The notes beneath the pieces were generated by a model, which was not told where the DNA came from, ran no database searches, and saw only the letters and a list, made by a program, of their open reading frames with translations. From positions 2,528,001 to 2,592,000 of the forward strand of contig OY760937.1 in NCBI GenBank assembly GCA_963664225.1: a stretch of DNA of 64,000 nucleotides, written 5' to 3'. The DNA is from Verrucomicrobiia bacterium (GTDB lineage Bacteria; Verrucomicrobiota; Verrucomicrobiia; Limisphaerales; UBA1319). Below, piece after piece: positions 1 through 64,000 of this stretch (position 1 is the stretch's first letter; every line of letters starts with the position of its first letter). Position numbers and translations under genes: made by a program.

Positions 1-365
1 AATGGGACCGGGAGGTGCTGCGACTCACAGAAGGGGCGGGAGTGGATCATGTGGTGGAGGTCGGCGGCGCTGGCACGCTGCCCAAGTCCCTCAACGCGGT
101 GCGGTACGGCGGTCTGATTTCCATCATCGGTGTTCTCGCCAGGGGCGAAGGGCTTAATCATATGCCTCTGATCATGAAAAACCTGCGGATGCAGGGCATT
201 TATGTCGGTTCCCGCAGGATGTTTGAAGACATGAACAACGCCATCAACCTGGGCAAGCTGGAACCGGTGATTGACCGAACCTACCGTTTTGAACAGCTTC
301 GCGAAGCGCTGGATCATATGGCCAGCGGTTCTCACTTCGGCAAAATCGTCATTCAGATTGTGTGA
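1..365 (+). CDS. Zn-dependent/MDR-family NAD(P)-dependent alcohol dehydrogenase, C-terminal part (truncated by window edge)
   Basis: GVDHVVEVGG ... HFGKIVI C-terminal motifs of MDR dehydrogenases. Confidence 0.85.
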   Translation, partial: WDREVLRLTEGAGVDHVVEVGGAGTLPKSLNAVRYGGLISIIGVLARGEGLNHMPLIMKNLRMQGIYVGSRRMFEDMNNAINLGKLEPVIDRTYRFEQLREALDHMASGSHFGKIVIQIV

Positions 366-479
366 CCCCATAAAAAATCGAGGGATGACATCACACCTGA
401 CCGCAATCGTGCGGACTTCCTGTATCAGATAAAGAAACAAATTCTTCATCGTTGTTCCAACCGATGCTAGATTGTGCCC

Positions 480-1004
480 ATGATTAAGAGCGATCCGTTG
501 GATTTTATTTTTGGGCGTCGCAGCATTCGGGTATTCAAGCCGGGTAAAATCGGTCAGGAAACCCTCGAGGTCCTGCTGAAAGCGGCGACGTCCGCGCCCT
601 CCGCCTGTGCGAAAGACCCGTGGCATTTCATTATCGTGCAGAGCCTCGAAACCCTGGGACTCCTGGCGGACGCCCTGCCGAATGGCCAGATGCTCGCCTC
701 TGCGGCAGCAGGGATTGTCGTCTGCGGCGATTTGCAGGAGTCGCATGACCACCAGATCAGTTACATGCTTCAGGATTGCTCGGCGGCCACCGAGAACCTC
801 CTGCTCGCGGCCCACGCGCTGGGATTGGGGGGCTGCTGGCTGGGGATTCATCCACGCCCGGACCGCATTCAAAAGGTGACCGCGATTCTTGGATTACCCA
901 CACATATTGTCCCGGTTTCCTGCGCAGCGCTCGGTTTGCCGGGGGAAACCAAGGAACCGCGCACCCGTTACCAAGCCGCTCAAGTACACCGTGAAAAGTG
1001 GTGA
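480..1004 (+). CDS. Nitroreductase family protein
   Basis: RRSIR, APSA..PWHF, DCSAATENLLLAAHALGLGGCWLG. ATG at 480 preferred; GTG at 474 is also in frame. Confidence 0.9.
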   Translation: MIKSDPLDFIFGRRSIRVFKPGKIGQETLEVLLKAATSAPSACAKDPWHFIIVQSLETLGLLADALPNGQMLASAAAGIVVCGDLQESHDHQISYMLQDCSAATENLLLAAHALGLGGCWLGIHPRPDRIQKVTAILGLPTHIVPVSCAALGLPGETKEPRTRYQAAQVHREKW

Positions 1005-1069
1005 TCGGGTCGTTAGTCGATGTGCTGGCGACTGTTGGCGACTGTTGAGGCCGGTTGACGATTGCCCGC

Positions 1070-1846
1070 TCAAACGCGCCGGTGGACCTTGTGAATGGCG
1101 GCCTGGTCCGTGGGCTTGATGATGATTTCGTCTATGCAGACATGCGGGGGACGACTGGCGACCCAAAGCATGGCTTGCGCGACATCCTCGGCGGTGAGCG
1201 CCTCGACGCCTTCATAGACTTTCCTGGCGCGATCCGCATCACCCTTGAAGCGGACGAGGGAAAACTCCGTTTCAGCCAGACCGGGATCGATGGTGCCCAC
1301 GCGCAGGCCGGTACCGCAAAGTTCGAGCCGCAGGGCGCGCGTGATCTGCAGTTCGGCGGCCTTGCAGGCGCAATAGACCGCGCCGCCTTCATAAGCGGTA
1401 TGGCCGGCCACGGAGCCAACATTGAGAATACTCCCGCCGGGATGGTTGCGCATGAGGGGCAACAGCGCACGAGTGACCCGCAGCAAACCAAGAACATTGG
1501 ACTGGATCATGGCTTCCCAATCGGTGTCTCGACCTTCGGCCACCGTGTCCAGACCATGCGCACCGCCGGCGTTATTGATCAAAACATCGACCCGGGGAGC
1601 CACCGTTCCAACCCACGAGGCGAAATCATTGGCACTGGAGGTTTGGGACACGTCCAGTGGATGCCAGTGGGCCGAGGCGGCCCCGGCCGTCAGGCAGTCC
1701 ACGGCCACCTTCTCGAGCATCTCCGTCCGGCGCGCGCCCAGAACGACATGCGCCTTGTGCCGTGCAAAAGCATGTGCGGCGGCGGCGCCAAATCCGCTCG
1801 AGCCGCCCGTGATCACCACCCATTGATTGGCCAGTCTTGAAAACAT
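1070..1846 (-). CDS. Short-chain dehydrogenase/reductase (YdfG-like)
   Basis: TGGSSGFG, NNAG, YCACK, PGLAETEFSLVRF; start at MFSRLANQ. Confidence 0.9.
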   Translation of the reverse strand: MFSRLANQWVVITGGSSGFGAAAAHAFARHKAHVVLGARRTEMLEKVAVDCLTAGAASAHWHPLDVSQTSSANDFASWVGTVAPRVDVLINNAGGAHGLDTVAEGRDTDWEAMIQSNVLGLLRVTRALLPLMRNHPGGSILNVGSVAGHTAYEGGAVYCACKAAELQITRALRLELCGTGLRVGTIDPGLAETEFSLVRFKGDADRARKVYEGVEALTAEDVAQAMLWVASRPPHVCIDEIIIKPTDQAAIHKVHRRV

Positions 1847-1850
1847 GGTT

Positions 1851-2474
1851 TCATCCTTTCGTCGTTGTCTGGTTAATGCATTGTTCGGGAACCGAAAATA
1901 CCTTCTGCAACTGGGCGTAAAGGACGTCCGGCGGACCTTCGTTCCAGACCACGCGATCCGATAGAGCAATTTTTTTATCGATCGGCATTTGGGCGGCATT
2001 GCGACGCTGGATTTCATCCAAGGACCAGCCACGCGCCAGAAGCCGAAGCTCCTGTGTGGCGGGCGAACAGGCCACGCATACCGTGACATGGAAGTCGGCC
2101 GGCACCTCGGTTTCAAAGAGCAACGGAATGATGACCACGGCCAACGTTTTGCCCGCAGTGCGCCATGATTCGGCCTGCAACCTCCAGGCCACGCGGATGC
2201 GGGGGTGGAGGATGCCTTCCAAAAGACGCAGGGCGACGGCGTCTGAAAAAACGACGCGCGCGAGTTCCGAGCGACGCAAGTGGCCGGTGGCATCGATAAA
2301 CCTGGCGCCAAAAGCGCGTTGAATTTCCTCGAGCGCCGGCTGGCCGGGCTCCACCACCTCGCGGGCCAGGGCGTCCGTATCGACCACGGACACTCCCTGG
2401 GCGCGCAGCCAATCCGCCGCCGTGGACTTGCCCATTCCCGCCCCGCCCGTCAGACCGTATAGTTTCATTGCCAT
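1851..2474 (-). CDS. coaE: Dephospho-CoA kinase
   Basis: GLTGGAGMGKST P-loop, DTDALAREVV, LHPRI, IPLLFE. Confidence 0.95.
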   Translation of the reverse strand: MAMKLYGLTGGAGMGKSTAADWLRAQGVSVVDTDALAREVVEPGQPALEEIQRAFGARFIDATGHLRRSELARVVFSDAVALRLLEGILHPRIRVAWRLQAESWRTAGKTLAVVIIPLLFETEVPADFHVTVCVACSPATQELRLLARGWSLDEIQRRNAAQMPIDKKIALSDRVVWNEGPPDVLYAQLQKVFSVPEQCINQTTTKG

Positions 2475-2572
2475 TACAACGATAACAATGCCGTCGAATT
2501 CGCGACAGACAAATGGTTTTTTACACTTGAATTCAAGCTTTCCTCCGGAGCATTCACGGCTATTTTAGGGGC

Positions 2573-3847
2573 ATGACGTTGACGGAACAGATGACTTTGC
2601 TGGGTCAACAGGCCAGAGCCGCCTCCCGCGCGCTGGCCCGGCTGACCACCGCGCAGAAAAACGATTGCCTGCGCGCGATGGCGGACGCCCTGGAGGCGCA
2701 CTGCGGCGCGCTGCTCGAAGCCAATGCGCTGGATATGGCCGCTGGAAAGCAAAACGGCCTGGCTCCGGCCATGCTGGATCGATTGCGGCTGGACGAAAAG
2801 CGCGTGGCGGCCATGGCCAGGGGCTTGCGCGAAGTGGTCGCGCTGCCAGATCCCACAGGACGAATTCTCGACGAACGGGTTCGCCCCAATGGACTGAAGC
2901 TCCAGAAGGTGGCCACACCCATCGGGGTCATTGTCATTATTTTCGAGTCGCGGCCCAATGTGACCGCCGACGCGGCCAGCCTTTGTTTAAAATCCGGCAA
3001 TGCCACGATTCTGCGCGGCGGCAAGGAGGCGATTCATTCGAATGAGGCTATTGCGAGTTGCATGATCGCCGCAGCCCGGAAGGCGCTGCCTGAGTTTCCC
3101 GTTCACGCGATCCAGGTGGTGTCCACCACCGACCGGGAGGCCATCCGCGAATTGCTCTCGCTCACGCAATATGTCGATCTGTGCATTCCCCGCGGCGGTG
3201 AGGGGCTGATCCGCGCGGTGATGGAATGCTCCCGTGTGCCAGTAATCAAGCATTACAAGGGGGTGTGCCATGTGTATGTGGATGCCGCGGCGGATTTCAA
3301 AATGGCCGAAGACATCATCATCAACGCCAAGACGCAACGTCCCGGCGTCTGCAACGCCATGGAAACGCTGCTGGTGGATCGCAGTGTTGCAACGCAATTC
3401 CTGCCCTCGATGGGGCGGCGATTGGCGGAGAAAAAGGTCGAAGTGCGCGGAGACGCTGCGGCGCTTGAGATTTTAAGGCCGGGAATGTCCGGGGTCAAAC
3501 CGGCGACCGAAGAGGACTGGTACGCGGAATACCTGGACCTGATTCTTGCCGTGCGCGTGGTCAATGGCGTTCAGGAGGCCATCGACCACATCAATACATT
3601 CGGCTCGGGCCACACGGATACGATCGTGACGCGTGACGCGGCGCACGCCCGCGAGTTTCTCAATCAGGTGGATTCGGCCTCGGTCTTCTGGAATGCCTCG
3701 ACGCGGCTGGCCGACGGCAGCGAATTTGGCATGGGCGCGGAGATCGGGATCAGCACGGATAAAATCGGCGCGCGGGGCCCGATGGGTCTTGAGGAGTTGA
3801 CCACCTACAAGTGGATGGGCTTTGGCAGCGGGCAGGTGCGCGGGTAG
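2573..3847 (+). CDS. proA: Glutamate-5-semialdehyde dehydrogenase
   Basis: ESRPNVT, LRGGKEA, CNAMETLL, NASTRLADG.EFGMGAEIGISTDK..ARGPMGL. Confidence 0.97.
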   Translation: MTLTEQMTLLGQQARAASRALARLTTAQKNDCLRAMADALEAHCGALLEANALDMAAGKQNGLAPAMLDRLRLDEKRVAAMARGLREVVALPDPTGRILDERVRPNGLKLQKVATPIGVIVIIFESRPNVTADAASLCLKSGNATILRGGKEAIHSNEAIASCMIAAARKALPEFPVHAIQVVSTTDREAIRELLSLTQYVDLCIPRGGEGLIRAVMECSRVPVIKHYKGVCHVYVDAAADFKMAEDIIINAKTQRPGVCNAMETLLVDRSVATQFLPSMGRRLAEKKVEVRGDAAALEILRPGMSGVKPATEEDWYAEYLDLILAVRVVNGVQEAIDHINTFGSGHTDTIVTRDAAHAREFLNQVDSASVFWNASTRLADGSEFGMGAEIGISTDKIGARGPMGLEELTTYKWMGFGSGQVRG

Positions 3848-3993
3848 GCAAGGACGCAGAGTGACTGGTCTGTAAGGCCGGTCTTGGGATTGGGAGGCTG
3901 TTTCAATCAGCCAGAGAACCCTGCGGTGTGTGCAAACGCTTCCATGTCCGCCTCGGTGGTTTCGCTTTTGCTTTCGACGCGCGATGTGTCAGC

Positions 3994-6687
3994 ATGGGCC
4001 ACATGATGAATCTCACCCATGGTATTCGCGCCATGACCCTGGCCTGTCTGGTGTTTGCAGGCTGCCGCAGCGATCACGGCCAGTCGGCACCCGGAGCTTC
4101 GGCATCGCCCCCGGTGGAGGTTCCCGGCGTTCGCGACGATGGCTCCGTGTTGTTGCCCAATCAATGGTCGCTCCGTCCGGTTGGCAAACAGGTCGCGGTG
4201 GGGGATTTTCCCGTCAATGTTGCGCTGCATCCATCCGGACAATACGCGGCGGTGTTGCATTGCGGCTATGGAACCCACGAAATCGTTGTGGCCCGGATTC
4301 CAGCGGGAACCATCGTCTCGCGCATACCGCTTGAGACCGCCTTTTATGGGCTGACCTTTTCGCGCGACGGTAAAAACCTGTTCGCGAGCGGAGCAGCGGG
4401 TGAAGTCGTTCATCGGTTCGCGTTCGCGGACGGTTTTTTGTCGGCGCCGCAGATGATTCAGTTGCGCGATGCCAGGACGCGTGGAATCCCGGCCGGTCTC
4501 GCCGTCAATGCGGATGGCACGAGGCTGTATGTCGCAAATGTGTGGGGGCATTGCGTCAATGCCGTGGATCTGACCAGCAACCAGGTGATTTGGGAGTATA
4601 AGTTTGGTCTCGATGGACAGGAAAAAGCCTATGCCACGAATGCCACTGCCGCGCCGCTGGATATCGCCGCCGCCACCAAGCGCGCCGAAGTGGCTCAGGA
4701 CACCACGCAAGCCCAGGATGCCTTTCCATACGCCTGCGCATTGGATGAATCCCGCAACCGCCTCTACGTGAGTTTATGGGCCCGTGCGGAGGTGGCGGTG
4801 CTGGATTTGAAGACGCACACGGAAATCGCACGCTGGAAAACCGAAGAGCATCCGAACGAGATGGTCCTCAGTAAAACCGGCGCGCAATTGTATGTGGCCA
4901 ATGCCAACCGGAACAGCGTGAGCGTTCTGGACACGGAAACCGGCAAGACGCTGGAGGTTCTGGTGGCCGTCATGATGGGTGCAAAGCAGGCCGGAACCGA
5001 TTTGAGCCCGGCAAGCAGTGGTGCTCCTGGTTTTGCATCGCCGGATTGGCAAACCAACGCCCCGGCGGGAAACACGCCGAACAGCCTGGCCCTCGCGCCC
5101 GATGGAAAGACCCTGTTCATCGCCAACGCCACCATCAACGCGCTGTCGGTGTTCGACGTCTCGGAACCCGGCCGCAGTCGTTCGCTGGGTTTTATTCCCA
5201 CCGGCTGGTATCCGACCACGGTGCGGGTCACGCCGGATGGCAAGCACCTCGTGGTGGCCAACGGCAAGGGACAGACCTCGCGCGCCAATCCCCACGGGCC
5301 CCAGCCTGGCAGGGAAGCCCCGAAGACCGTGAGCGAATACATTGGTGGATTGCTCCAGGGCACCATCAGCATTGTGACCCTACCCTCCAAAGCCAGCTTC
5401 GATGAACGGATGCGCACCTGGACCGCTGTGGCGAACAGTTGCCGACCCAAGACAGCGGAGGTGTATCCGCAGGAGGCGGGGCATCCAATCCCCCTTTCCG
5501 CCGACACCTCGCGGACGCCCATCAAGTATTGCCTCTATATCATCAAAGAGAATCGCACCTATGACCAGATGCTCGGCGACATGCCGGAAGGCAATGGCGA
5601 TGCGTCCCTGTGTCTCTTCGGCGAGGCGATCACTCCCAACCACCATGCGCTGGCCCGGGAGTTTGTGCTGTTGGACAATTTTTATGTGGATGGCGAGGTC
5701 AGCGCCGATGGCCACGAATGGACCATGGGCGCTTATGCGACGGATTTTGTGGAGAAATCCTGGCCGATGAGTTACGGGCATAACGCCTCGGGAAAGTTTC
5801 CTTATCCCAGCGAGGGGAACTATCCCATTGCCACACCCGCAGGCGGATACTTATGGGACCGCGCGCGCGAGGCGGGCGTCAGCTATCGCAGCTACGGTGA
5901 GTTCGTCAACAACGCCGCGTCCACCAACAAGCCCAACACCTGCCGGGTCGCCACGCTGGCGGGCCACTTCGATCCGTGGTATCGCAGCTTCGATCTGAAT
6001 TATCCGGATGCGTTGCGCGCGGATCGGTTTCTGGCCGAACTGGGCCGCTTCGAGAAAGAGGGGGACATGCCGCGACTGCAAATCGTCCGTTTGCCGAACG
6101 ACCATACCTCCGGCACCGCAGTGGGGAAACCCACACCCATCGCCTATGTTGCGGATAATGACCTGGCGCTCGGACGGGTCATCGAAGGACTCACGCATTC
6201 GAAATTCTGGGCGCAGACGGCCATTTTCATCATCGAAGACGACGCGCAAAACGGCCCGGACCATGTGGACGCCCACCGGAGCATCGCCTATGTCATCAGT
6301 CCCTACACGAAACGGCGGACAGTGGACTCAACCATGTATTCCACCAGCAGCATGCTGCACACCATCGAACTGATTCTGGGCCTGAAACCGATGAGCCAGT
6401 TCGACGCCGCCGCGATGCCCATGGTGAATGCCTTTACCGCCAAAGCGGATTTGCGGCCGTATGTCTGCAAACCGGTCACCGTGAACTTGAACGCGCGCAA
6501 TACGAAATTGGCATATGGCGCCGACCTGTCGAAGAAAATGGATTTTACGAAAGAGGACGCGGCGGACGACTTGATGCTCAACCGGGTCATCTGGCATTCG
6601 ATCAAGGGTCCGGACGTTCCTATGCCCGCGCCCAAGCGCTCGGCCTTCCTGCGCATGCCAACTCAAAAAGATCGGGACGACGACTGA
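3994..6687 (+). CDS. Lipoprotein: YVTN/YncE beta-propeller fused to a phosphoesterase (alkaline-phosphatase-like) domain
   Basis: Lipobox FAGC, repeated LYVAN blades, KENRTYD, SADGHEW, EDDAQNGPDHVDAHRS; exact start uncertain. Confidence 0.85.
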   Translation: MGHMMNLTHGIRAMTLACLVFAGCRSDHGQSAPGASASPPVEVPGVRDDGSVLLPNQWSLRPVGKQVAVGDFPVNVALHPSGQYAAVLHCGYGTHEIVVARIPAGTIVSRIPLETAFYGLTFSRDGKNLFASGAAGEVVHRFAFADGFLSAPQMIQLRDARTRGIPAGLAVNADGTRLYVANVWGHCVNAVDLTSNQVIWEYKFGLDGQEKAYATNATAAPLDIAAATKRAEVAQDTTQAQDAFPYACALDESRNRLYVSLWARAEVAVLDLKTHTEIARWKTEEHPNEMVLSKTGAQLYVANANRNSVSVLDTETGKTLEVLVAVMMGAKQAGTDLSPASSGAPGFASPDWQTNAPAGNTPNSLALAPDGKTLFIANATINALSVFDVSEPGRSRSLGFIPTGWYPTTVRVTPDGKHLVVANGKGQTSRANPHGPQPGREAPKTVSEYIGGLLQGTISIVTLPSKASFDERMRTWTAVANSCRPKTAEVYPQEAGHPIPLSADTSRTPIKYCLYIIKENRTYDQMLGDMPEGNGDASLCLFGEAITPNHHALAREFVLLDNFYVDGEVSADGHEWTMGAYATDFVEKSWPMSYGHNASGKFPYPSEGNYPIATPAGGYLWDRAREAGVSYRSYGEFVNNAASTNKPNTCRVATLAGHFDPWYRSFDLNYPDALRADRFLAELGRFEKEGDMPRLQIVRLPNDHTSGTAVGKPTPIAYVADNDLALGRVIEGLTHSKFWAQTAIFIIEDDAQNGPDHVDAHRSIAYVISPYTKRRTVDSTMYSTSSMLHTIELILGLKPMSQFDAAAMPMVNAFTAKADLRPYVCKPVTVNLNARNTKLAYGADLSKKMDFTKEDAADDLMLNRVIWHSIKGPDVPMPAPKRSAFLRMPTQKDRDDD

Positions 6688-6834
6688 AAGGGGTGCATGA
6701 CGGAATTCTTCGGCAAGCGAAAAAGACCTTTAAAAGGGCATGTGAGTATATACGAAACAAATATAGCAGGAGTTTCGGGAATGGCCAGGTGCCGATTGAG
6801 GGTGCGGCAAGAGTCAGATCTGAAAGGACGACCG

Positions 6835-6868
6835 CCCTCATCCCCACCTTCTCCCCCAGGAGAAGGAG
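6835..6868. repeat. REP-like palindromic element (ccctcatccccaccttctccccca-ggagaagg)
   Basis: Hairpin ccttctcc/ggagaagg in an intergenic position. Confidence 0.6.
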
Positions 6869-7087
6869 TAGTATTGCGAGCCCTGGGTTTATTGCGCGGT
6901 TTGGAGGATGCCGCCGCGCCGGACTATATGCCCCAGACCGCCGACTGGCGTTCTGGCTGGGTTCGTGCGGTTCAGGCTTTTACCAGCTTCCTGAATTTTG
7001 TCCTGCACCCGATTGAAAGATTGAAAGGCTCGGCCGACTGAAAGTTGGCAATCCTCGTTCCGTAGTTATATAACGACAGAATATAAT

Positions 7088-8305
7088 ATGAAAAAAACAA
7101 CCTGGGCGATCATCGCCATCGCCGCCATGATCATGGGCGCGACCACGCGCGGTGCTGACCAAACCAACGCGACGAAGTCCATCACCGTTGCGAGTTATTA
7201 CTTCGGCAATTACCATCCCGGCGATCCGCGCAACACGAAGATGAAGGGCAAGGACTGGTCCGAGTGGGAACTCGTCAAGGCCGCGAAACCGCGCTTCCCC
7301 GGACACCAACAGCCGAAGGTTCCCCTGTGGGGCTATACGGACGAGTCCGATCCCAAGGCCATGGAGCAGAAGATTGCCGCCGCGGCGGACCATGGCATCG
7401 ACGCCTTCATCTTCGACTGGTATTATTATAACGACGGTCCGTATCTCGATCGGCCGATCGACCTCGGATTTCTTGGGGCCACGAACAACAATCGCATCAA
7501 GTTTGCCTTCATGTGGGCCAACCACGACTGGCTGGAGATTCAGCCTTACAAACGCGGCACTCCCCAGAAGCTGGTCTTTCCAGGCAAGGTTACTCCCGCG
7601 GGCTTCGACAGAATCTGCGACCATGTGATCAAGGATTACTTCCAGCACCCGTCCTATTGGAAGATTGAAGGGAAGCCTTACTTCTCCTTCTACGAACTGA
7701 CCAAACTGCTGGACAGCTTCGGCAGCGTGGAGGCGACCCGCACGGCGCTGGACCAATTCCGCGCCAAGGCGGTGAAGGCGGGATTACCGGGCCTGCATCT
7801 CAACGCGGTGGTCTGGGGGCAGCCGATCCTGCCGGGCGAACAAAAGCCGGTGGACGCCCCGACGCTGGTGCGCGAACTGGGCTTCGACTCCGTCACCTCT
7901 TACGTGTGGATTCATCATGTGCCGCTGAATGAACAGGTGACCGACTACAATTGGGTGCGCGACGAATACTTCAAATATTGGGACACGGCGGCAAAACAGT
8001 TTGGCGTGCCTTATTTTCCAAACGTGAGCATGGGCTGGGATTCGAGTCCCCGCGCGGCCCAGGAGGATGAATTCGGCAACTTCGGTTATCCCTTCACCAA
8101 CACCATCGGCCATAACACCCCGGAGAACTTCCGCGCCGCGCTGGAAAAGACGAAGGCGCGTTTGCTGGCGCAACCGAAAGGCCCGCGCATCTTCAACATC
8201 AACTGTTGGAACGAATGGACCGAGGGCAGCTATCTCGAGCCGGACATGATCAACGGCATGAAATACCTGGAGGCCGTGCGGGATGTTTTTGGCGTGAATA
8301 AATAG
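7088..8305 (+). CDS. Secreted GH99-like / WbsX-family glycoside hydrolase
   Basis: Signal peptide, HGIDAFIFDWY, MWANHDW, GWDSSPR, NCWNEWTEGSYLEPD. Confidence 0.85.
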   Translation: MKKTTWAIIAIAAMIMGATTRGADQTNATKSITVASYYFGNYHPGDPRNTKMKGKDWSEWELVKAAKPRFPGHQQPKVPLWGYTDESDPKAMEQKIAAAADHGIDAFIFDWYYYNDGPYLDRPIDLGFLGATNNNRIKFAFMWANHDWLEIQPYKRGTPQKLVFPGKVTPAGFDRICDHVIKDYFQHPSYWKIEGKPYFSFYELTKLLDSFGSVEATRTALDQFRAKAVKAGLPGLHLNAVVWGQPILPGEQKPVDAPTLVRELGFDSVTSYVWIHHVPLNEQVTDYNWVRDEYFKYWDTAAKQFGVPYFPNVSMGWDSSPRAAQEDEFGNFGYPFTNTIGHNTPENFRAALEKTKARLLAQPKGPRIFNINCWNEWTEGSYLEPDMINGMKYLEAVRDVFGVNK

Positions 8306-8351
8306 CCCGGCCCCATTCGAACATGGCCACTGCCGCCAGGCCGTGAAGATT

Positions 8352-8380
8352 AAAAAAGGCGGGCTTTGAAGCCCGCCTTT
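8352..8380. terminator. Intrinsic, probably bidirectional terminator
   Basis: aaaggcgggctt-tg-aagcccgccttt between convergent genes. Confidence 0.85.
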
Positions 8381-8408
8381 CGAATCATTGGTTATTGGAC
8401 TGAATCGG

Positions 8409-9260
8409 TTATCCAATAATCTTCTTTAATCCCGCCAGCGACATCTCTGTGCAGTCCATGGGGGATTTGCCATCCGGGTAGGTTTCCTGCTCGACCGTGA
8501 CCCACTCGGTGCCGCCGAAATCGCAGCAGGCCGCATAGACCGCTGCCCAATCGACGGAATCCTGGCCGAGAATGGCCTTCTTGGTCTTGTCGTCACCGAC
8601 CACCGTGGGCTTGAAATGCGTCGATTTCATGCGACCAGGATGGCGTTTCATCAGGTCCACCGGGTCCAGACCGGCGGCGAAGGTCCATCCGCAGTCCTGC
8701 TGCAACACGACATCCTTGGTGGTGTTCTTGGCGAACAATTCCCAGAAGTTTGTGTCATTGATCTTCTTGAATTCGCCCGTGTGGTTATGGTAACCGCAGG
8801 CCATGTTCAAGGGCTTCAGGATCTCGGCGGTCTTGTTGAATGTTTCCGCCAGTGCCTTGCACTTATCCGGATTGGTGAAATCGCCGTCGCCGGGAACGAT
8901 CAGGAACTTGCAGCCGATGGTCTGGTGAAACTCAATGGTCTTCTTCAATTCCTCACCCCGGAAGGACCCGGTGCCAATATGAGTCGCGGCCGCTTTCAGA
9001 TTCAGATCGTCCAGTTTCTTGCGCAATTCCTTGGCCTTGCCTGCATAAGTGTGGTATCCGGCGAATTCGACGCCTTCGAATCCCATTTTGGCGACCTTGG
9101 CCAATGCCGCGTCAAAGTCCTTCCCGCAATCATCGCGAACCGAGTAAAGTTGGACTGCGATCGGGAGTTTTTTGCTGGCGGCCAGGACGTAGGGGCTCAT
9201 TCCGGCGGCTGTGGCGGCCAGAATCGAGGTTTTCACAAAGTGACGACGTGATAGTTGCAT
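8409..9260 (-). CDS. Tat-exported sugar phosphate isomerase/epimerase (xylose-isomerase-like TIM barrel)
   Basis: SRRHFVK Tat motif, QLYSVR, GYHNH..EF, DCGW, HFK, VEQE. Confidence 0.9.
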   Translation of the reverse strand: MQLSRRHFVKTSILAATAAGMSPYVLAASKKLPIAVQLYSVRDDCGKDFDAALAKVAKMGFEGVEFAGYHTYAGKAKELRKKLDDLNLKAAATHIGTGSFRGEELKKTIEFHQTIGCKFLIVPGDGDFTNPDKCKALAETFNKTAEILKPLNMACGYHNHTGEFKKINDTNFWELFAKNTTKDVVLQQDCGWTFAAGLDPVDLMKRHPGRMKSTHFKPTVVGDDKTKKAILGQDSVDWAAVYAACCDFGGTEWVTVEQETYPDGKSPMDCTEMSLAGLKKIIG

Positions 9261-9344
9261 AAATTTTATATCAATTCTGCTCTACATGGTTTGGTTTTTT
9301 TCGGTGATGCGAGCTTAACGCCAATCCGACAGGATTGTCCAGCG

Positions 9345-10090
9345 CCAGAAAAGAGCGAAATGGGAGGTGCGCGCGCTCCAAAAGCGCTCCGGATGCGTGC
9401 TACTGAGGGCAATCCGGGGCCGATCGATCGCAACCTGCCACGGATTTCCAATGGAAAGAGCGAGGGTTCGGAAACAGAACGGTGGCGAAATAAGGACATC
9501 GAGGGAGGTGCTTGCGCACGGCCACCATGGGGAAGCGCAATTCTTCCGATGTTTCAAGGCGTAGTTCTTTCAAGGGGAATCGAAAGCTCGGATGTCTTGC
9601 GCGAGGGGGGGATGCCTTGGCTTAATCAAACGCTCAAAACGAACGAATCTATGGTTTGACCCGGTCCCGAAGTCTGCGCGAAAAGGGGGGCCTGCTTGGG
9701 ATTGGAGCCCTCTCCGGTGGCCACAGCGCGTCAGCGCCGGGGCTTGTGGTGACTGTCCGGTTGCGGCGGTTGCCAGGGCGTCAGGGTGAGGCAACCCCGT
9801 GGATTCCTGACGCTCCCGACCAGGCTCCCTTTGGGAAGCCGTGACGGTGACCCGGGTGGCGTCGTCTCAGCGAGGGGAAGCCTCGGTCTCGGTCACGGCC
9901 AAGGGGGCCGAGCCGTGGCCAATTTGAAGCCAATGGGTCAAGCGGCGGCGACCTGTGGAAGCTCACCTTGGAGCCACCGGCAACCGAGCCAGCGCCGCCT
10001 TTGGGCTTCCTTTCAGGGGGAAACGAATGCGAAGGGGAAACTCACAATTTTTCCAATTGTCATGAAGTCAGGAACTGACCCCCGGACGGT
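9345..10090 (+). ncRNA. Candidate large structured non-coding RNA, class unassigned
   Basis: About 750 nt without a credible ORF; near-continuous helices with G-U pairs on the + strand and GNRA-type loops. Confidence 0.5.
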
Positions 10091-10094
10091 TCAC

Positions 10095-10697
10095 TTAGGC
10101 TGTCGAGTGGGAGTCTTGTCCAGAGCGCAACGGAAGCGATGGAAAGGCATTATTGATCACACCGAGGCCAATGTGGTCAGATGGCTCGAATCCCACGCCT
10201 GTTAACCGATGCATTATCACCAGTTCAACAAATCGATCCGTCACGAAAATTTTTCCTGTGTGTTGTGGCACTTTGAAGATTATTGCATTGGAAAGCCGTG
10301 TTTGGTCAAATACAGCCTGGCTCAAGCTCAAGATGCGTCCATCGGCGGATCGAACAATTCGAGATCTTGCTTCATCGAGGCAGTCAACCACTGCGATTAC
10401 GTTTAATATAAAGTACTCGCGCTTCAAAACCTGCCCGATTGATTTGACTTGAACCGCATCGCCAACAACAGGTTTAATCGCAGACTTGGCGCGTTCCGAA
10501 ACAAACGGAGCTTCGAAATGCCCCATCACAAAATCGTTAAGCGGCAATTTGGGATTTCCGACCTTAAGTTTTGATAGTTTCCAATCCTTCGATAGTGGCG
10601 TTCCGTCGAAATTAGCGTCGAATGTGCCAAGCCGATAATCGGCGCATCCTTTAGCGTCCACATAAAGGGCGTAAATCTTCTGAAAGCCTTTGCTCAT
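10095..10697 (-). CDS. Putative immunity protein (Imm11/DUF1629-like)
   Basis: ATGA overlap with the toxin stop; PFVSERAK, YFILNV..VDCLDE..S, IFKVP...IFVTDRF...LTGVGF pattern; AT-richer than flanks. Confidence 0.75.
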   Translation of the reverse strand: MSKGFQKIYALYVDAKGCADYRLGTFDANFDGTPLSKDWKLSKLKVGNPKLPLNDFVMGHFEAPFVSERAKSAIKPVVGDAVQVKSIGQVLKREYFILNVIAVVDCLDEARSRIVRSADGRILSLSQAVFDQTRLSNAIIFKVPQHTGKIFVTDRFVELVIMHRLTGVGFEPSDHIGLGVINNAFPSLPLRSGQDSHSTA

Positions 10698-11617
10698 TTA
10701 ATCTTTCCTGATTCTTTAAGTAACTGTTCAGCTAAATTGTCTGCTGCTCGTTCAAAGTCGTTCTTCGTGGTCGCACCCTTGAACTCTGCGAGGACACGTT
10801 CGTAATACGCGGTGCTATCCAACTTTCCATGAAATTCTTTTGGCAAAGCAGCGCCATTGGCTGCGTCGATAAGATCGAAACCGGCCTTGTCTGCTCTCGC
10901 ACGTAATACATCCATATCCTTCCGAAGTTGCCCTTTAAGCCATTGAGAATTTGCTCCTCGATGAGGAAGTATGTGGTGCGCTTCATCTACGCCCTCCCGA
11001 ACGCCGTAACGGTAAACATTCTTAGCCGTCTTGCTTGCTTCCAAAAATCTATACATTTTGGGAGCAAGCCTACCACCACGATAAAGGCGGATCGCTGTCC
11101 CAGCGCCTCCCGGCAATATTGGTATCGCCGTTGCGGCTGCGTCATAGAGCAGCCCCCCACCGTCCACCAACGCACCAATGATGTTGCCACTCGAAATGTT
11201 GCAGCCTAGCGAGACAACTCCCAAACTGACATTGAAGGCATCCCAGCCAGTTTCAAGCGCTAAACCGTTCAAGTCGTAAAAGAAAAGCGCGTTGTTGCCA
11301 ACGAATGCGTAAAGGTTTAGCCCGCCATCATCGCCGATATACTCGCCGGTCGTCAGGAGGATGAAGCCAGGTTCTTCAATCGGGTCTCTGGAAAGCCATC
11401 TTCCCGTGCTCGCGTTGTAATACCGATACCCGTAATAAACCAAATCCGTTTCATCATCCTGGTATTTGGTGGAGAACCGGAAGGGGTTGAGCTTGGCCAC
11501 CGGGCCGGTGGCGCGGATGAGTTCACCGAAGGGGCCATAACTATACTGTGTCACGCTGCCAGTGAATTGAACCGGGCCTCTATTCCGCCTGACAGCGACA
11601 TTACACAATGCGGTCAT
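10694..11617 (-). CDS. Orphan Rhs core fragment with C-terminal AHH-type nuclease toxin
   Basis: YGPFGE, PFRFSTKY.D.ET.LVYYGYRYY...GRWLSRDP, NLYAFVGNN..DLNGL, then EAHHILP...NGAALP..FH; no Rhs body upstream. Confidence 0.8.
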   Translation of the reverse strand: MTALCNVAVRRNRGPVQFTGSVTQYSYGPFGELIRATGPVAKLNPFRFSTKYQDDETDLVYYGYRYYNASTGRWLSRDPIEEPGFILLTTGEYIGDDGGLNLYAFVGNNALFFYDLNGLALETGWDAFNVSLGVVSLGCNISSGNIIGALVDGGGLLYDAAATAIPILPGGAGTAIRLYRGGRLAPKMYRFLEASKTAKNVYRYGVREGVDEAHHILPHRGANSQWLKGQLRKDMDVLRARADKAGFDLIDAANGAALPKEFHGKLDSTAYYERVLAEFKGATTKNDFERAADNLAEQLLKESGKIK

Positions 11618-12798
11618 TTTGGCTTGGGCGTGCCTTGGGGGTGGCAGTCGATGCAGGCGACGGTGTGGATGTTGTGCGTGCTGGTTTTGGAGAAAAAGGT
11701 GGTGTCCATTTTCATTGGGTCCAGACCGCAATGCGATATTTTAGGATGGCACTTGGCGCAGGCGGTGGTCGAGTTCAGCGCATGAGGCGGATGGCAGTCC
11801 ATGCAGCTCAGACCGGCATGGACGCCGCGCGGGGTGCGGTCATCGCCGGTGCCCGCCTGGTGATAGGCACTCGGGGCATGGCACTGGTAGCAGACGCGGA
11901 TCAGTGGATCGGCGCTGATCTTCAAGCCCTCCCCTTGGAGCGCGATTCTGGGATGGGGCAGTTCCGAAACCGGGAAGAACAATTGTTCACGCCGGTCATA
12001 GTAGCCGGTGAGGCTGCTGTTCGTTGAACTGGCTGAGGCGTTCGCGGTCTGGATGAACGCCTCCTGGTGTTCATGCGCGCGATGGCAGGCCAGGCAGGGA
12101 ATGGAGGGGCGTGTGGCCAGTTTCGATTGTTTCAGTTTCCAGGGACCCCTGGTTTCCAGCGGGGTCACTATATCCCGCACGGTGCCCTCAAAGAACATGC
12201 CGTGGCAGCGGAGGCAATCGTGGTTGATCTGCTCGACCTGGTTGTGAGCCTGATTCAGGAACACGGCCGAGTAGGTCATGGAGTGGGCGTTGGTTTTCCA
12301 CTCCGCATATTGGGAGGCATGGCAACCGGCGCATTGCTTTGTCATCGCCAGCACCTGGGCTTCGGTGAGGCTGACCGGGTCCAGTAAACGCCGGGCGGCG
12401 GCATCGCGCAGGGTTTCGGGACTGGCCTTGCGACCGTGAAAGGCCGGGCTCAGGTTTTTCTCGTGGCAATTCACGCAGTCCAGAGAGGCGTGGGGCCCGA
12501 GGACGTGGATATCCGCCGGAGCGCCGGTGACATGGCATTGGGTGCAGGCGGATGGGGATTCTTTTGCGATGGCGACGGGTGTAAATGAGAGCCAGAGGGC
12601 GAGGAGGAGGAGCGTGGCGAGAGGGAGGAATGCGATCCGACAATTGCGGAATCGCGGGCGGATGGCGGATAACGCTCGATACAGACAAGGAAGACGCCGG
12701 GTGAGGGCACCCGGCCTACAACCGAACGTCGAACCGGGACGCCCGGTGAGGGCACCGGGCCTACAGGGTGGCGCGCCTTTGTGTTTCGTGGTTTGCAT
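11614..12798 (-). CDS. Multiheme cytochrome c (9 CxxCH motifs)
   Basis: CTQCH, CVNCH, CAGCH, CLRCH, CLACH, CYQCH, CMDCH, CAKCH, CIDCH after a hydrophobic signal; start uncertain. Confidence 0.85.
   Translation of the reverse strand: MQTTKHKGAPPCRPGALTGRPGSTFGCRPGALTRRLPCLYRALSAIRPRFRNCRIAFLPLATLLLLALWLSFTPVAIAKESPSACTQCHVTGAPADIHVLGPHASLDCVNCHEKNLSPAFHGRKASPETLRDAAARRLLDPVSLTEAQVLAMTKQCAGCHASQYAEWKTNAHSMTYSAVFLNQAHNQVEQINHDCLRCHGMFFEGTVRDIVTPLETRGPWKLKQSKLATRPSIPCLACHRAHEHQEAFIQTANASASSTNSSLTGYYDRREQLFFPVSELPHPRIALQGEGLKISADPLIRVCYQCHAPSAYHQAGTGDDRTPRGVHAGLSCMDCHPPHALNSTTACAKCHPKISHCGLDPMKMDTTFFSKTSTHNIHTVACIDCHPQGTPKPK
12693..12765. repeat. Two REP-like hairpins 45 bp apart
   Basis: gacgccgggtgagggcacccggcctaca and gacgcccggtgagggcaccgggcctaca, with compensatory stem changes. 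Confidence 0.85.
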
Positions 12799-12811
12799 GC
12801 AATTATTGCGG

Positions 12812-14467
12812 TTAAGCGGAACGGAACTTGGAGCCTTTCCAGCCCTTGATGATGTAGTCGGAAACCCGATAAGCCACGGCGAAGATGGTGAGCACGGGAT
12901 TAAACCCGCCGTTGGTGACATGCAAGCTGGCATCGGCAATGAAGAGGTTGTCGATATCATGAACCTGGCCGTAGGGATTGGTGACGGAGGTTTTGGGATC
13001 CGTGCCCATGCGGCAGGTTCCGGCCTGATGCTGGCCGCCGCTGACACCGGTGCCCGGGACGGACTGCCAGATGGTGGTGGCCCCGGCTTCCTTGAGCCAC
13101 ATCTCGGCCTTGGAGGCGACGTATTTGGCGACATCGACGTCCTTCGAATGGCGGTGCCCGGAAATACGGGCCACGGGCATTCCCCAGTGGTCGGTCACGC
13201 CGGGGGCCAGGTCGATTCGCGCTTCAAACACGGGTATCTCCTGGATGGGACCCACGACATTGATGCAGCGGGTGAAATACTTTCGCTGGAAATCCTTGTG
13301 CGCCTTGCCCCATGAGGGCGTGCCGGGCTGATGGCGCTGGCTGAAGAGATAGGGGAGGCGGATGAATTCGTTGGCGAGCATTCCGCCGCTGACATAGCCG
13401 GGGTTGTTATGGCTGAAATCGCAGATGGCGATGCACGCGCCGGGGTCGAGATCGTCGTAGGTCTTTTCCTCGAACAAGCCCCACGCGCCGGTGTAGGCAT
13501 GGCCCTGCAAGTTGCGGCCCACCCAGTCGAAGCGGTTGCCCGCGCCCTGGGGAAAAAGCTTCGATTTGGAATTGAGCAACAGCCGGGGCGTTTCCGTGGC
13601 CGAGGCCGACACGATCACGATGTCCGCGGACTGGAATTGTTCGCGGTCGTTGGCATCGAAATACTTCACGCCACGCGCATGCCCTTTGTCATCGACCACG
13701 ACCTGGCTGGCCACCGATTGGGTGCGCACCTCGCACAGGCCGGTTTTCATGGCCACGGGGATGACGGTGTTCTGGGTGCCGGCCTTGGCGTTGACCTCGC
13801 AGGCGAAGCCACAGCAGTAGCGGCAGCGGATGCACGCGGGACGTCCGCCGTAGGGAACGGTGTTGCGGAGCATGGGAATGGGAAAGGGGTGCAATCCCAG
13901 TTTCCGGGCGGCCGGTTCCAGAATTTGTCCCTCGCGTGTGTAGGGATGGGGCGGCATGGGGTGGGGCTTGCGCCGGGGTGGGGCAAAGGGATTCTGGCTG
14001 TCGTCCCCGGCCACACCGATCTCCCATTCGGCCTTTTCATAGAACGGCTCCAAATCCTGGTAGCTCAACGGCCAGTCCTCGAGCGTGGAATCCGCGACTG
14101 TTCCGTAGGTGGAACGCATGCGGAAATCCTTTTCCATGAAACGCCAGGCCATGGCGCCATAGCTCACGGTGCCGGAACCGACGCACGCGGCGTTGTTATT
14201 GTATGCGCCGTCACTGGGATAAACGATCTGCCAGGAATTGCCTGATTGCACGACGCGTTTGTGCCGGGCGTCATCGGGTCCGAAGGCGTTGCCAAGCACC
14301 GTCGTGCGCTGGCTGATCAATTCGTCGTGGTCGTGATCCTCAAAAGTCTGCCACGTGCCCCGTTCCAACAACACCACGGAGAGGCCCGCGGTGCTGAGTT
14401 CCTTGGCCACGACGCCGCCCCCGGCGCCCGCGCCGATGATCACCGCGTTTACATGTTTCAAAGCCAT
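12812..14467 (-). CDS. GMC family flavoprotein oxidoreductase (gluconate 2-dehydrogenase alpha-like)
   Basis: IIGAGAGG, CxxCxxC...C cluster, ETPRLLLNS, HQAGTCRMG, NPVLT. Confidence 0.92.
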   Translation of the reverse strand: MALKHVNAVIIGAGAGGGVVAKELSTAGLSVVLLERGTWQTFEDHDHDELISQRTTVLGNAFGPDDARHKRVVQSGNSWQIVYPSDGAYNNNAACVGSGTVSYGAMAWRFMEKDFRMRSTYGTVADSTLEDWPLSYQDLEPFYEKAEWEIGVAGDDSQNPFAPPRRKPHPMPPHPYTREGQILEPAARKLGLHPFPIPMLRNTVPYGGRPACIRCRYCCGFACEVNAKAGTQNTVIPVAMKTGLCEVRTQSVASQVVVDDKGHARGVKYFDANDREQFQSADIVIVSASATETPRLLLNSKSKLFPQGAGNRFDWVGRNLQGHAYTGAWGLFEEKTYDDLDPGACIAICDFSHNNPGYVSGGMLANEFIRLPYLFSQRHQPGTPSWGKAHKDFQRKYFTRCINVVGPIQEIPVFEARIDLAPGVTDHWGMPVARISGHRHSKDVDVAKYVASKAEMWLKEAGATTIWQSVPGTGVSGGQHQAGTCRMGTDPKTSVTNPYGQVHDIDNLFIADASLHVTNGGFNPVLTIFAVAYRVSDYIIKGWKGSKFRSA

Positions 14468-14475
14468 GGTTAATC

Positions 14476-15036
14476 CTAACGATAACGGTTTTGGCCGATG
14501 ATCGGCGGCACATCCAGGCCGATCATTTTGAAGCTCGCGAAGCCCTTGTTGCCCCCGTGTCGGGGACTGCCGTAGAAGCCCTGCATGGTGTGCTGGCGGA
14601 TCATGTCGAAAAAGCCTCGGGAGGATTGATTTTTCCAGGCGGCCTCCTTGACCTGGCCGGACTCGAGCGCCTTGAGGACAGTGGTCTGGTCGACCCAGCC
14701 CAGCGCCTCGAAATCGTTTTTAAACAGGGCCTGGCTGGTTTGCTGCACGCCGATCAGGCACTGGCGATAGGTCTCCGCGTGCCTGCGGAAAAAGCCGGCC
14801 AGTTGCTTATCGATGTAATTGACCACACCGGCATCGCGCGCGCCGGGGTCCTGATCGGTGGGGATGATTTGTTCGACGATGGCGCCCACCAGACGGGCCT
14901 CGGTGTCCGTGAAGAAGCGCCGGTTAAGAGCCGCGCGCGCGGGAACCGGGGCCAACGTCAAGGCGGCCATGCCCGCCATTGCAGTACGGCAAAAGTCCCT
15001 GCGATTCCATGGTTGAGACATGGGCGCATTGTTCAA
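14476..15036 (-). CDS. Gluconate 2-dehydrogenase subunit 3 family protein (Tat)
   Basis: NRRDF Tat motif, IIPTD.DPGA.DAGV..YID, GFYGSP.HGGN. Confidence 0.9.
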   Translation of the reverse strand: MNNAPMSQPWNRRDFCRTAMAGMAALTLAPVPARAALNRRFFTDTEARLVGAIVEQIIPTDQDPGARDAGVVNYIDKQLAGFFRRHAETYRQCLIGVQQTSQALFKNDFEALGWVDQTTVLKALESGQVKEAAWKNQSSRGFFDMIRQHTMQGFYGSPRHGGNKGFASFKMIGLDVPPIIGQNRYR

Positions 15037-15117
15037 GGTATTTGGGCAATGTCAAATGTCTAAAAGCCGATTACCTAAAAGCCGGCGGTCAATCCATTAA
15101 AACCTTTCGCGGACACG

Positions 15118-15142
15118 AAAAAGGCGCCGTAAAAACGGCGCC
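15118..15142 (-). terminator. Intrinsic terminator after malic enzyme gene
   Basis: ggcgccgt-aaaa-acggcgcc preceded by an A run on the + strand. Confidence 0.75.
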
Positions 15143-15177
15143 GTGCGATCGGATTGTAATGAATTTACAAACTCAGT

Positions 15178-16935
<1,758 letters not shown>

Positions 16936-17279
16936 TTACATCCGTTGCAGTCCACTGGCTCGTCGCGATTATTTTCTTATGACCAACTGAGATATGCCAC
17001 ACGGCATTATATTCTCTTAACTTAAGAGAATAACCCCTCTGTCGAACAGGGCAAGCTGCAAATGCAACCTGTTTTCCAATTTTCCAATTGGGCGCAACAT
17101 GCTGGCCCGCATGGGTATTTGGAACTCGTAGATGCGGGGTTTGAAGGAGGGGAGGACAAACGCACGTGTTTCTTTGCGCCGCAGGGGCTGTACCTGACCC
17201 TGAACTTTACCCTGCGCTCTCCCAAATGCGAAAACCCGCTCCAGACTTGACGTTTCGTGGGGTTATGGTCTAATAGGAC

Positions 17280-17663
17280 ATGATGAAAGTGAAAATTTTC
17301 GCGCTGATTGCGGCAGGTTGTTTGGCGACGCTCATGACGGGATGCGTGGGCACGGTGGACGGGCGCTCGAAGGCGGGCGTGCCCTGGGTGAAGGACACCA
17401 TCGAGAGCCGTTATGAACGGCCGGTGGACCAGATTTTCGGGGCGGCAAAAGAGGTGCTCAAGTTCAATGGCACCCTTTACGGCGAAAACACCATCAACAA
17501 AACCCTCGAAGCCAAGATCAACACCACGACGGTGTTCATCCGTGTGGATGAAGTCGATCCCAAGGTTTCGCGTGTGCTGGTGCAAGCCCGCACCAAGGGC
17601 GGCTCCGGCGATATCGCTGTGGCCAGCGAGATCGATAAACAGATCGCCTTGCGCCTGAAATAA
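17280..17663 (+). CDS. Lipoprotein, DUF3568-like
   Basis: Lipobox LMTGC; small alpha/beta protein. Confidence 0.65.
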   Translation: MMKVKIFALIAAGCLATLMTGCVGTVDGRSKAGVPWVKDTIESRYERPVDQIFGAAKEVLKFNGTLYGENTINKTLEAKINTTTVFIRVDEVDPKVSRVLVQARTKGGSGDIAVASEIDKQIALRLK

Positions 17664-17938
17664 GGAAAAAGTGGCGCGCAACTGGCCCAGCCGGCCGCGC
17701 CCTCGGAATTGATGTGCCGTTTCACCGCGCCGCCAGCAATGGGAGTCGCGGATGAAGCGGTTTCTTTTTTTCCAAACTCATCCTGATATTCCCTGTCAGT
17801 TTGACAGACAGAACACCGGCCGCTAGTTTCCTCGATATTAAACCTGTTCAAGACGGTCCGTGCCTTGACTTTCCCTTGTGACCAAGTCAGGTTGCCCAAG
17901 GGCGCGCGTAAGCCCGTCTTATTGCCTGTATCGTAATT

Positions 17939-20650
17939 ATGAATAGACCTCATCAATTGTTCGACGCATTGGCCGAAATTACCGTCGGCGCGGGCCGCAA
18001 GCTTCATTATTATTCCCTGCCCGCCCTGGAACGCGCCGGTCTGGGCCGCATTTCGCGCATGCCGGTTTCCCTGCGGCTGGTGCTTGAATCGGTGCTGCGC
18101 AATTACGACGGCATAAAGGTGAGCGAAAACAACGTTCGCGCACTGGCTTCCTGGCAGCCCAAAACCCCGCGCACCGAGGAAATCCCGTTTGTGGTGGCGC
18201 GCATTGTGCTTCAGGATTTCACTGGAGTGCCGCTGCTCGTGGACCTGGCGGCGATGCGTTCGGCGGTGGTGCGACTGGGGGGTAATCCCAAGATGATCGA
18301 GCCACTGGTGCCCGTGGATTTGGTGGTGGACCATTCGGTGCAGGTGGATTACGCGGGATCGCCTGACTCTTACGAAAAAAACCTGGATCTGGAATTCCAA
18401 CGCAATCGGGAGCGTTACCAATTGTTGAAATGGGGGATGCAGGCCTTCGAGACCTTCAAGGTCGTGCCGCCCGGCATCGGCATCATTCATCAGGTGAACC
18501 TCGAATACCTGGCCAAGGGAGTTCTCGAGAAGGACGGCTTGATTTATCCCGACACCCTGGTGGGAACGGATTCCCACACGACGATGATCAACGGATTGGG
18601 CATCGTGGGCTGGGGCGTGGGAGGCATCGAGGCGGAAGCAGGCATGCTGGGCCAGCCGGTTTACTTCCTGACACCCGATGTGGTGGGCGTGTGCCTGACG
18701 GGCGCGCTGCGCGAGGGCGTGACCGCCACGGATGTGGCCCTGACCCTGACGCAAATGCTGCGCAAGGCCAATGTGGTGGGCAAATTTGTCGAGTTTTACG
18801 GCCCGGGCGCGGCGGCGCTGCCCGTGGTGGACCGGACGACCATTGCGAACATGGCTCCTGAATATGGGGCGACGATGGGATTCTTCCCGATCGACAGCGC
18901 GTGCGTGGATTACCTGCGGGCCACAGGCCGAAGCGAGGAGCATTGCCAGACTTACGAGGCCTATTACCGGGCGCAGGAGCTGTTCGGGATGCCGAAGCCG
19001 GGCCAGATCGATTACTCCATGCACCTGGTATTCAACCTCGCGGATGTGGTGCCCAGTGTTGCGGGACCCAAGCGCCCCCAGGATCGCATCGAACTGCCGG
19101 TTTTAAAGAAGGAGTTTACTCAGGCTTTTTCCCGGCCGTTGACAACCAACGGTTTTGGCAAGCCTGCCGAGGAACTGGCCCGCGTGAGAGTCGAAGTCTC
19201 GGACGGAAAAAGCGAATCGTACAAAATTGGCCACGGCAGCGTGCTGGTGGCGGCGATCACCAGTTGCACCAACACCTCCAATCCGAGCGTGATGCTGGCG
19301 GCTGGTTTGCTGGCGAAAAAGGCGGTTGAAAAAGGTCTGCGCGTGCCCCCGGCAGTCAAGGCCTCACTGGCTCCCGGTTCCCGCATCGTAACCGAGTATC
19401 TGCAAAAGGCAGGTTTGACGCCCTATCTGGATCAGCTCGGCTTCAACCTGGTCGGTTACGGCTGCACCACGTGCATCGGAAACTCCGGCCCGCTGGCCCC
19501 CGCAATCGAAGAGGCCGTGGTCAAAAACGATCTTGTGGCCGCAGCAGTGCTTTCGGGAAATCGCAATTTCGAGGCGCGCATTCATCAGAACATCAAGGCC
19601 AACTTCCTCATGTCGCCGCCCCTGGTCGTGGCTTTCGCCCTGGCGGGACGTGTCGATATCGATTTAAGCCGCGAACCCATCGGGAACGGCAGCAATAACC
19701 AGCCTGTTTATTTGCGCGATCTCTGGCCCAGCCTTGCGGAAATTCAGGCGCTCATGCACCTGGCGATGGACCCGGAGTCCTTCCGCCGTCTATACAAGGA
19801 TTTCGTCGCGCAGAATCCCAAGTGGAACGAAATTCCGTCGAGCACGGGCGTGGTTTATGAATGGGATGAGGCGAGCACCTACATTCAGGAGCCGCCGTTC
19901 TTCCGTCCGTTCGGCATGACCCCCGATAGTGTGCATGAAATTCGCGGAGCGCGGCCCTTGGGCATCTTTGGCGACAGCGTCACCACCGACCACATCTCCC
20001 CTGCTGGATCGATCAAGAAAGCGTCGCCGGCGGGCGCGTTCCTCACAACGCGCGGCGTCGGTTTTGCCGATTACAACAGCTACGGCTCCCGACGCGGCAA
20101 CGACCAGGTGATGACGCGCGGCACCTTCGCCAACGTGCGCATCAAAAATCTCATGGTTCCGGGCGTGGAAGGCGGTGTGACCAAGTTCCAGCCTGCGGGT
20201 GAAGTCCTGAGCATCTACGACGCCGCACAAAAATATGCGGCCAGCAAAACGCCGCTGGTCATTCTCGCCGGGCAGGAATACGGCACCGGCAGTTCGCGCG
20301 ACTGGGCCGCCAAAGGCACACGGCTCCTGGGAGTCAAGGCGGTGATCGCCCAGAGCTTCGAGCGCATCCACCGTTCCAATCTGGTGGGAATGGGGGTGCT
20401 CCCCCTGCAATTCAAGGATGGCGCCACAGTCCAGAGCCTAAACCTCGACGGCACCGAGACCTACGACATCCTGGGCCTGAACAAAGTCCTCGTGCCACAA
20501 CAGGACCTGATGATGCGGGTCACCCGCGCCACAGGGCAGTCTGAGAACGTGCCGGTGCGTTGCCGGATCGATACGCCGATTGAGATCGAGTATTACCGCC
20601 ATGGCGGCATCCTGCCTTATGTGCTGCGCCAATTGGTGACGGCGGCGTAA
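17939..20650 (+). CDS. acnA: Aconitate hydratase A
   Basis: [60 protein letters not shown]. Confidence 0.98.
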
Positions 20651-20724
20651 GGCATCCAACCCACAAGTCTGGATTGTAAATTGCTTTTGACCGCAACGGT
20701 TTCAAGCGCCGTTGCGGGGAGAAG

Positions 20725-22140
20725 TCAGTTCCGTCTGAATACGAACAACTCTTTCACAGTGAGGTTCAGCCGTTGACGCCCGAGCCAGAAAACGAACAGC
20801 ACAGGGAGGACGTCCAACCAGAATCGGTTTCCATACATCTGCCATTCCCAATACGTCAAGATTTCCTTAACTGGGTCAGAACGAAAGTCCACGCTAGTAT
20901 GAAAGTCCACGCTAAAATGTTTTAAGCATATAAAGAAATACCAATATCCGCCGATAGTCAGGCATAGAAGTCCAAGCGCGCCTGCCAATGGCCATTTTAC
21001 GAAAACACCCGCAAACCAAGGAATCACCTTTATCGGGCGAGTAGTCACTCTCCAGGCAATTACCGCAAGCGAAAGAATCAACGCGCTTTGAAGCAAAACC
21101 CCAATGGCACCTAATGAATGGCCGCTGACAAGAATCCACGACGGAAGAATCCACGACGGAATATGTAATGTCATCAAGCCTGCAGCGAATTGTATTTGCG
21201 ATACGAAACACCTGAATATCACCACCGCCGCAATCATCCATATCAAACGTTCCATCCAGGTGCGGCACACACAGGAATTTTCCATTTGGAATCCGGCTGT
21301 ATCCTTGTTTTGGCGTCGCTGGACCAGTAAGGTTGCCTCTTGATTCGATAATCCCACGTTTTGAAGCGCCAAAATATCAGGCGACAAAAAAGAAGGTTGC
21401 GAGGCTTCCGTTGAGGGCTCTGATGAAGACTCCCCGAGTGAGCGCATATATCCATACACCAAACAAACGAAGGCGATGATATAACCCAGGTTCGTGACGA
21501 TCTCTCCCAGCGAGTGCCAGGATGAGAGAATGGCTCCGTCCCCAGCGGCCAATTGAAATTTCGGAAGGAACAATAAACCAGTAATCCAATAGCCCAACGT
21601 TACCTGATTGAGGTTTAGGGCAATAATTGCCACCAGGGGCAGCAAGGGATTTCGAAGGCAGAATTGAATCCATCCGGCAGTGCAATTTAGATAGCGTGTG
21701 ACTAATCGAAACACGACGAGCCAGGCGGCACCGTGGACCAACAAATTGATAGCCATGCCCAAAAGACCAGCCGATTGCGCACCTGCATTCCAATGATAAG
21801 CATAACCGCTGATGAGAGAGGCAATGATATGCGCACTGTGTTGAATCCATAAATGGAGCATCAGCCCAACGGCCAACCACATGATGCGATCCAACCAAAC
21901 CTGCCGTTGATTCGCCTTGCCGTATTCGCGGTCCAACTCCCGGCTCGGGCCCAAGCGACGGCAGGCGATGAGGAAGGCTTCCTCCGCGCCCAGTCCTTTC
22001 GATTGGAGCGTTTGAATGGAATCGCGCAAATGGGCCTCGAGTTCCTCCATGTCGGACGAGCGGATGGCGGGGGAGTTTTCCAGGGTGGACCGCCACTGGG
22101 TCAGGGACTGCTCTAAGTCAAAGCGTTTTTGGTTTTCCAT
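20725..22140 (-). CDS. PadR-associated membrane protein with N-terminal permease-prefix (HAAS-like) domain
   Basis: ELEAHLRDSI..L...GL.AEEAF..A.RRLG followed by multiple TM helices; overlaps the end of padR. Confidence 0.8.
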   Translation of the reverse strand: MENQKRFDLEQSLTQWRSTLENSPAIRSSDMEELEAHLRDSIQTLQSKGLGAEEAFLIACRRLGPSRELDREYGKANQRQVWLDRIMWLAVGLMLHLWIQHSAHIIASLISGYAYHWNAGAQSAGLLGMAINLLVHGAAWLVVFRLVTRYLNCTAGWIQFCLRNPLLPLVAIIALNLNQVTLGYWITGLLFLPKFQLAAGDGAILSSWHSLGEIVTNLGYIIAFVCLVYGYMRSLGESSSEPSTEASQPSFLSPDILALQNVGLSNQEATLLVQRRQNKDTAGFQMENSCVCRTWMERLIWMIAAVVIFRCFVSQIQFAAGLMTLHIPSWILPSWILVSGHSLGAIGVLLQSALILSLAVIAWRVTTRPIKVIPWFAGVFVKWPLAGALGLLCLTIGGYWYFFICLKHFSVDFHTSVDFRSDPVKEILTYWEWQMYGNRFWLDVLPVLFVFWLGRQRLNLTVKELFVFRRN

Positions 22141-22448
22141 AATTTGGTGAGCGTTGAGTGAACCGTCATCCACTGTTGCCGTTCCTGGGCGAGGGCTTTG
22201 CGGCCTTCCTGGCGCAACCGGTAATACTTGCGCTTGCGGCCGCCCTCCGTTTTCCATTCCGACTCCAACATCTTCTGCTCCTCCATCCAGTGGAGCACGG
22301 GATAGAGCATGCCTTCGGTCCATGCGATCTTGCCGTCCGATAATTCCACCACCCGCTGGATCAAGGCGTAGCCGTAGTTTTCCCCCTCGGTCAGCACGGA
22401 GAGCACCAAAGGGACCGTGGAAGCGGCGACCAGTTCTTTCGAGAGCAT
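22113..22448 (-). CDS. PadR family transcriptional regulator
   Basis: ENYGYALI, EGMLYPVLH, GRKRKYYRL..EG. Confidence 0.93.
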   Translation of the reverse strand: MLSKELVAASTVPLVLSVLTEGENYGYALIQRVVELSDGKIAWTEGMLYPVLHWMEEQKMLESEWKTEGGRKRKYYRLRQEGRKALAQERQQWMTVHSTLTKLWKTKNALT

Positions 22449-22454
22449 GGCGCC

Positions 22455-22483
22455 AATATACCTAGCACCGCAAGGCGTGTCAA
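22455..22483 (-). promoter_or_regulatory. Sigma70-type promoter of the padR operon
   Basis: TTGACA-N17-TATATT on the minus strand, 6 nt before the ATG. Confidence 0.75.
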
Positions 22484-22611
22484 CTACCTTCGAAATTATT
22501 TTTAAATTGTATCCGGTTGCAAGGACTGCGGTGGCGGAATTCAACGCGCAACCATTTTATGGAATGGTCAATCGCGATAATTCCCCAGCGGCGTGGGATG
22601 CGAAGTTGACG

Positions 22612-22882
22612 GTTACCATTTCAACCCGCTCGATTCGACGATAGCCCCACCGGCTGAAGCCGGGACTCCATACCTGTTCATCCGTGGCCAACGGTTTTCC
22701 CTTCTCACTCTGTACAGCAACGAAACCTGACTGAGCGTGCCGTACTGCCTGGCTTGAACTACCGCCGCTAATTCGTTTGCCGCAAGTCCATTCGTGCTGC
22801 AATTACAGTTACCATTTCAACCCGCTCGATTCGACGATAGCCCCACCGGCTGAAGCCGGGACTCCATACCTGTTCATCCGTG
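22612..22882. repeat. 75-bp direct repeat (22612-22686 and 22808-22882) containing a REP-like hairpin
   Basis: Identical copies containing ccggctgaagccgggactccatac. Confidence 0.9.
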
Positions 22883-22983
22883 CTGTAATCGATGTTGAGC
22901 GCGATAACGGCCTGCTCGTTACTCACGTCACCCGGCCTGCCTTCACCGGGTTCCTCTGCCGCCGCGAGCCAGTATGTTTTCAG

Positions 22984-25900
22984 TTATTCCTCCAAACGGG
23001 CGCGGTAGAATTTCAGAAACGCGTTGGTCGTGCTGCGGTCGGTGCAGATGTCGGCGCCCGACTGGTTGACGATGACCGCCAGCGGTTCCCATTGGACGGC
23101 ATTTGTGGAGACTTCGATGGCCACTTTGGCCCCCGCAATACTGATCACAGGGAGAAGCCAGGAACCATCCGGTTGCTGGCTGCACTGGCCCAGCCGTGGC
23201 GCGGACGCATCCACGGGCAGCGTCTGGCGCCTGCCTTGAATGGGTGTGGTTTGTGGCGCGCTCATGTCATCAAATACAGCCGACCCGGCGAAGAGTCCGG
23301 CTGTGGTGGCATTGGTCGGCGGTGTGACCTGATAGGTCAAAACGCGTGGCTGACCATCGGTGAAGAACCATTTGACCTGTCCATTGACGGCATCCCATGT
23401 GCCGCCCGCGCTGATGGAGGACACAGTCCATCCAGTCGGGGGTTGGTCTTCGACGGCATAAGCCAGCACACCGGTGGGAGGTGTCGCGGTGAGGGTTACT
23501 GGCAGGGCGGTACCCGGCGTATAGCTGGCGGGCAAATCACTCACGATGCGGTTTACAGCAACCACGGCCATTGTGCGGATGATATTCGTGTGCACGACGT
23601 TCGTTTGAACAATGAACGACACGTTGATCCAGCAGTAGGGCGGGGCTCCGGAGGATGGGGAAAAGATGTAGGCTTCACCGCCTTTCCAAAGCGCGCCCGC
23701 GCGGGTCACGTAATCCATGCGAATGGGATTGGGCCCCACAGGCCAATTCGCGCCTTTCTTCCAGGCGGCGCTGTAGGCCGTGACTTCATTGATGCTCATG
23801 AGGTGATCCTCCGGCGACATATCCGCCGGATGGTATTGCCGGCCGGATGGAATCGTATCGTCACCCGTAATAGCCACGCCCGTGCCGTCCGCGGAGAGTT
23901 GTCCAATGAATTCCGCTTCCCTCACCGCATTGTCCGGGGGAGTCACTTTATAGGACAAGGTGCGGGGTTCGGCATCGAAAAATGGGCCGAACTTGACCAT
24001 TCCACTCAGGGCGTCGAAAACGCCTTCATGGCTGATGGAGGACACAGTCCACCCCCACGGGGGAGAATCCTGGAGCGCGTAAGCATAGGAGCCCGGTGCG
24101 GGTGTCACGAGAATTTCCACCCGGAACGGCGTTTGCGGCAGATACACTTCGGGAAGATGGCGCACCGCTGTCGAAACCACGATGGGTTGACTGACGCTGA
24201 AGCTGACATTCACGGAAGGTGAGGTGGCATTTCGATTGTCCGTGGCCCTGGCTGAGGCCGTGTAATTGCCAGGGGTTGTGGGTGTCCACTCCAACGCATA
24301 AACGCCTTGGGCGGAGCTGAGGGAAATGCCCTCTCCCACACTGTGGTCGTTGACGAAAAACTCGACGGATTTTACGTAGCCATCCGGATCAGTTGCGGAG
24401 GCTTTGAATAGAATCGTCAGATTCACCGGGTAATCCCTGCCTTCCTGCGGCGAAAGCATTCCGATCTCAGGCCATTGGTTGGGGAGCGGTTCATCGCGCC
24501 GGTAGGTGAGCCAGACCTGGCTGGTTTTTGGGTTGACCAGGTAGATTCTGGATTCCCTGGGCTGGCTTGTGTTGACACTGTCCGGAGACAGAAGCAACGC
24601 CAGGTATTCGCCCACGGAGGTCAGCTCGGAACGATAACCCGTGGGGCTGACATCAAAGGGCAGTTCCGGCAGCTCAATGACTCCAGTATTAACGCCATTC
24701 GCATTAAGACGGAGCAGGCGGGCATGGCCGCTGCCCTGATGATAAACCTCCAATCCATAAAGAGAGTCGTCAACCGCATGATACTGGAGGCAATCGAAAT
24801 CCAGATTTTGAACACTGGAAACCAGAGACCACCTTGAGAGGGTGGAATCGTTGGCGTAAAGGAAGCCTTCACCACCGAGGCTGACCAGGAGCGCCCTTTG
24901 GCGCATGGAATCGTAGGTCATTCCCATGGGCCAGCTTAACTCCGGCACACCGGAGCCCAGGTTCACTTGAATTGTGGATCCGACCCGGGTGTCCAACATA
25001 TAAACGCTCTGACTCTCCGTGCCGTAGTAGAATCTCTCACCGCTGGTTCGCGTGGCGCGCATGCCGCCGGGGAAAAATGCGTTTGTGTCCACTGGACCGT
25101 CCAGTGTGTAGTTCTTGACGATCAGATGGCCGTTTGTGGTGCCCGGGCTTCCGCTCCAGAAAGTGAGGCTGAAGGGAAATTTGAACAACAGCCGCGGGTC
25201 ATCCTGAACTTTATCAATCGTGAATCCGCCAGGCATCGGTGCGGTATAGAGGCCCTGGAAACTGGAAAGCTGTAATCCGGTCAATGCGTAGAGCTTGGGC
25301 AAGGCCTGATTGAACTGGGCTGATCCCACTTCAAAGCCCGCCCAAAGCACCTGACCATAATTTCCACCAGGGAACGCCTCGACGATCTCCACTCCCGCGC
25401 CCAGCCCCGAGATGGTCTGGGCGTAAAACCCGCCCAGGATCACCTTTTCCACAATGCAATTGCTGGCCACGTTGACCTGCCAATGCACCGGTTCGTAGGC
25501 GCTTAGGAATAGCGTGACCCGTTTTCCGGGACGATTCACGTTAACCAACGCCTCACCCTTCAGGTTATTTGGACTGGGTCCGCCATTATAATTGCCGGAG
25601 TAAACGCCTATCCCATGGAGTTCCCGTTCAGAAACGGTTCCTTGAACGGTGACGTGAGTCCCACCAGAAACAACAGGATGCCCCAAGGCGTCGGTGGCTT
25701 TGGCTGTTAGCGTGTAGTTCCCCGGTGCCGTATTGGTCCAAACCACCGAATGATACATGGGCGTTCCCGCAGGCGGCTCGACCAAGGTGGATATTTGGGA
25801 CACACCCACGAGCTTATCGTTGGCGAAAAATTCGACCCGGTAAATGGTGCCATGCGGGTCCGTGGCCGTTGCGTTAATAGGAACAATTACCGGTGCCATG

Positions 25901-27654
25901 AAGCTGGCGCCGTTTGTGGGGCTGGTGATGACGAGCGAGGCCGACTGATTGGTCAGGGAGTCGTTATCGCGGATCACCACACTGACCCTGTTCGAGAATC
26001 CGATGCCATAGACCAACTGCCTGTTCAGAACGGTGGGGATCAATTCCGCCACAATGGTTTCGTCGGCTTCCACCAGCTTGTCGTCAATGGTTTGGACCCG
26101 CACATCGACATACTGTCGGCCTGCCGGAATGGTATTGGTGATCGGAAGCCGGACATAATCCACTCCATTGGATGCCGTGCCGCCTAAACTCCATGCCACC
26201 AGCAAGTTGGAATTGGTTTGCAAAGTACGACTGATGCGGAAAAAAAGGTTGGTCATACCTTCCAAAACGCTATTGGTGGAGGCTGAGATATTGACGATTG
26301 GAATCTGGTTGGTCAGGTAAACCGGTTTCGTGGCCAGGTATTCGCCAGCAATCGGCGGATCCCCGTTCACCGGAGGCAGTTCGCCCGGTTTTTGCCAGGT
26401 GACCGCGCAGTGATCGCCACCACCACCCTCTTTCATAAGGGCCTCCACATAGTAATAATGCCCGGCCATGAGTGTGATGGGTTCAGTACGATTGTTGATG
26501 CTGCCGTCTGCGCCGGGCATCTGGCTCCATTCCCTTGGCATGCTCCATGATTCCTCCTTTGCGACAAGCACCTTGTTTTCGGGTGACGAATCGCTGCTAA
26601 GCCACAACTCACCCTGGTCGTCCGAGGCGATGTAGAAGACGTATTGGCCATCGGTCGGCGGCTTGAGATAACCGGAAATCCGCTGGCCGTAATTGTCGGC
26701 CACATCCATGGGTGCCTCGAAACTGTTGATGAAATTCACCTGATCCGGTTTGTCGGGGAATTTCCCGCTGCCGGTCAGGTCAGCCACCGTGATGCCGGGA
26801 ACGTCCAGATACACCTCGCGCTTAAGGTATCCCGCCACCAGATGCGTATCGACGGGGGGGCTCATGACTGTGATGAGGACCGGGACGGAGGTGGAATGGA
26901 GGTTGCCAGTAGTGGTGGCGACCGCAGTCAGGGTATGCGTGCCGGCCGCGATGTTTTGCAGTTGGAATTTGATGGGATAAACACTCTGAAGTGCGGTATT
27001 GGTCACCCCGCCCGCCCTTTGCCCATCGAGAAGAAATTCCACGGTCTGGATCAGGCTGTTACGCGCCTCGGCCAATCCGGTCACCGCCACTGGGACTGAG
27101 TACGAATTGGTTGAATTGTCCACTGGCGCCGTTAGAAGAATCACCGGCGAGACATTGGCGCTCGCATTATCGTCCTTGATGATGACAGTGGCCTCGGTGG
27201 GTGATCCCAACTCGTATTTCGCCACAGGTGACATGGACATGTCCGGCAACAGGGTCAGGGTTACCGTTTCGTCACTTTCGGGCAGACCGTCCTGGTAAGG
27301 CCAAACTACTGTGTGAACCTCACGCACACCCGCCGGTATCTGTATCGAATCCGGTATGGCGGCGTAGTCCAGACCCGGTATGGCGTTGCCCTGCAATCGG
27401 GTGAAGACCCAGACGGCGGAATTGGTGTTGCCCGTGCGCCGAATGGTGAATTGCGCGAAATTGATCAGCCCCGCATCGGTGGGTTTCTCCCAACCTGCCG
27501 GGTCGCTGGCGATCACCGAGAGGATGGGGACCTGCGAAAGGTTCGTCCCGGTACCCGGTGGATTTGTTTGGGCGGAACCTGTTTGAAGCCCCGCCATGAA
27601 AACCCATGAGCTTGCGATCAAGATTGTTAGGAATCTGAGACCCGAGTTTTTCAT
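22984..27654 (-). CDS. Large secreted multidomain protein (Calx-beta, Ig-like, PA14, cohesin-like repeats)
   Basis: Signal peptide, TIRRTG..G.A..G.DY Calx-beta, YTLTAKATD Ig repeats, DNYGQRISG..IASDD PA14, C-terminal KFYRAR. Confidence 0.85.
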   Translation of the reverse strand: MKNSGLRFLTILIASSWVFMAGLQTGSAQTNPPGTGTNLSQVPILSVIASDPAGWEKPTDAGLINFAQFTIRRTGNTNSAVWVFTRLQGNAIPGLDYAAIPDSIQIPAGVREVHTVVWPYQDGLPESDETVTLTLLPDMSMSPVAKYELGSPTEATVIIKDDNASANVSPVILLTAPVDNSTNSYSVPVAVTGLAEARNSLIQTVEFLLDGQRAGGVTNTALQSVYPIKFQLQNIAAGTHTLTAVATTTGNLHSTSVPVLITVMSPPVDTHLVAGYLKREVYLDVPGITVADLTGSGKFPDKPDQVNFINSFEAPMDVADNYGQRISGYLKPPTDGQYVFYIASDDQGELWLSSDSSPENKVLVAKEESWSMPREWSQMPGADGSINNRTEPITLMAGHYYYVEALMKEGGGGDHCAVTWQKPGELPPVNGDPPIAGEYLATKPVYLTNQIPIVNISASTNSVLEGMTNLFFRISRTLQTNSNLLVAWSLGGTASNGVDYVRLPITNTIPAGRQYVDVRVQTIDDKLVEADETIVAELIPTVLNRQLVYGIGFSNRVSVVIRDNDSLTNQSASLVITSPTNGASFMAPVIVPINATATDPHGTIYRVEFFANDKLVGVSQISTLVEPPAGTPMYHSVVWTNTAPGNYTLTAKATDALGHPVVSGGTHVTVQGTVSERELHGIGVYSGNYNGGPSPNNLKGEALVNVNRPGKRVTLFLSAYEPVHWQVNVASNCIVEKVILGGFYAQTISGLGAGVEIVEAFPGGNYGQVLWAGFEVGSAQFNQALPKLYALTGLQLSSFQGLYTAPMPGGFTIDKVQDDPRLLFKFPFSLTFWSGSPGTTNGHLIVKNYTLDGPVDTNAFFPGGMRATRTSGERFYYGTESQSVYMLDTRVGSTIQVNLGSGVPELSWPMGMTYDSMRQRALLVSLGGEGFLYANDSTLSRWSLVSSVQNLDFDCLQYHAVDDSLYGLEVYHQGSGHARLLRLNANGVNTGVIELPELPFDVSPTGYRSELTSVGEYLALLLSPDSVNTSQPRESRIYLVNPKTSQVWLTYRRDEPLPNQWPEIGMLSPQEGRDYPVNLTILFKASATDPDGYVKSVEFFVNDHSVGEGISLSSAQGVYALEWTPTTPGNYTASARATDNRNATSPSVNVSFSVSQPIVVSTAVRHLPEVYLPQTPFRVEILVTPAPGSYAYALQDSPPWGWTVSSISHEGVFDALSGMVKFGPFFDAEPRTLSYKVTPPDNAVREAEFIGQLSADGTGVAITGDDTIPSGRQYHPADMSPEDHLMSINEVTAYSAAWKKGANWPVGPNPIRMDYVTRAGALWKGGEAYIFSPSSGAPPYCWINVSFIVQTNVVHTNIIRTMAVVAVNRIVSDLPASYTPGTALPVTLTATPPTGVLAYAVEDQPPTGWTVSSISAGGTWDAVNGQVKWFFTDGQPRVLTYQVTPPTNATTAGLFAGSAVFDDMSAPQTTPIQGRRQTLPVDASAPRLGQCSQQPDGSWLLPVISIAGAKVAIEVSTNAVQWEPLAVIVNQSGADICTDRSTTNAFLKFYRARLEE

Positions 27655-27950
27655 GTCAATCTCTCCGGTAAATTGTTCTCAAAAGCAAAAAATCCATACC
27701 TCCGCATTGGCCTGGGTGGCTGATGTACGGTTTCCCGGAAACAAACCAAGCCCAAGCCGTTTTCTAAAATTAAATCTATAGCATAAACTGTACGAGTGCC
27801 ATTAAATACCGCGAATATTTTGGTTTTATTGCGTTCAATCACCGATCCAACCAAGACACTTGGAAGCAGTGTAAAAGCGCACTTCGATCACTTCGCACTT
27901 GAGGCATAACGCGCTTGAAGGTTTCCACACTCACAGTTAATCTCCGCGCC

Positions 27951-30788
27951 ATGCCATTCCTGCAATTCGCTTTACAGACCACGTGGCGATTTAAATCGTC
28001 GCGAGAGCAAAGCTTGCTGCGAATCGTTTCCACACTCCGATCCGCGCTCCTGATCTGGGGATTGATTGCGGGAATCTGCCATTCGTACGGCCAGTCCAAC
28101 GTGTTCCTGCCGGATGTCCCCGAACTCACGACCAGAACCTGGCAGGTCGAAGACGGTTTGCCGCAAAATTCGGTGAATTGCTTTGCGCAGACACCCGATG
28201 GGTACCTCTGGTTTGGCACTTTCAATGGCCTGGTCCGGTTCGATGGGGTGCGCTTCAAAGTTTATGATTCCGCCAACACTCCCGGGCTGCCGGGTAATCG
28301 GATTGTGCGGCTTTATTGCGATCGACGCGGTCAATTGTGGGTGGTCAACGAAAACGGCGCTCTCTCGATCCGCACAGATGCCGGATTTACGAGCCTGGGC
28401 GCTGATGCCGGCTTGGTGAAAGAGCGAGTCAACGCCCTGGGTGAGGATAAAGAGGGCCGCGTTTATATTGGCACCGGCTCGGGAGCGTTGTTCCGGTGGA
28501 ACGAGGCCCGATTTGAAACCGTTTTAAAACCCGATTCATCGAAGCTTCAGGTGCCTCCCATTTTTCAAATCGAACCCCATCCCCAGGACGGCGTTTTCAT
28601 TGTCTGCGATCAGGGCCGGGCTTTTCATGTTCATAATTCCATCCCGCTTCCCCTGTTCGAACCCGAGGGGCGATCCGATGATATTCGACGGATGGCCCGC
28701 GCGCGTGACGGGGGATTCTGGATCGCCACAGTGCGGGGTGTTTACCATTGGAAGGACGGCCAGTGGACCAAGGGGCGCTGGCGGCAACCGGATCGGTGGA
28801 ATTTCGTCTGGTCCCTGGTCGAAGACCACGAGGGCAACCTCTGGATGTCCCAGTATAATGACGATTTCTGGTGCCTGAAAGCCACCGGGCCTGAAGAACC
28901 CGTGACCTTCAAGGAGCACCCTTCCTTTGCCAAGGCCCGACCGTTGTTCGAGGATCGCGAAGGCAATCTCTGGATCGGCACTGACGGCGAAGGTCTGGTG
29001 CAGGTCCGTTCCCGCGAGGTCCAGATGCTGGGGCGAAAGGATGGTTTGCGCCAGGACATGGTGATGACGGTCACGGAGGACGCCGGCGGGGCCATTTGGT
29101 TTGGCTACAACACTGCGGGCATTGACCGGCTGGATACTGCTTCCGGAAAAATCGAGCGTTTGGTCCAAATGCCTGAGCTGTCGGAAGTGGCTCCCGTTTG
29201 GAAAATGCTCACGGATCGCACCGGAGGCATATGGATTTCATTGTACAACGGCGGAATTCTCCATTACGAGAACAACCATTTCACCTCGATATCCAACCTG
29301 TCCTTGCTCAAACCGCTTACCTTGTTTGAGGATCGCAAAGGGGATATATGGGCCGGGATCCGCAACGAGCGGGGGCAGCTACCGCCGGGGATGGTGGGCG
29401 GTCTGGCGCGAATCCATGACGGTCTGGGGACCAATTACACCTGGCGCGGGGTGGAGCATGATGGAGTGAGGGCGGTTGCCGAAGATGCCTCAGGCACCAT
29501 TTGGGTGGGAACAGACGGGGCCGGACTTTTCAAGTTCACCGCGGCAGGAGCCGAGCCGGTGGTGCCCATCAGCGGACCTTCAGCCCGGCGTGTCTCGTCA
29601 CTTATCGCCGATCCAGAGGGCAATATGTGGGTCGGCACGTTCCAGGAGGGACTGGTTTTGTTCCGTGAGGGTCACGCGTTTTCGTTTCGTTCCAACAACC
29701 AGTTTTCCTTTCACGATGTGGTCAATCTGAGCCTGGATGCCGAGGATCACCTCTGGATCGGAACCGAGAAGGGCGTGTTTGGAATGCCGCGCAAGCAGTT
29801 GATCGCCATGACCGCCGATCCAAACCTTGGCGTGAACCAGATCGCGCTCAATAAATATTCCGGTCTGCCATCGTTCGAGCTGAACGGTCCTGTGTATTTT
29901 GCAAAAGACGGGCGGGCATGGATCCCCACAACCAAGGGAGTAGGCTGGTTCATGCCGTCGGATTTGCGAGAGAACACCAACCCACCGCCGGTGAGGGTTG
30001 AATCCATCACAATCAACGGGGTCAATCAGACCACTGAGGCGTCCGGCCCGCAGGGAACCACGAACGACCTGAACCAGGCGCAAGTGGTGGTTCCGGCTGG
30101 CAATCGCACGCTGGAATTTAATTACACCGGGTTGAGCTTCAGCAATCCCGAGGCTGTCCGTTTTCGCTATCGCCTGGAGGGTGTGGACGAGGGATGGGTT
30201 TGGGCCGAAGGCCGCCGGACCGCCTTCTACACGCTTGTGCCGCCTGGACAATACCGATTCAATGTAACCGCCGCAAACGATCAAGGCGTCTGGAATCCGG
30301 TGGGAGCAATCGTGACCATTCGGGTGAAACCTTTCTTGTGGCAGACCGGATGGTTTCGCGCGCTTGTTTTGCTCGGGTTGGTCGGGTTGGCGGCTGGAAT
30401 CGCGGCAAAGGTTAGCGCTTCAAAGTTGCGCCATGAAATGGCACGGACCGAGGAACGGAATGCACGGCTGCGTGCCGACGCCATGGCCGCCGCCAACAAG
30501 CTGTTGAAAGCAAAAACCGACGATTTGGAGGATGCCCTGTCCAAGGTGAAAACCCTCCGCGGCCTGATCCCGATTTGCGCCTCATGCAAAAAAATCAGGG
30601 ACGACCAGGGCTACTGGAACCGCGTGGAATCCTACATCCAGGAGCACTCCGAAGCCAAGTTCTCCCATGGACTCTGCCCTGATTGCATCCGCGACCAATG
30701 GTCCGAATACTCCGCGAAGCAGGATAAAGCGAATGTAAACAAAGAGAATACACCGCCCCAAGGCGATCCAGAAGGCCTGAGTCGTTAG
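27951..30788 (+). CDS. Membrane sensor: two-component regulator propeller + Y_Y_Y domain + TM + Cys4 C-terminal domain
   Basis: DGLPQNSV..QTPDGYLWFGT..GL.RFDG, repeated ED.EGNLW, FRYRLEG.D..W, C-terminal PICASCKKIRDD...SHGLCPDC; start uncertain. Confidence 0.88.
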   Translation: MPFLQFALQTTWRFKSSREQSLLRIVSTLRSALLIWGLIAGICHSYGQSNVFLPDVPELTTRTWQVEDGLPQNSVNCFAQTPDGYLWFGTFNGLVRFDGVRFKVYDSANTPGLPGNRIVRLYCDRRGQLWVVNENGALSIRTDAGFTSLGADAGLVKERVNALGEDKEGRVYIGTGSGALFRWNEARFETVLKPDSSKLQVPPIFQIEPHPQDGVFIVCDQGRAFHVHNSIPLPLFEPEGRSDDIRRMARARDGGFWIATVRGVYHWKDGQWTKGRWRQPDRWNFVWSLVEDHEGNLWMSQYNDDFWCLKATGPEEPVTFKEHPSFAKARPLFEDREGNLWIGTDGEGLVQVRSREVQMLGRKDGLRQDMVMTVTEDAGGAIWFGYNTAGIDRLDTASGKIERLVQMPELSEVAPVWKMLTDRTGGIWISLYNGGILHYENNHFTSISNLSLLKPLTLFEDRKGDIWAGIRNERGQLPPGMVGGLARIHDGLGTNYTWRGVEHDGVRAVAEDASGTIWVGTDGAGLFKFTAAGAEPVVPISGPSARRVSSLIADPEGNMWVGTFQEGLVLFREGHAFSFRSNNQFSFHDVVNLSLDAEDHLWIGTEKGVFGMPRKQLIAMTADPNLGVNQIALNKYSGLPSFELNGPVYFAKDGRAWIPTTKGVGWFMPSDLRENTNPPPVRVESITINGVNQTTEASGPQGTTNDLNQAQVVVPAGNRTLEFNYTGLSFSNPEAVRFRYRLEGVDEGWVWAEGRRTAFYTLVPPGQYRFNVTAANDQGVWNPVGAIVTIRVKPFLWQTGWFRALVLLGLVGLAAGIAAKVSASKLRHEMARTEERNARLRADAMAAANKLLKAKTDDLEDALSKVKTLRGLIPICASCKKIRDDQGYWNRVESYIQEHSEAKFSHGLCPDCIRDQWSEYSAKQDKANVNKENTPPQGDPEGLSR

Positions 30789-30970
30789 AAAAGAAGGAGG
30801 CGTGGACACTCAGCCGACGGCCATGCACGCGCGGGCCGTCTGAATCGGATTTGCCTTTGACCGATGGTTCGAAAGCGCCGAACCACCGGGTCAAAGAAAA
30901 AACATTATCCAGCCCGTTTAGGCCAACCAGCCCTTATGTTACTGAAAACCAGTTCAAGGCTGGCCGACTC

Positions 30971-32296
30971 TTAGTCGAGCGTGGCAGGAAGGCGGACAAA
31001 CTTGAGCCAGCGCGCCAGTTTCTCAGCCTCCCAGATTCGAGGCACGTATTGACGGAAACGGGCCACGGCGGAGAGTCGTCCATTCACGATGATCTCGGCC
31101 GGCAGCGGGCGGCTATTGTAATTGGAGGCCATGACAAATCCATAGGCCCCGGCGCTCATAATGGCCAGCAGGTCGCCTTCGACGAATTTGGGCAGCGGGC
31201 GATCATGGCAGAAGGCGTCCCCAGACTCGCAAACCGGGCCGACCACGTCGGTCGGGATGCCAGCGCCGCCTTTTTGCGTGACGGGAATGATCTGGTGATG
31301 GGCGTCGTAAAGAGCCGGACGAATCAGGTCGTTCATGGCGGCATCTACAATGACAAAGTTCTTTTCGCCGACCGTCTTGACGTACTCCACGCGGGTCACC
31401 AGGACCCCGGCATTCCCGACTATGAACCGGCCTGGCTCAATCAGAATGCGCAGGTTCAATGGCTGCACCAGGGGCAGAATGCTCTGTGCGTAGGACTCCG
31501 GCGTGATCATTTCCCGGCCGGCGCCGGATTCCCACCACGCGGGATCGCCGCTTTCCAAGGCCTGTGTGTATTCGATGCCCAAGCCGCCGCCGAGGCTGAA
31601 AAAGTCCAGGTTGTGAAGCTCCTGCAACTTTTTCACCAATGGAATCATTTTCCGAACCGCCTGTTCGAAGGGCTTGACGGAGGTGATCTGAGAGCCGATG
31701 TGCATCTGGATGCCGCGCAGACGCAGGTTCTTGAGCTTGCGCGCCCGGGTATAGAATCCCTCGACATCCTCGAAGGGAATGCCGAATTTATTGGCGTAAG
31801 TGCCCGTGGTGATTTTGGCATGGGTGTCCGCGCTGACGTTTGGATTCACACGGGCGGCCACCGGCGCGATTTTTTTCAGGCGCGCGGCCACCCGATTGAT
31901 GCGCTCGAGTTCCGGCTCGCTTTCGACGTTGAAGGAAAAAATATTTTGCTTCAGTGCAAATTCGATTTCTTCCTCCGTTTTGCCCACTCCGGCAAAAACA
32001 CAGGTGCGTGGATCGCCGCCTGCGGCACAAACGCGGCGCAGCTCACCGATGCTGACGACATCGAAACCGCTGCCTTCGTTGGCCAGGGCGCGAAGAACCG
32101 AGGCGTTGGAGTTGGCCTTGACCGCATAGCAGATCAGACGGGGAAGCGCCGAGAGGGCCTTGTCGAGCTGTTGGTAACGGCGAATGATCGTTCCCTGTGA
32201 ATAGACGTACAGGGGTGTTCCTTCCTGTTTGGCCAGCGTCTCCAGCGAAACATTCTCGCAATTTAATTTTCCATTTAAATACTTAAATTCGTGCAT
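30971..32296 (-). CDS. lysA: Diaminopimelate decarboxylase
   Basis: YAVKANSN, HIGSQI, EPGRFIV, GPVCESGD, GAYGF.MASNYNSRP. Confidence 0.97.
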   Translation of the reverse strand: MHEFKYLNGKLNCENVSLETLAKQEGTPLYVYSQGTIIRRYQQLDKALSALPRLICYAVKANSNASVLRALANEGSGFDVVSIGELRRVCAAGGDPRTCVFAGVGKTEEEIEFALKQNIFSFNVESEPELERINRVAARLKKIAPVAARVNPNVSADTHAKITTGTYANKFGIPFEDVEGFYTRARKLKNLRLRGIQMHIGSQITSVKPFEQAVRKMIPLVKKLQELHNLDFFSLGGGLGIEYTQALESGDPAWWESGAGREMITPESYAQSILPLVQPLNLRILIEPGRFIVGNAGVLVTRVEYVKTVGEKNFVIVDAAMNDLIRPALYDAHHQIIPVTQKGGAGIPTDVVGPVCESGDAFCHDRPLPKFVEGDLLAIMSAGAYGFVMASNYNSRPLPAEIIVNGRLSAVARFRQYVPRIWEAEKLARWLKFVRLPATLD

Positions 32297-32516
32297 ATTC
32301 TTCTTAAACTACAGCAATACTTTAGTTGCTGCCACTTCGCAAGGGATTCACAAAAGTGATCCATCCCATACTAAAAATCAATCCTCTTTCTGACGGAAAT
32401 TAGCGGGATTTGTTCATCGTTGCATGAATTATTTCAAAATAAAATATGGCACGATGGGCAGTGTGTCCTACACTGAGACAGTTTTGCCTTGATGCGAGGC
32501 ACGCTTGATTCAACCG

Positions 32517-33623
32517 CTATGCCGGGGTGGGGTCCCCGTTCTTGAGGACCTCGTCCAAGTGCTGGGTGCCGCGCATGTTCAGGTACACCGCACCGCCTAT
32601 GAGGCTCCAGATCAGGAATCCCGCGTACGCGAGCAGCGAAAGCGCCAGCGCCTTGGTCGGCTCCACTGAAAGGGGGGCCACGGCCAGCATTTGCACGTAT
32701 AAATTTTCCCGGAGTCCGAGTCCGCTGATACTTAACGGCAGGGACGAGATGCAAATGATCATGGGCACGATCAGGAAGAGCGCTTCAGGCGGGATTCGCA
32801 GCTTGAGTCCGTAAGCCAGAACGATGACTTGAAGCACGCAAAAGGCATTCAGGACCATGGAGACGCCAAAAGCTTTGGTCAGGAAGGCCGGCTGTTTTCC
32901 AAAGCCACGGCAAGCCTCCAGCGATCGCTCGAGCACCTCGCCCTTGGGCAGCTTGCGCAACCACGCACGCGCCCGGGGAAATCCGCGGGATACGCCGCCC
33001 CAGAAAGCCAGCACGACGACAACCGCACATGCCAGCGTCATGGCCGCCACAACCACGGCCACCCCGGCCAGGCTGCGGTGATCTGCCAGCAGCGCCCAAT
33101 TCCACGGCATCATCAGGCAGGCGAACACGAGCATGGCAAACAGGCCGATCAACCGGTCCACAAATACCGTGACCACGGCTTCGGTTTTTTGATGGCACGT
33201 CTCCCGCGCGGCATAGTAGGCCTTGAGAAGATCGCCGCCGGTGGATCCCAGAAGAAAGGAATTGAAGCATTGGGCAACCATGGAAATGGACGTGGCCCGG
33301 CCCAACGGGAGCGGCAATCCCACGGCCTTCAAAGCCATGCGCCAGCGGATGACACCCAAAAAGATCGTCATCCCCATCAGCGGCAGGGACAGGGCAAAAG
33401 CGCCCGGGCTGACCATACCAAGGGTTTTTAACAGGTTTGGAGGGCCAAGCGTCCAGCCGATCCTCCACATTTCCAACCGGCTCAAGGTGTCCCAAGGCTG
33501 TCCATTGCTGCGATAGGTCTCGCGGCCCTCGTTGACGAAGATGCAGTGGAAAACCCAGAGCAGCAGCAGCCCGCATAATCCCAGCCGCAGCAGCGGAGAC
33601 CAGTTGGGTTTTCCCAGTTTCAC
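32517..33623 (-). CDS. Lysylphosphatidylglycerol synthase TM / flippase-like membrane protein
   Basis: RWRM, FNSFL.GSTGGD..K, DRLIG, LP.SISGLGLRE. Confidence 0.85.
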   Translation of the reverse strand: MKLGKPNWSPLLRLGLCGLLLLWVFHCIFVNEGRETYRSNGQPWDTLSRLEMWRIGWTLGPPNLLKTLGMVSPGAFALSLPLMGMTIFLGVIRWRMALKAVGLPLPLGRATSISMVAQCFNSFLLGSTGGDLLKAYYAARETCHQKTEAVVTVFVDRLIGLFAMLVFACLMMPWNWALLADHRSLAGVAVVVAAMTLACAVVVVLAFWGGVSRGFPRARAWLRKLPKGEVLERSLEACRGFGKQPAFLTKAFGVSMVLNAFCVLQVIVLAYGLKLRIPPEALFLIVPMIICISSLPLSISGLGLRENLYVQMLAVAPLSVEPTKALALSLLAYAGFLIWSLIGGAVYLNMRGTQHLDEVLKNGDPTPA

Positions 33624-33624
33624 G

Positions 33625-34539
33625 TTACTCGGCGCCCCAGATGGCCCGGATATGCTCGAAGCCGGCTCGGACCGCTTCGCTCGGCAGGCCTGGATTGAGC
33701 TCGAGCACCTTGATGTGCCCGGGTTTTACAAATTGCTTTAGCGCAGCAAAATCGATAATCCCCTGCCCCGGCGGCATGTGATCGGTGCCTGGAAACTTCA
33801 CATCGTGAACATGGAAACCGACCAGACGGTCCGCCATGTTTTCCAAGTGCATGATGTGGTTTAGGAAACCGATGTTTTCCTTGATCTGGGCATGTCCCGT
33901 GTCATGCCAGTATCCGATGCAGGGTTCTGGAAAATCCTTCAGGAAAAACGGAAACTCGTCGTCAAAGGGGATTTCCTCCACTGCCTCCCGGTTTTCAATG
34001 CCCAGGAGCAATCCCCGTGATGCGGCCTCGGGAGCCAGACGGCGCAGCATTTCGGAGGCATACTGCATGTGTTTGGTCTTGTATTTGGCCCGTTTCTCAC
34101 AGGCTTCGAGACACAATTTCTCAAATTTTGGCGTTTCCTTGAGCCCGTTTTCGGCCATTTCCAGCAAACGGTCCGTGTAATCCTTCATGTCGATGGCGCC
34201 CATATGGAGCACCACCAAACGGGCCTTGAGGCGCTCAGCGGTTTCAAGGGTTTTGAGGGAATAACGCCAGGCGTTCTCGCGTTCGCGCTCTTCCAACGCG
34301 GTGAATTTGAAGATGTTGGGAGCGGCATGAGTCACGCCGATGGGCAGCGGACAGAAGTTATGAAGCGTTGAGATTTTGATTTCGCCGGCCTGCACCGCCT
34401 CGAAGATCCCGGGCAGGAGACTGATGCGAATGCCATGGCTTAATTCGGCATATTCAAAACCCAAGTCACGGATTTCGCGCAGCATGGCGCGACCATCCGT
34501 GTGACGACTGGAATTCCAGCACGAGGACAAGGAGTACAT
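33625..34539 (-). CDS. Xylose-isomerase-like TIM barrel protein
   Basis: HNFCP, IENR, WHDTGH, HVHD...DHMPPG.G.IDF. Confidence 0.85.
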   Translation of the reverse strand: MYSLSSCWNSSRHTDGRAMLREIRDLGFEYAELSHGIRISLLPGIFEAVQAGEIKISTLHNFCPLPIGVTHAAPNIFKFTALEERERENAWRYSLKTLETAERLKARLVVLHMGAIDMKDYTDRLLEMAENGLKETPKFEKLCLEACEKRAKYKTKHMQYASEMLRRLAPEAASRGLLLGIENREAVEEIPFDDEFPFFLKDFPEPCIGYWHDTGHAQIKENIGFLNHIMHLENMADRLVGFHVHDVKFPGTDHMPPGQGIIDFAALKQFVKPGHIKVLELNPGLPSEAVRAGFEHIRAIWGAE

Positions 34540-34612
34540 AAAAATAAAAAAACCGGGCGCCTCGGAGTGAGCGAACAGCGCCCGGCTGAAATGCCAACTG
34601 ACGCAGAACCTT

Positions 34613-34810
34613 TTAGAGGTCAGCGTAACGAGCGCTCAACATGGCCGAAAACCGGGCAACCTTCATCTTACGACGACGGCGCTCGCTCGGTTTCTCATAA
34701 TAACGATGCCCGCGGACATCTTTCAACGTCCCTTCGCGGTCAATCTTCTTCTTCATGCGGCGCAACGCTTTTTCCAGCGACTCGCCTTTTTTCAGTTTAA
34801 TCTCTGTCAA
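34613..34810 (-). CDS. rpsU: 30S ribosomal protein S21
   Basis: ESLEKALRRMKK...RYYEKPSERRR; TTG start after GGAG. Confidence 0.95.
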   Translation of the reverse strand: MTEIKLKKGESLEKALRRMKKKIDREGTLKDVRGHRYYEKPSERRRRKMKVARFSAMLSARYADL

Positions 34811-34885
34811 TTTAGTTTCACTCCTCTCCGCGACCTGACCTTCCGCCGCGCAAGGCGCCGGACCAGTCTTCAAGTCAGGCGGTCA

Positions 34886-34914
34886 AAGCTAAAGTGACCC
34901 GAACCCAGTGTCAA
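34886..34914 (-). promoter_or_regulatory. Sigma70-type promoter of rpsU
   Basis: TTGACA-N17-TAGCTT on the minus strand. Confidence 0.7.
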
Positions 34915-35097
34915 CGGGCTTTTTTTGGGGCTTTTTTGGATATTTGAACAATTTCGGCCTTTATTTCGAATAGGAGGGGGTCAGGGATGGGGTGCGAGTG
35001 GCACGGTTCATGATGCAAAGAGGGGCGGCGACTCATGGCGATGGAGCGATTCCTGGCACCACGTTGACTGCTGCAATGCTTTGATTATCAGTGTATT

Positions 35098-37512
35098 ATG
35101 AATTTGGTTTCAGTGAGAACCACCGGGAAAGGTGGGCGCGCGTCGCGCCTGTCGATCCTTTTGGCGATGGCGGTTGTGTGGCTCGGATGGGTGTGGGTGG
35201 CGGAGGCGCAACATCTTTATGATGTTGGGCAGAAGAATGTTACGTCGGAACAGGTGGCTGCATTGCAGGCCCGCCAGACACGCCAGAGCCGGCTGGAACC
35301 GCTGGGTGTTCCAGCGTTCAACCGGTTGACTGTTGGGTTGACTGCGATTGGTTCGGTTGACGTGTCCATCCTCCTGAGAAACGAGGAGTCCGGGCAAAGC
35401 GTCGTTCTCTCGGGATTCGCGCCCGGGTCTCGGGAGGTGGAGCTGCCGCCGTTGTTGCTGGCGGAACTCAAGGCGGGCGCTTTGGGCGAAGCCACCCGGT
35501 ACCGTTACGCGGTGATGGAAACCGGCAGTAACGGGACGACGAAGGTGAAAAGCCAGGCGGTCTTTGCGATGGCAAGGCAGGCACTCAAGCTGCCGGTTTT
35601 TAGCTACGGTCCCGCCAATGCGGTTAAATCGACGTCCGTCGGCGAGCGCAAGGTGGTGGGAGTGGCGAAGGCGAGGCCTCACGTGCTCATCGCGGATCAC
35701 ACCGATCCGGCCCTGCTGGAGAAAGCGGTCCGCATGGAGGAGGCGGCCGCGTATTACGTCTATACGTATCAACTGCCCGATGGTTCGCTCACCACCTACG
35801 ACGAGCAGCTTCAAACGGTGGGGATTCTGGGGACTGTCACGGGGAGTCTGACGTTCCAGATTTCTGCGACGGGTTCCACCGCCGCGCAGGATGCCGCGGA
35901 TACGTACGTGGCCGGCTTGTGGGGGACGCAGCTTTCCGGGCCGGTGCCGGTGACTGTCTCGATCACTTTTTCAGATTTCGGCGTCGGGAATGAGAAAGTG
36001 ATCGGACAGTCTCTTGAGCCCGCTGTTTACAAAAACGGAGGCATTTATTATCCGTCCGCCCTGCGCAATCAGAAGCTCGGTTATGATGTTAATAAACAGA
36101 TGGCCGACATTCGCCTGGAGTTTAACACGCATTATTCCTTTTACTATGGGACGGACGGCAATTGTCCCTCCGGCCAGATCGATTATCCGTCGGTGCTATT
36201 GCATGAGATGTGCCACGGTCTTGGATTCTACTCTTCCATCAATCCCACGACCGGCCAGTATGGGAGCAGTCCCTCGACGCCCTTGATTTTCGATACCTTC
36301 CTTTACTACAACGGAGCCCGGCTGACGGCGTCCTCCGCGACAACGCGCGCGGCGGCGCTGACCAGTAACGCGCTGTATTATGATGGCCCCAATGCGGTGG
36401 CGGCCAATGGGGGCAGCCGGATTAAAATCTACGCGCCAACGACCTATGCCTCAGGATCGAGCGGGTCGCACTGGGACGAGAGCATCACGTTTCCGACCTT
36501 CATGAAGTATGCGTATCATCAGGTCGTGCACACCTTCAATACCCGCAAGTTGGGGGTGATGAAGGACCTGGGCTGGACTCTGGCGTCCGAGGCCGTCGCG
36601 CCCGCGGCGCCCGCAAACGTCGTCGCGTCCGATGGCCTGACGGATCGGGTGCATGTGACGTGGAATGTTTCCACCAATGCCACTTCGTATAAAATCTATC
36701 GCTACACGACCAACGCCAGCGGGAGCGCCAGCCAGATTGGCACCGCTTCGACCACGAGTTTCGATGACACGAATGCCGTGCCCGGGATCACTTACTATTA
36801 TTGGTTGAAGGCTGCCAACGCGACGGGAGCGAGCGGTTTTAGTTCATCGGATACTGGAACACGCATCAGCCCGGCACCCCCGCTGCCGGTGGCACTCGAC
36901 GCGACGGAACTTACCTGGATGACCGGCGAAAACGTCCAATGGTTCTCGCAGTCGGCCATCACCCACGACGGGGTGGCGGCCGCGCAGAGCGGAGCGATTA
37001 CGAACAGTCAGGAATCCTCGCTTGAGACGACGGTGACTGGTCCGGGCACTGTTGACTTCTGGTGGAAAGTGTCCTGTGAGAATGGAGCCACCAATGATTT
37101 GGACTATCTCCAGTTTTCCGTGGATGGCGTGGAGCAGGCGCGCATCAGCGGGGAGGTGGACTGGCAGGAGGCGGGCTTTACCGTTGGAACCGGCACGCAT
37201 CAGTTGAGCTGGGTTTACCACAAGGATTCGTCAGGCAGCGCCGGTGCGGACGCCGGGTGGGTGGACGAGGTAAGTTATGCGCCGCTCGAGGTGTTTGGTT
37301 TTGAAGTCCAGGGCGGATTGTTGACGGCGACCAACGGCCTGTTGCAGATGACGGTGGTTGGGACAACGGACGCAACGGTGGTTTGGGAATCGTCCAGTAA
37401 CCTGCTGCAGTGGGCGCCCTGGGGGACCAATACGCTGACTAATGGTGTGCTGGACATGCGGATACCGATTGGCACGAACGATCAACAGTTCTTTCGTCTG
37501 CGGATGCCGTGA
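35098..37512 (+). CDS. Secreted putative zinc metallopeptidase with FN3 and C-terminal beta domains
   Basis: Signal peptide, LLHEMCHGLGF (HExxH), FN3 YYYWLKA, C-terminal SSNL.QW...QFFRL. Confidence 0.8.
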   Translation: MNLVSVRTTGKGGRASRLSILLAMAVVWLGWVWVAEAQHLYDVGQKNVTSEQVAALQARQTRQSRLEPLGVPAFNRLTVGLTAIGSVDVSILLRNEESGQSVVLSGFAPGSREVELPPLLLAELKAGALGEATRYRYAVMETGSNGTTKVKSQAVFAMARQALKLPVFSYGPANAVKSTSVGERKVVGVAKARPHVLIADHTDPALLEKAVRMEEAAAYYVYTYQLPDGSLTTYDEQLQTVGILGTVTGSLTFQISATGSTAAQDAADTYVAGLWGTQLSGPVPVTVSITFSDFGVGNEKVIGQSLEPAVYKNGGIYYPSALRNQKLGYDVNKQMADIRLEFNTHYSFYYGTDGNCPSGQIDYPSVLLHEMCHGLGFYSSINPTTGQYGSSPSTPLIFDTFLYYNGARLTASSATTRAAALTSNALYYDGPNAVAANGGSRIKIYAPTTYASGSSGSHWDESITFPTFMKYAYHQVVHTFNTRKLGVMKDLGWTLASEAVAPAAPANVVASDGLTDRVHVTWNVSTNATSYKIYRYTTNASGSASQIGTASTTSFDDTNAVPGITYYYWLKAANATGASGFSSSDTGTRISPAPPLPVALDATELTWMTGENVQWFSQSAITHDGVAAAQSGAITNSQESSLETTVTGPGTVDFWWKVSCENGATNDLDYLQFSVDGVEQARISGEVDWQEAGFTVGTGTHQLSWVYHKDSSGSAGADAGWVDEVSYAPLEVFGFEVQGGLLTATNGLLQMTVVGTTDATVVWESSSNLLQWAPWGTNTLTNGVLDMRIPIGTNDQQFFRLRMP

Positions 37513-37792
37513 GGGGAGAGAATTATTTAACCGCAGAGAACGCATAAAACACATAGAAGGAGGGGGCGAAGACGCTGTGGGCCGCGGTAATAGCGCGGCA
37601 ACATTGTCATTGAATCAAATTGCCGCCCGCGTAGGGTTGGGGTGTTCCATGAGCGCCAATGGCATGTGATCCCGTTGGGAGAAAGTGAATGTGGGAAAGG
37701 ATCTGGGACCGGCGGGCATTGCCAAAGAGGCTGGCTTGTGAACAAAACAAAAGACGCATAACGCACCAGACGATGGGTAATCCATTTATAAA

Positions 37793-38284
37793 ATGTTACT
37801 ATTTCCGCACAAAATCCTCGGTAATGCGGCCAAGTTAGCAGCCTATTATTTTGCGAGAGTGCAAAACACGCCATCCTATGATGGAATTACGATCTCGGCG
37901 TTTCCAAAATATAATCAGGAGGAATATTACCAAGCAGTTGCCAAGTCCTTAAAGTTGATCGAAGTCATATCTCCCGTTAGCTATAATAGAGTCAAAAAGC
38001 ATATCGACATCATTTTCCTTTGCGATCTAAGGAAAGGCCAATCCAACTACTATTATAATCACAAATGCATTTGCATATCGATAGATAATATAACAAATAC
38101 TTTTTCTCCAAATAAAGTAATAGTTCAAATGATCGCATATTGGTTGATATACTCATCCGCTTCCGGAGTATTTAGGGCGAAGGGCTTAGGTTATTCGAAT
38201 AAAATGGTCGAACGAATCAGCAAATGCTGCGACAAAACTGGTCGGAGATTCATGGATCGGGTAAGAAATAGAATGGATGGTTAG
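37793..38284 (+). CDS. AT-rich hypothetical protein
   Basis: 163-aa ORF in an AT-rich island where chance ORFs are less likely; no recognised motif. Confidence 0.55.
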   Translation: MLLFPHKILGNAAKLAAYYFARVQNTPSYDGITISAFPKYNQEEYYQAVAKSLKLIEVISPVSYNRVKKHIDIIFLCDLRKGQSNYYYNHKCICISIDNITNTFSPNKVIVQMIAYWLIYSSASGVFRAKGLGYSNKMVERISKCCDKTGRRFMDRVRNRMDG

Positions 38285-38404
38285 GGGTCAGAGCAAAACG
38301 TTACACTTTTGGCTGCGGGATCATTGGTTTCCACATTCGGGGATTGGAGTGGGTTTGACGTGGAATTTGCCTTCTGGATTTAAAGTGGCAGCGAGTTGCG
38401 GGTT

Positions 38405-40486
38405 GAATTGGGTGGTTTGGAAGGTGGACGAACATGCCGCTCCGCTGGAGCTTGAATTTCGTGGTTGTCGGATTTCTATAAACATGGCGCCCCTACGGAG
38501 CTTCTATTTGTGACCCATCGGGTGGAGAGGCACGCGTTCATTGGAATGGGTCTGCGACCCCTGCCGGGATCGTGTTGGCTGGGGTGCGTGTCCGGGGGTG
38601 TCAGTCGCGGACGACCTCGACCCCCGGCTAATCGCTGGCATCCCTGCTGGGATGCTTGGATTTCGTGGTAGTTGGATTTCTATAAACATGGCGCTCCTAC
38701 GGAGCTTCTATTTGCGATCCACCGGGTGGAGTGGCACGCGTTCATTGGAAAGGGTCTGCGATCCCTGCCGGGATCGTGTTGGCTGGGGTGCGTGTCCGGG
38801 GGTGTCAGTCGCGGACGACCTCGACCCCCGGCTAATCGCTGGCATCCCTGCCGGGATGCTTGAATTTCGTGGGTGTTCCGTTTTAAGAACATGCCGCTCC
38901 GCTGGAGCTTGGATTTCGTGGTAGTTGGATTTCTATAAACATGGCGCTCCTATGAAGCTTCTATTTGCGATCCACCGGGTGGAGAGGCACGCGTTCATTG
39001 GAAAGGGTCCGCGACCCCTGCCGGGATCGTGTTCGCTGGGGTGCGTGTCCGGGGGTGTCAGTCGAGGACGACCTCGACCCCCGGCTAATCGCTGGCATCC
39101 CTGCCGGGATGCTTGAATTTCGTGGTTGTTGGATTTCTATAAACATGGCGCTCCTACGGAGCTTCTATTTGCCATCCACCGGGTGGAAAGGCACGCGTTC
39201 ATTGGAAAGGGTCTGCGATCCCTGCCGGGATTGTATTGGTTGGGGTGCGTGTCCGGGGGTGTCAGTCGCGGACGACCTCGACCCCCGGCTAATCGCTGGC
39301 ATCCCTGCCGGGATGCTCGAATTTCGTTGTTGTCGGATTTCTATAAACATGGCGCTCCTACGGAGCTTCTATTTGCGATCCACCGGGTGGAGAGGCACGC
39401 GTTCATTGGAATGGGTCTGCAATCCCTGCCGGGATCGTGTTGGCTGGGGTGCGTGTCCGGGGGTGTCAGTCGCGGACGACCTCGACCCCCGGCTAATCGC
39501 TGGCATCCCTGCCGGGATGCTTGAATTTCGTGGTTGTTGCATTTCTATAAACATGGCGCTCCTATGGAGCTTCTATTTGCGATCCACCGGGTGGAGAGGC
39601 ACGGGTTACAAAGGGACGCCATGTGGGGTTGGTTGAGGGAAGAATGGAGGATGGATAGTCGAAAGTGGTCGCGGAATGAATTGGGTGGTTTGGAAGGTGG
39701 ATAAACATGCCGCTCCGCTGGAGCTTGAATTTCGTTGTTGTTTGATTTCTATAAACATGTCGCTCCTACGGAGCTTCAATTTGAGACCCATCGGGTGGAG
39801 AGGCACGCGTTCATTGGAATGGGTCTGCAATCCCTGCCGGGATCGTGTTGGCTGGGGTGCGTGTCCGGGGGTGTCAGTCGCGGACGACCTCGACCCCCGG
39901 CTAATCGCTGGCATCCCTGCCGGGATGCTTGAATTTCGTGGTTGTTGCATTTCTATAAACATGGCGCTCCTACGGAGCTTCTATTTGCGATCCACCGGGT
40001 GGAGAGGCACGCGTTCATTGGAATGGGTCTGCGATCCCTGCCGGGATCGTGTTGGCTGGGGTGCGTGTCCGGGGGTGTCAGTCGCGGACGACCTCGACCC
40101 CCGGCTAATCGCTGGCATCCCTGCCGGGATGCTTGAATTTCGTTGTTGTCGGATTTCTATAAACATGGCGCTCCTACGGAGCTTCTATTTGCGATCTACC
40201 GGGTGGAGAGGCACGCGTTCATTGGAAAGGGTCTGCGATCCCTGCCGGGATTGTATTGGTTGGGGTGCGTGTCCGGGGGTGTCAGTCGCGGACGACCTCG
40301 ACCCCCGGCTAATCGCTGGCATCCCTGCCGGGATGCTTGAATTTCGTTGTTGTCGGATTTCTATAAACATGGCGCTTCTACGGAGCTTCTATTTGCGATC
40401 CACCGGGTGGAGAGGCACGCGTTCATTGGAATGGGTCCGCGACCCCTGCCGGGATCGTGTTGGCTGAGGTGCGTGTCCGGGGGTGT
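38405..40486. repeat. Tandem array of 204-bp REP/BIME-like mosaic units
   Basis: Full units at 38470, 38674, 38927, 39131, 39335, 39743, 39947, 40151; partial units at 39539 and 40355. Confidence 0.95.
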
Positions 40487-40744
40487 ATGGAGGGAATCGT
40501 TTGAATGGGAAATAGAATGATCGTGGGCGTTACGAATTGGCGCAGGCAATCGGATTATCGAGAGGGTTGCAAATATTCAAGCTCCCCTTGATTCGAATGC
40601 TGCGCCGTCTGAAGACGGGACTCCATACAAAACCCTCGGACGCCGGGCGCCAGTAGGTATGGAGTGGAATATGTGTTCCGATTCAGGGCTGGTTGAGTCT
40701 CCAATGGCGTTTTATTGTATTTCCGCGGACCGGAGGATGCAGTT

Positions 40745-40923
40745 TTGCGCCCTGTGAGTTTGAGACGGTTGGCGGATTGGAAATCCGCGATACGGCAGGA
40801 TGTCTGCGCTACGGGTGGTGAAGCGCAATTTCGCTCCAGTCTGTGGAGTCCGCTGCCGACTTACATTCCATGGAGCGTCTGATAGTTCGCTCGATTGCAG
40901 GTTGGAAACCTGCGAAACGGCAG
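40745..40923. repeat. REP-like cluster (129-bp family) interrupted by IS110
   Basis: gcggattggaaatccgc and gcaggttggaaacctgc hairpins; the repeat resumes at 42121. Confidence 0.85.
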
Positions 40924-40931
40924 CAACGGTG

Positions 40932-41870
40932 TCATGGAGCAACACAGAATCTGGGATCTTTTAGGGCATGATTCATCAATACGATGAGTTTCCGCATCAC
41001 TGCTGTCAGCGCCACTTTGGGCTTCTTGCCCGCCGCCCGCAGCCTCTTATAAAAGGCCTTGAGGATGGAATTGCAGCGCACCGCTGCCACGGAGGCCATG
41101 TAGAGGGCGCGGCGCACCCCGGTCCGGCCGCCACCAATGTGACGCTGGCCTTCCCAAGGGCCGCTCTGGCGCACCCACGGGGCCAGCCCCGCCAGGGCTG
41201 CCGCCTGGCCCCGGTTGAGGGTTCCCAGTTCGGGCATCTGCGCCACTACCGTCACGGCCGTCAGCATCCCCACGCCGGGAATTTCCGCCAGGCGGGTGAC
41301 TTGTTTTTGCTCGACGGCGTGGCGGGCCAGGGCGGCGGTTAATTCGGCCAGCACTGCGGCCAAACGGCTTTCCAGATGCCGTATCAGCTTGGCGTGTTCG
41401 GTGCGGACGAAGGGTGAGTCGTGGTGTTCGGCCTGATTTTTGGCGATGGTCAGGAGATCTTTGAGTTGTTCGCGCCAGGTCACCAGGGCGGTGAGCTCAG
41501 TGTGGGCTGGCGTCGGGGCGGTGGTGGCAGCGGGCTCCAGGGCCTTGCCGAAGGCGCTCAGGCTGGCAGCATCGATCGGATCGCTCTTGGCCCGCTGGCC
41601 GGTGGCGCGGGCGAAGGCACGGGTCTGGGCCGGGTTGACCACGCTGACGGGTAAACCGGCCGTGTGAAGTGCCGCCACGACGGCACGCTCATAGCCGCCA
41701 GTGGCTTCGAGGATCACGTGGGCACCGGGCACAGCACCCAGACATTGGACCAGTTGTGTGTGCCCCGCCGCATCGTTGGTCACGTCCAGGAGCCGTCCGG
41801 GAAGGTGAAGTTGGAGAGTGGCCTTGGCGACGTCCAGACCGACATGGACAGGGGCGGATTTTTCAGTCAT
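40932..41870 (-). CDS. IS110 DEDD recombinase
   Basis: GLDVAK, LEATG, AKSDPIDA (DEDD); IPGVG, GLAP..RQSG; start at MTEK. Confidence 0.96.
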   Translation of the reverse strand: MTEKSAPVHVGLDVAKATLQLHLPGRLLDVTNDAAGHTQLVQCLGAVPGAHVILEATGGYERAVVAALHTAGLPVSVVNPAQTRAFARATGQRAKSDPIDAASLSAFGKALEPAATTAPTPAHTELTALVTWREQLKDLLTIAKNQAEHHDSPFVRTEHAKLIRHLESRLAAVLAELTAALARHAVEQKQVTRLAEIPGVGMLTAVTVVAQMPELGTLNRGQAAALAGLAPWVRQSGPWEGQRHIGGGRTGVRRALYMASVAAVRCNSILKAFYKRLRAAGKKPKVALTAVMRKLIVLMNHALKDPRFCVAP

Positions 41871-41879
41871 AATATTAAA

Positions 41880-42105
41880 GTTGTTCGGACTCATTCTTGC
41901 AAATACGAGCTGGCGTTGTAACACGCCGCTCTGGTAACGGTTCGAGTTTCGGACAAAGGCGAGCGCGATTCATGCTGCCGTACGGTCTGGCTTTCACCAG
42001 ACCAAGATTGGAACGAACACGCGTCCGCCGTCCCTTCCCCGCCTGCAGGCGGGGAAGGGACACCACTTCTTTCTTGTTCAACGCGAACCAACAAACAAGT
42101 GGCAA
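41880..42105 (-). ncRNA. Putative bridge RNA of IS110 copy 1
   Basis: Internal loops carry TTCCAATCT/ACGGCAG matching the target and ACCGTT/GCAAG matching the donor; ends approximate. Confidence 0.8.
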
Positions 42106-42191
42106 ATTCAAACATACAAGACTGGAAGTCTGCGCTACGGGTGGCGCGGGGGTGGGGACACCCCGGCCTTCAGGGTCGTGGGTTTATTCGA

Positions 42192-44597
42192 CTAGTGCAT
42201 CAGGGCCTGGCGGACTTTGTCGGCCAGGACTTCCCTGGTGAAAGGTTTTTGGAGGAAGTGAATGCCTTCCTCCAGAATGCCGTTGTGGGCGATGATGTCG
42301 GCGGTGTAGCCGGACATGAAGAGGCGCTTGAGGCCCGGGTGGAGCGAGAGCAGGCATTTGGCGAGGTCCTGTCCGTTCATTTCGGGCATGATCACGTCGG
42401 TGATCAAGAGGTGGATTTCTCCGGCGTGCCCGCTGGCCAGGCGGACGGCTTCGCCCGGGGTGCCGGCGGTGAGGACGGTGTAGCCCAGGCTTTCGAGGAC
42501 GCGCCTGCCGATAATCAAGATGGACGGTTCGTCCTCGACCAGGAGGATGGTCTCGAGACCGCGCACCGTCGGCACGGCTGGGCCTTCCCTGTGAATCGGC
42601 GGGGCTTCTTCGGCATGGCGCGGCACATGCAATTTGAAGGTTGTGCCGCAGCCCGGTTTGCTTTCGACATTAATGAATGCGTGATTTTGTTTTACGATGC
42701 CGTAAACGGTGGCCAACCCGAGACCCGTGCCTTTGCCAACGTCCTTGGTGGTGAAAAACGGCTCAAAGAGGTGCGTCAGCACTTCTTTATCCATGCCGCA
42801 ACCGTCATCGCTGAATGCGAGTGTCACATAATCGCCAGGGACAATGTCGGTGTGGGTTTGGCAATAGGCCTGGTCGATGGTGACGTTTTCTGTCTTGAGG
42901 GTGATTTTGCCCACGCCGCCGATGGCGTCCCGGGCGTTGAGGCAGAGGTTGGCGAGCACCTGGCCAACCTGGCCGGGATCGGCCTTGATCGGCCAGAGGC
43001 CCGTGGCGGGGTGCCACTCCAGGTCGATGTCCCCGCCGATGATCCCCCGCAGCATCTTGAGCATGGATTCCAGAGTCTCGTTGAGGTCCAGGATCTTGGG
43101 CGAGGCGATTTGTTTGCGGGCGAAGGCCAGAAGCTGGCGGGTGAGGTCCGCCGAGCGCCGGGCGCATTTTTCGATTTCCGCGAGGTTCTCACGATGCGGG
43201 CTGTCCGGCGGGAGGTCCTCGATGACCATGGCCGCGTTTCCCTGGATGACGGTGAGCATGCTGTTAAAATCGTGGGCCACACCGCCTGCCAGACGTCCGA
43301 CGGATTCCATTTTCTGCGCCTGGGTCAACTTCTCCTGGAGTTTCTCACGCTCTTCCTGCGAGTGTTTGATGTCTTGAATGTCCGTGCAGGTGCCAAACCA
43401 TTTAAGGATGCCTCCCTTTTCATCCAAAACAGGGACGCCGCGAATCAGCCACCAGCGATAAACGCCGTCCCGCCGGCGTAATCTGCATTCGAGCGAGTAG
43501 GTGGCATTGTTTGTGACTGCGTTCTGCCAGGCATCCCAGGCGCGTTGCTGGTCGTCGGGGTGGAAAGGTATGTTCCAGCCATGACCGTGGCTTTCTTCGG
43601 GTGTGAGTCCTGTGTATTCGAACCACTGTCGGTTGAAATAAATGTTCCAGCCATCGGCCCGGGTCGCCCAGACAATCTGGGGCATGGCCTCGGCCAGCAA
43701 ATGAAACTCCTTTTCGCTGGAAGCCAGCGCCTCCCCGGCCTGGACGCGTTCCGTGATGTCCTGGATGGTGCCGATCATGGCAACGATTTTTCCATCCGCG
43801 TCGAAACTGGTCTCTCCCAATCCATTGACCCACCGGACTTCGCCGTCGGACTTGCGGAGGATGCGGTATTCTTTATTGAATGGCCTGCGTTTCGCGATGA
43901 CTTCCTCTTTCAAGTAGCGGTCCATCATCTCCCGGTCATCCGGATGGGTGATGTCCAGCCAGCCGGGAACGCTCCTGACGTAGTTCTTGTCGATGCCGAA
44001 TATCTGGTCGAGGACTTCGGACGATTCCCAAAAACCCGCGACAAAGTCGGTTTTATAGGAACCAATAAATGCGACACGCTGCGATTCCTTGAAGAAGAAC
44101 TCGCTGTCCCGCAGGGCCTTCTCGGCCTGACTGCGCGAGGCCAGCTCCTCTTCCAGCTTCCGGGTGCGTTCGGCCACGAGCGCGGCGAGTTGGTCTTTCT
44201 CGAGGCGCTGCAGGCGATTTGCGGCCTTGATCCTGGCCATGACCCGAAGCTGGGCGAGCAATTCCACCTCATCCAGGGGCTTGGGGAGAAAGCCTTCGGC
44301 ACCGGCGTCCAAGGCCTGGATGCGGCTATCACGGTCGGTTATCAGGCCGGTGAGAAACACCACGGGAATGGACTGGAGGCGGTCGTCCTCCTTGAGTTCG
44401 CGGCAAACAGAAAACCCGTCCATGCCTGGCATCAGGATATCGAGCAGGACGACGTCTGGGTCCTCGGCGCGGGCCAGGGCGACTCCCTCGGGGCCACTCA
44501 AAGCGGTCAGGATTTCGGTCCCGGGCAACGCACCCCCCACGGCAGCCTTCAACATGATCAGGTCATTCGGGCTGTCGTCAATGGCGAGTATCTTCAT
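42192..44597 (-). CDS. Hybrid histidine kinase REC-PAS-PAS-HisKA-HATPase-REC
   Basis: N-terminal REC (LLDILMPGMDG), two PAS_3 domains (HPDD), GVAHDFN, GTGLGL, C-terminal REC. Confidence 0.93.
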   Translation of the reverse strand: MKILAIDDSPNDLIMLKAAVGGALPGTEILTALSGPEGVALARAEDPDVVLLDILMPGMDGFSVCRELKEDDRLQSIPVVFLTGLITDRDSRIQALDAGAEGFLPKPLDEVELLAQLRVMARIKAANRLQRLEKDQLAALVAERTRKLEEELASRSQAEKALRDSEFFFKESQRVAFIGSYKTDFVAGFWESSEVLDQIFGIDKNYVRSVPGWLDITHPDDREMMDRYLKEEVIAKRRPFNKEYRILRKSDGEVRWVNGLGETSFDADGKIVAMIGTIQDITERVQAGEALASSEKEFHLLAEAMPQIVWATRADGWNIYFNRQWFEYTGLTPEESHGHGWNIPFHPDDQQRAWDAWQNAVTNNATYSLECRLRRRDGVYRWWLIRGVPVLDEKGGILKWFGTCTDIQDIKHSQEEREKLQEKLTQAQKMESVGRLAGGVAHDFNSMLTVIQGNAAMVIEDLPPDSPHRENLAEIEKCARRSADLTRQLLAFARKQIASPKILDLNETLESMLKMLRGIIGGDIDLEWHPATGLWPIKADPGQVGQVLANLCLNARDAIGGVGKITLKTENVTIDQAYCQTHTDIVPGDYVTLAFSDDGCGMDKEVLTHLFEPFFTTKDVGKGTGLGLATVYGIVKQNHAFINVESKPGCGTTFKLHVPRHAEEAPPIHREGPAVPTVRGLETILLVEDEPSILIIGRRVLESLGYTVLTAGTPGEAVRLASGHAGEIHLLITDVIMPEMNGQDLAKCLLSLHPGLKRLFMSGYTADIIAHNGILEEGIHFLQKPFTREVLADKVRQALMH

Positions 44598-44943
44598 GGG
44601 ATTATTGACCAGGGATTACGGCGATACGACCATGGATGGGGCTGAGACGACGGAGGAAAGGAATTGCAGGGATGGCTGGAAAAAGCGGACACAGGATTGG
44701 AGGGACTTCATTGGTCAGATTGGTCAGCCAATTCTGGAATTGAATCATCCTCCGGGCATGGATATTGCGTTTCATCATGCTGTGATAGATGGCGACATCT
44801 TGACTTAAAACGGGGGTGGATGCAAGACAATGCGATGTGAATCGAGGAATTTCCACATATCAGGCAAGGCTGCAAAATCGATACCCATGGTCCGCGCTTG
44901 ACGTTCGTGCTCTTCGAAATATGCTCGCAGATATTACGCCTGA

Positions 44944-46349
44944 TGCATTTACGATCCAGACCCATTACGCAAGGAATCTCATTGAACATCCCGTTTTTAC
45001 CATGCCTGCTGGCCGCCCTCTGCGAGCTGTGTGTTTTCGCCGCGCAGCCTTCGCTGCCCGCGCCCAAGATGACGTTCCTGGATAATGGCGAGGTGCGCAT
45101 CGGCATGGACCTGGCGCTCGGCGGCGCGGTGACTTTCATTTCGAGCAAGGACCATCCGGGCAATATCATCAATAGCGCCGATCTGGGGCGACAGATCCAG
45201 ATGTCCCATTACTCGGGGCCCTGGCCTTATGTAGTGGGGGACAAAAAGCCGTATCCGGCGTGGGCGGGCCTGGGCTGGAATCCGATCCAGACCGGGGATT
45301 GTTACTTGAATCCATCGCGGGTGGTGGAGCACCGCAACGACGGCCGGGAACTCTATATCAAATGTATTCCCATGCAGTGGCCGCTCGAGAATGTGCCCGG
45401 CGAATGCGTTTTCGAGACCTGGACGACGCTGGATGGTCCGGTCATTCACATGCGTTACCGCTGCACCAACCAGCGCCCGGATAAGACCGTGTACCGCCCC
45501 TGCCCGCAGGAATTGCCCGCCGTTTATACCATCTCCAAGTTGTGGCGCCTGATGTCCTATACGGGCGACAAACCGTTTACCGGGGACGCGCTGACGCATG
45601 TCACAAACGATTGGCATCAGCCCTGGCCGTGGAAGCGATTCATGGGGACCGAACGCTGGGCCGCGCTGGTGGATGACCGTGATTGGGGCCTGGGTGTGTT
45701 CAAGGACGATGGCGGGGAGTTCCATGGGGGCATCCATGGGGACGGACGTTCGGACGATCCCAAGCACGGTTCCACGGCGTATGTGGCCCCGATTCATGTG
45801 GAAATGTTCGACCACAATATCGTGTATGAGCACCGCACGGAATATGTGGTGGGAACGCTCGCCGACATCCGCAAACGTTTCAACGAGATGGCCACGAAAG
45901 CCGCACCGGCCTGGCGTTTTGATAAAGACCGGCAGCACTGGACGCTGGTGAACGCCAGCGATCAGGGGTTTCCGCTGAAGGGTGAATGGCGGATCAAGTT
46001 CGACGCCAACAAGGCCGGTCTGCCGCGCCTGCAAAGCGCCCCGCGAAGCTGGCGTGCCGAGAGCGCGCCGGGCATGGATCTGGAGATGGCCTGCACCGGG
46101 GAGACCAAAGCGGTGCGGATATTCTGGAAACGTCTTGGCGACGATAATTTCGATAAGACGAAAAGCCTCACATTGAACCTGAATGCGGATGGCAAGTTCC
46201 ACAACTACCATATCTACCATATCGACCTGGCGTCATCGACCGAGTACCGCGGCCTCATTCTAGGAGTGGCGATCGAGCCAGTGGACCAACCGCGGGCGGG
46301 GGACGAGTTGGTCATCAAATCGATTAAGATGTCAGCCACGCGAAAGTAA
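44944..46349 (+). CDS. Secreted hypothetical protein, possibly carbohydrate-active
   Basis: Long ORF with host-like codon use and an N-terminal hydrophobic segment; start uncertain. Confidence 0.7.
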
Positions 46350-47732
46350 ATGGCTCATCTCCCAAACAAGTTCATGAAAAAGCATCATACCGATTGGCGG
46401 CGGTCCGCGCTGGGTTCCTTTTTGGGCGCCTTGTTTATTGCCATGGCGGCCCAGACCACGAATGCTGTAAATGCCGCACAACCTGCCGAGGATTATGCGA
46501 ATTTCACCGCGGACGGGGGCTGGTGCTGGTTTTCCGATCCGCGCGCTGTCACGCGGGACGGAAAATCCTATGCGGGTTGGGTGACGGAGAATGGCTCGGT
46601 CCAGGCGGGCGTGCTCGATCCTCGAAGCGGGAGAGTCACGACTGTGAACCTGCATTCGCAATACGAACGGGACGATCACGACGCCCCGTCGTTTCTCTTC
46701 CTACCGGATGGGCGGCTCATGGCGTTTTATTCAAAACACGGCGGGCCGGAAATGAACGCCCGGGTGACCGTGCGCCCCGGGGATATGAGCGAGTGGGAGG
46801 CGGAACGTGTTCTGGACATCAGCGCCAGGCCGCGTCCACGCCAGACCATCACCTATTCGAACCCGATGATGCTCTCCGATGAAAGCAACGCCATTTATCT
46901 CTTCTGGCGTGGAGACACCTGGAAACCGACCTTCAGCAAATCCATGGACAGCGGCCAGACCTGGACCCCGGGACAAGTCGTCACCGCGCGGCCGGGCGCG
47001 GGCGGCAACAATCGTCCCTATGCGAAGTATGCGTCCAATGGCAAAGACCGGATTCACATCATCTTTACCGATGGGCATCCCCGGGATGAAGCGCAGAACA
47101 GTGTCTATTACGCGTGTTATCGCAACGGCGCATTTTATAAGGCTGACGGCACGCGGATTGCCGGGATGGACCAACTGCCGTTCACCCCTGAACAGGCGGA
47201 CTGTGTGTATGACGCGAAGAAGGCGGGAATACGCGCCTGGGTCTATGACGTGGCGGCGGACAAGGATAATCGTCCGGTGATTGCCTACACGCGTCTGCCC
47301 GCTGAGACTGATCATCGGTATCACTACGCGCGCTGGGACGGAACGAAGTGGCTGGACAAGGAAATGTGTTCGGGCGGCAGGTGGTTTCCGCAGACAACGC
47401 CCGGAAAGGTTGAATCCGAACCGCACTACTCCGGCGGGTTGGCGCTGGATCCTGCCAACCCTTCCGTGGTGTATTTGTCGCGTCCGGTTTCAGGCGTGCG
47501 CGAGATTGAAAAGTGGGTAACCCGTGACGACGGCACCACGTGGCAAACCAATGCCGTCACCACACACTCGAAGTTCGACAACATCCGTCCGGTGGTCGTG
47601 CGCAACGCCGCCCCCGATGGCCCGACCGTGCTTTGGCTCAATATCGACGGGCGCTATCGGCATTACACCGATTATCAGGTGGCGGTGAAAATGGATCGTC
47701 CGGCGAAAGTGGTCAGCGAACCAGCCCGGTAA
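46350..47732 (+). CDS. Secreted BNR-4 repeat / sialidase-like protein
   Basis: GGWCWF.DPRA, DDHDAP, Asp-boxes SMDSGQTW and TRDDGTTW. Confidence 0.85.
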   Translation: MAHLPNKFMKKHHTDWRRSALGSFLGALFIAMAAQTTNAVNAAQPAEDYANFTADGGWCWFSDPRAVTRDGKSYAGWVTENGSVQAGVLDPRSGRVTTVNLHSQYERDDHDAPSFLFLPDGRLMAFYSKHGGPEMNARVTVRPGDMSEWEAERVLDISARPRPRQTITYSNPMMLSDESNAIYLFWRGDTWKPTFSKSMDSGQTWTPGQVVTARPGAGGNNRPYAKYASNGKDRIHIIFTDGHPRDEAQNSVYYACYRNGAFYKADGTRIAGMDQLPFTPEQADCVYDAKKAGIRAWVYDVAADKDNRPVIAYTRLPAETDHRYHYARWDGTKWLDKEMCSGGRWFPQTTPGKVESEPHYSGGLALDPANPSVVYLSRPVSGVREIEKWVTRDDGTTWQTNAVTTHSKFDNIRPVVVRNAAPDGPTVLWLNIDGRYRHYTDYQVAVKMDRPAKVVSEPAR

Positions 47733-47746
47733 ACAGATTTTGCGGC

Positions 47747-48364
47747 CTACTTCTGACCCGGAGAGATGGCCTCGACCTTTTTGTTGGCTTCCTTGAGGAA
47801 GTCGGCGAACTGCGGCAGGCCATCGGCGAGGTTGGTTGTGAGGAACACATCCACGGCCTCCCTGGCCATCCAATCTCCCCAGATCATGGAGCCCATGCAG
47901 AGGGCGTTGGCGTTGTTGATCGCCCGACACATTTTGGCGGCAAAAACCGATTCGACCACCGCGGCGGTGACTCCTTTGAAGCGGTTTGCAACGATCGACA
48001 TGCCCATGCCTGTGCCGCACATGAGAATGGCACGGTCCGCTTTTCCCGCCTGCAGAGCTTTGCTGGCGGTGACACCGCACTCGAAATACGGAATCTCTTT
48101 TTCAGCCGTCGATCCGAGATCGATGATTTCGTGTCCCTTTTCCTTCAGGTATTCGGCGACGGCTTTTTTCAAGGACATTGCAAACGGGTCGGCGGCGATA
48201 ATCACTTTCATTGTATTCTTCTTCTGTTGATCGGTTGAGGACTGGTTTTCTGCGGCCTGGACGCCAGAGGTGGCTTCATGGAATCCCCATGCGCCCAATG
48301 CGGCCCCGGCGGTCAGCAGGGTTCCGGCTTCCTTGAGGAACACGCGTCGATTGGTCGGTTTCAT
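47747..48364 (-). CDS. RpiB/LacA/LacB sugar-phosphate isomerase with Tat-like N-terminal extension
   Basis: CGTGMGMSIVANRFKGV, NNANALCMG; alternative start at 48211. Confidence 0.88.
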   Translation of the reverse strand: MKPTNRRVFLKEAGTLLTAGAALGAWGFHEATSGVQAAENQSSTDQQKKNTMKVIIAADPFAMSLKKAVAEYLKEKGHEIIDLGSTAEKEIPYFECGVTASKALQAGKADRAILMCGTGMGMSIVANRFKGVTAAVVESVFAAKMCRAINNANALCMGSMIWGDWMAREAVDVFLTTNLADGLPQFADFLKEANKKVEAISPGQK

Positions 48365-48652
48365 GATGTTATAATTATGTGCAACGGTCAGAGGCTATCC
48401 CTTGCGCATGGATCGTCAAGGACTCAAACGGGGTGGCGCGGACGGCGTTGGGGTAAGAGAAAACGCCGGGTCAGGGGACCCGGCCTACAGGGCTGGAACG
48501 ATGGGATACGCCCGCACGTCGAGATTGTCGAAGAACCCGCTTGCCACACGGCGCGGGCGGATGGAAATTAGCCGCCAATGAAAGCCACGAAAATTCCATG
48601 CCCGGCCCATCGCGGAACATTCAAAAACAGCTTTTTGCTCAGGGCATTGAGC

Positions 48653-49744
48653 ATGCACCTGACGACTCTCCTCCTCGCCGTGTTGGTGTGTGTGGGCGCG
48701 GTTACGGTCCGGTCTGAACCGGCGCCGGTGCGCTATGCCATCGTGGGATTGGTTCACGATCATGCGCGCGGGTTCATCCCGGCGGCCAGCACGCGGCAGG
48801 ATATTCAGTTGGTTGCCATCGTGGAACCGGACAGGGAACTCGCGGCGCGTTACGCCAAAGAATACAAGCTAAACACCAATATTTTCTACACCACAATCGA
48901 GGAGATGCTGGACAAAGCCAATGTGCAGGCGGTGGCCACATTTACGAGCACGTTCGATCACAAGCGCGTGGTGGAGGCCTGCGCCGCGCGCGGGATTCAT
49001 GTCATGATGGAAAAGCCGCTGGCGGTGAGCATGAAGCACGCGCGCGCCATCGAAGCCGCCGCGAAGAAGGGCGGCATCCAAGTGGTGGTGAATTACGAGA
49101 CCACCTGGTACCCGGCCAACCATGCGGCGTATGCGCTGGTTCAGGACCCGGGCCAGATCGGCGATCTGCGAAAGATCGTTGTTCATGATGGGCATCAGGG
49201 GCCGAAGGAGATTGGATGTTCGGCGGCATTTTTAAATTGGCTCACCGATCCCGTGCTCAATGGCGGCGGCGCTCTCATGGATTTTGGCTGTTACGGCGCG
49301 GATCTGATCACCTGGTTGATGCAGGGACAGCGCCCCACGTCGGTCTTCGCAGTCACGCAGCAAATCAAACCGCAGGTGTATCCCAAGGTGGACGACGAGG
49401 CGACCATTGTGGTGACCTATCCGCACGCCCAGGGGATCATCCAGGCCTCGTGGAACTGGCCGTATAACCGGAAGGATATGGAGATCTATGGCGCGACCGG
49501 CTGCCTGATGATTCCCGAGAAGAACACTCTGCGGATGCGCAAAGGCAATGCCGCGGAAAAAGAGTCGCCGGTGTCGCCGCTCGCAGGACCGAACGCTGAT
49601 CCGCTCTCCTACCTCGCGGCGGTCGTGCGTGGCGAGATTAAACCTTCAGGCCTGTCCTCGCTGGAAGTGAACATGGTGGCCACGGAAATTCTGGAAGCCG
49701 CCCGCAAGTCCGCACAAACCGGCAAGCGCGTGATGTTTCATTGA
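48653..49744 (+). CDS. Gfo/Idh/MocA oxidoreductase with signal peptide
   Basis: AIVGLVH, HVMMEKPLA, GGGALMDFGCY; start uncertain. Confidence 0.9.
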   Translation: MHLTTLLLAVLVCVGAVTVRSEPAPVRYAIVGLVHDHARGFIPAASTRQDIQLVAIVEPDRELAARYAKEYKLNTNIFYTTIEEMLDKANVQAVATFTSTFDHKRVVEACAARGIHVMMEKPLAVSMKHARAIEAAAKKGGIQVVVNYETTWYPANHAAYALVQDPGQIGDLRKIVVHDGHQGPKEIGCSAAFLNWLTDPVLNGGGALMDFGCYGADLITWLMQGQRPTSVFAVTQQIKPQVYPKVDDEATIVVTYPHAQGIIQASWNWPYNRKDMEIYGATGCLMIPEKNTLRMRKGNAAEKESPVSPLAGPNADPLSYLAAVVRGEIKPSGLSSLEVNMVATEILEAARKSAQTGKRVMFH

Positions 49745-50166
49745 GAAGACTGGAAGTTAGCCGGGATGTATCTGACGATTGACTTGAAAGGTCTTAATGG
49801 CGCGTGGCGCAGGTTCTCAACATTCCGGATCGCCGACTCACAGTCAATGGGGCGCCTGATAGTTCGCTCGATTGCAGGTTGGAAACCTGCGAAACGGCAG
49901 ACTGGAAGTCTGCGCTACGGGTTGTGAAGCGCAATTTCGCTCCAGTCTGTGGAGTCCGCTGCCGACTCACAGTCAATGGGGCGCCTGATAGTTCGCTCGA
50001 TTGCAGGTTGGAAACCTGCGAAACGGCAGACTGGAAGTCTGCGCTACGGGTGGTGAAGCGCAATTTCGCTCCAGTCTGTGGAGTTCGCTGCCGACTTACA
50101 TTCCATGGAGCGTCTGATATTTCGCTCGATTGCAGGTTGGAAACCTGCGAAACGGCAGCAACGGTG

Positions 50167-51105
50167 TCATGGAGCAACACAGAATCTGGGATCTTTTAGG
50201 GCATGATTCATCAATACGATGAGTTTCCGCATCACTGCTGTCAGCGCCACTTTGGGCTTCTTGCCCGCCGCCCGCAGCCTCTTATAAAAGGCCTTGAGGA
50301 TGGAATTGCAGCGCACCGCTGCCACGGAGGCCATGTAGAGGGCGCGGCGCACCCCGGTCCGGCCGCCACCAATGTGACGCTGGCCTTCCCAAGGGCCGCT
50401 CTGGCGCACCCACGGGGCCAGCCCCGCCAGGGCTGCCGCCTGGCCCCGGTTGAGGGTTCCCAGTTCGGGCATCTGCGCCACTACCGTCACGGCCGTCAGC
50501 ATCCCCACGCCGGGAATTTCCGCCAGGCGGGTGACTTGTTTTTGCTCGACGGCGTGGCGGGCCAGGGCGGCGGTTAATTCGGCCAGCACTGCGGCCAAAC
50601 GGCTTTCCAGATGCCGTATCAGCTTGGCGTGTTCGGTGCGGACGAAGGGTGAGTCGTGGTGTTCGGCCTGATTTTTGGCGATGGTCAGGAGATCTTTGAG
50701 TTGTTCGCGCCAGGTCACCAGGGCGGTGAGCTCAGTGTGGGCTGGCGTCGGGGCGGTGGTGGCAGCGGGCTCCAGGGCCTTGCCGAAGGCGCTCAGGCTG
50801 GCAGCATCGATCGGATCGCTCTTGGCCCGCTGGCCGGTGGCGCGGGCGAAGGCACGGGTCTGGGCCGGGTTGACCACGCTGACGGGTAAACCGGCCGTGT
50901 GAAGTGCCGCCACGACGGCACGCTCATAGCCGCCAGTGGCTTCGAGGATCACGTGGGCACCGGGCACAGCACCCAGACATTGGACCAGTTGTGTGTGCCC
51001 CGCCGCATCGTTGGTCACGTCCAGGAGCCGTCCGGGAAGGTGAAGTTGGAGAGTGGCCTTGGCGACGTCCAGACCGACATGGACAGGGGCGGATTTTTCA
51101 GTCAT
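50167..51105 (-). CDS. IS110 DEDD recombinase
   Basis: Translation identical to copy 1. Confidence 0.96.
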   Translation of the reverse strand: MTEKSAPVHVGLDVAKATLQLHLPGRLLDVTNDAAGHTQLVQCLGAVPGAHVILEATGGYERAVVAALHTAGLPVSVVNPAQTRAFARATGQRAKSDPIDAASLSAFGKALEPAATTAPTPAHTELTALVTWREQLKDLLTIAKNQAEHHDSPFVRTEHAKLIRHLESRLAAVLAELTAALARHAVEQKQVTRLAEIPGVGMLTAVTVVAQMPELGTLNRGQAAALAGLAPWVRQSGPWEGQRHIGGGRTGVRRALYMASVAAVRCNSILKAFYKRLRAAGKKPKVALTAVMRKLIVLMNHALKDPRFCVAP

Positions 51106-51114
51106 AATATTAAA

Positions 51115-51340
51115 GTTGTTCGGACTCATTCTTGCAAATACGAGCTGGCGTTGTAACACGCCGCTCTGGTAACGGTTCGAGTTTCGGACAAAGGCGAGCG
51201 CGATTCATGCTGCCGTACGGTCTGGCTTTCACCAGACCAAGATTGGAACGAACACGCGTCCGCCGTCCCTTCCCCGCCTGCAGGCGGGGAAGGGACACCA
51301 CTTCTTTCTTGTTCAACGCGAACCAACAAACAAGTGGCAA
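51115..51340 (-). ncRNA. Putative bridge RNA of IS110 copy 2
   Basis: Same sequence as the copy 1 left end. Confidence 0.8.
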
Positions 51341-51702
51341 ATTCAAACATACAAGACTGGAAGTCTGCGCTACGGGTGGTGAAGCGCAATTTCGTTCCAG
51401 TCTGTGGAGTCCGCTGCCGACTCACAGTCAATGGGGCGTTTGATAGTTCGCTCGATTGCAGGTTGGAAACCTGCGAAACGGCAGACTGGAAGTCTGCGCT
51501 ACATGGAAAAGGTTTTGCGATTCCTGCCGGGACTGTAAGTTTGAGACGGTTCGCAGATTGGCAATCTGCGATACAGCAGCTTAGGCAAGCTGCGCTACGA
51601 ACTGCGGTGACGGCGCGCAGAGGACTGCACGCCCTACCACGAGCGAAACGGCGGTCGCGAACCGGAGAAGTTTGTTCGGTGCATTGAAAATTTGAAAAGG
51701 CC

Positions 51703-51870
51703 GGAAGTTAGCGGGGCTGTTTCTGACGATTGACTTGAAAGGTCTTAATGGCGCGTGGCGCAGGTTCTCAACATTCCGGACTGCCGACTCACAGTCAATG
51801 GGGCGCCTGATAGTTCGCTCGATTGCAGGTTGGAAACCTGCGAGACGGCGGACTGGAAGTCTGCGCTACG
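51703..51870. repeat. About 170-bp near-duplicate of 49752-49919 (leader plus one REP unit)
   Basis: Shared tctgacgattgacttgaaaggtcttaatggcgcgtggcgcaggttctcaacattccgga and following unit. Confidence 0.88.
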
Positions 51871-51937
51871 TATTTTAGTTCCATAGCGCGGCCAGATTTT
51901 TCTCGAAACGTTTTGCGCCTGGCGTAGGGTGTCTCGC

Positions 51938-54130
51938 ATGACCACGCGATTCCATGCCACAGCCGTATGCTCCCTTGTCCTTATTGCATTCAGCTTGCTC
52001 ACCCATGCGGAAGGGCCGCGCGTTTTGCCCGCAGGCCAGGTTCCCAACGATGTCCGGTTGAAACCGCTGAAGGATCTCGATGGCTATTTCCCTTTCACGC
52101 CGCCCACATCGAAGACCGATTGGGCCCAGCGCAGCGAGCGGGTGCGGCGGCAGATACTCGTGGCGGAAGGTCTCTGGCCGATGCCGACCAAGACGCCGCT
52201 GAATGCCGTCATTCACGGCAAAATCGATTGCGGCGATTACTCGGTGGAGAAGGTTTATTTCGAAAGCGCGCCGGGGTTTTTCGTTACGGGCAGTCTGTAT
52301 CGACCCGCAAAAATCACCGGCAAGGCGCCGGGCGTGCTCTTCGCCCACGGACATTGGAAGGACGCGCGGTTTTCGGAATCCGACGACGCGGAGCTGCTCG
52401 GTGAAATTGCGACGGGCGCGGAACGCTTCGTGGAAGGCGGACGCAGCCGGTTTCAATCGATGTGCGTTCAACTGGCACGCATGGGGTGCATCGTGTGGCA
52501 GTGGGACATGTTGAGCGATTCGGATTCCCAGCAGTTCTCGGAGCAATTGGTCCATCGCTTCGCGCAACAACGGCCCGGGATGAACACCACGGAGAACTGG
52601 GGCCTCTACAGCCCGCAGGCCGAGGCGCACCTGCAGAGCATCATGGGTCTGCAAACGCTCAACGCCATTCGCTCGCTCGATTTTCTGCTGAGCCTGCCCG
52701 AGGTGGATCCCGAACGCGTTGCGATGACCGGCGCGAGCGGCGGCGGCACCCAGACCTTCATCCTCAGCGCCATCGATCCGCGCGTGAAACTTTCTTTTCC
52801 GGCGGTGATGGTCAGCACGGCGATGCAGGGAGGCTGCACCTGCGAGAACGCCAGCCTGCTGCGCGTGAACACCGGCAATGTGGAGTTCGCCGGGCTCTTC
52901 GCGCCGAAGCCACTCGGGATGACCACGGCGAACGATTGGACCAAGGAGATGTCCACAAAAGGATTTCCCGAGCTGCAGCAACTTTACGCGTTTCTGGGCG
53001 CGCCGAACAATGTGATGTTGCATCGCGGCGAACATTTCCCGCACAACTACAATGCCGTTTCGCGGTCGGCCTTCTACACCTGGCTGAACAAACATTTCAA
53101 ACTCGGATTTACGGAACCGGTGATCGAACGCGATTACAAACCACTCACGCGCGAACAACTCACGGTGTGGGACGCGCAGCATCCCGCGCCCAAGGAGTCG
53201 GGTGACGGCTTCGAACGCAAACTACTCCGCTGGCTACACGAAGACGCGCAAAAGCAACTCGCCGATGCCGCAAAATCTCCAGAGCGTTTGCACGATATGG
53301 CGGGCAAGGCGCTGGAGGTCGTTATTGGCCGAACCTTTGCGGAAGCGGGGGATATCGAATGGAAAATGAACAGCAAGGACGAATCCGATTTATGGTCCGA
53401 GACATGCGGAATCATTCGCAATAAGACCTATGGCGAGGAACTGCCTGCGGTGTTCCTTATTCCAAAACAATGGAATGGCACCACGACAATTTGGATCAGC
53501 GGCGGCGGGAAGGCGGACTTGTTTGCGGCGGACGGCTCCCTTTCTCCGGCTGCGCAAAAGTTGATCACCGCTGGCACCACGGTGCTGGGAGTGGATTTGC
53601 TTTACCAGGGCGAGTTTCTCGAGAACGGACAGAAGTTCACGACCACGCCGCGTGTGAAGAATCCGCGTGAAGCGGCGGGCTACACCTTTGGCTACAACTC
53701 GGCCGTGTTCGCCCAGCGTGTGCATGACGTGTTGAGCGCGGTGAAGTTCGTCAAGACCGGCGAACATCCCGGCAAGCGCATCGACGTGGTCGGACTCAAC
53801 GGCGGCGGTGCGTGGGTTGCGGCGGCGCGCGCGTTATGCGGCTCCGCGGTGGACCGCTGGGTGATCGACACGCAGGGCTTTCGGTTCGGCAAAGTGCTCG
53901 ATCTTCGCAGCCCGGACTTCCTGCCCGGCGGCGCGAAATATGGCGACCTGCCCGGGATGCTTGCCGCCGGTGAACCGGGAACCTTGTGGCTCGCGGGTGA
54001 GGAGGACGATAACGCTTTATTGAAGTCGCGCCACACGAATCCGGATTCGCGCCTCACGCTGGTCAACAAGAGCGGAGCCGACGTTGCCGCTGCAGCCGTG
54101 GAATTTTTAAACGCAACCAGGCAAAACTGA
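51938..54130 (+). CDS. Secreted alpha/beta hydrolase (acetylxylan-esterase-like)
   Basis: Signal peptide, VEKVYFES.PG, HGH, TGASGGGTQT nucleophile elbow, GGCTCEN, HNYN. Confidence 0.85.
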   Translation: MTTRFHATAVCSLVLIAFSLLTHAEGPRVLPAGQVPNDVRLKPLKDLDGYFPFTPPTSKTDWAQRSERVRRQILVAEGLWPMPTKTPLNAVIHGKIDCGDYSVEKVYFESAPGFFVTGSLYRPAKITGKAPGVLFAHGHWKDARFSESDDAELLGEIATGAERFVEGGRSRFQSMCVQLARMGCIVWQWDMLSDSDSQQFSEQLVHRFAQQRPGMNTTENWGLYSPQAEAHLQSIMGLQTLNAIRSLDFLLSLPEVDPERVAMTGASGGGTQTFILSAIDPRVKLSFPAVMVSTAMQGGCTCENASLLRVNTGNVEFAGLFAPKPLGMTTANDWTKEMSTKGFPELQQLYAFLGAPNNVMLHRGEHFPHNYNAVSRSAFYTWLNKHFKLGFTEPVIERDYKPLTREQLTVWDAQHPAPKESGDGFERKLLRWLHEDAQKQLADAAKSPERLHDMAGKALEVVIGRTFAEAGDIEWKMNSKDESDLWSETCGIIRNKTYGEELPAVFLIPKQWNGTTTIWISGGGKADLFAADGSLSPAAQKLITAGTTVLGVDLLYQGEFLENGQKFTTTPRVKNPREAAGYTFGYNSAVFAQRVHDVLSAVKFVKTGEHPGKRIDVVGLNGGGAWVAAARALCGSAVDRWVIDTQGFRFGKVLDLRSPDFLPGGAKYGDLPGMLAAGEPGTLWLAGEEDDNALLKSRHTNPDSRLTLVNKSGADVAAAAVEFLNATRQN

Positions 54131-54170
54131 ATACACCTCACAAACCACCCGTCCTAATTGCTGAAACTCT

Positions 54171-55493
54171 ATGATGAAACGCAGAACCTTCCTTCGGACC
54201 ACCGCCACATTGGCGCTGGGTTTTCAGATTGTTCCCCGCCACGTGTTGGGCCAGGGCCAGACGCCGCCAAGTGAGAAACTCAACATCGCCGGCATTGGCG
54301 TTGGCGGACAGGGCGGTGGCGATCTCAACGAGATGAAGAGCGAGAACATTGTGGCGCTCTGCGATGTGGATTGGAACAAGGCGGCGGGCACGTTCAAGGC
54401 CTTCCCGAAAGCGGAACTGTTCAAGGACTACCGCGTGATGCTCGAAAAGCGTCAGGACATCGAGGCGGTGATGATCGCCACGCCCGACCACATGCATGCG
54501 CCCATCACGCTGGCGGCCTTGCGCGCGGGCAAGCATGTCTATGTGGAGAAGCCGATGGCCCACACGATCGAGGAGGCGCGGGTGATGACAAAGGTGGCCA
54601 AAGAAACCGGCCTCGTCACGCAGATGGGCAACAATGGTCACGCGGGCGAAGGCCTGCGGCTGACGCGCGAATGGATTCAGGCGGGGGCCATTGGTGAAAT
54701 CCGCGAAGTGCACGGCTGGAGCGATCGTCCCGGTAATTGGTGGAAACAACCCGCGGTGCGTCCCACTGAAACCATGCCCGTCCCACCGGACCTGGATTGG
54801 AACCTCTGGCTGGGCGCTGCCCCGGAGCGTCCCTATCACAAGGCCTATCATCCGTTCGCCTGGCGCGGTTGGTTCGACTTTGGCACCGGCGCGCTGGGTG
54901 ACATGGCGGTGCATAACCTGGACCCCGCCTTCTACGCCCTTGATTTGCCCACGCCCATCGCCGCGGAATGCCAGAGCAGTCCGCTCGAGAAGGAATCCTA
55001 TCCCGCGTGGCAGATCCTCACTTTCGAGTTCGCTCCCATGAAAGGCCGAGCCGCGCTGAAAGTCCGCTGGTACGATGGCGGGAAAATGCCGCCCGTCCCC
55101 GCCGATATCGCGGGCGAAGTTGACCTGGCCGACAACGGCATTTATTTCATTGGCGAGAAAGGCACGATGGTCTGTGGCGGCTGGTCCGGCGCGCCCCGGT
55201 TGTTCCCGGCAAAACGCCGCGAGGAGTTTCAACTCCCACCCAAATCGATACCGCGCTCCGCCGGTCATCGCCTCGAATGGATCCAGGCCTGCAAGGCGAA
55301 AAAGCCCGAGGATGCCAGGGCCGGCTTTGCCTATTCGGGGCCGTTTACCGAATCGTTGTTGATTGGCAATCTCGCCACACGCCTGCAAAAACGCATCGAG
55401 TGGGATTCGGGAAACATGCGGGCCAAAAATGCGCCCGAGGCCGAGGCGCTCATCAAGAAACACTATCGTGCCGGATTCGGCATTGCCGGATAA
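54171..55493 (+). CDS. Tat-exported Gfo/Idh/MocA oxidoreductase
   Basis: KRRTFL, GIGVGGQG, ATPDHMH, YVEKPM, GTGALGDMAVH. Confidence 0.93.
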   Translation: MMKRRTFLRTTATLALGFQIVPRHVLGQGQTPPSEKLNIAGIGVGGQGGGDLNEMKSENIVALCDVDWNKAAGTFKAFPKAELFKDYRVMLEKRQDIEAVMIATPDHMHAPITLAALRAGKHVYVEKPMAHTIEEARVMTKVAKETGLVTQMGNNGHAGEGLRLTREWIQAGAIGEIREVHGWSDRPGNWWKQPAVRPTETMPVPPDLDWNLWLGAAPERPYHKAYHPFAWRGWFDFGTGALGDMAVHNLDPAFYALDLPTPIAAECQSSPLEKESYPAWQILTFEFAPMKGRAALKVRWYDGGKMPPVPADIAGEVDLADNGIYFIGEKGTMVCGGWSGAPRLFPAKRREEFQLPPKSIPRSAGHRLEWIQACKAKKPEDARAGFAYSGPFTESLLIGNLATRLQKRIEWDSGNMRAKNAPEAEALIKKHYRAGFGIAG

Positions 55494-55512
55494 AAACCAA
55501 ACCTCCGGGAAC

Positions 55513-56232
55513 ATGTCCTTCAGAAGCAGGGGCCAATCCGTTCTGTTCATCCTGAGCGGATTGGTTCCGTTGCTTCGACTCTGCCAGCGGCCCGCAGATA
55601 CCGCGCTGCTGATTTATACCTGCTTTGTGGCGGCGTGGTATGGGCGGCCCTGGCTGGCGCGTGCGATGGATTCGTTGCGGGGTTCGGTAGCCTTGAAGTT
55701 GGTGGGGCTGTTTATCATCTCCGGTACCCTGACAGAAACCTTCGCGTGGGGATCGAACTACCTGAAGGCCGCACCTGAGCCCGCGCTATTCCATCCACAA
55801 TTGCTCATCGACCTCTGGCTCGGGATCGGTTTCTACGGAGCGTGGGCCGTGGCGTGGTTGCTGGCCGGGCATTGGTTTCGTTATTCGCTGCGGGAAATGT
55901 TCTTCGTCACGGGTTTGCAGGGAATCGTCTTTGAACAGCTTGGCGCGGTGTTTCTCGCGATGGTTCGTGTGGTCACGACCAATCCCCTGCTGGCTGTGCT
56001 GATGGGAGTTTATGTCCTCGCAGTGCATGGCTCGGCGGCGGGTCTGGCGCTGGGACCCGTGGCGCACCATTTTGATTCGCCCGCAAAGTCCCATCACTGG
56101 ATTCGGTTCCCCGTGGTGATGGTATTGATGGTGGGACTCGCCTTCCTGGGCACCTGGCTGGCAGCAGCGGTGTGGTTGCCGTTTGGCGGTCTGCCGCCCA
56201 AACAATCCATAGTCACACACCCATTGTGGTGA
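55513..56232 (+). CDS. Hypothetical multi-pass membrane protein
   Basis: Several hydrophobic helices; directly follows the upstream gene. Confidence 0.7.
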   Translation: MSFRSRGQSVLFILSGLVPLLRLCQRPADTALLIYTCFVAAWYGRPWLARAMDSLRGSVALKLVGLFIISGTLTETFAWGSNYLKAAPEPALFHPQLLIDLWLGIGFYGAWAVAWLLAGHWFRYSLREMFFVTGLQGIVFEQLGAVFLAMVRVVTTNPLLAVLMGVYVLAVHGSAAGLALGPVAHHFDSPAKSHHWIRFPVVMVLMVGLAFLGTWLAAAVWLPFGGLPPKQSIVTHPLW

Positions 56233-56337
56233 GGAGCGTCGGCCCGATTTGTTTGGATACGTGACAAAACTCAGGAGTGTGGAAAACGGCTATGGCGGTG
56301 CAGTGATTTTAAATAGGTTTTGCGGCAACGGCAGAAC

Positions 56338-57014
56338 CAGCGGGCGGAGCTTGGGGCGGATTTGGAACCGTTGGATTTAAAAACGTCGTAAGCCAGTCAG
56401 GAGACCGGCGCTCCGGGGACACCAGCGGGCGGAGCTTGGGACGGATTTGGAACCGTTGGATTTAAAAACGTCGTAAGCCGGTCAGGAGACCGGCGCTCCG
56501 GGGACAGCAGCGGGCGGAGCTTGGGACGGATTTGGAACCGTTGGATTTAAAAACGTCGTAAGCCAGTCAGGAGACCGGCGCTCAGGGACAACAGCGGGCG
56601 GAGCTTGGGGCGGATTTGGAACCGTTGGATTTAAAAACGTCGTAAGCCGGTCAGGAGACCGGCGCTCAAGGACAACAGCGGGCGGAGCTTGGGGCGGATT
56701 TGGAACCGTTGGATTTAAAAACGTCGTAAGCCAGTCAGGAGACCGGCGCTCAGGGACAACAGCGGGCGGAGCTTGGGGCGGATTTGGAACCGTTGGATTT
56801 AAAAACGTCGTAAGCCAGTCAGGAGACCGGCGCTCCGGGGACAGCAGCGGGCGGAGCTTGGGGCGGATTTGGAACCGTTGGATTTAAAAACGTCGTAAGC
56901 CAGTCAGGAGACCGGCGCTCCGGGGACAGCAGCGGGCGGAGCTTGGGGCGGATTTGGAACCGTTGGATTTAAAAACGTCGTAAGCCGGTCAGGAGACCGG
57001 CGCTCCGGGGACAG
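56338..57014. repeat. Tandem array of eight 84-85-bp units
   Basis: Unit starts at 56338, 56423, 56508, 56592, 56676, 56760, 56845, 56930; hairpin gccggtc-agga-gaccggc. Confidence 0.97.
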
Positions 57015-57101
57015 CAAATGTATTGCCAGCAAACAGGCGTTGTGTCATTTCAATGGCACACATTACCGAACCAATAAACACGCTGACGCGACGCGACCTG
57101 G

Positions 57102-57636
57102 AATGATTATGCAAACCAACATGAACCGACGCACTTTTATCCTGCCTCTCCTGCTTGCGGGTTTTGCCCGTTTTGGCGTCCCTCTCGCTTCCGCCGTGAG
57201 CGAACCCCAGGCGGCATCGGCTCCGGCCCAGGATTTTTCTGCGACAGCGGACCAGGCTTTACTGGCCATGAACAAACGCGCGGAGGAACTCCACATCAAA
57301 GGCGCCGCCGTGGTGGCCTGTTTCGAAGGCGAGAGCATCACCGCCTGGTCCTCGAAAATGAAGGTGGTCGGTTCGATGAAAAACGCCCCATCCGGGAATG
57401 ATCATGGCTCGAACCTGCTCGCCATTGCCTATGCCAAGGCAACCGAAATGGCCGAGACCCTGAAGAATAGCGGCCACGCGGGGCGGCCGCCCATGACCGG
57501 AGAACTCGGCTGGGAGGGCGGATTGATCGCCAAGGGCAAAACCGGTTATTTGATCGCGGCCTTCAGCGGCGGACCTTCCGAGGACGACCTGCGCGTCTCC
57601 CGCACGGGCCTGGATATCCTGACAAAAGCCCTGTAG
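57102..57636 (+). CDS. Exported hypothetical protein, GlcG/HbpS-like
   Basis: NRRTF Tat-like signal; IAYAKA, WEGGL, AAFSGGPSEDD; start uncertain. Confidence 0.65.
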
Positions 57637-57688
57637 CTCAGACGGCGCGCAAGAGAGTGGCGCAACTCTATGGGGCCTTCTGAACATA

Positions 57689-57741
57689 AATTATCGATTA
57701 ACGATAATTTTATTTGACGACTATCAATAATAGTTTACTGT
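57689..57741 (+). promoter_or_regulatory. Palindromic operator and promoter of the DUF2975-HTH operon
   Basis: aattatcg-N5-cgataatt, followed by TTGACG-N16-TACTGT. Confidence 0.65.
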
Positions 57742-57779
57742 TTATCAATAAATATTGAAAACCTAAAACTGATACCGTC

Positions 57780-58499
57780 ATGAAATCCAATACGCGTTTG
57801 CCCCGGTTCCTGTGTCGCCTGTTTCTTTTTCTGGAGGTTGCCACCTTGATCGGTGGCATTCTGGGATGTGTTTCCTTGTTTTTCACGTCCAAGCCCGGAA
57901 CGATGTCGATTACGATCTCGTCCATCAGGGAAATGAACCGGGTGGGATTGGCGCCTGAATCGGGTGCTTTGGTTGTGCAGACCGACGATCCGCAGCCCCA
58001 ATCGATCAAGCTGACCAAGCTGCAAGGGATTGTGGATGGCAGCGGCGTGAGTGGAGGAGCCGCGGTTGCGGTATGGAACAAATGGTTCATGGTGGCCCTG
58101 GTCGTGGGCGATGTCCTCTTCGCGGTGGTTCTAATCGACCTGTTGCGCCGGTTATTTCGAAATGTCGCACGGGGCGAGAGTTTTACGCCGCGGAACATCC
58201 GTTTGCTGCATTGGATGGGGATGGCCATCATCGTATTCACCCTCGTTTCCTCCTTCTCGGAAGCCTGGAGCAATCACAGGGTCACCGCATACCTCCAGCA
58301 GCACGCGACGATTCAGGGTCCAAAAATGGGATTTACGCCGCCGCCGCTGGTTTCCGACCCCCTGTTTTCATATGAAGCCGGCAATTATAGATTCCAGATT
58401 GGGTGGACGGGGATTCTATCCGGACTGTTGATCCTGGCGCTGGGCGAGGTCTTTCGCCAGGCGGCGGTGATCAAGGAAGAAAACGCGCTGACCATTTAA
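57780..58499 (+). CDS. DUF2975 membrane protein
   Basis: LFRNV..GESFT..N...L, C-terminal LGEVFRQA..IKEENALTI. Confidence 0.9.
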   Translation: MKSNTRLPRFLCRLFLFLEVATLIGGILGCVSLFFTSKPGTMSITISSIREMNRVGLAPESGALVVQTDDPQPQSIKLTKLQGIVDGSGVSGGAAVAVWNKWFMVALVVGDVLFAVVLIDLLRRLFRNVARGESFTPRNIRLLHWMGMAIIVFTLVSSFSEAWSNHRVTAYLQQHATIQGPKMGFTPPPLVSDPLFSYEAGNYRFQIGWTGILSGLLILALGEVFRQAAVIKEENALTI

Positions 58500-58510
58500 C
58501 CTGTTAAATT

Positions 58511-58738
58511 ATGCCCATCAGGTTGAATTTGGACCGGGTCATGCTGGAGCGGCGGATGAGTCTGACAGAACTGGCCGAGCGGGTTGGAATCACGCTGGCG
58601 AATCTTTCGATTCTCAAGACCAACAAGGCGCGCGCGATACGGTTTGGCACGCTGGAGGCCCTGTGCCGCGAACTGAAATGCCAGCCGGGCGATCTGCTCG
58701 AATTTCAGGAAGGGAGCGATGCGGAGGAAAACGAATAG
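58511..58738 (+). CDS. Cro/CI-type HTH regulator (YozG-like)
   Basis: MSLTELAERVGITLANLSILKT.KARAIRF.TL..LC..L.CQPGDLLE. Confidence 0.93.
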   Translation: MPIRLNLDRVMLERRMSLTELAERVGITLANLSILKTNKARAIRFGTLEALCRELKCQPGDLLEFQEGSDAEENE

Positions 58739-58793
58739 GCAATGCGAACGGCCCATCAGGAGTCGAGCGCAGCCATCGGCGGGTCGATCAGGA

Positions 58794-61073
58794 CTACAGT
58801 TTTCCCGCGGGTTGCCTGACTACCATCGCCTTGCGAAGCGCTTCACGAAGCTCGGTGGATTGATAGGGCTTGCCCAGGAAGGCCTGGGGCCATTCGGCAT
58901 GTTCACCGGCCATCACCTGGGCCTGATCGTAACCGCTGGCGAGGATGACGGGAATGCCGGGCGATATTTTGCGCAGAGCGGTCAAAGTGGCCCAGCCGTC
59001 CATGCGCGGCATGGTGAGGTCGCAAAGCACGCAGCGAATGGCCTGCCTGTGCTGCTGGAACACTTCCAGGGCCTCAATGCCGTCTCTTGCTTCGAGCGCG
59101 GCATGCCCCAGGCGCGCCAGCACGACTCTGGCCACTTTGCGCACCGCGTCGTCGTCCTCGACCACCAACACTGTGCCAGCTTCTCCAAATTCCGGGGGGG
59201 TGACCGTTTCTTCCGGCAATCGGGGAACCACTGCCGCCGAGAGAGGGAAAAAGACTCGAAAGACGCTCCCATGGCCCTCTTTACTCTCCACTGTGATGCC
59301 CCCGAGGTGTGACCTGACCACGCCCAGAACGACCGGCAGGCCCAGTCCACGACCGGTGAACTTGCTGGAAAAGAAGGGGTCGAAGAGTTTGTCGAAATCT
59401 TTTTCGGCGATCCCGCCGCCCGTGTCGGCCACTTCCAGGCAGGCATAGAGGTTGTCCTCCGGTTGCCAGTCCAAAGGAAAACGATGTGTGGTGGAGATTT
59501 CGGTTTTGGAAACCGTTTTGACCGCCAGATGGACGACGCCCCCGCCTTCACCGAGGGACTCCCAGGCGTTGGTTGCGAGGTTGTTGAGGACTTTGTGGAT
59601 CTGGTGGGCATTGGCCATGACCATCAGCCCGGCTGGCGGCAGATCCGCCTTCAAAACCACCTTTTCGGGCATGGCGGTCTGGAGCTGGGACAGGCTTTTG
59701 CGGCAGGCTTCGGATAAATCCAGGGGTTCCAGTTTGCCGGGCACCATTCCGAGGTAGGTGAGCATCAGGCTGCTGACTTCCGCCGCCCGACGCGACGCTT
59801 TCATGGCCTCGGTGAGGTTCTCGTCAACGTTCGATCCCCGGGGCAGGTCGTCCAAGGCGATCTCCAGGTTACCCAACACGACTCCGAGCAGGTTGTTATA
59901 GTGGTGGGCAATGGCCCCGGCCATGCGGCCCAGGCTTTCAGCCTTTTGAAGCTGCCTGTTTTGGGCCTCGAGTTTTTCCTTTTCCACCTCCGCCCGTTTG
60001 CGGTCGCTGATGTCGGCGATGAAACCCTCCACCGCCAGGAGATCCCCTTTTTCAGAAAAAACGCCGCCACCCTGTTCCCAGACCCATTTCTCGACGCCAG
60101 CGGCCGTGACGATGCGATAGGAAATCTGGAATGGCTGGCGAGACTTCAACGCCTTCTGCACATTGTCCCAGACCATCTTCCAATCATCGGGATGAATGAC
60201 CTGGGTATAAGAAACTCCAGACGAGCCTGTCAATTCCTCGGGGGTGTAGCCGGTGAGGGCCAGCGCGCCCTGGCTGACGAAGTCCATCGTCCAATCCTTG
60301 TCGTTGCGGCAGCGATAGGCCATGCCGGGGAGATTGCTCATGAGCGCGAGCAAGGCGCGGCGACTTTCCCGCAGGGCCTCCTCGGCGCTCTTGCGGCCCT
60401 CGATGTCGCTCTCCAAAGCGCCCACCAGGCGGCGGTTGAGCATCAGGGAAAGGCTGAACGTTAGCGCGATAAACAGCATCTGGTAGGCCAGGATGGCGAG
60501 CACATCGTAGAGGCCGAGCTTGAAAATCTCGGCGTCCGGGGGCGTCGCCAGGTTAATGAACACCCGCGTCAGGCTGAAGAGGCTTATGGCGCAGAAAACG
60601 AAGCCCGTCATCCTTGTCACGGGCTGCATTTCCGCGCTGACCCGGCGCAGCAGGAGCCACGCGCACTGGCAACATAGGACCAGCAAACCCAGGGAGAAGT
60701 TGATGGTCCGCCACAACATGCTCGGCTGGACGAAGGTGAAATAAAGGTGAACACCGATGTTCACGGCCAGAAGCAGATAATTGAATCGCTGCGGACTGGT
60801 CCTGCCGGTGAAGCGTTCAAGCCCCAGGTAGAGCAAAAAGGTTCCCGCAATGATCAGGGGGCAGGCCAGGACGATCGACACGGAGGCGGGCACAACACCC
60901 CGCAAGGCGAGCAGCATTATCGCCACGAACTGAATGAAATAGTCTGCCGCCCATAATCCCAGCCCGTCGGAGCGCCGACGGTTTATCAACCAAAGGGCTG
61001 TCATGACCCCCGCGCAGATGGCGTTGCTCACGACATTGCCGAGCAGGACGGTTCTCATGTCGAGGAGGTTCAT
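58794..61073 (-). CDS. Membrane hybrid histidine kinase (7TM-PAS-HisKA-HATPase-REC)
   Basis: N-terminal TM bundle, NLPGMAYRC PAS, AIAHHYNN, GRGLGL, CDLTMP.MDG. Confidence 0.92.
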   Translation of the reverse strand: MNLLDMRTVLLGNVVSNAICAGVMTALWLINRRRSDGLGLWAADYFIQFVAIMLLALRGVVPASVSIVLACPLIIAGTFLLYLGLERFTGRTSPQRFNYLLLAVNIGVHLYFTFVQPSMLWRTINFSLGLLVLCCQCAWLLLRRVSAEMQPVTRMTGFVFCAISLFSLTRVFINLATPPDAEIFKLGLYDVLAILAYQMLFIALTFSLSLMLNRRLVGALESDIEGRKSAEEALRESRRALLALMSNLPGMAYRCRNDKDWTMDFVSQGALALTGYTPEELTGSSGVSYTQVIHPDDWKMVWDNVQKALKSRQPFQISYRIVTAAGVEKWVWEQGGGVFSEKGDLLAVEGFIADISDRKRAEVEKEKLEAQNRQLQKAESLGRMAGAIAHHYNNLLGVVLGNLEIALDDLPRGSNVDENLTEAMKASRRAAEVSSLMLTYLGMVPGKLEPLDLSEACRKSLSQLQTAMPEKVVLKADLPPAGLMVMANAHQIHKVLNNLATNAWESLGEGGGVVHLAVKTVSKTEISTTHRFPLDWQPEDNLYACLEVADTGGGIAEKDFDKLFDPFFSSKFTGRGLGLPVVLGVVRSHLGGITVESKEGHGSVFRVFFPLSAAVVPRLPEETVTPPEFGEAGTVLVVEDDDAVRKVARVVLARLGHAALEARDGIEALEVFQQHRQAIRCVLCDLTMPRMDGWATLTALRKISPGIPVILASGYDQAQVMAGEHAEWPQAFLGKPYQSTELREALRKAMVVRQPAGKL

Positions 61074-61547
61074 GCGGGATGACCTCCGCGCATCCTGAGT
61101 CCGCCATTAGGCCACCTGACGACATGGACACACTTCAAATCAAAAAGCTTTCCCTCCTTCATTGAATTTAGCTTCATGCGATCAGCTGGTTGACCGCCCC
61201 ATTTAACCCCCACCACCGCCCCTTTGGCAAACTTAATTGGAGCAAAAATGGGTGGCACGCGCATCCTTGAGGCACCCCTTCACCCCCCCAGGAAAAAGGG
61301 AGGGGAGAGGATTTAATCCCAAAGAGATCAAAGTGGAATTTTTAGCCACGGATTGCACGGATGACACGGATGGGGAAAGGGAAGAATGAATGATGGACAA
61401 TTTTAGAAATGGCGTGCTGGCTGGGTTCGTACGGTTCGGGCTTTTACCAGCTTTCTGAGTTTTGTCCTGCGCCCAAGGGACGATTCGGGGGTGGAAGGCT
61501 TCTGAAAATTTGCATAATCGCGCTTTCTGGCTAAAATAGCAGGGCGC

Positions 61548-62147
61548 ATGCGTGCGAATTCCAAAATTCACAAGGGCAGCCCTCCGAGTGCGGCGGCGCC
61601 GGAGCGGCGTCGTTTTTTGACGAAGCTTCTGGCGCTTGTATTTGGATCGGTGGCGGGGCTGGTTCCCGTGGGCGCGGGCTTGCGGGTGTTCACCAGTCCT
61701 CTGGCGAAGGCTGGCACTGGTGGCCTTGGTGGCAATGCGGCCCAAAACAACAACGCCGTTCATGTGGCCAATCTGGATCTGCTGCCCGAGGACGGCGTGC
61801 CGCGCAAATTCCCCGTGGTGGCGGATCGCCGGGACGCTTTCAGTGTTTATCCGCATGTCCCCGTGGGGGCGGTTTATTTGCGGCGCGGGAAGGATCAAAC
61901 CGTGACGGCGCTGAATGTGGCGTGTCCGCATGCGGGATGTTTTGTGGATTTTGTGCCGGGGAATGGGCGCTATTTTTGCCCGTGCCACGGGAGCACTTTT
62001 GAATTGAGCGGCGCGATTCACGATGCCGCCAGCCCCAGTCCCCGGGGCATGGACACCCTGGAAGTGGAGGTGCGGAATAATTCAGAGGTGTGGGTGAAAT
62101 TCCAGAATTTCGTGGCGGGGCACAAAGGGAAGATACCGGTGGCATGA
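61548..62147 (+). CDS. Rieske 2Fe-2S subunit of a cytochrome bc complex
   Basis: RRRFL Tat motif, CPHAGC, CPCHGS. Confidence 0.93.
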   Translation: MRANSKIHKGSPPSAAAPERRRFLTKLLALVFGSVAGLVPVGAGLRVFTSPLAKAGTGGLGGNAAQNNNAVHVANLDLLPEDGVPRKFPVVADRRDAFSVYPHVPVGAVYLRRGKDQTVTALNVACPHAGCFVDFVPGNGRYFCPCHGSTFELSGAIHDAASPSPRGMDTLEVEVRNNSEVWVKFQNFVAGHKGKIPVA

Positions 62148-63958
62148 ATGCTTTGCTGCGCTGGCTGGACGCGCGGACGGGTTACCAGCAGATCCTCCAT
62201 TATCTACTCGACGAATCGATCCCGGGGGGATCGCGGTGGCGCTATGTCTGGGGCAGCGCGCTGATGTTCACGGTGGCCATGCAGGTGATCACGGGGATTT
62301 TTCTGGCGATGGCCTACAGCCCGAACACGCAGTCGGCCTGGGCCAGTGTTTATTACATCCAATACCAGATGCCGGGAGGGGCGCTTCTGCGGGGGCTGCA
62401 CCATTTCTTCGCGCAGCTCATGATCCTGCTTCTGGGCGTGCATATGCTCCAGACGGTCTGGGACCGGGCCTACACGGCCCCGCGCGAGATTAATTTCTGG
62501 TTTGGACTGGCACTGATGCAACTCACGCTGGCCATATCGCTGACGGGGTATTTGCTGCCGTGGGATCAAAAGGGATTCTGGGCGACGAAGGTGGCCACGA
62601 ATATTTTTGGGACGGCGCCCGTTTTTGGGCCGGCGATTCAAAAACTGCTGATGGGCGGATCGGATTACGGCCACCATACATTGACCCGCTTCTACGCGCT
62701 GCATGCGGGCGTTCTGCCGATGATGTTATTTGCGGCCGTGGGCGCCCATATCTATTTGTTTCGCCGCCATGGCATCAAGGCCAAAAGACCGTTCCGCACC
62801 ACGGACCAGACGTTCTGGCCCGACCAGGTGCTCAAGGATGCCGTGGCCGCCTGCGCGGTGCTGGCCACGGTGCTGGTGCTGATTTACCGCAACAACCTTT
62901 TTCACGGGGGTGGCATGGCTGGCGCGGAGTTGGGCGCGCCTGCCGATCCCACGGAACCGTATTCGGCGGCGCGTCCGGAATGGTATTTCCTGTTCATGTT
63001 CCAGTTTCTAAAGCTCTTCCCGGGCGGCACTGAAGTGTGGGGGGCGATCATCATTCCAAACCTGGTGCTGGTGACGTTGTTGCTCATGCCTTTCATTGCG
63101 ATCTGGAGGTTCGGTCACAAACTGAATCTGGCCTTGCTGGGATGTCTGGTTTTGGGAATCGGAGTGCTGACATGGACGGCGATGGAGCAGGACCGCAAGG
63201 ACCCGGAGTTTCAACGCGCCGTGGCCGACGCGCAGAGGGCGGCGGAACGCGCGGTTCTTTTGGCGCAGACCGCAGGCGGTATTCCGGCGGAAGGGGGACT
63301 GGCGATGCTGCAGGCGGATCCCCTGACGCAGGGTCCCCGGTTATTCGCCAGGAATTGCGCCAGTTGTCACCGCTATGACGGCCACGACGGAATGGGGAGG
63401 AAGATCGAGGAACCGCCCACCGCTTCCGATTTGAAGGATTTCGGCAGCCGTAAATGGATCACGGGATTGCTCGATCCAAAACAAGTTTCCGAGCCGCATT
63501 ACTTTGGCGGCACCAAGTTCAAGAATGGCAAAATGGCCAAATTCGTGAAACTGAAGATCGCCAAGCTCACCGATGAGGACAAAACGAACCTGACCTGTGT
63601 TGTGGCGGCCATTTCCGCAGAGGCGGGACTTAAGGCACAGCGCGCGGCGGATGCGGACACCGCCTTGATTGAGAGCGGGCGGGACCTGTTTAAAAACAAA
63701 CTCGGCTGCTCGGATTGCCACAAATTCCGGGATGCGGACACGGAAGGCACGGCGCCCACGCTGACAGGTTACGGATCGCGTGAGTGGATCATGAGCATGA
63801 TGCATAATCCGGCGCATGAGCGGTTTTACGGGAAGAACAACGATCGCATGCCCGCTTTTGGCGCCCAGGAAATTCTCGATGCCAGGGCGATGGGCGTGAT
63901 TGCCGACTGGTTGCGCGGCGATTGGGTGGAACCAAAACCCGCCCCGTTAAAAAAATAA
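62144..63958 (+). CDS. Cytochrome b fused to a diheme cytochrome c
   Basis: RGLHH, GYLLPWDQ, RFYALH, PEWY, then CASCH and CSDCH; ATGA overlap with the Rieske gene. Confidence 0.93.
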   Translation: MNALLRWLDARTGYQQILHYLLDESIPGGSRWRYVWGSALMFTVAMQVITGIFLAMAYSPNTQSAWASVYYIQYQMPGGALLRGLHHFFAQLMILLLGVHMLQTVWDRAYTAPREINFWFGLALMQLTLAISLTGYLLPWDQKGFWATKVATNIFGTAPVFGPAIQKLLMGGSDYGHHTLTRFYALHAGVLPMMLFAAVGAHIYLFRRHGIKAKRPFRTTDQTFWPDQVLKDAVAACAVLATVLVLIYRNNLFHGGGMAGAELGAPADPTEPYSAARPEWYFLFMFQFLKLFPGGTEVWGAIIIPNLVLVTLLLMPFIAIWRFGHKLNLALLGCLVLGIGVLTWTAMEQDRKDPEFQRAVADAQRAAERAVLLAQTAGGIPAEGGLAMLQADPLTQGPRLFARNCASCHRYDGHDGMGRKIEEPPTASDLKDFGSRKWITGLLDPKQVSEPHYFGGTKFKNGKMAKFVKLKIAKLTDEDKTNLTCVVAAISAEAGLKAQRAADADTALIESGRDLFKNKLGCSDCHKFRDADTEGTAPTLTGYGSREWIMSMMHNPAHERFYGKNNDRMPAFGAQEILDARAMGVIADWLRGDWVEPKPAPLKK

Positions 63959-64000
63959 ATAATCCGACGATTATTCTTGCCTTAGCCGATGAATAGAAGA

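Follow-up and report, generated by a model that had tools for sequence, protein, structure and literature searches.

The closest described counterpart of the element analysed here is IS621 of Escherichia coli, whose recombinase has 326 aa (the published range for IS110 recombinases is 300-460 aa) and whose bridge RNA is 177 nt long (Durrant et al., PMC11208160; Hiraizumi et al., PMC11208158; both in the text available of these papers). According to the available text of the structure paper (PMC11208158), the target-binding loop of this RNA is composed of a C-G-U linker, a 9-nt left target guide, a U linker, a hairpin, a G-U linker (G72-U73), the right target guide and two handshake nucleotides. 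The donor-binding loop contains a linker, an 8-nt left donor guide (A...C), a hairpin and another G-U linker, after which the right donor guide (A157-G165) is read as A-U, two looped-out U's, a G paired with T, and C-A-A-G; next come two handshake nucleotides and a U. In the handshake, the two nucleotides that follow a right guide pair with the non-cognate DNA at its positions 6-7 and not with the cognate one. The natural target of IS621 is bound through a G.T pair at one position (same text). The available text of Durrant et al. (PMC11208160) gives 0-2 mismatches in most natural guide/target sets, and contains predictions of bridge RNAs for thousands of IS110 elements from throughout the prokaryotes. 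Donor position 7 was the exception in screens of IS621, where mismatches were otherwise poorly tolerated.

Other described members of the family are ISCro4 and IS622 (PDB 9t56; 10.1101/2025.05.14.653916), which are, in the available text of that work, engineered enterobacterial orthologues for genome editing, and ISPpu10 and ISPpu9 of Pseudomonas putida (10.64898/2026.03.19.712850; PMC12288879), IS110 elements that, according to the available text of these sources, insert into stem-loop-forming repetitive extragenic palindromes. The IS1111 group shares the protein family and the RNA-guided logic, but carries its RNA (bridge or seek RNA) in a long right end and has subterminal inverted repeats of 7-17 bp. 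A search of the full-text literature found no paper joining bridge RNA with Verrucomicrobi-, and the orthologue tables in paper supplements may already include the clade.

A sequence-only reading of the window (the whole 64-kb stretch of DNA analysed here) had proposed a bridge RNA of the IS621 type that has a CT core and is directed against a REP-like repeat of the host. The protein, the asymmetry of the ends, the architecture of the RNA, its guides, the handshakes and the covariation all agree with this proposal, and we place at about 0.9 the probability that the window contains an IS110-group insertion sequence with a DEDD/Ser recombinase and a left-end bridge RNA, present twice.

The element, its recombinase and its target repeat

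The recombinase gene (Table 1) codes for a protein with both domains of the family, Pfam PF01548 and PF02371 (each with an E of about 1e-17 and above the cut-offs), which scores 191.4 bits against NCBIfam NF033542, "IS110 family RNA-guided transposase" (cut-off 140). It matches IS621 (PDB 8wt6) with an E of 7e-34 and ISCro4 (PDB 9t56) with similar strength (E 8.4e-33), the comparison with ISCro4 and IS622 being one by protein only. The match to IS621 is remote, but both proteins have the same two domains and the same catalytic residues: D13, E55, D97, D100 and S236-G237 (312-aa numbering) align on D11, E60, D102, D105 and S241-G242 of IS621 (residue numbers as given in the available text of the structure paper, PMC11208158; the offset to the 8wt6 chain is +2), and the D, E, D, D and S-G columns are invariant in 18/18 aligned homologues. 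Judged from this sequence evidence, the protein is an IS110 RNA-guided transposase of the DEDD/Ser type. It belongs to a large family, with 6,877/8,000 scored candidates at E <= 1e-20 and, among the 120 matches listed, most at 307-322 aa. The earlier description of the protein as compact was right about its size, but this size lies inside the published range, close to that of IS621 and among thousands of homologues of 307-322 aa. The distant lineage ascribed to the element is a fair description, the closest loci being Verrucomicrobiota-type metagenome genomes with no more than 70% identity.

Table 1. Coordinates of the element, its flanks and the parts of its left-end RNA in the window (copy A unless indicated)
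Feature	Coordinates	Strand	Remarks
Recombinase gene, 312 aa	40932-41870	minus	starting at the upstream ATG (41894) yields 320 aa, as in the protein database
Left-core CT duplicate	42120-42119	minus	ends read; flanks rejoin into the empty-site sequence
Left target half TTCCAGT (host DNA)	42121-42127	minus	followed by core CT at 42120-42119
Right target half GCCGT (host DNA)	40917-40921	minus	preceded by core CT at 40923-40922
Copy B of the IS110 element	50157-51353	minus	same point in another copy of the host repeat
First 5' stem-loop of left-end RNA	42062-42103	minus	minimum-free-energy fold
Second 5' stem-loop, 14-bp GC-rich hairpin	42030-42061	minus	fold; 14/14 pairs compensatory in the 12-sequence alignment
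Target-binding loop module	41958-42029	minus	outer stem, internal loop and inner GAAA-capped hairpin (42003-41984)
Left target guide UUCCAAUCU	42005-42013	minus	8/9 to left target plus core; then a single U linker
Right target guide ACGGCAG	41975-41981	minus	exact reverse complement of CT+GCCGT, 7/7; preceded by GU linker 41983-41982
Target-loop handshake dinucleotide CA	41973-41974	minus	complement of TG at donor positions 6-7, but not of the cognate target
Donor-binding loop module	41889-41947	minus	outer stem ACUC/GAGU, internal loop and inner hairpin (41931-41907)
Left donor guide ACCGUUAC, 8 nt	41934-41941	minus	7/8 to ACCGTTG plus core C; A vs G at position 7
Right donor guide AUUUGCAAG, 9 nt	41896-41904	minus	CTTGTAT read discontinuously, two U's looped out, one G.T pair; 7/7
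Donor-loop handshake AA	41895-41894	minus	first A complementary to target position 7 (T)

The first copy (copy A, 40922-42118, minus strand) has 1,197 bp including one CT core, and extends from TGTAT at 42118 to ...ACCGTTG-CT at 40922. Its left end comprises 248 nt and its right end reaches 9 nt past the stop codon. The element shares with IS621 a CT core, a long RNA-coding left end and a very short right end. Joining the right end (40930-40922) to the left end (42118-42114) gives the deduced donor junction ACCGTTG-CT-TGTAT. Membership of the IS1111 group was considered and ruled out, the right end being 9 nt long and the RNA modules lying in the left end. A second copy (copy B) is found in the same position and orientation within the palindromic 129-bp repeat, and the two are identical (100%) over 1,245 bp including short flanks (42144-40900 vs 51379-50135).

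The flanks of both copies, once rejoined, give the exact sequence of three empty sites, in which TTCCAGT-CT-GCCGT is unbroken (49894-49907, 50023-50036 and 51478-51491, all on the minus strand and each in a 129-bp repeat unit). The 14-bp target reconstructed in the sequence-only reading is therefore real. The window contains 5 exact-target sites, of which 2 are occupied, together with a variant that has a CC core (51845-51858). The palindromic target repeat is the head of the 129-bp unit, which is arrayed at 49832-50158 and around 51380-51500; a 13-mer anchor of the repeat has 9 matches against 1.3 expected, 7/9 of them in the repeat family. This repeat is short, palindromic and multi-copy, and every copy is intergenic; we call it REP-like, a tie to the REP of E. 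coli that is made by analogy only. As single-stranded DNA, the head of the unit is predicted to form two hairpins (z = -5.4), each with a TCC loop and a flanking T-A closing pair. The insertion point lies within the 3' arm of the first of these (GCAGAC-TTCCA-GTCTGC), and this arm covers target positions 6-11, across the core. A target within a palindromic extragenic repeat is also found in IS621, and the overlap with a hairpin recalls ISPpu10 and ISPpu9. ISPpu10 differs in that, according to the available text (10.64898/2026.03.19.712850), its 5' extension pairs with the left target, whereas here it is the 3' arm of the hairpin that spans positions 6-11.

The element had also been called recently active, which fits two identical intact copies. 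However, the second copy could stem from duplication instead of transposition, because the 129-bp units downstream of both copies share a rare subtype (2 positions differ; four other units have a different version). The bridge RNA reading would then be right, and the second copy would have arisen, together with its flanking unit, by homologous recombination or gene conversion between arrays, with no recent activity implied. The arrays at both places offer the homology for such an event, and the upstream identity of the copies takes in 24 bp of repeat beyond the core. Against it, the upstream flanks are wholly different past about 26 bp (in one case the terminal stretch of a kinase gene, in the other a repeat unit), the junctions are exactly those that CT-core insertion predicts, and the reading frames are intact in both copies; besides, six unit bodies are in view, among which a common subtype could be coincidence. 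We regard an origin by duplication as unlikely, while leaving it a substantial chance.

The left-end RNA and its guides

The left end folds at -108 kcal/mol, compared with -75.9 +/- 4.6 in shuffles (z = -7.0; 0/200 shuffles as low), into two 5' stem-loops and two internal-loop modules. As in IS621, each module consists of a stem, a 5' guide, a hairpin and a 3' guide, with a U linker and GU linkers, a left donor guide of 8 nt and a handshake dinucleotide after each right guide; this comparison rests on the residue identities in the available text of PMC11208158. IS621 has one 5' hairpin, whereas the window element has two and a left end about 70 nt longer, and the natural right target guide is 4 nt in IS621 and 7 nt here, longer guides having been reported for other orthologues. 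The target and left donor sequences are also different, and the window element adds two A.C mismatches, one with the target (position 6) and one with the donor (position 7).

Five motifs had been placed on the minus strand by the sequence-only reading, namely TTCCAATCT (42013-42005), ACGGCAG (41981-41975), a stem, ACCGTT (41941-41936) and TGCAAG (41901-41896), and all of them are present at these positions. In the target module, TTCCAATCT is directly preceded by a conserved UCG, and the inner stem is GGTCTGG/CCAGACC (42003-41997 and 41990-41984). The left target guide has A instead of G at target position 6, which puts an rA opposite a dC in both copies. The donor module is ordered as ACUC, GA, left donor guide, inner hairpin, GU, right donor guide, AA, U and GAGU. 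Here the coordinates given earlier were correct, but the right guide is the 9-nt AUUUGCAAG and not just TGCAAG, and the left one is the 8-nt ACCGUUAC, with a mismatch at position 7 that had not been listed. Letter for letter, IS621 has an identical right donor guide and an identical right donor half (CT-TGTAT), and because of this identity the "one wobble" noticed in the guide corresponds to the G.T pair of the IS621 structure. Neither handshake dinucleotide (CA, AA) pairs with its own cognate DNA.

To estimate how often the target guides would arise by chance, the 248-nt left end was shuffled 20,000 times with its dinucleotides preserved. Agreement of at least 8/9 with left target plus core was seen at some site in 400/20,000 of the shuffles and the exact right-guide 7-mer in 252/20,000, while the composite pattern (the left site, then the right 7-mer 10-45 nt further on) was found in 1/20,000. 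When both strands of the unshuffled 64 kb were examined, this composite turned up only at 42013/41981 and 51248/51216, that is, in the two copies. The curated families of Rfam 15 gave no hit to the left end at E <= 10, and none of them reached its gathering score in the window.

Both mismatches near the core, at target position 6 and at donor position 7, oppose an A to a C. The first is interior and less expected; the second falls on the position reported as mismatch-tolerant, and among 24 distinct elements compared (see below) the window element alone has it. The example of guide mismatch tolerance announced by the sequence-only reading does exist, both copies having A against C at target position 6, but it is not new, given the natural sets with 0-2 mismatches. 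It could also be that the observed sites are second-best, and that the true cognate is a repeat with A at position 6 (TTCCAAT-CT-GCCGT) present at another place in the genome or in an earlier host. An A stands at this position of the left target guide both in the window element and in its closest relative (locus L001), the host repeat of that relative has a compensated stem (GCAGAT...ATCTGC) with A at the same place, and tolerance of mismatches in the target loop was low in the IS621 screens. On the other hand, the 64-kb window contains no perfect match to the left target guide, against the 5 G-type sites of which 2 are occupied, and guide position 3 (C) fits the loop of the window's host and not that of L001; we consider a different cognate target improbable. 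The window guide may nevertheless lag behind the host repeat, because the repeat of L001 is compensated and its guide also carries A at position 6. A related and tentative idea, to which we give an equally small chance, is that the two A-opposite-C mismatches beside the core are not noise: the element might have been caught in the middle of retargeting (by host switch or repeat evolution, its guide fitting ATCTGC and not GTCTGC), or weak pairing might act as a throttle on insertion and excision. If the mismatches were meaningful in this way, the elements and their repeats would constitute a natural system for bridge RNAs that track evolving palindromic repeats.

Covariation among relatives

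A contig scan with the alignment of 18 homologues yielded 79 loci with 38-70% identity from many phyla, the closest of which (70% protein identity at most) carry Binatia, Verrucomicrobiia and Limisphaerales labels. CT-TGTAT opens the left end in most of 52 aligned left ends, and (A/C)(C/A)GTTG-CT ends the right end in most of the 52 loci having the stop codon, after broadening of the right-end pattern to take in the CCGTTGCT type. A MAFFT alignment of the 52 left ends was too gappy for direct use and was replaced by anchors and then by a covariance model. In a 12-sequence alignment RNAalifold predicted 37 pairs, 26 of them compensatory.

In the window, the covariance model of the two loop modules (142 positions, 33 pairs) gives 136 bits in each copy (41889-42029 and 51124-51264). 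Its 60 matches come from 58/80 sources, each lying no more than about 150 nt upstream of the recombinase match of its locus, except for a second match in L021 that is downstream (4490-4612). The other 22/80 sources gave no match at E <= 0.01; these include truncated loci and members of a divergent subfamily. The model was also found upstream of the IS110 genes in 3/3 plasmid loci tested from Enterobacteriaceae (E. coli, Phytobacter), with 41.6, 24.1 and 13.5 bits; one plasmid locus, L080, does not resemble IS621 more closely than the window element does. In an alignment that is fitted to the model and hence favours structure, 91.4% of the cells in the stems are paired and 32/33 pairs change on both sides, a result equalled by 0/500 shuffles, with slid controls at 33-44%. 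Helix 1 of the target module has changes on both sides in 13/13 pairs (96% paired) and helices 5 and 6 of the donor module in 12/13.

Guides and flanks were compared in 24 distinct elements, obtained from the 60 model rows by retaining the 38 with both ends and removing 12 duplicates and two with a gapped right guide (L009 and L022); L012, L014, L016, L018 and some others were left out, their ends not being set, and L069 is included, with a right end that is probably mis-set. The right target guide matches its own core and right flank at 7/7 in 14/24 elements, compared with 3/552 cross-pairings, and the left target guide (8 nt) has a mean of 6.33 matches to its own flanks against 3.98 in cross-pairings; the observed total was reached in 0/20,000 permutations. 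The first nucleotide of the donor-loop handshake is complementary to target position 7 in 21/24 elements (231/552 cross-pairings) and that of the target-loop handshake to donor position 7 in 24/24, while pairing of the handshakes with cognate DNA was found in 0/24 for both loops. The left donor guide, for its part, tracks the C/A difference at donor position 3 among the relatives.

That the left end is merely a leader or promoter with subterminal repeats bound by the transposase, its matches to the flanks being due to chance or a by-product of insertion into repeats, is very hard to believe: the motifs on the donor side are conserved among relatives, not variable, and on their own could be protein-binding sites, and RNAalifold pairs the start of the left end with the right donor guide, but the letters of the target loop follow their own flanks (14/24 vs 3/552; permutation 0/20,000), the stems stay paired through two-sided changes (32/33 pairs), the composite in the window is reproduced by 1/20,000 shuffles, and a repeat that served for protein binding would give no reason to expect the top strand copied on one side of a hairpin and its reverse complement on the other.

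At the circle junction of the window element, TTGCTC (right end) is separated by 17 nt from TATGTT (left end), a match to the E. coli consensus that is weak (3/6 + 4/6 = 7/12) and is one of consensus only. Among the relatives, a hexamer starting with TTG lies 16-18 nt before a TAT... hexamer in 17/23 circle junctions and in 0/23 integrated flanks. A scan of the integrated copy found no promoter-like site on the minus strand.

Proposed mechanism and significance

Under the bridge RNA reading, the mechanism would combine the observed anatomy, protein family, empty and occupied sites, RNA structure and guide-flank covariation with transcription, RNA binding, chemistry and a circle, all four of which we infer by analogy with the work on IS621. 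The element would leave as a circle, with its ends joined at the CT core to create the donor site ACCGTTG-CT-TGTAT. Circularisation would bring the -35-like hexamer TTGCTC close to TATGTT, and the resulting junction promoter would drive expression of the left-end RNA, a transcript of about 215-230 nt with the two 5' hairpins and the two internal-loop modules. Within a recombinase tetramer, the first loop would bind the target and the second the donor junction, which ACCGUUAC and AUUUGCAAG would hold. The tetramer would then cut after CT via Ser236, each handshake (CA, AA) would pair with the non-cognate DNA at its positions 6-7 and promote exchange of the top strands, and resolution of the Holliday junction would leave the element inside the 3' arm of the host repeat hairpin, with CT on both sides.

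The known mechanism is unchanged by the window element, which adds to the known bridge RNA family a member whose anatomy is unusually complete and easily read. In practical terms, the gain is a further natural orthologue: its target has 14 bp (13/14 matched), its right target guide has 7 nt, and both empty and occupied sites are known for it. The published rules of IS621 (layout, linkers, looped-out right donor guide and handshakes) can be read from raw sequence in a remote lineage, and in many phyla the same RNA is picked up upstream of recombinase genes by a small covariance model whose sequences come from this clade.

Repeats and genes around the two copies

The 129-bp palindromic host repeat that lies directly downstream of each copy of the IS110-group element is of one subtype for both copies: these two units differ from each other at 2 positions. 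In the four remaining units in view, the middle part is of another version. That both copies adjoin one subtype could reflect a preference of the element for that target subtype, coincidence, or duplication of the element together with its flank. A second type of repeat, which begins with the same head (GTAGCGCAG) and continues with other hairpins (for example, GCGGAT-TTCCA-ATCCGC and GCAGAT-TGCCA-ATCTGC), adjoins the 129-bp units and carries no element insertion.

The gene whose stop codon lies 70 bp upstream of copy A encodes a hybrid sensor kinase/response regulator (with Response_reg, PAS, HisKA and HATPase_c domains), and the genes between copies A and B code for ordinary sugar-metabolism enzymes. 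The window also contains two tandem arrays. The first lies downstream of copy A, after a gap of about 440 bp, and contains many spurious ORFs, because its units are open in several frames.

Features in and around copies A and B (window positions)
Feature	Position	Strand	Description
129-bp unit directly downstream of each copy	40795-40921; 50030-50156		one subtype for both
Second repeat type	40750-40812; 51520-51640	minus	head shared with 129-bp units, hairpins different
Hybrid sensor kinase/response regulator gene	42192-44597	minus
Promoter-like site	41845-41873; same place in copy B	plus	TGGACA, 17 nt, CATAAT; 10/12 to consensus, a consensus match alone
Tandem array	38430-40486		about 10 units of 204 bp, 86-96% matches
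Second tandem array	56338-57016		8 units of 85 bp, 97% identity

Start of the recombinase gene

The ATG of the database form of the recombinase (MSPNNFNI...) is located within the 3' arm of the outer stem of the donor loop, and the N-terminal extension of this form spans 41871-41894. Some homologues have a similar extension, which may mean that it is the RNA, rather than the protein, that is conserved. Judged by its sequence, the promoter-like site, which lies where the recombinase gene starts, would be directed antisense into the bridge RNA gene.

Guides and cores in related elements

Two of the related loci in other genomes are decayed: in L009 (266-394), a target-loop deletion has removed the right target guide, and L010 (3001-3253) has an early stop in its reading frame. 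In a Kiritimatiellota element (L020, position 2745), the left junction is TT instead of CT, although the right end is still CT, which fits either a target with a TT core or a heteroduplex resolved in that way. Identical target and donor guides are found in 12 copies from Longimicrobiales metagenome genomes (L044-L049, L051, L057, L058, L060, L061 and L073), whose sites fit the left target guide only loosely and, for the most part, follow a consensus, drawn by eye, of about ..C(C/G)GC-CT-(A/G)AC(A/G)A. On this comparison of guides and sites, these copies represent a natural set with apparently looser left-side specificity in that clade.
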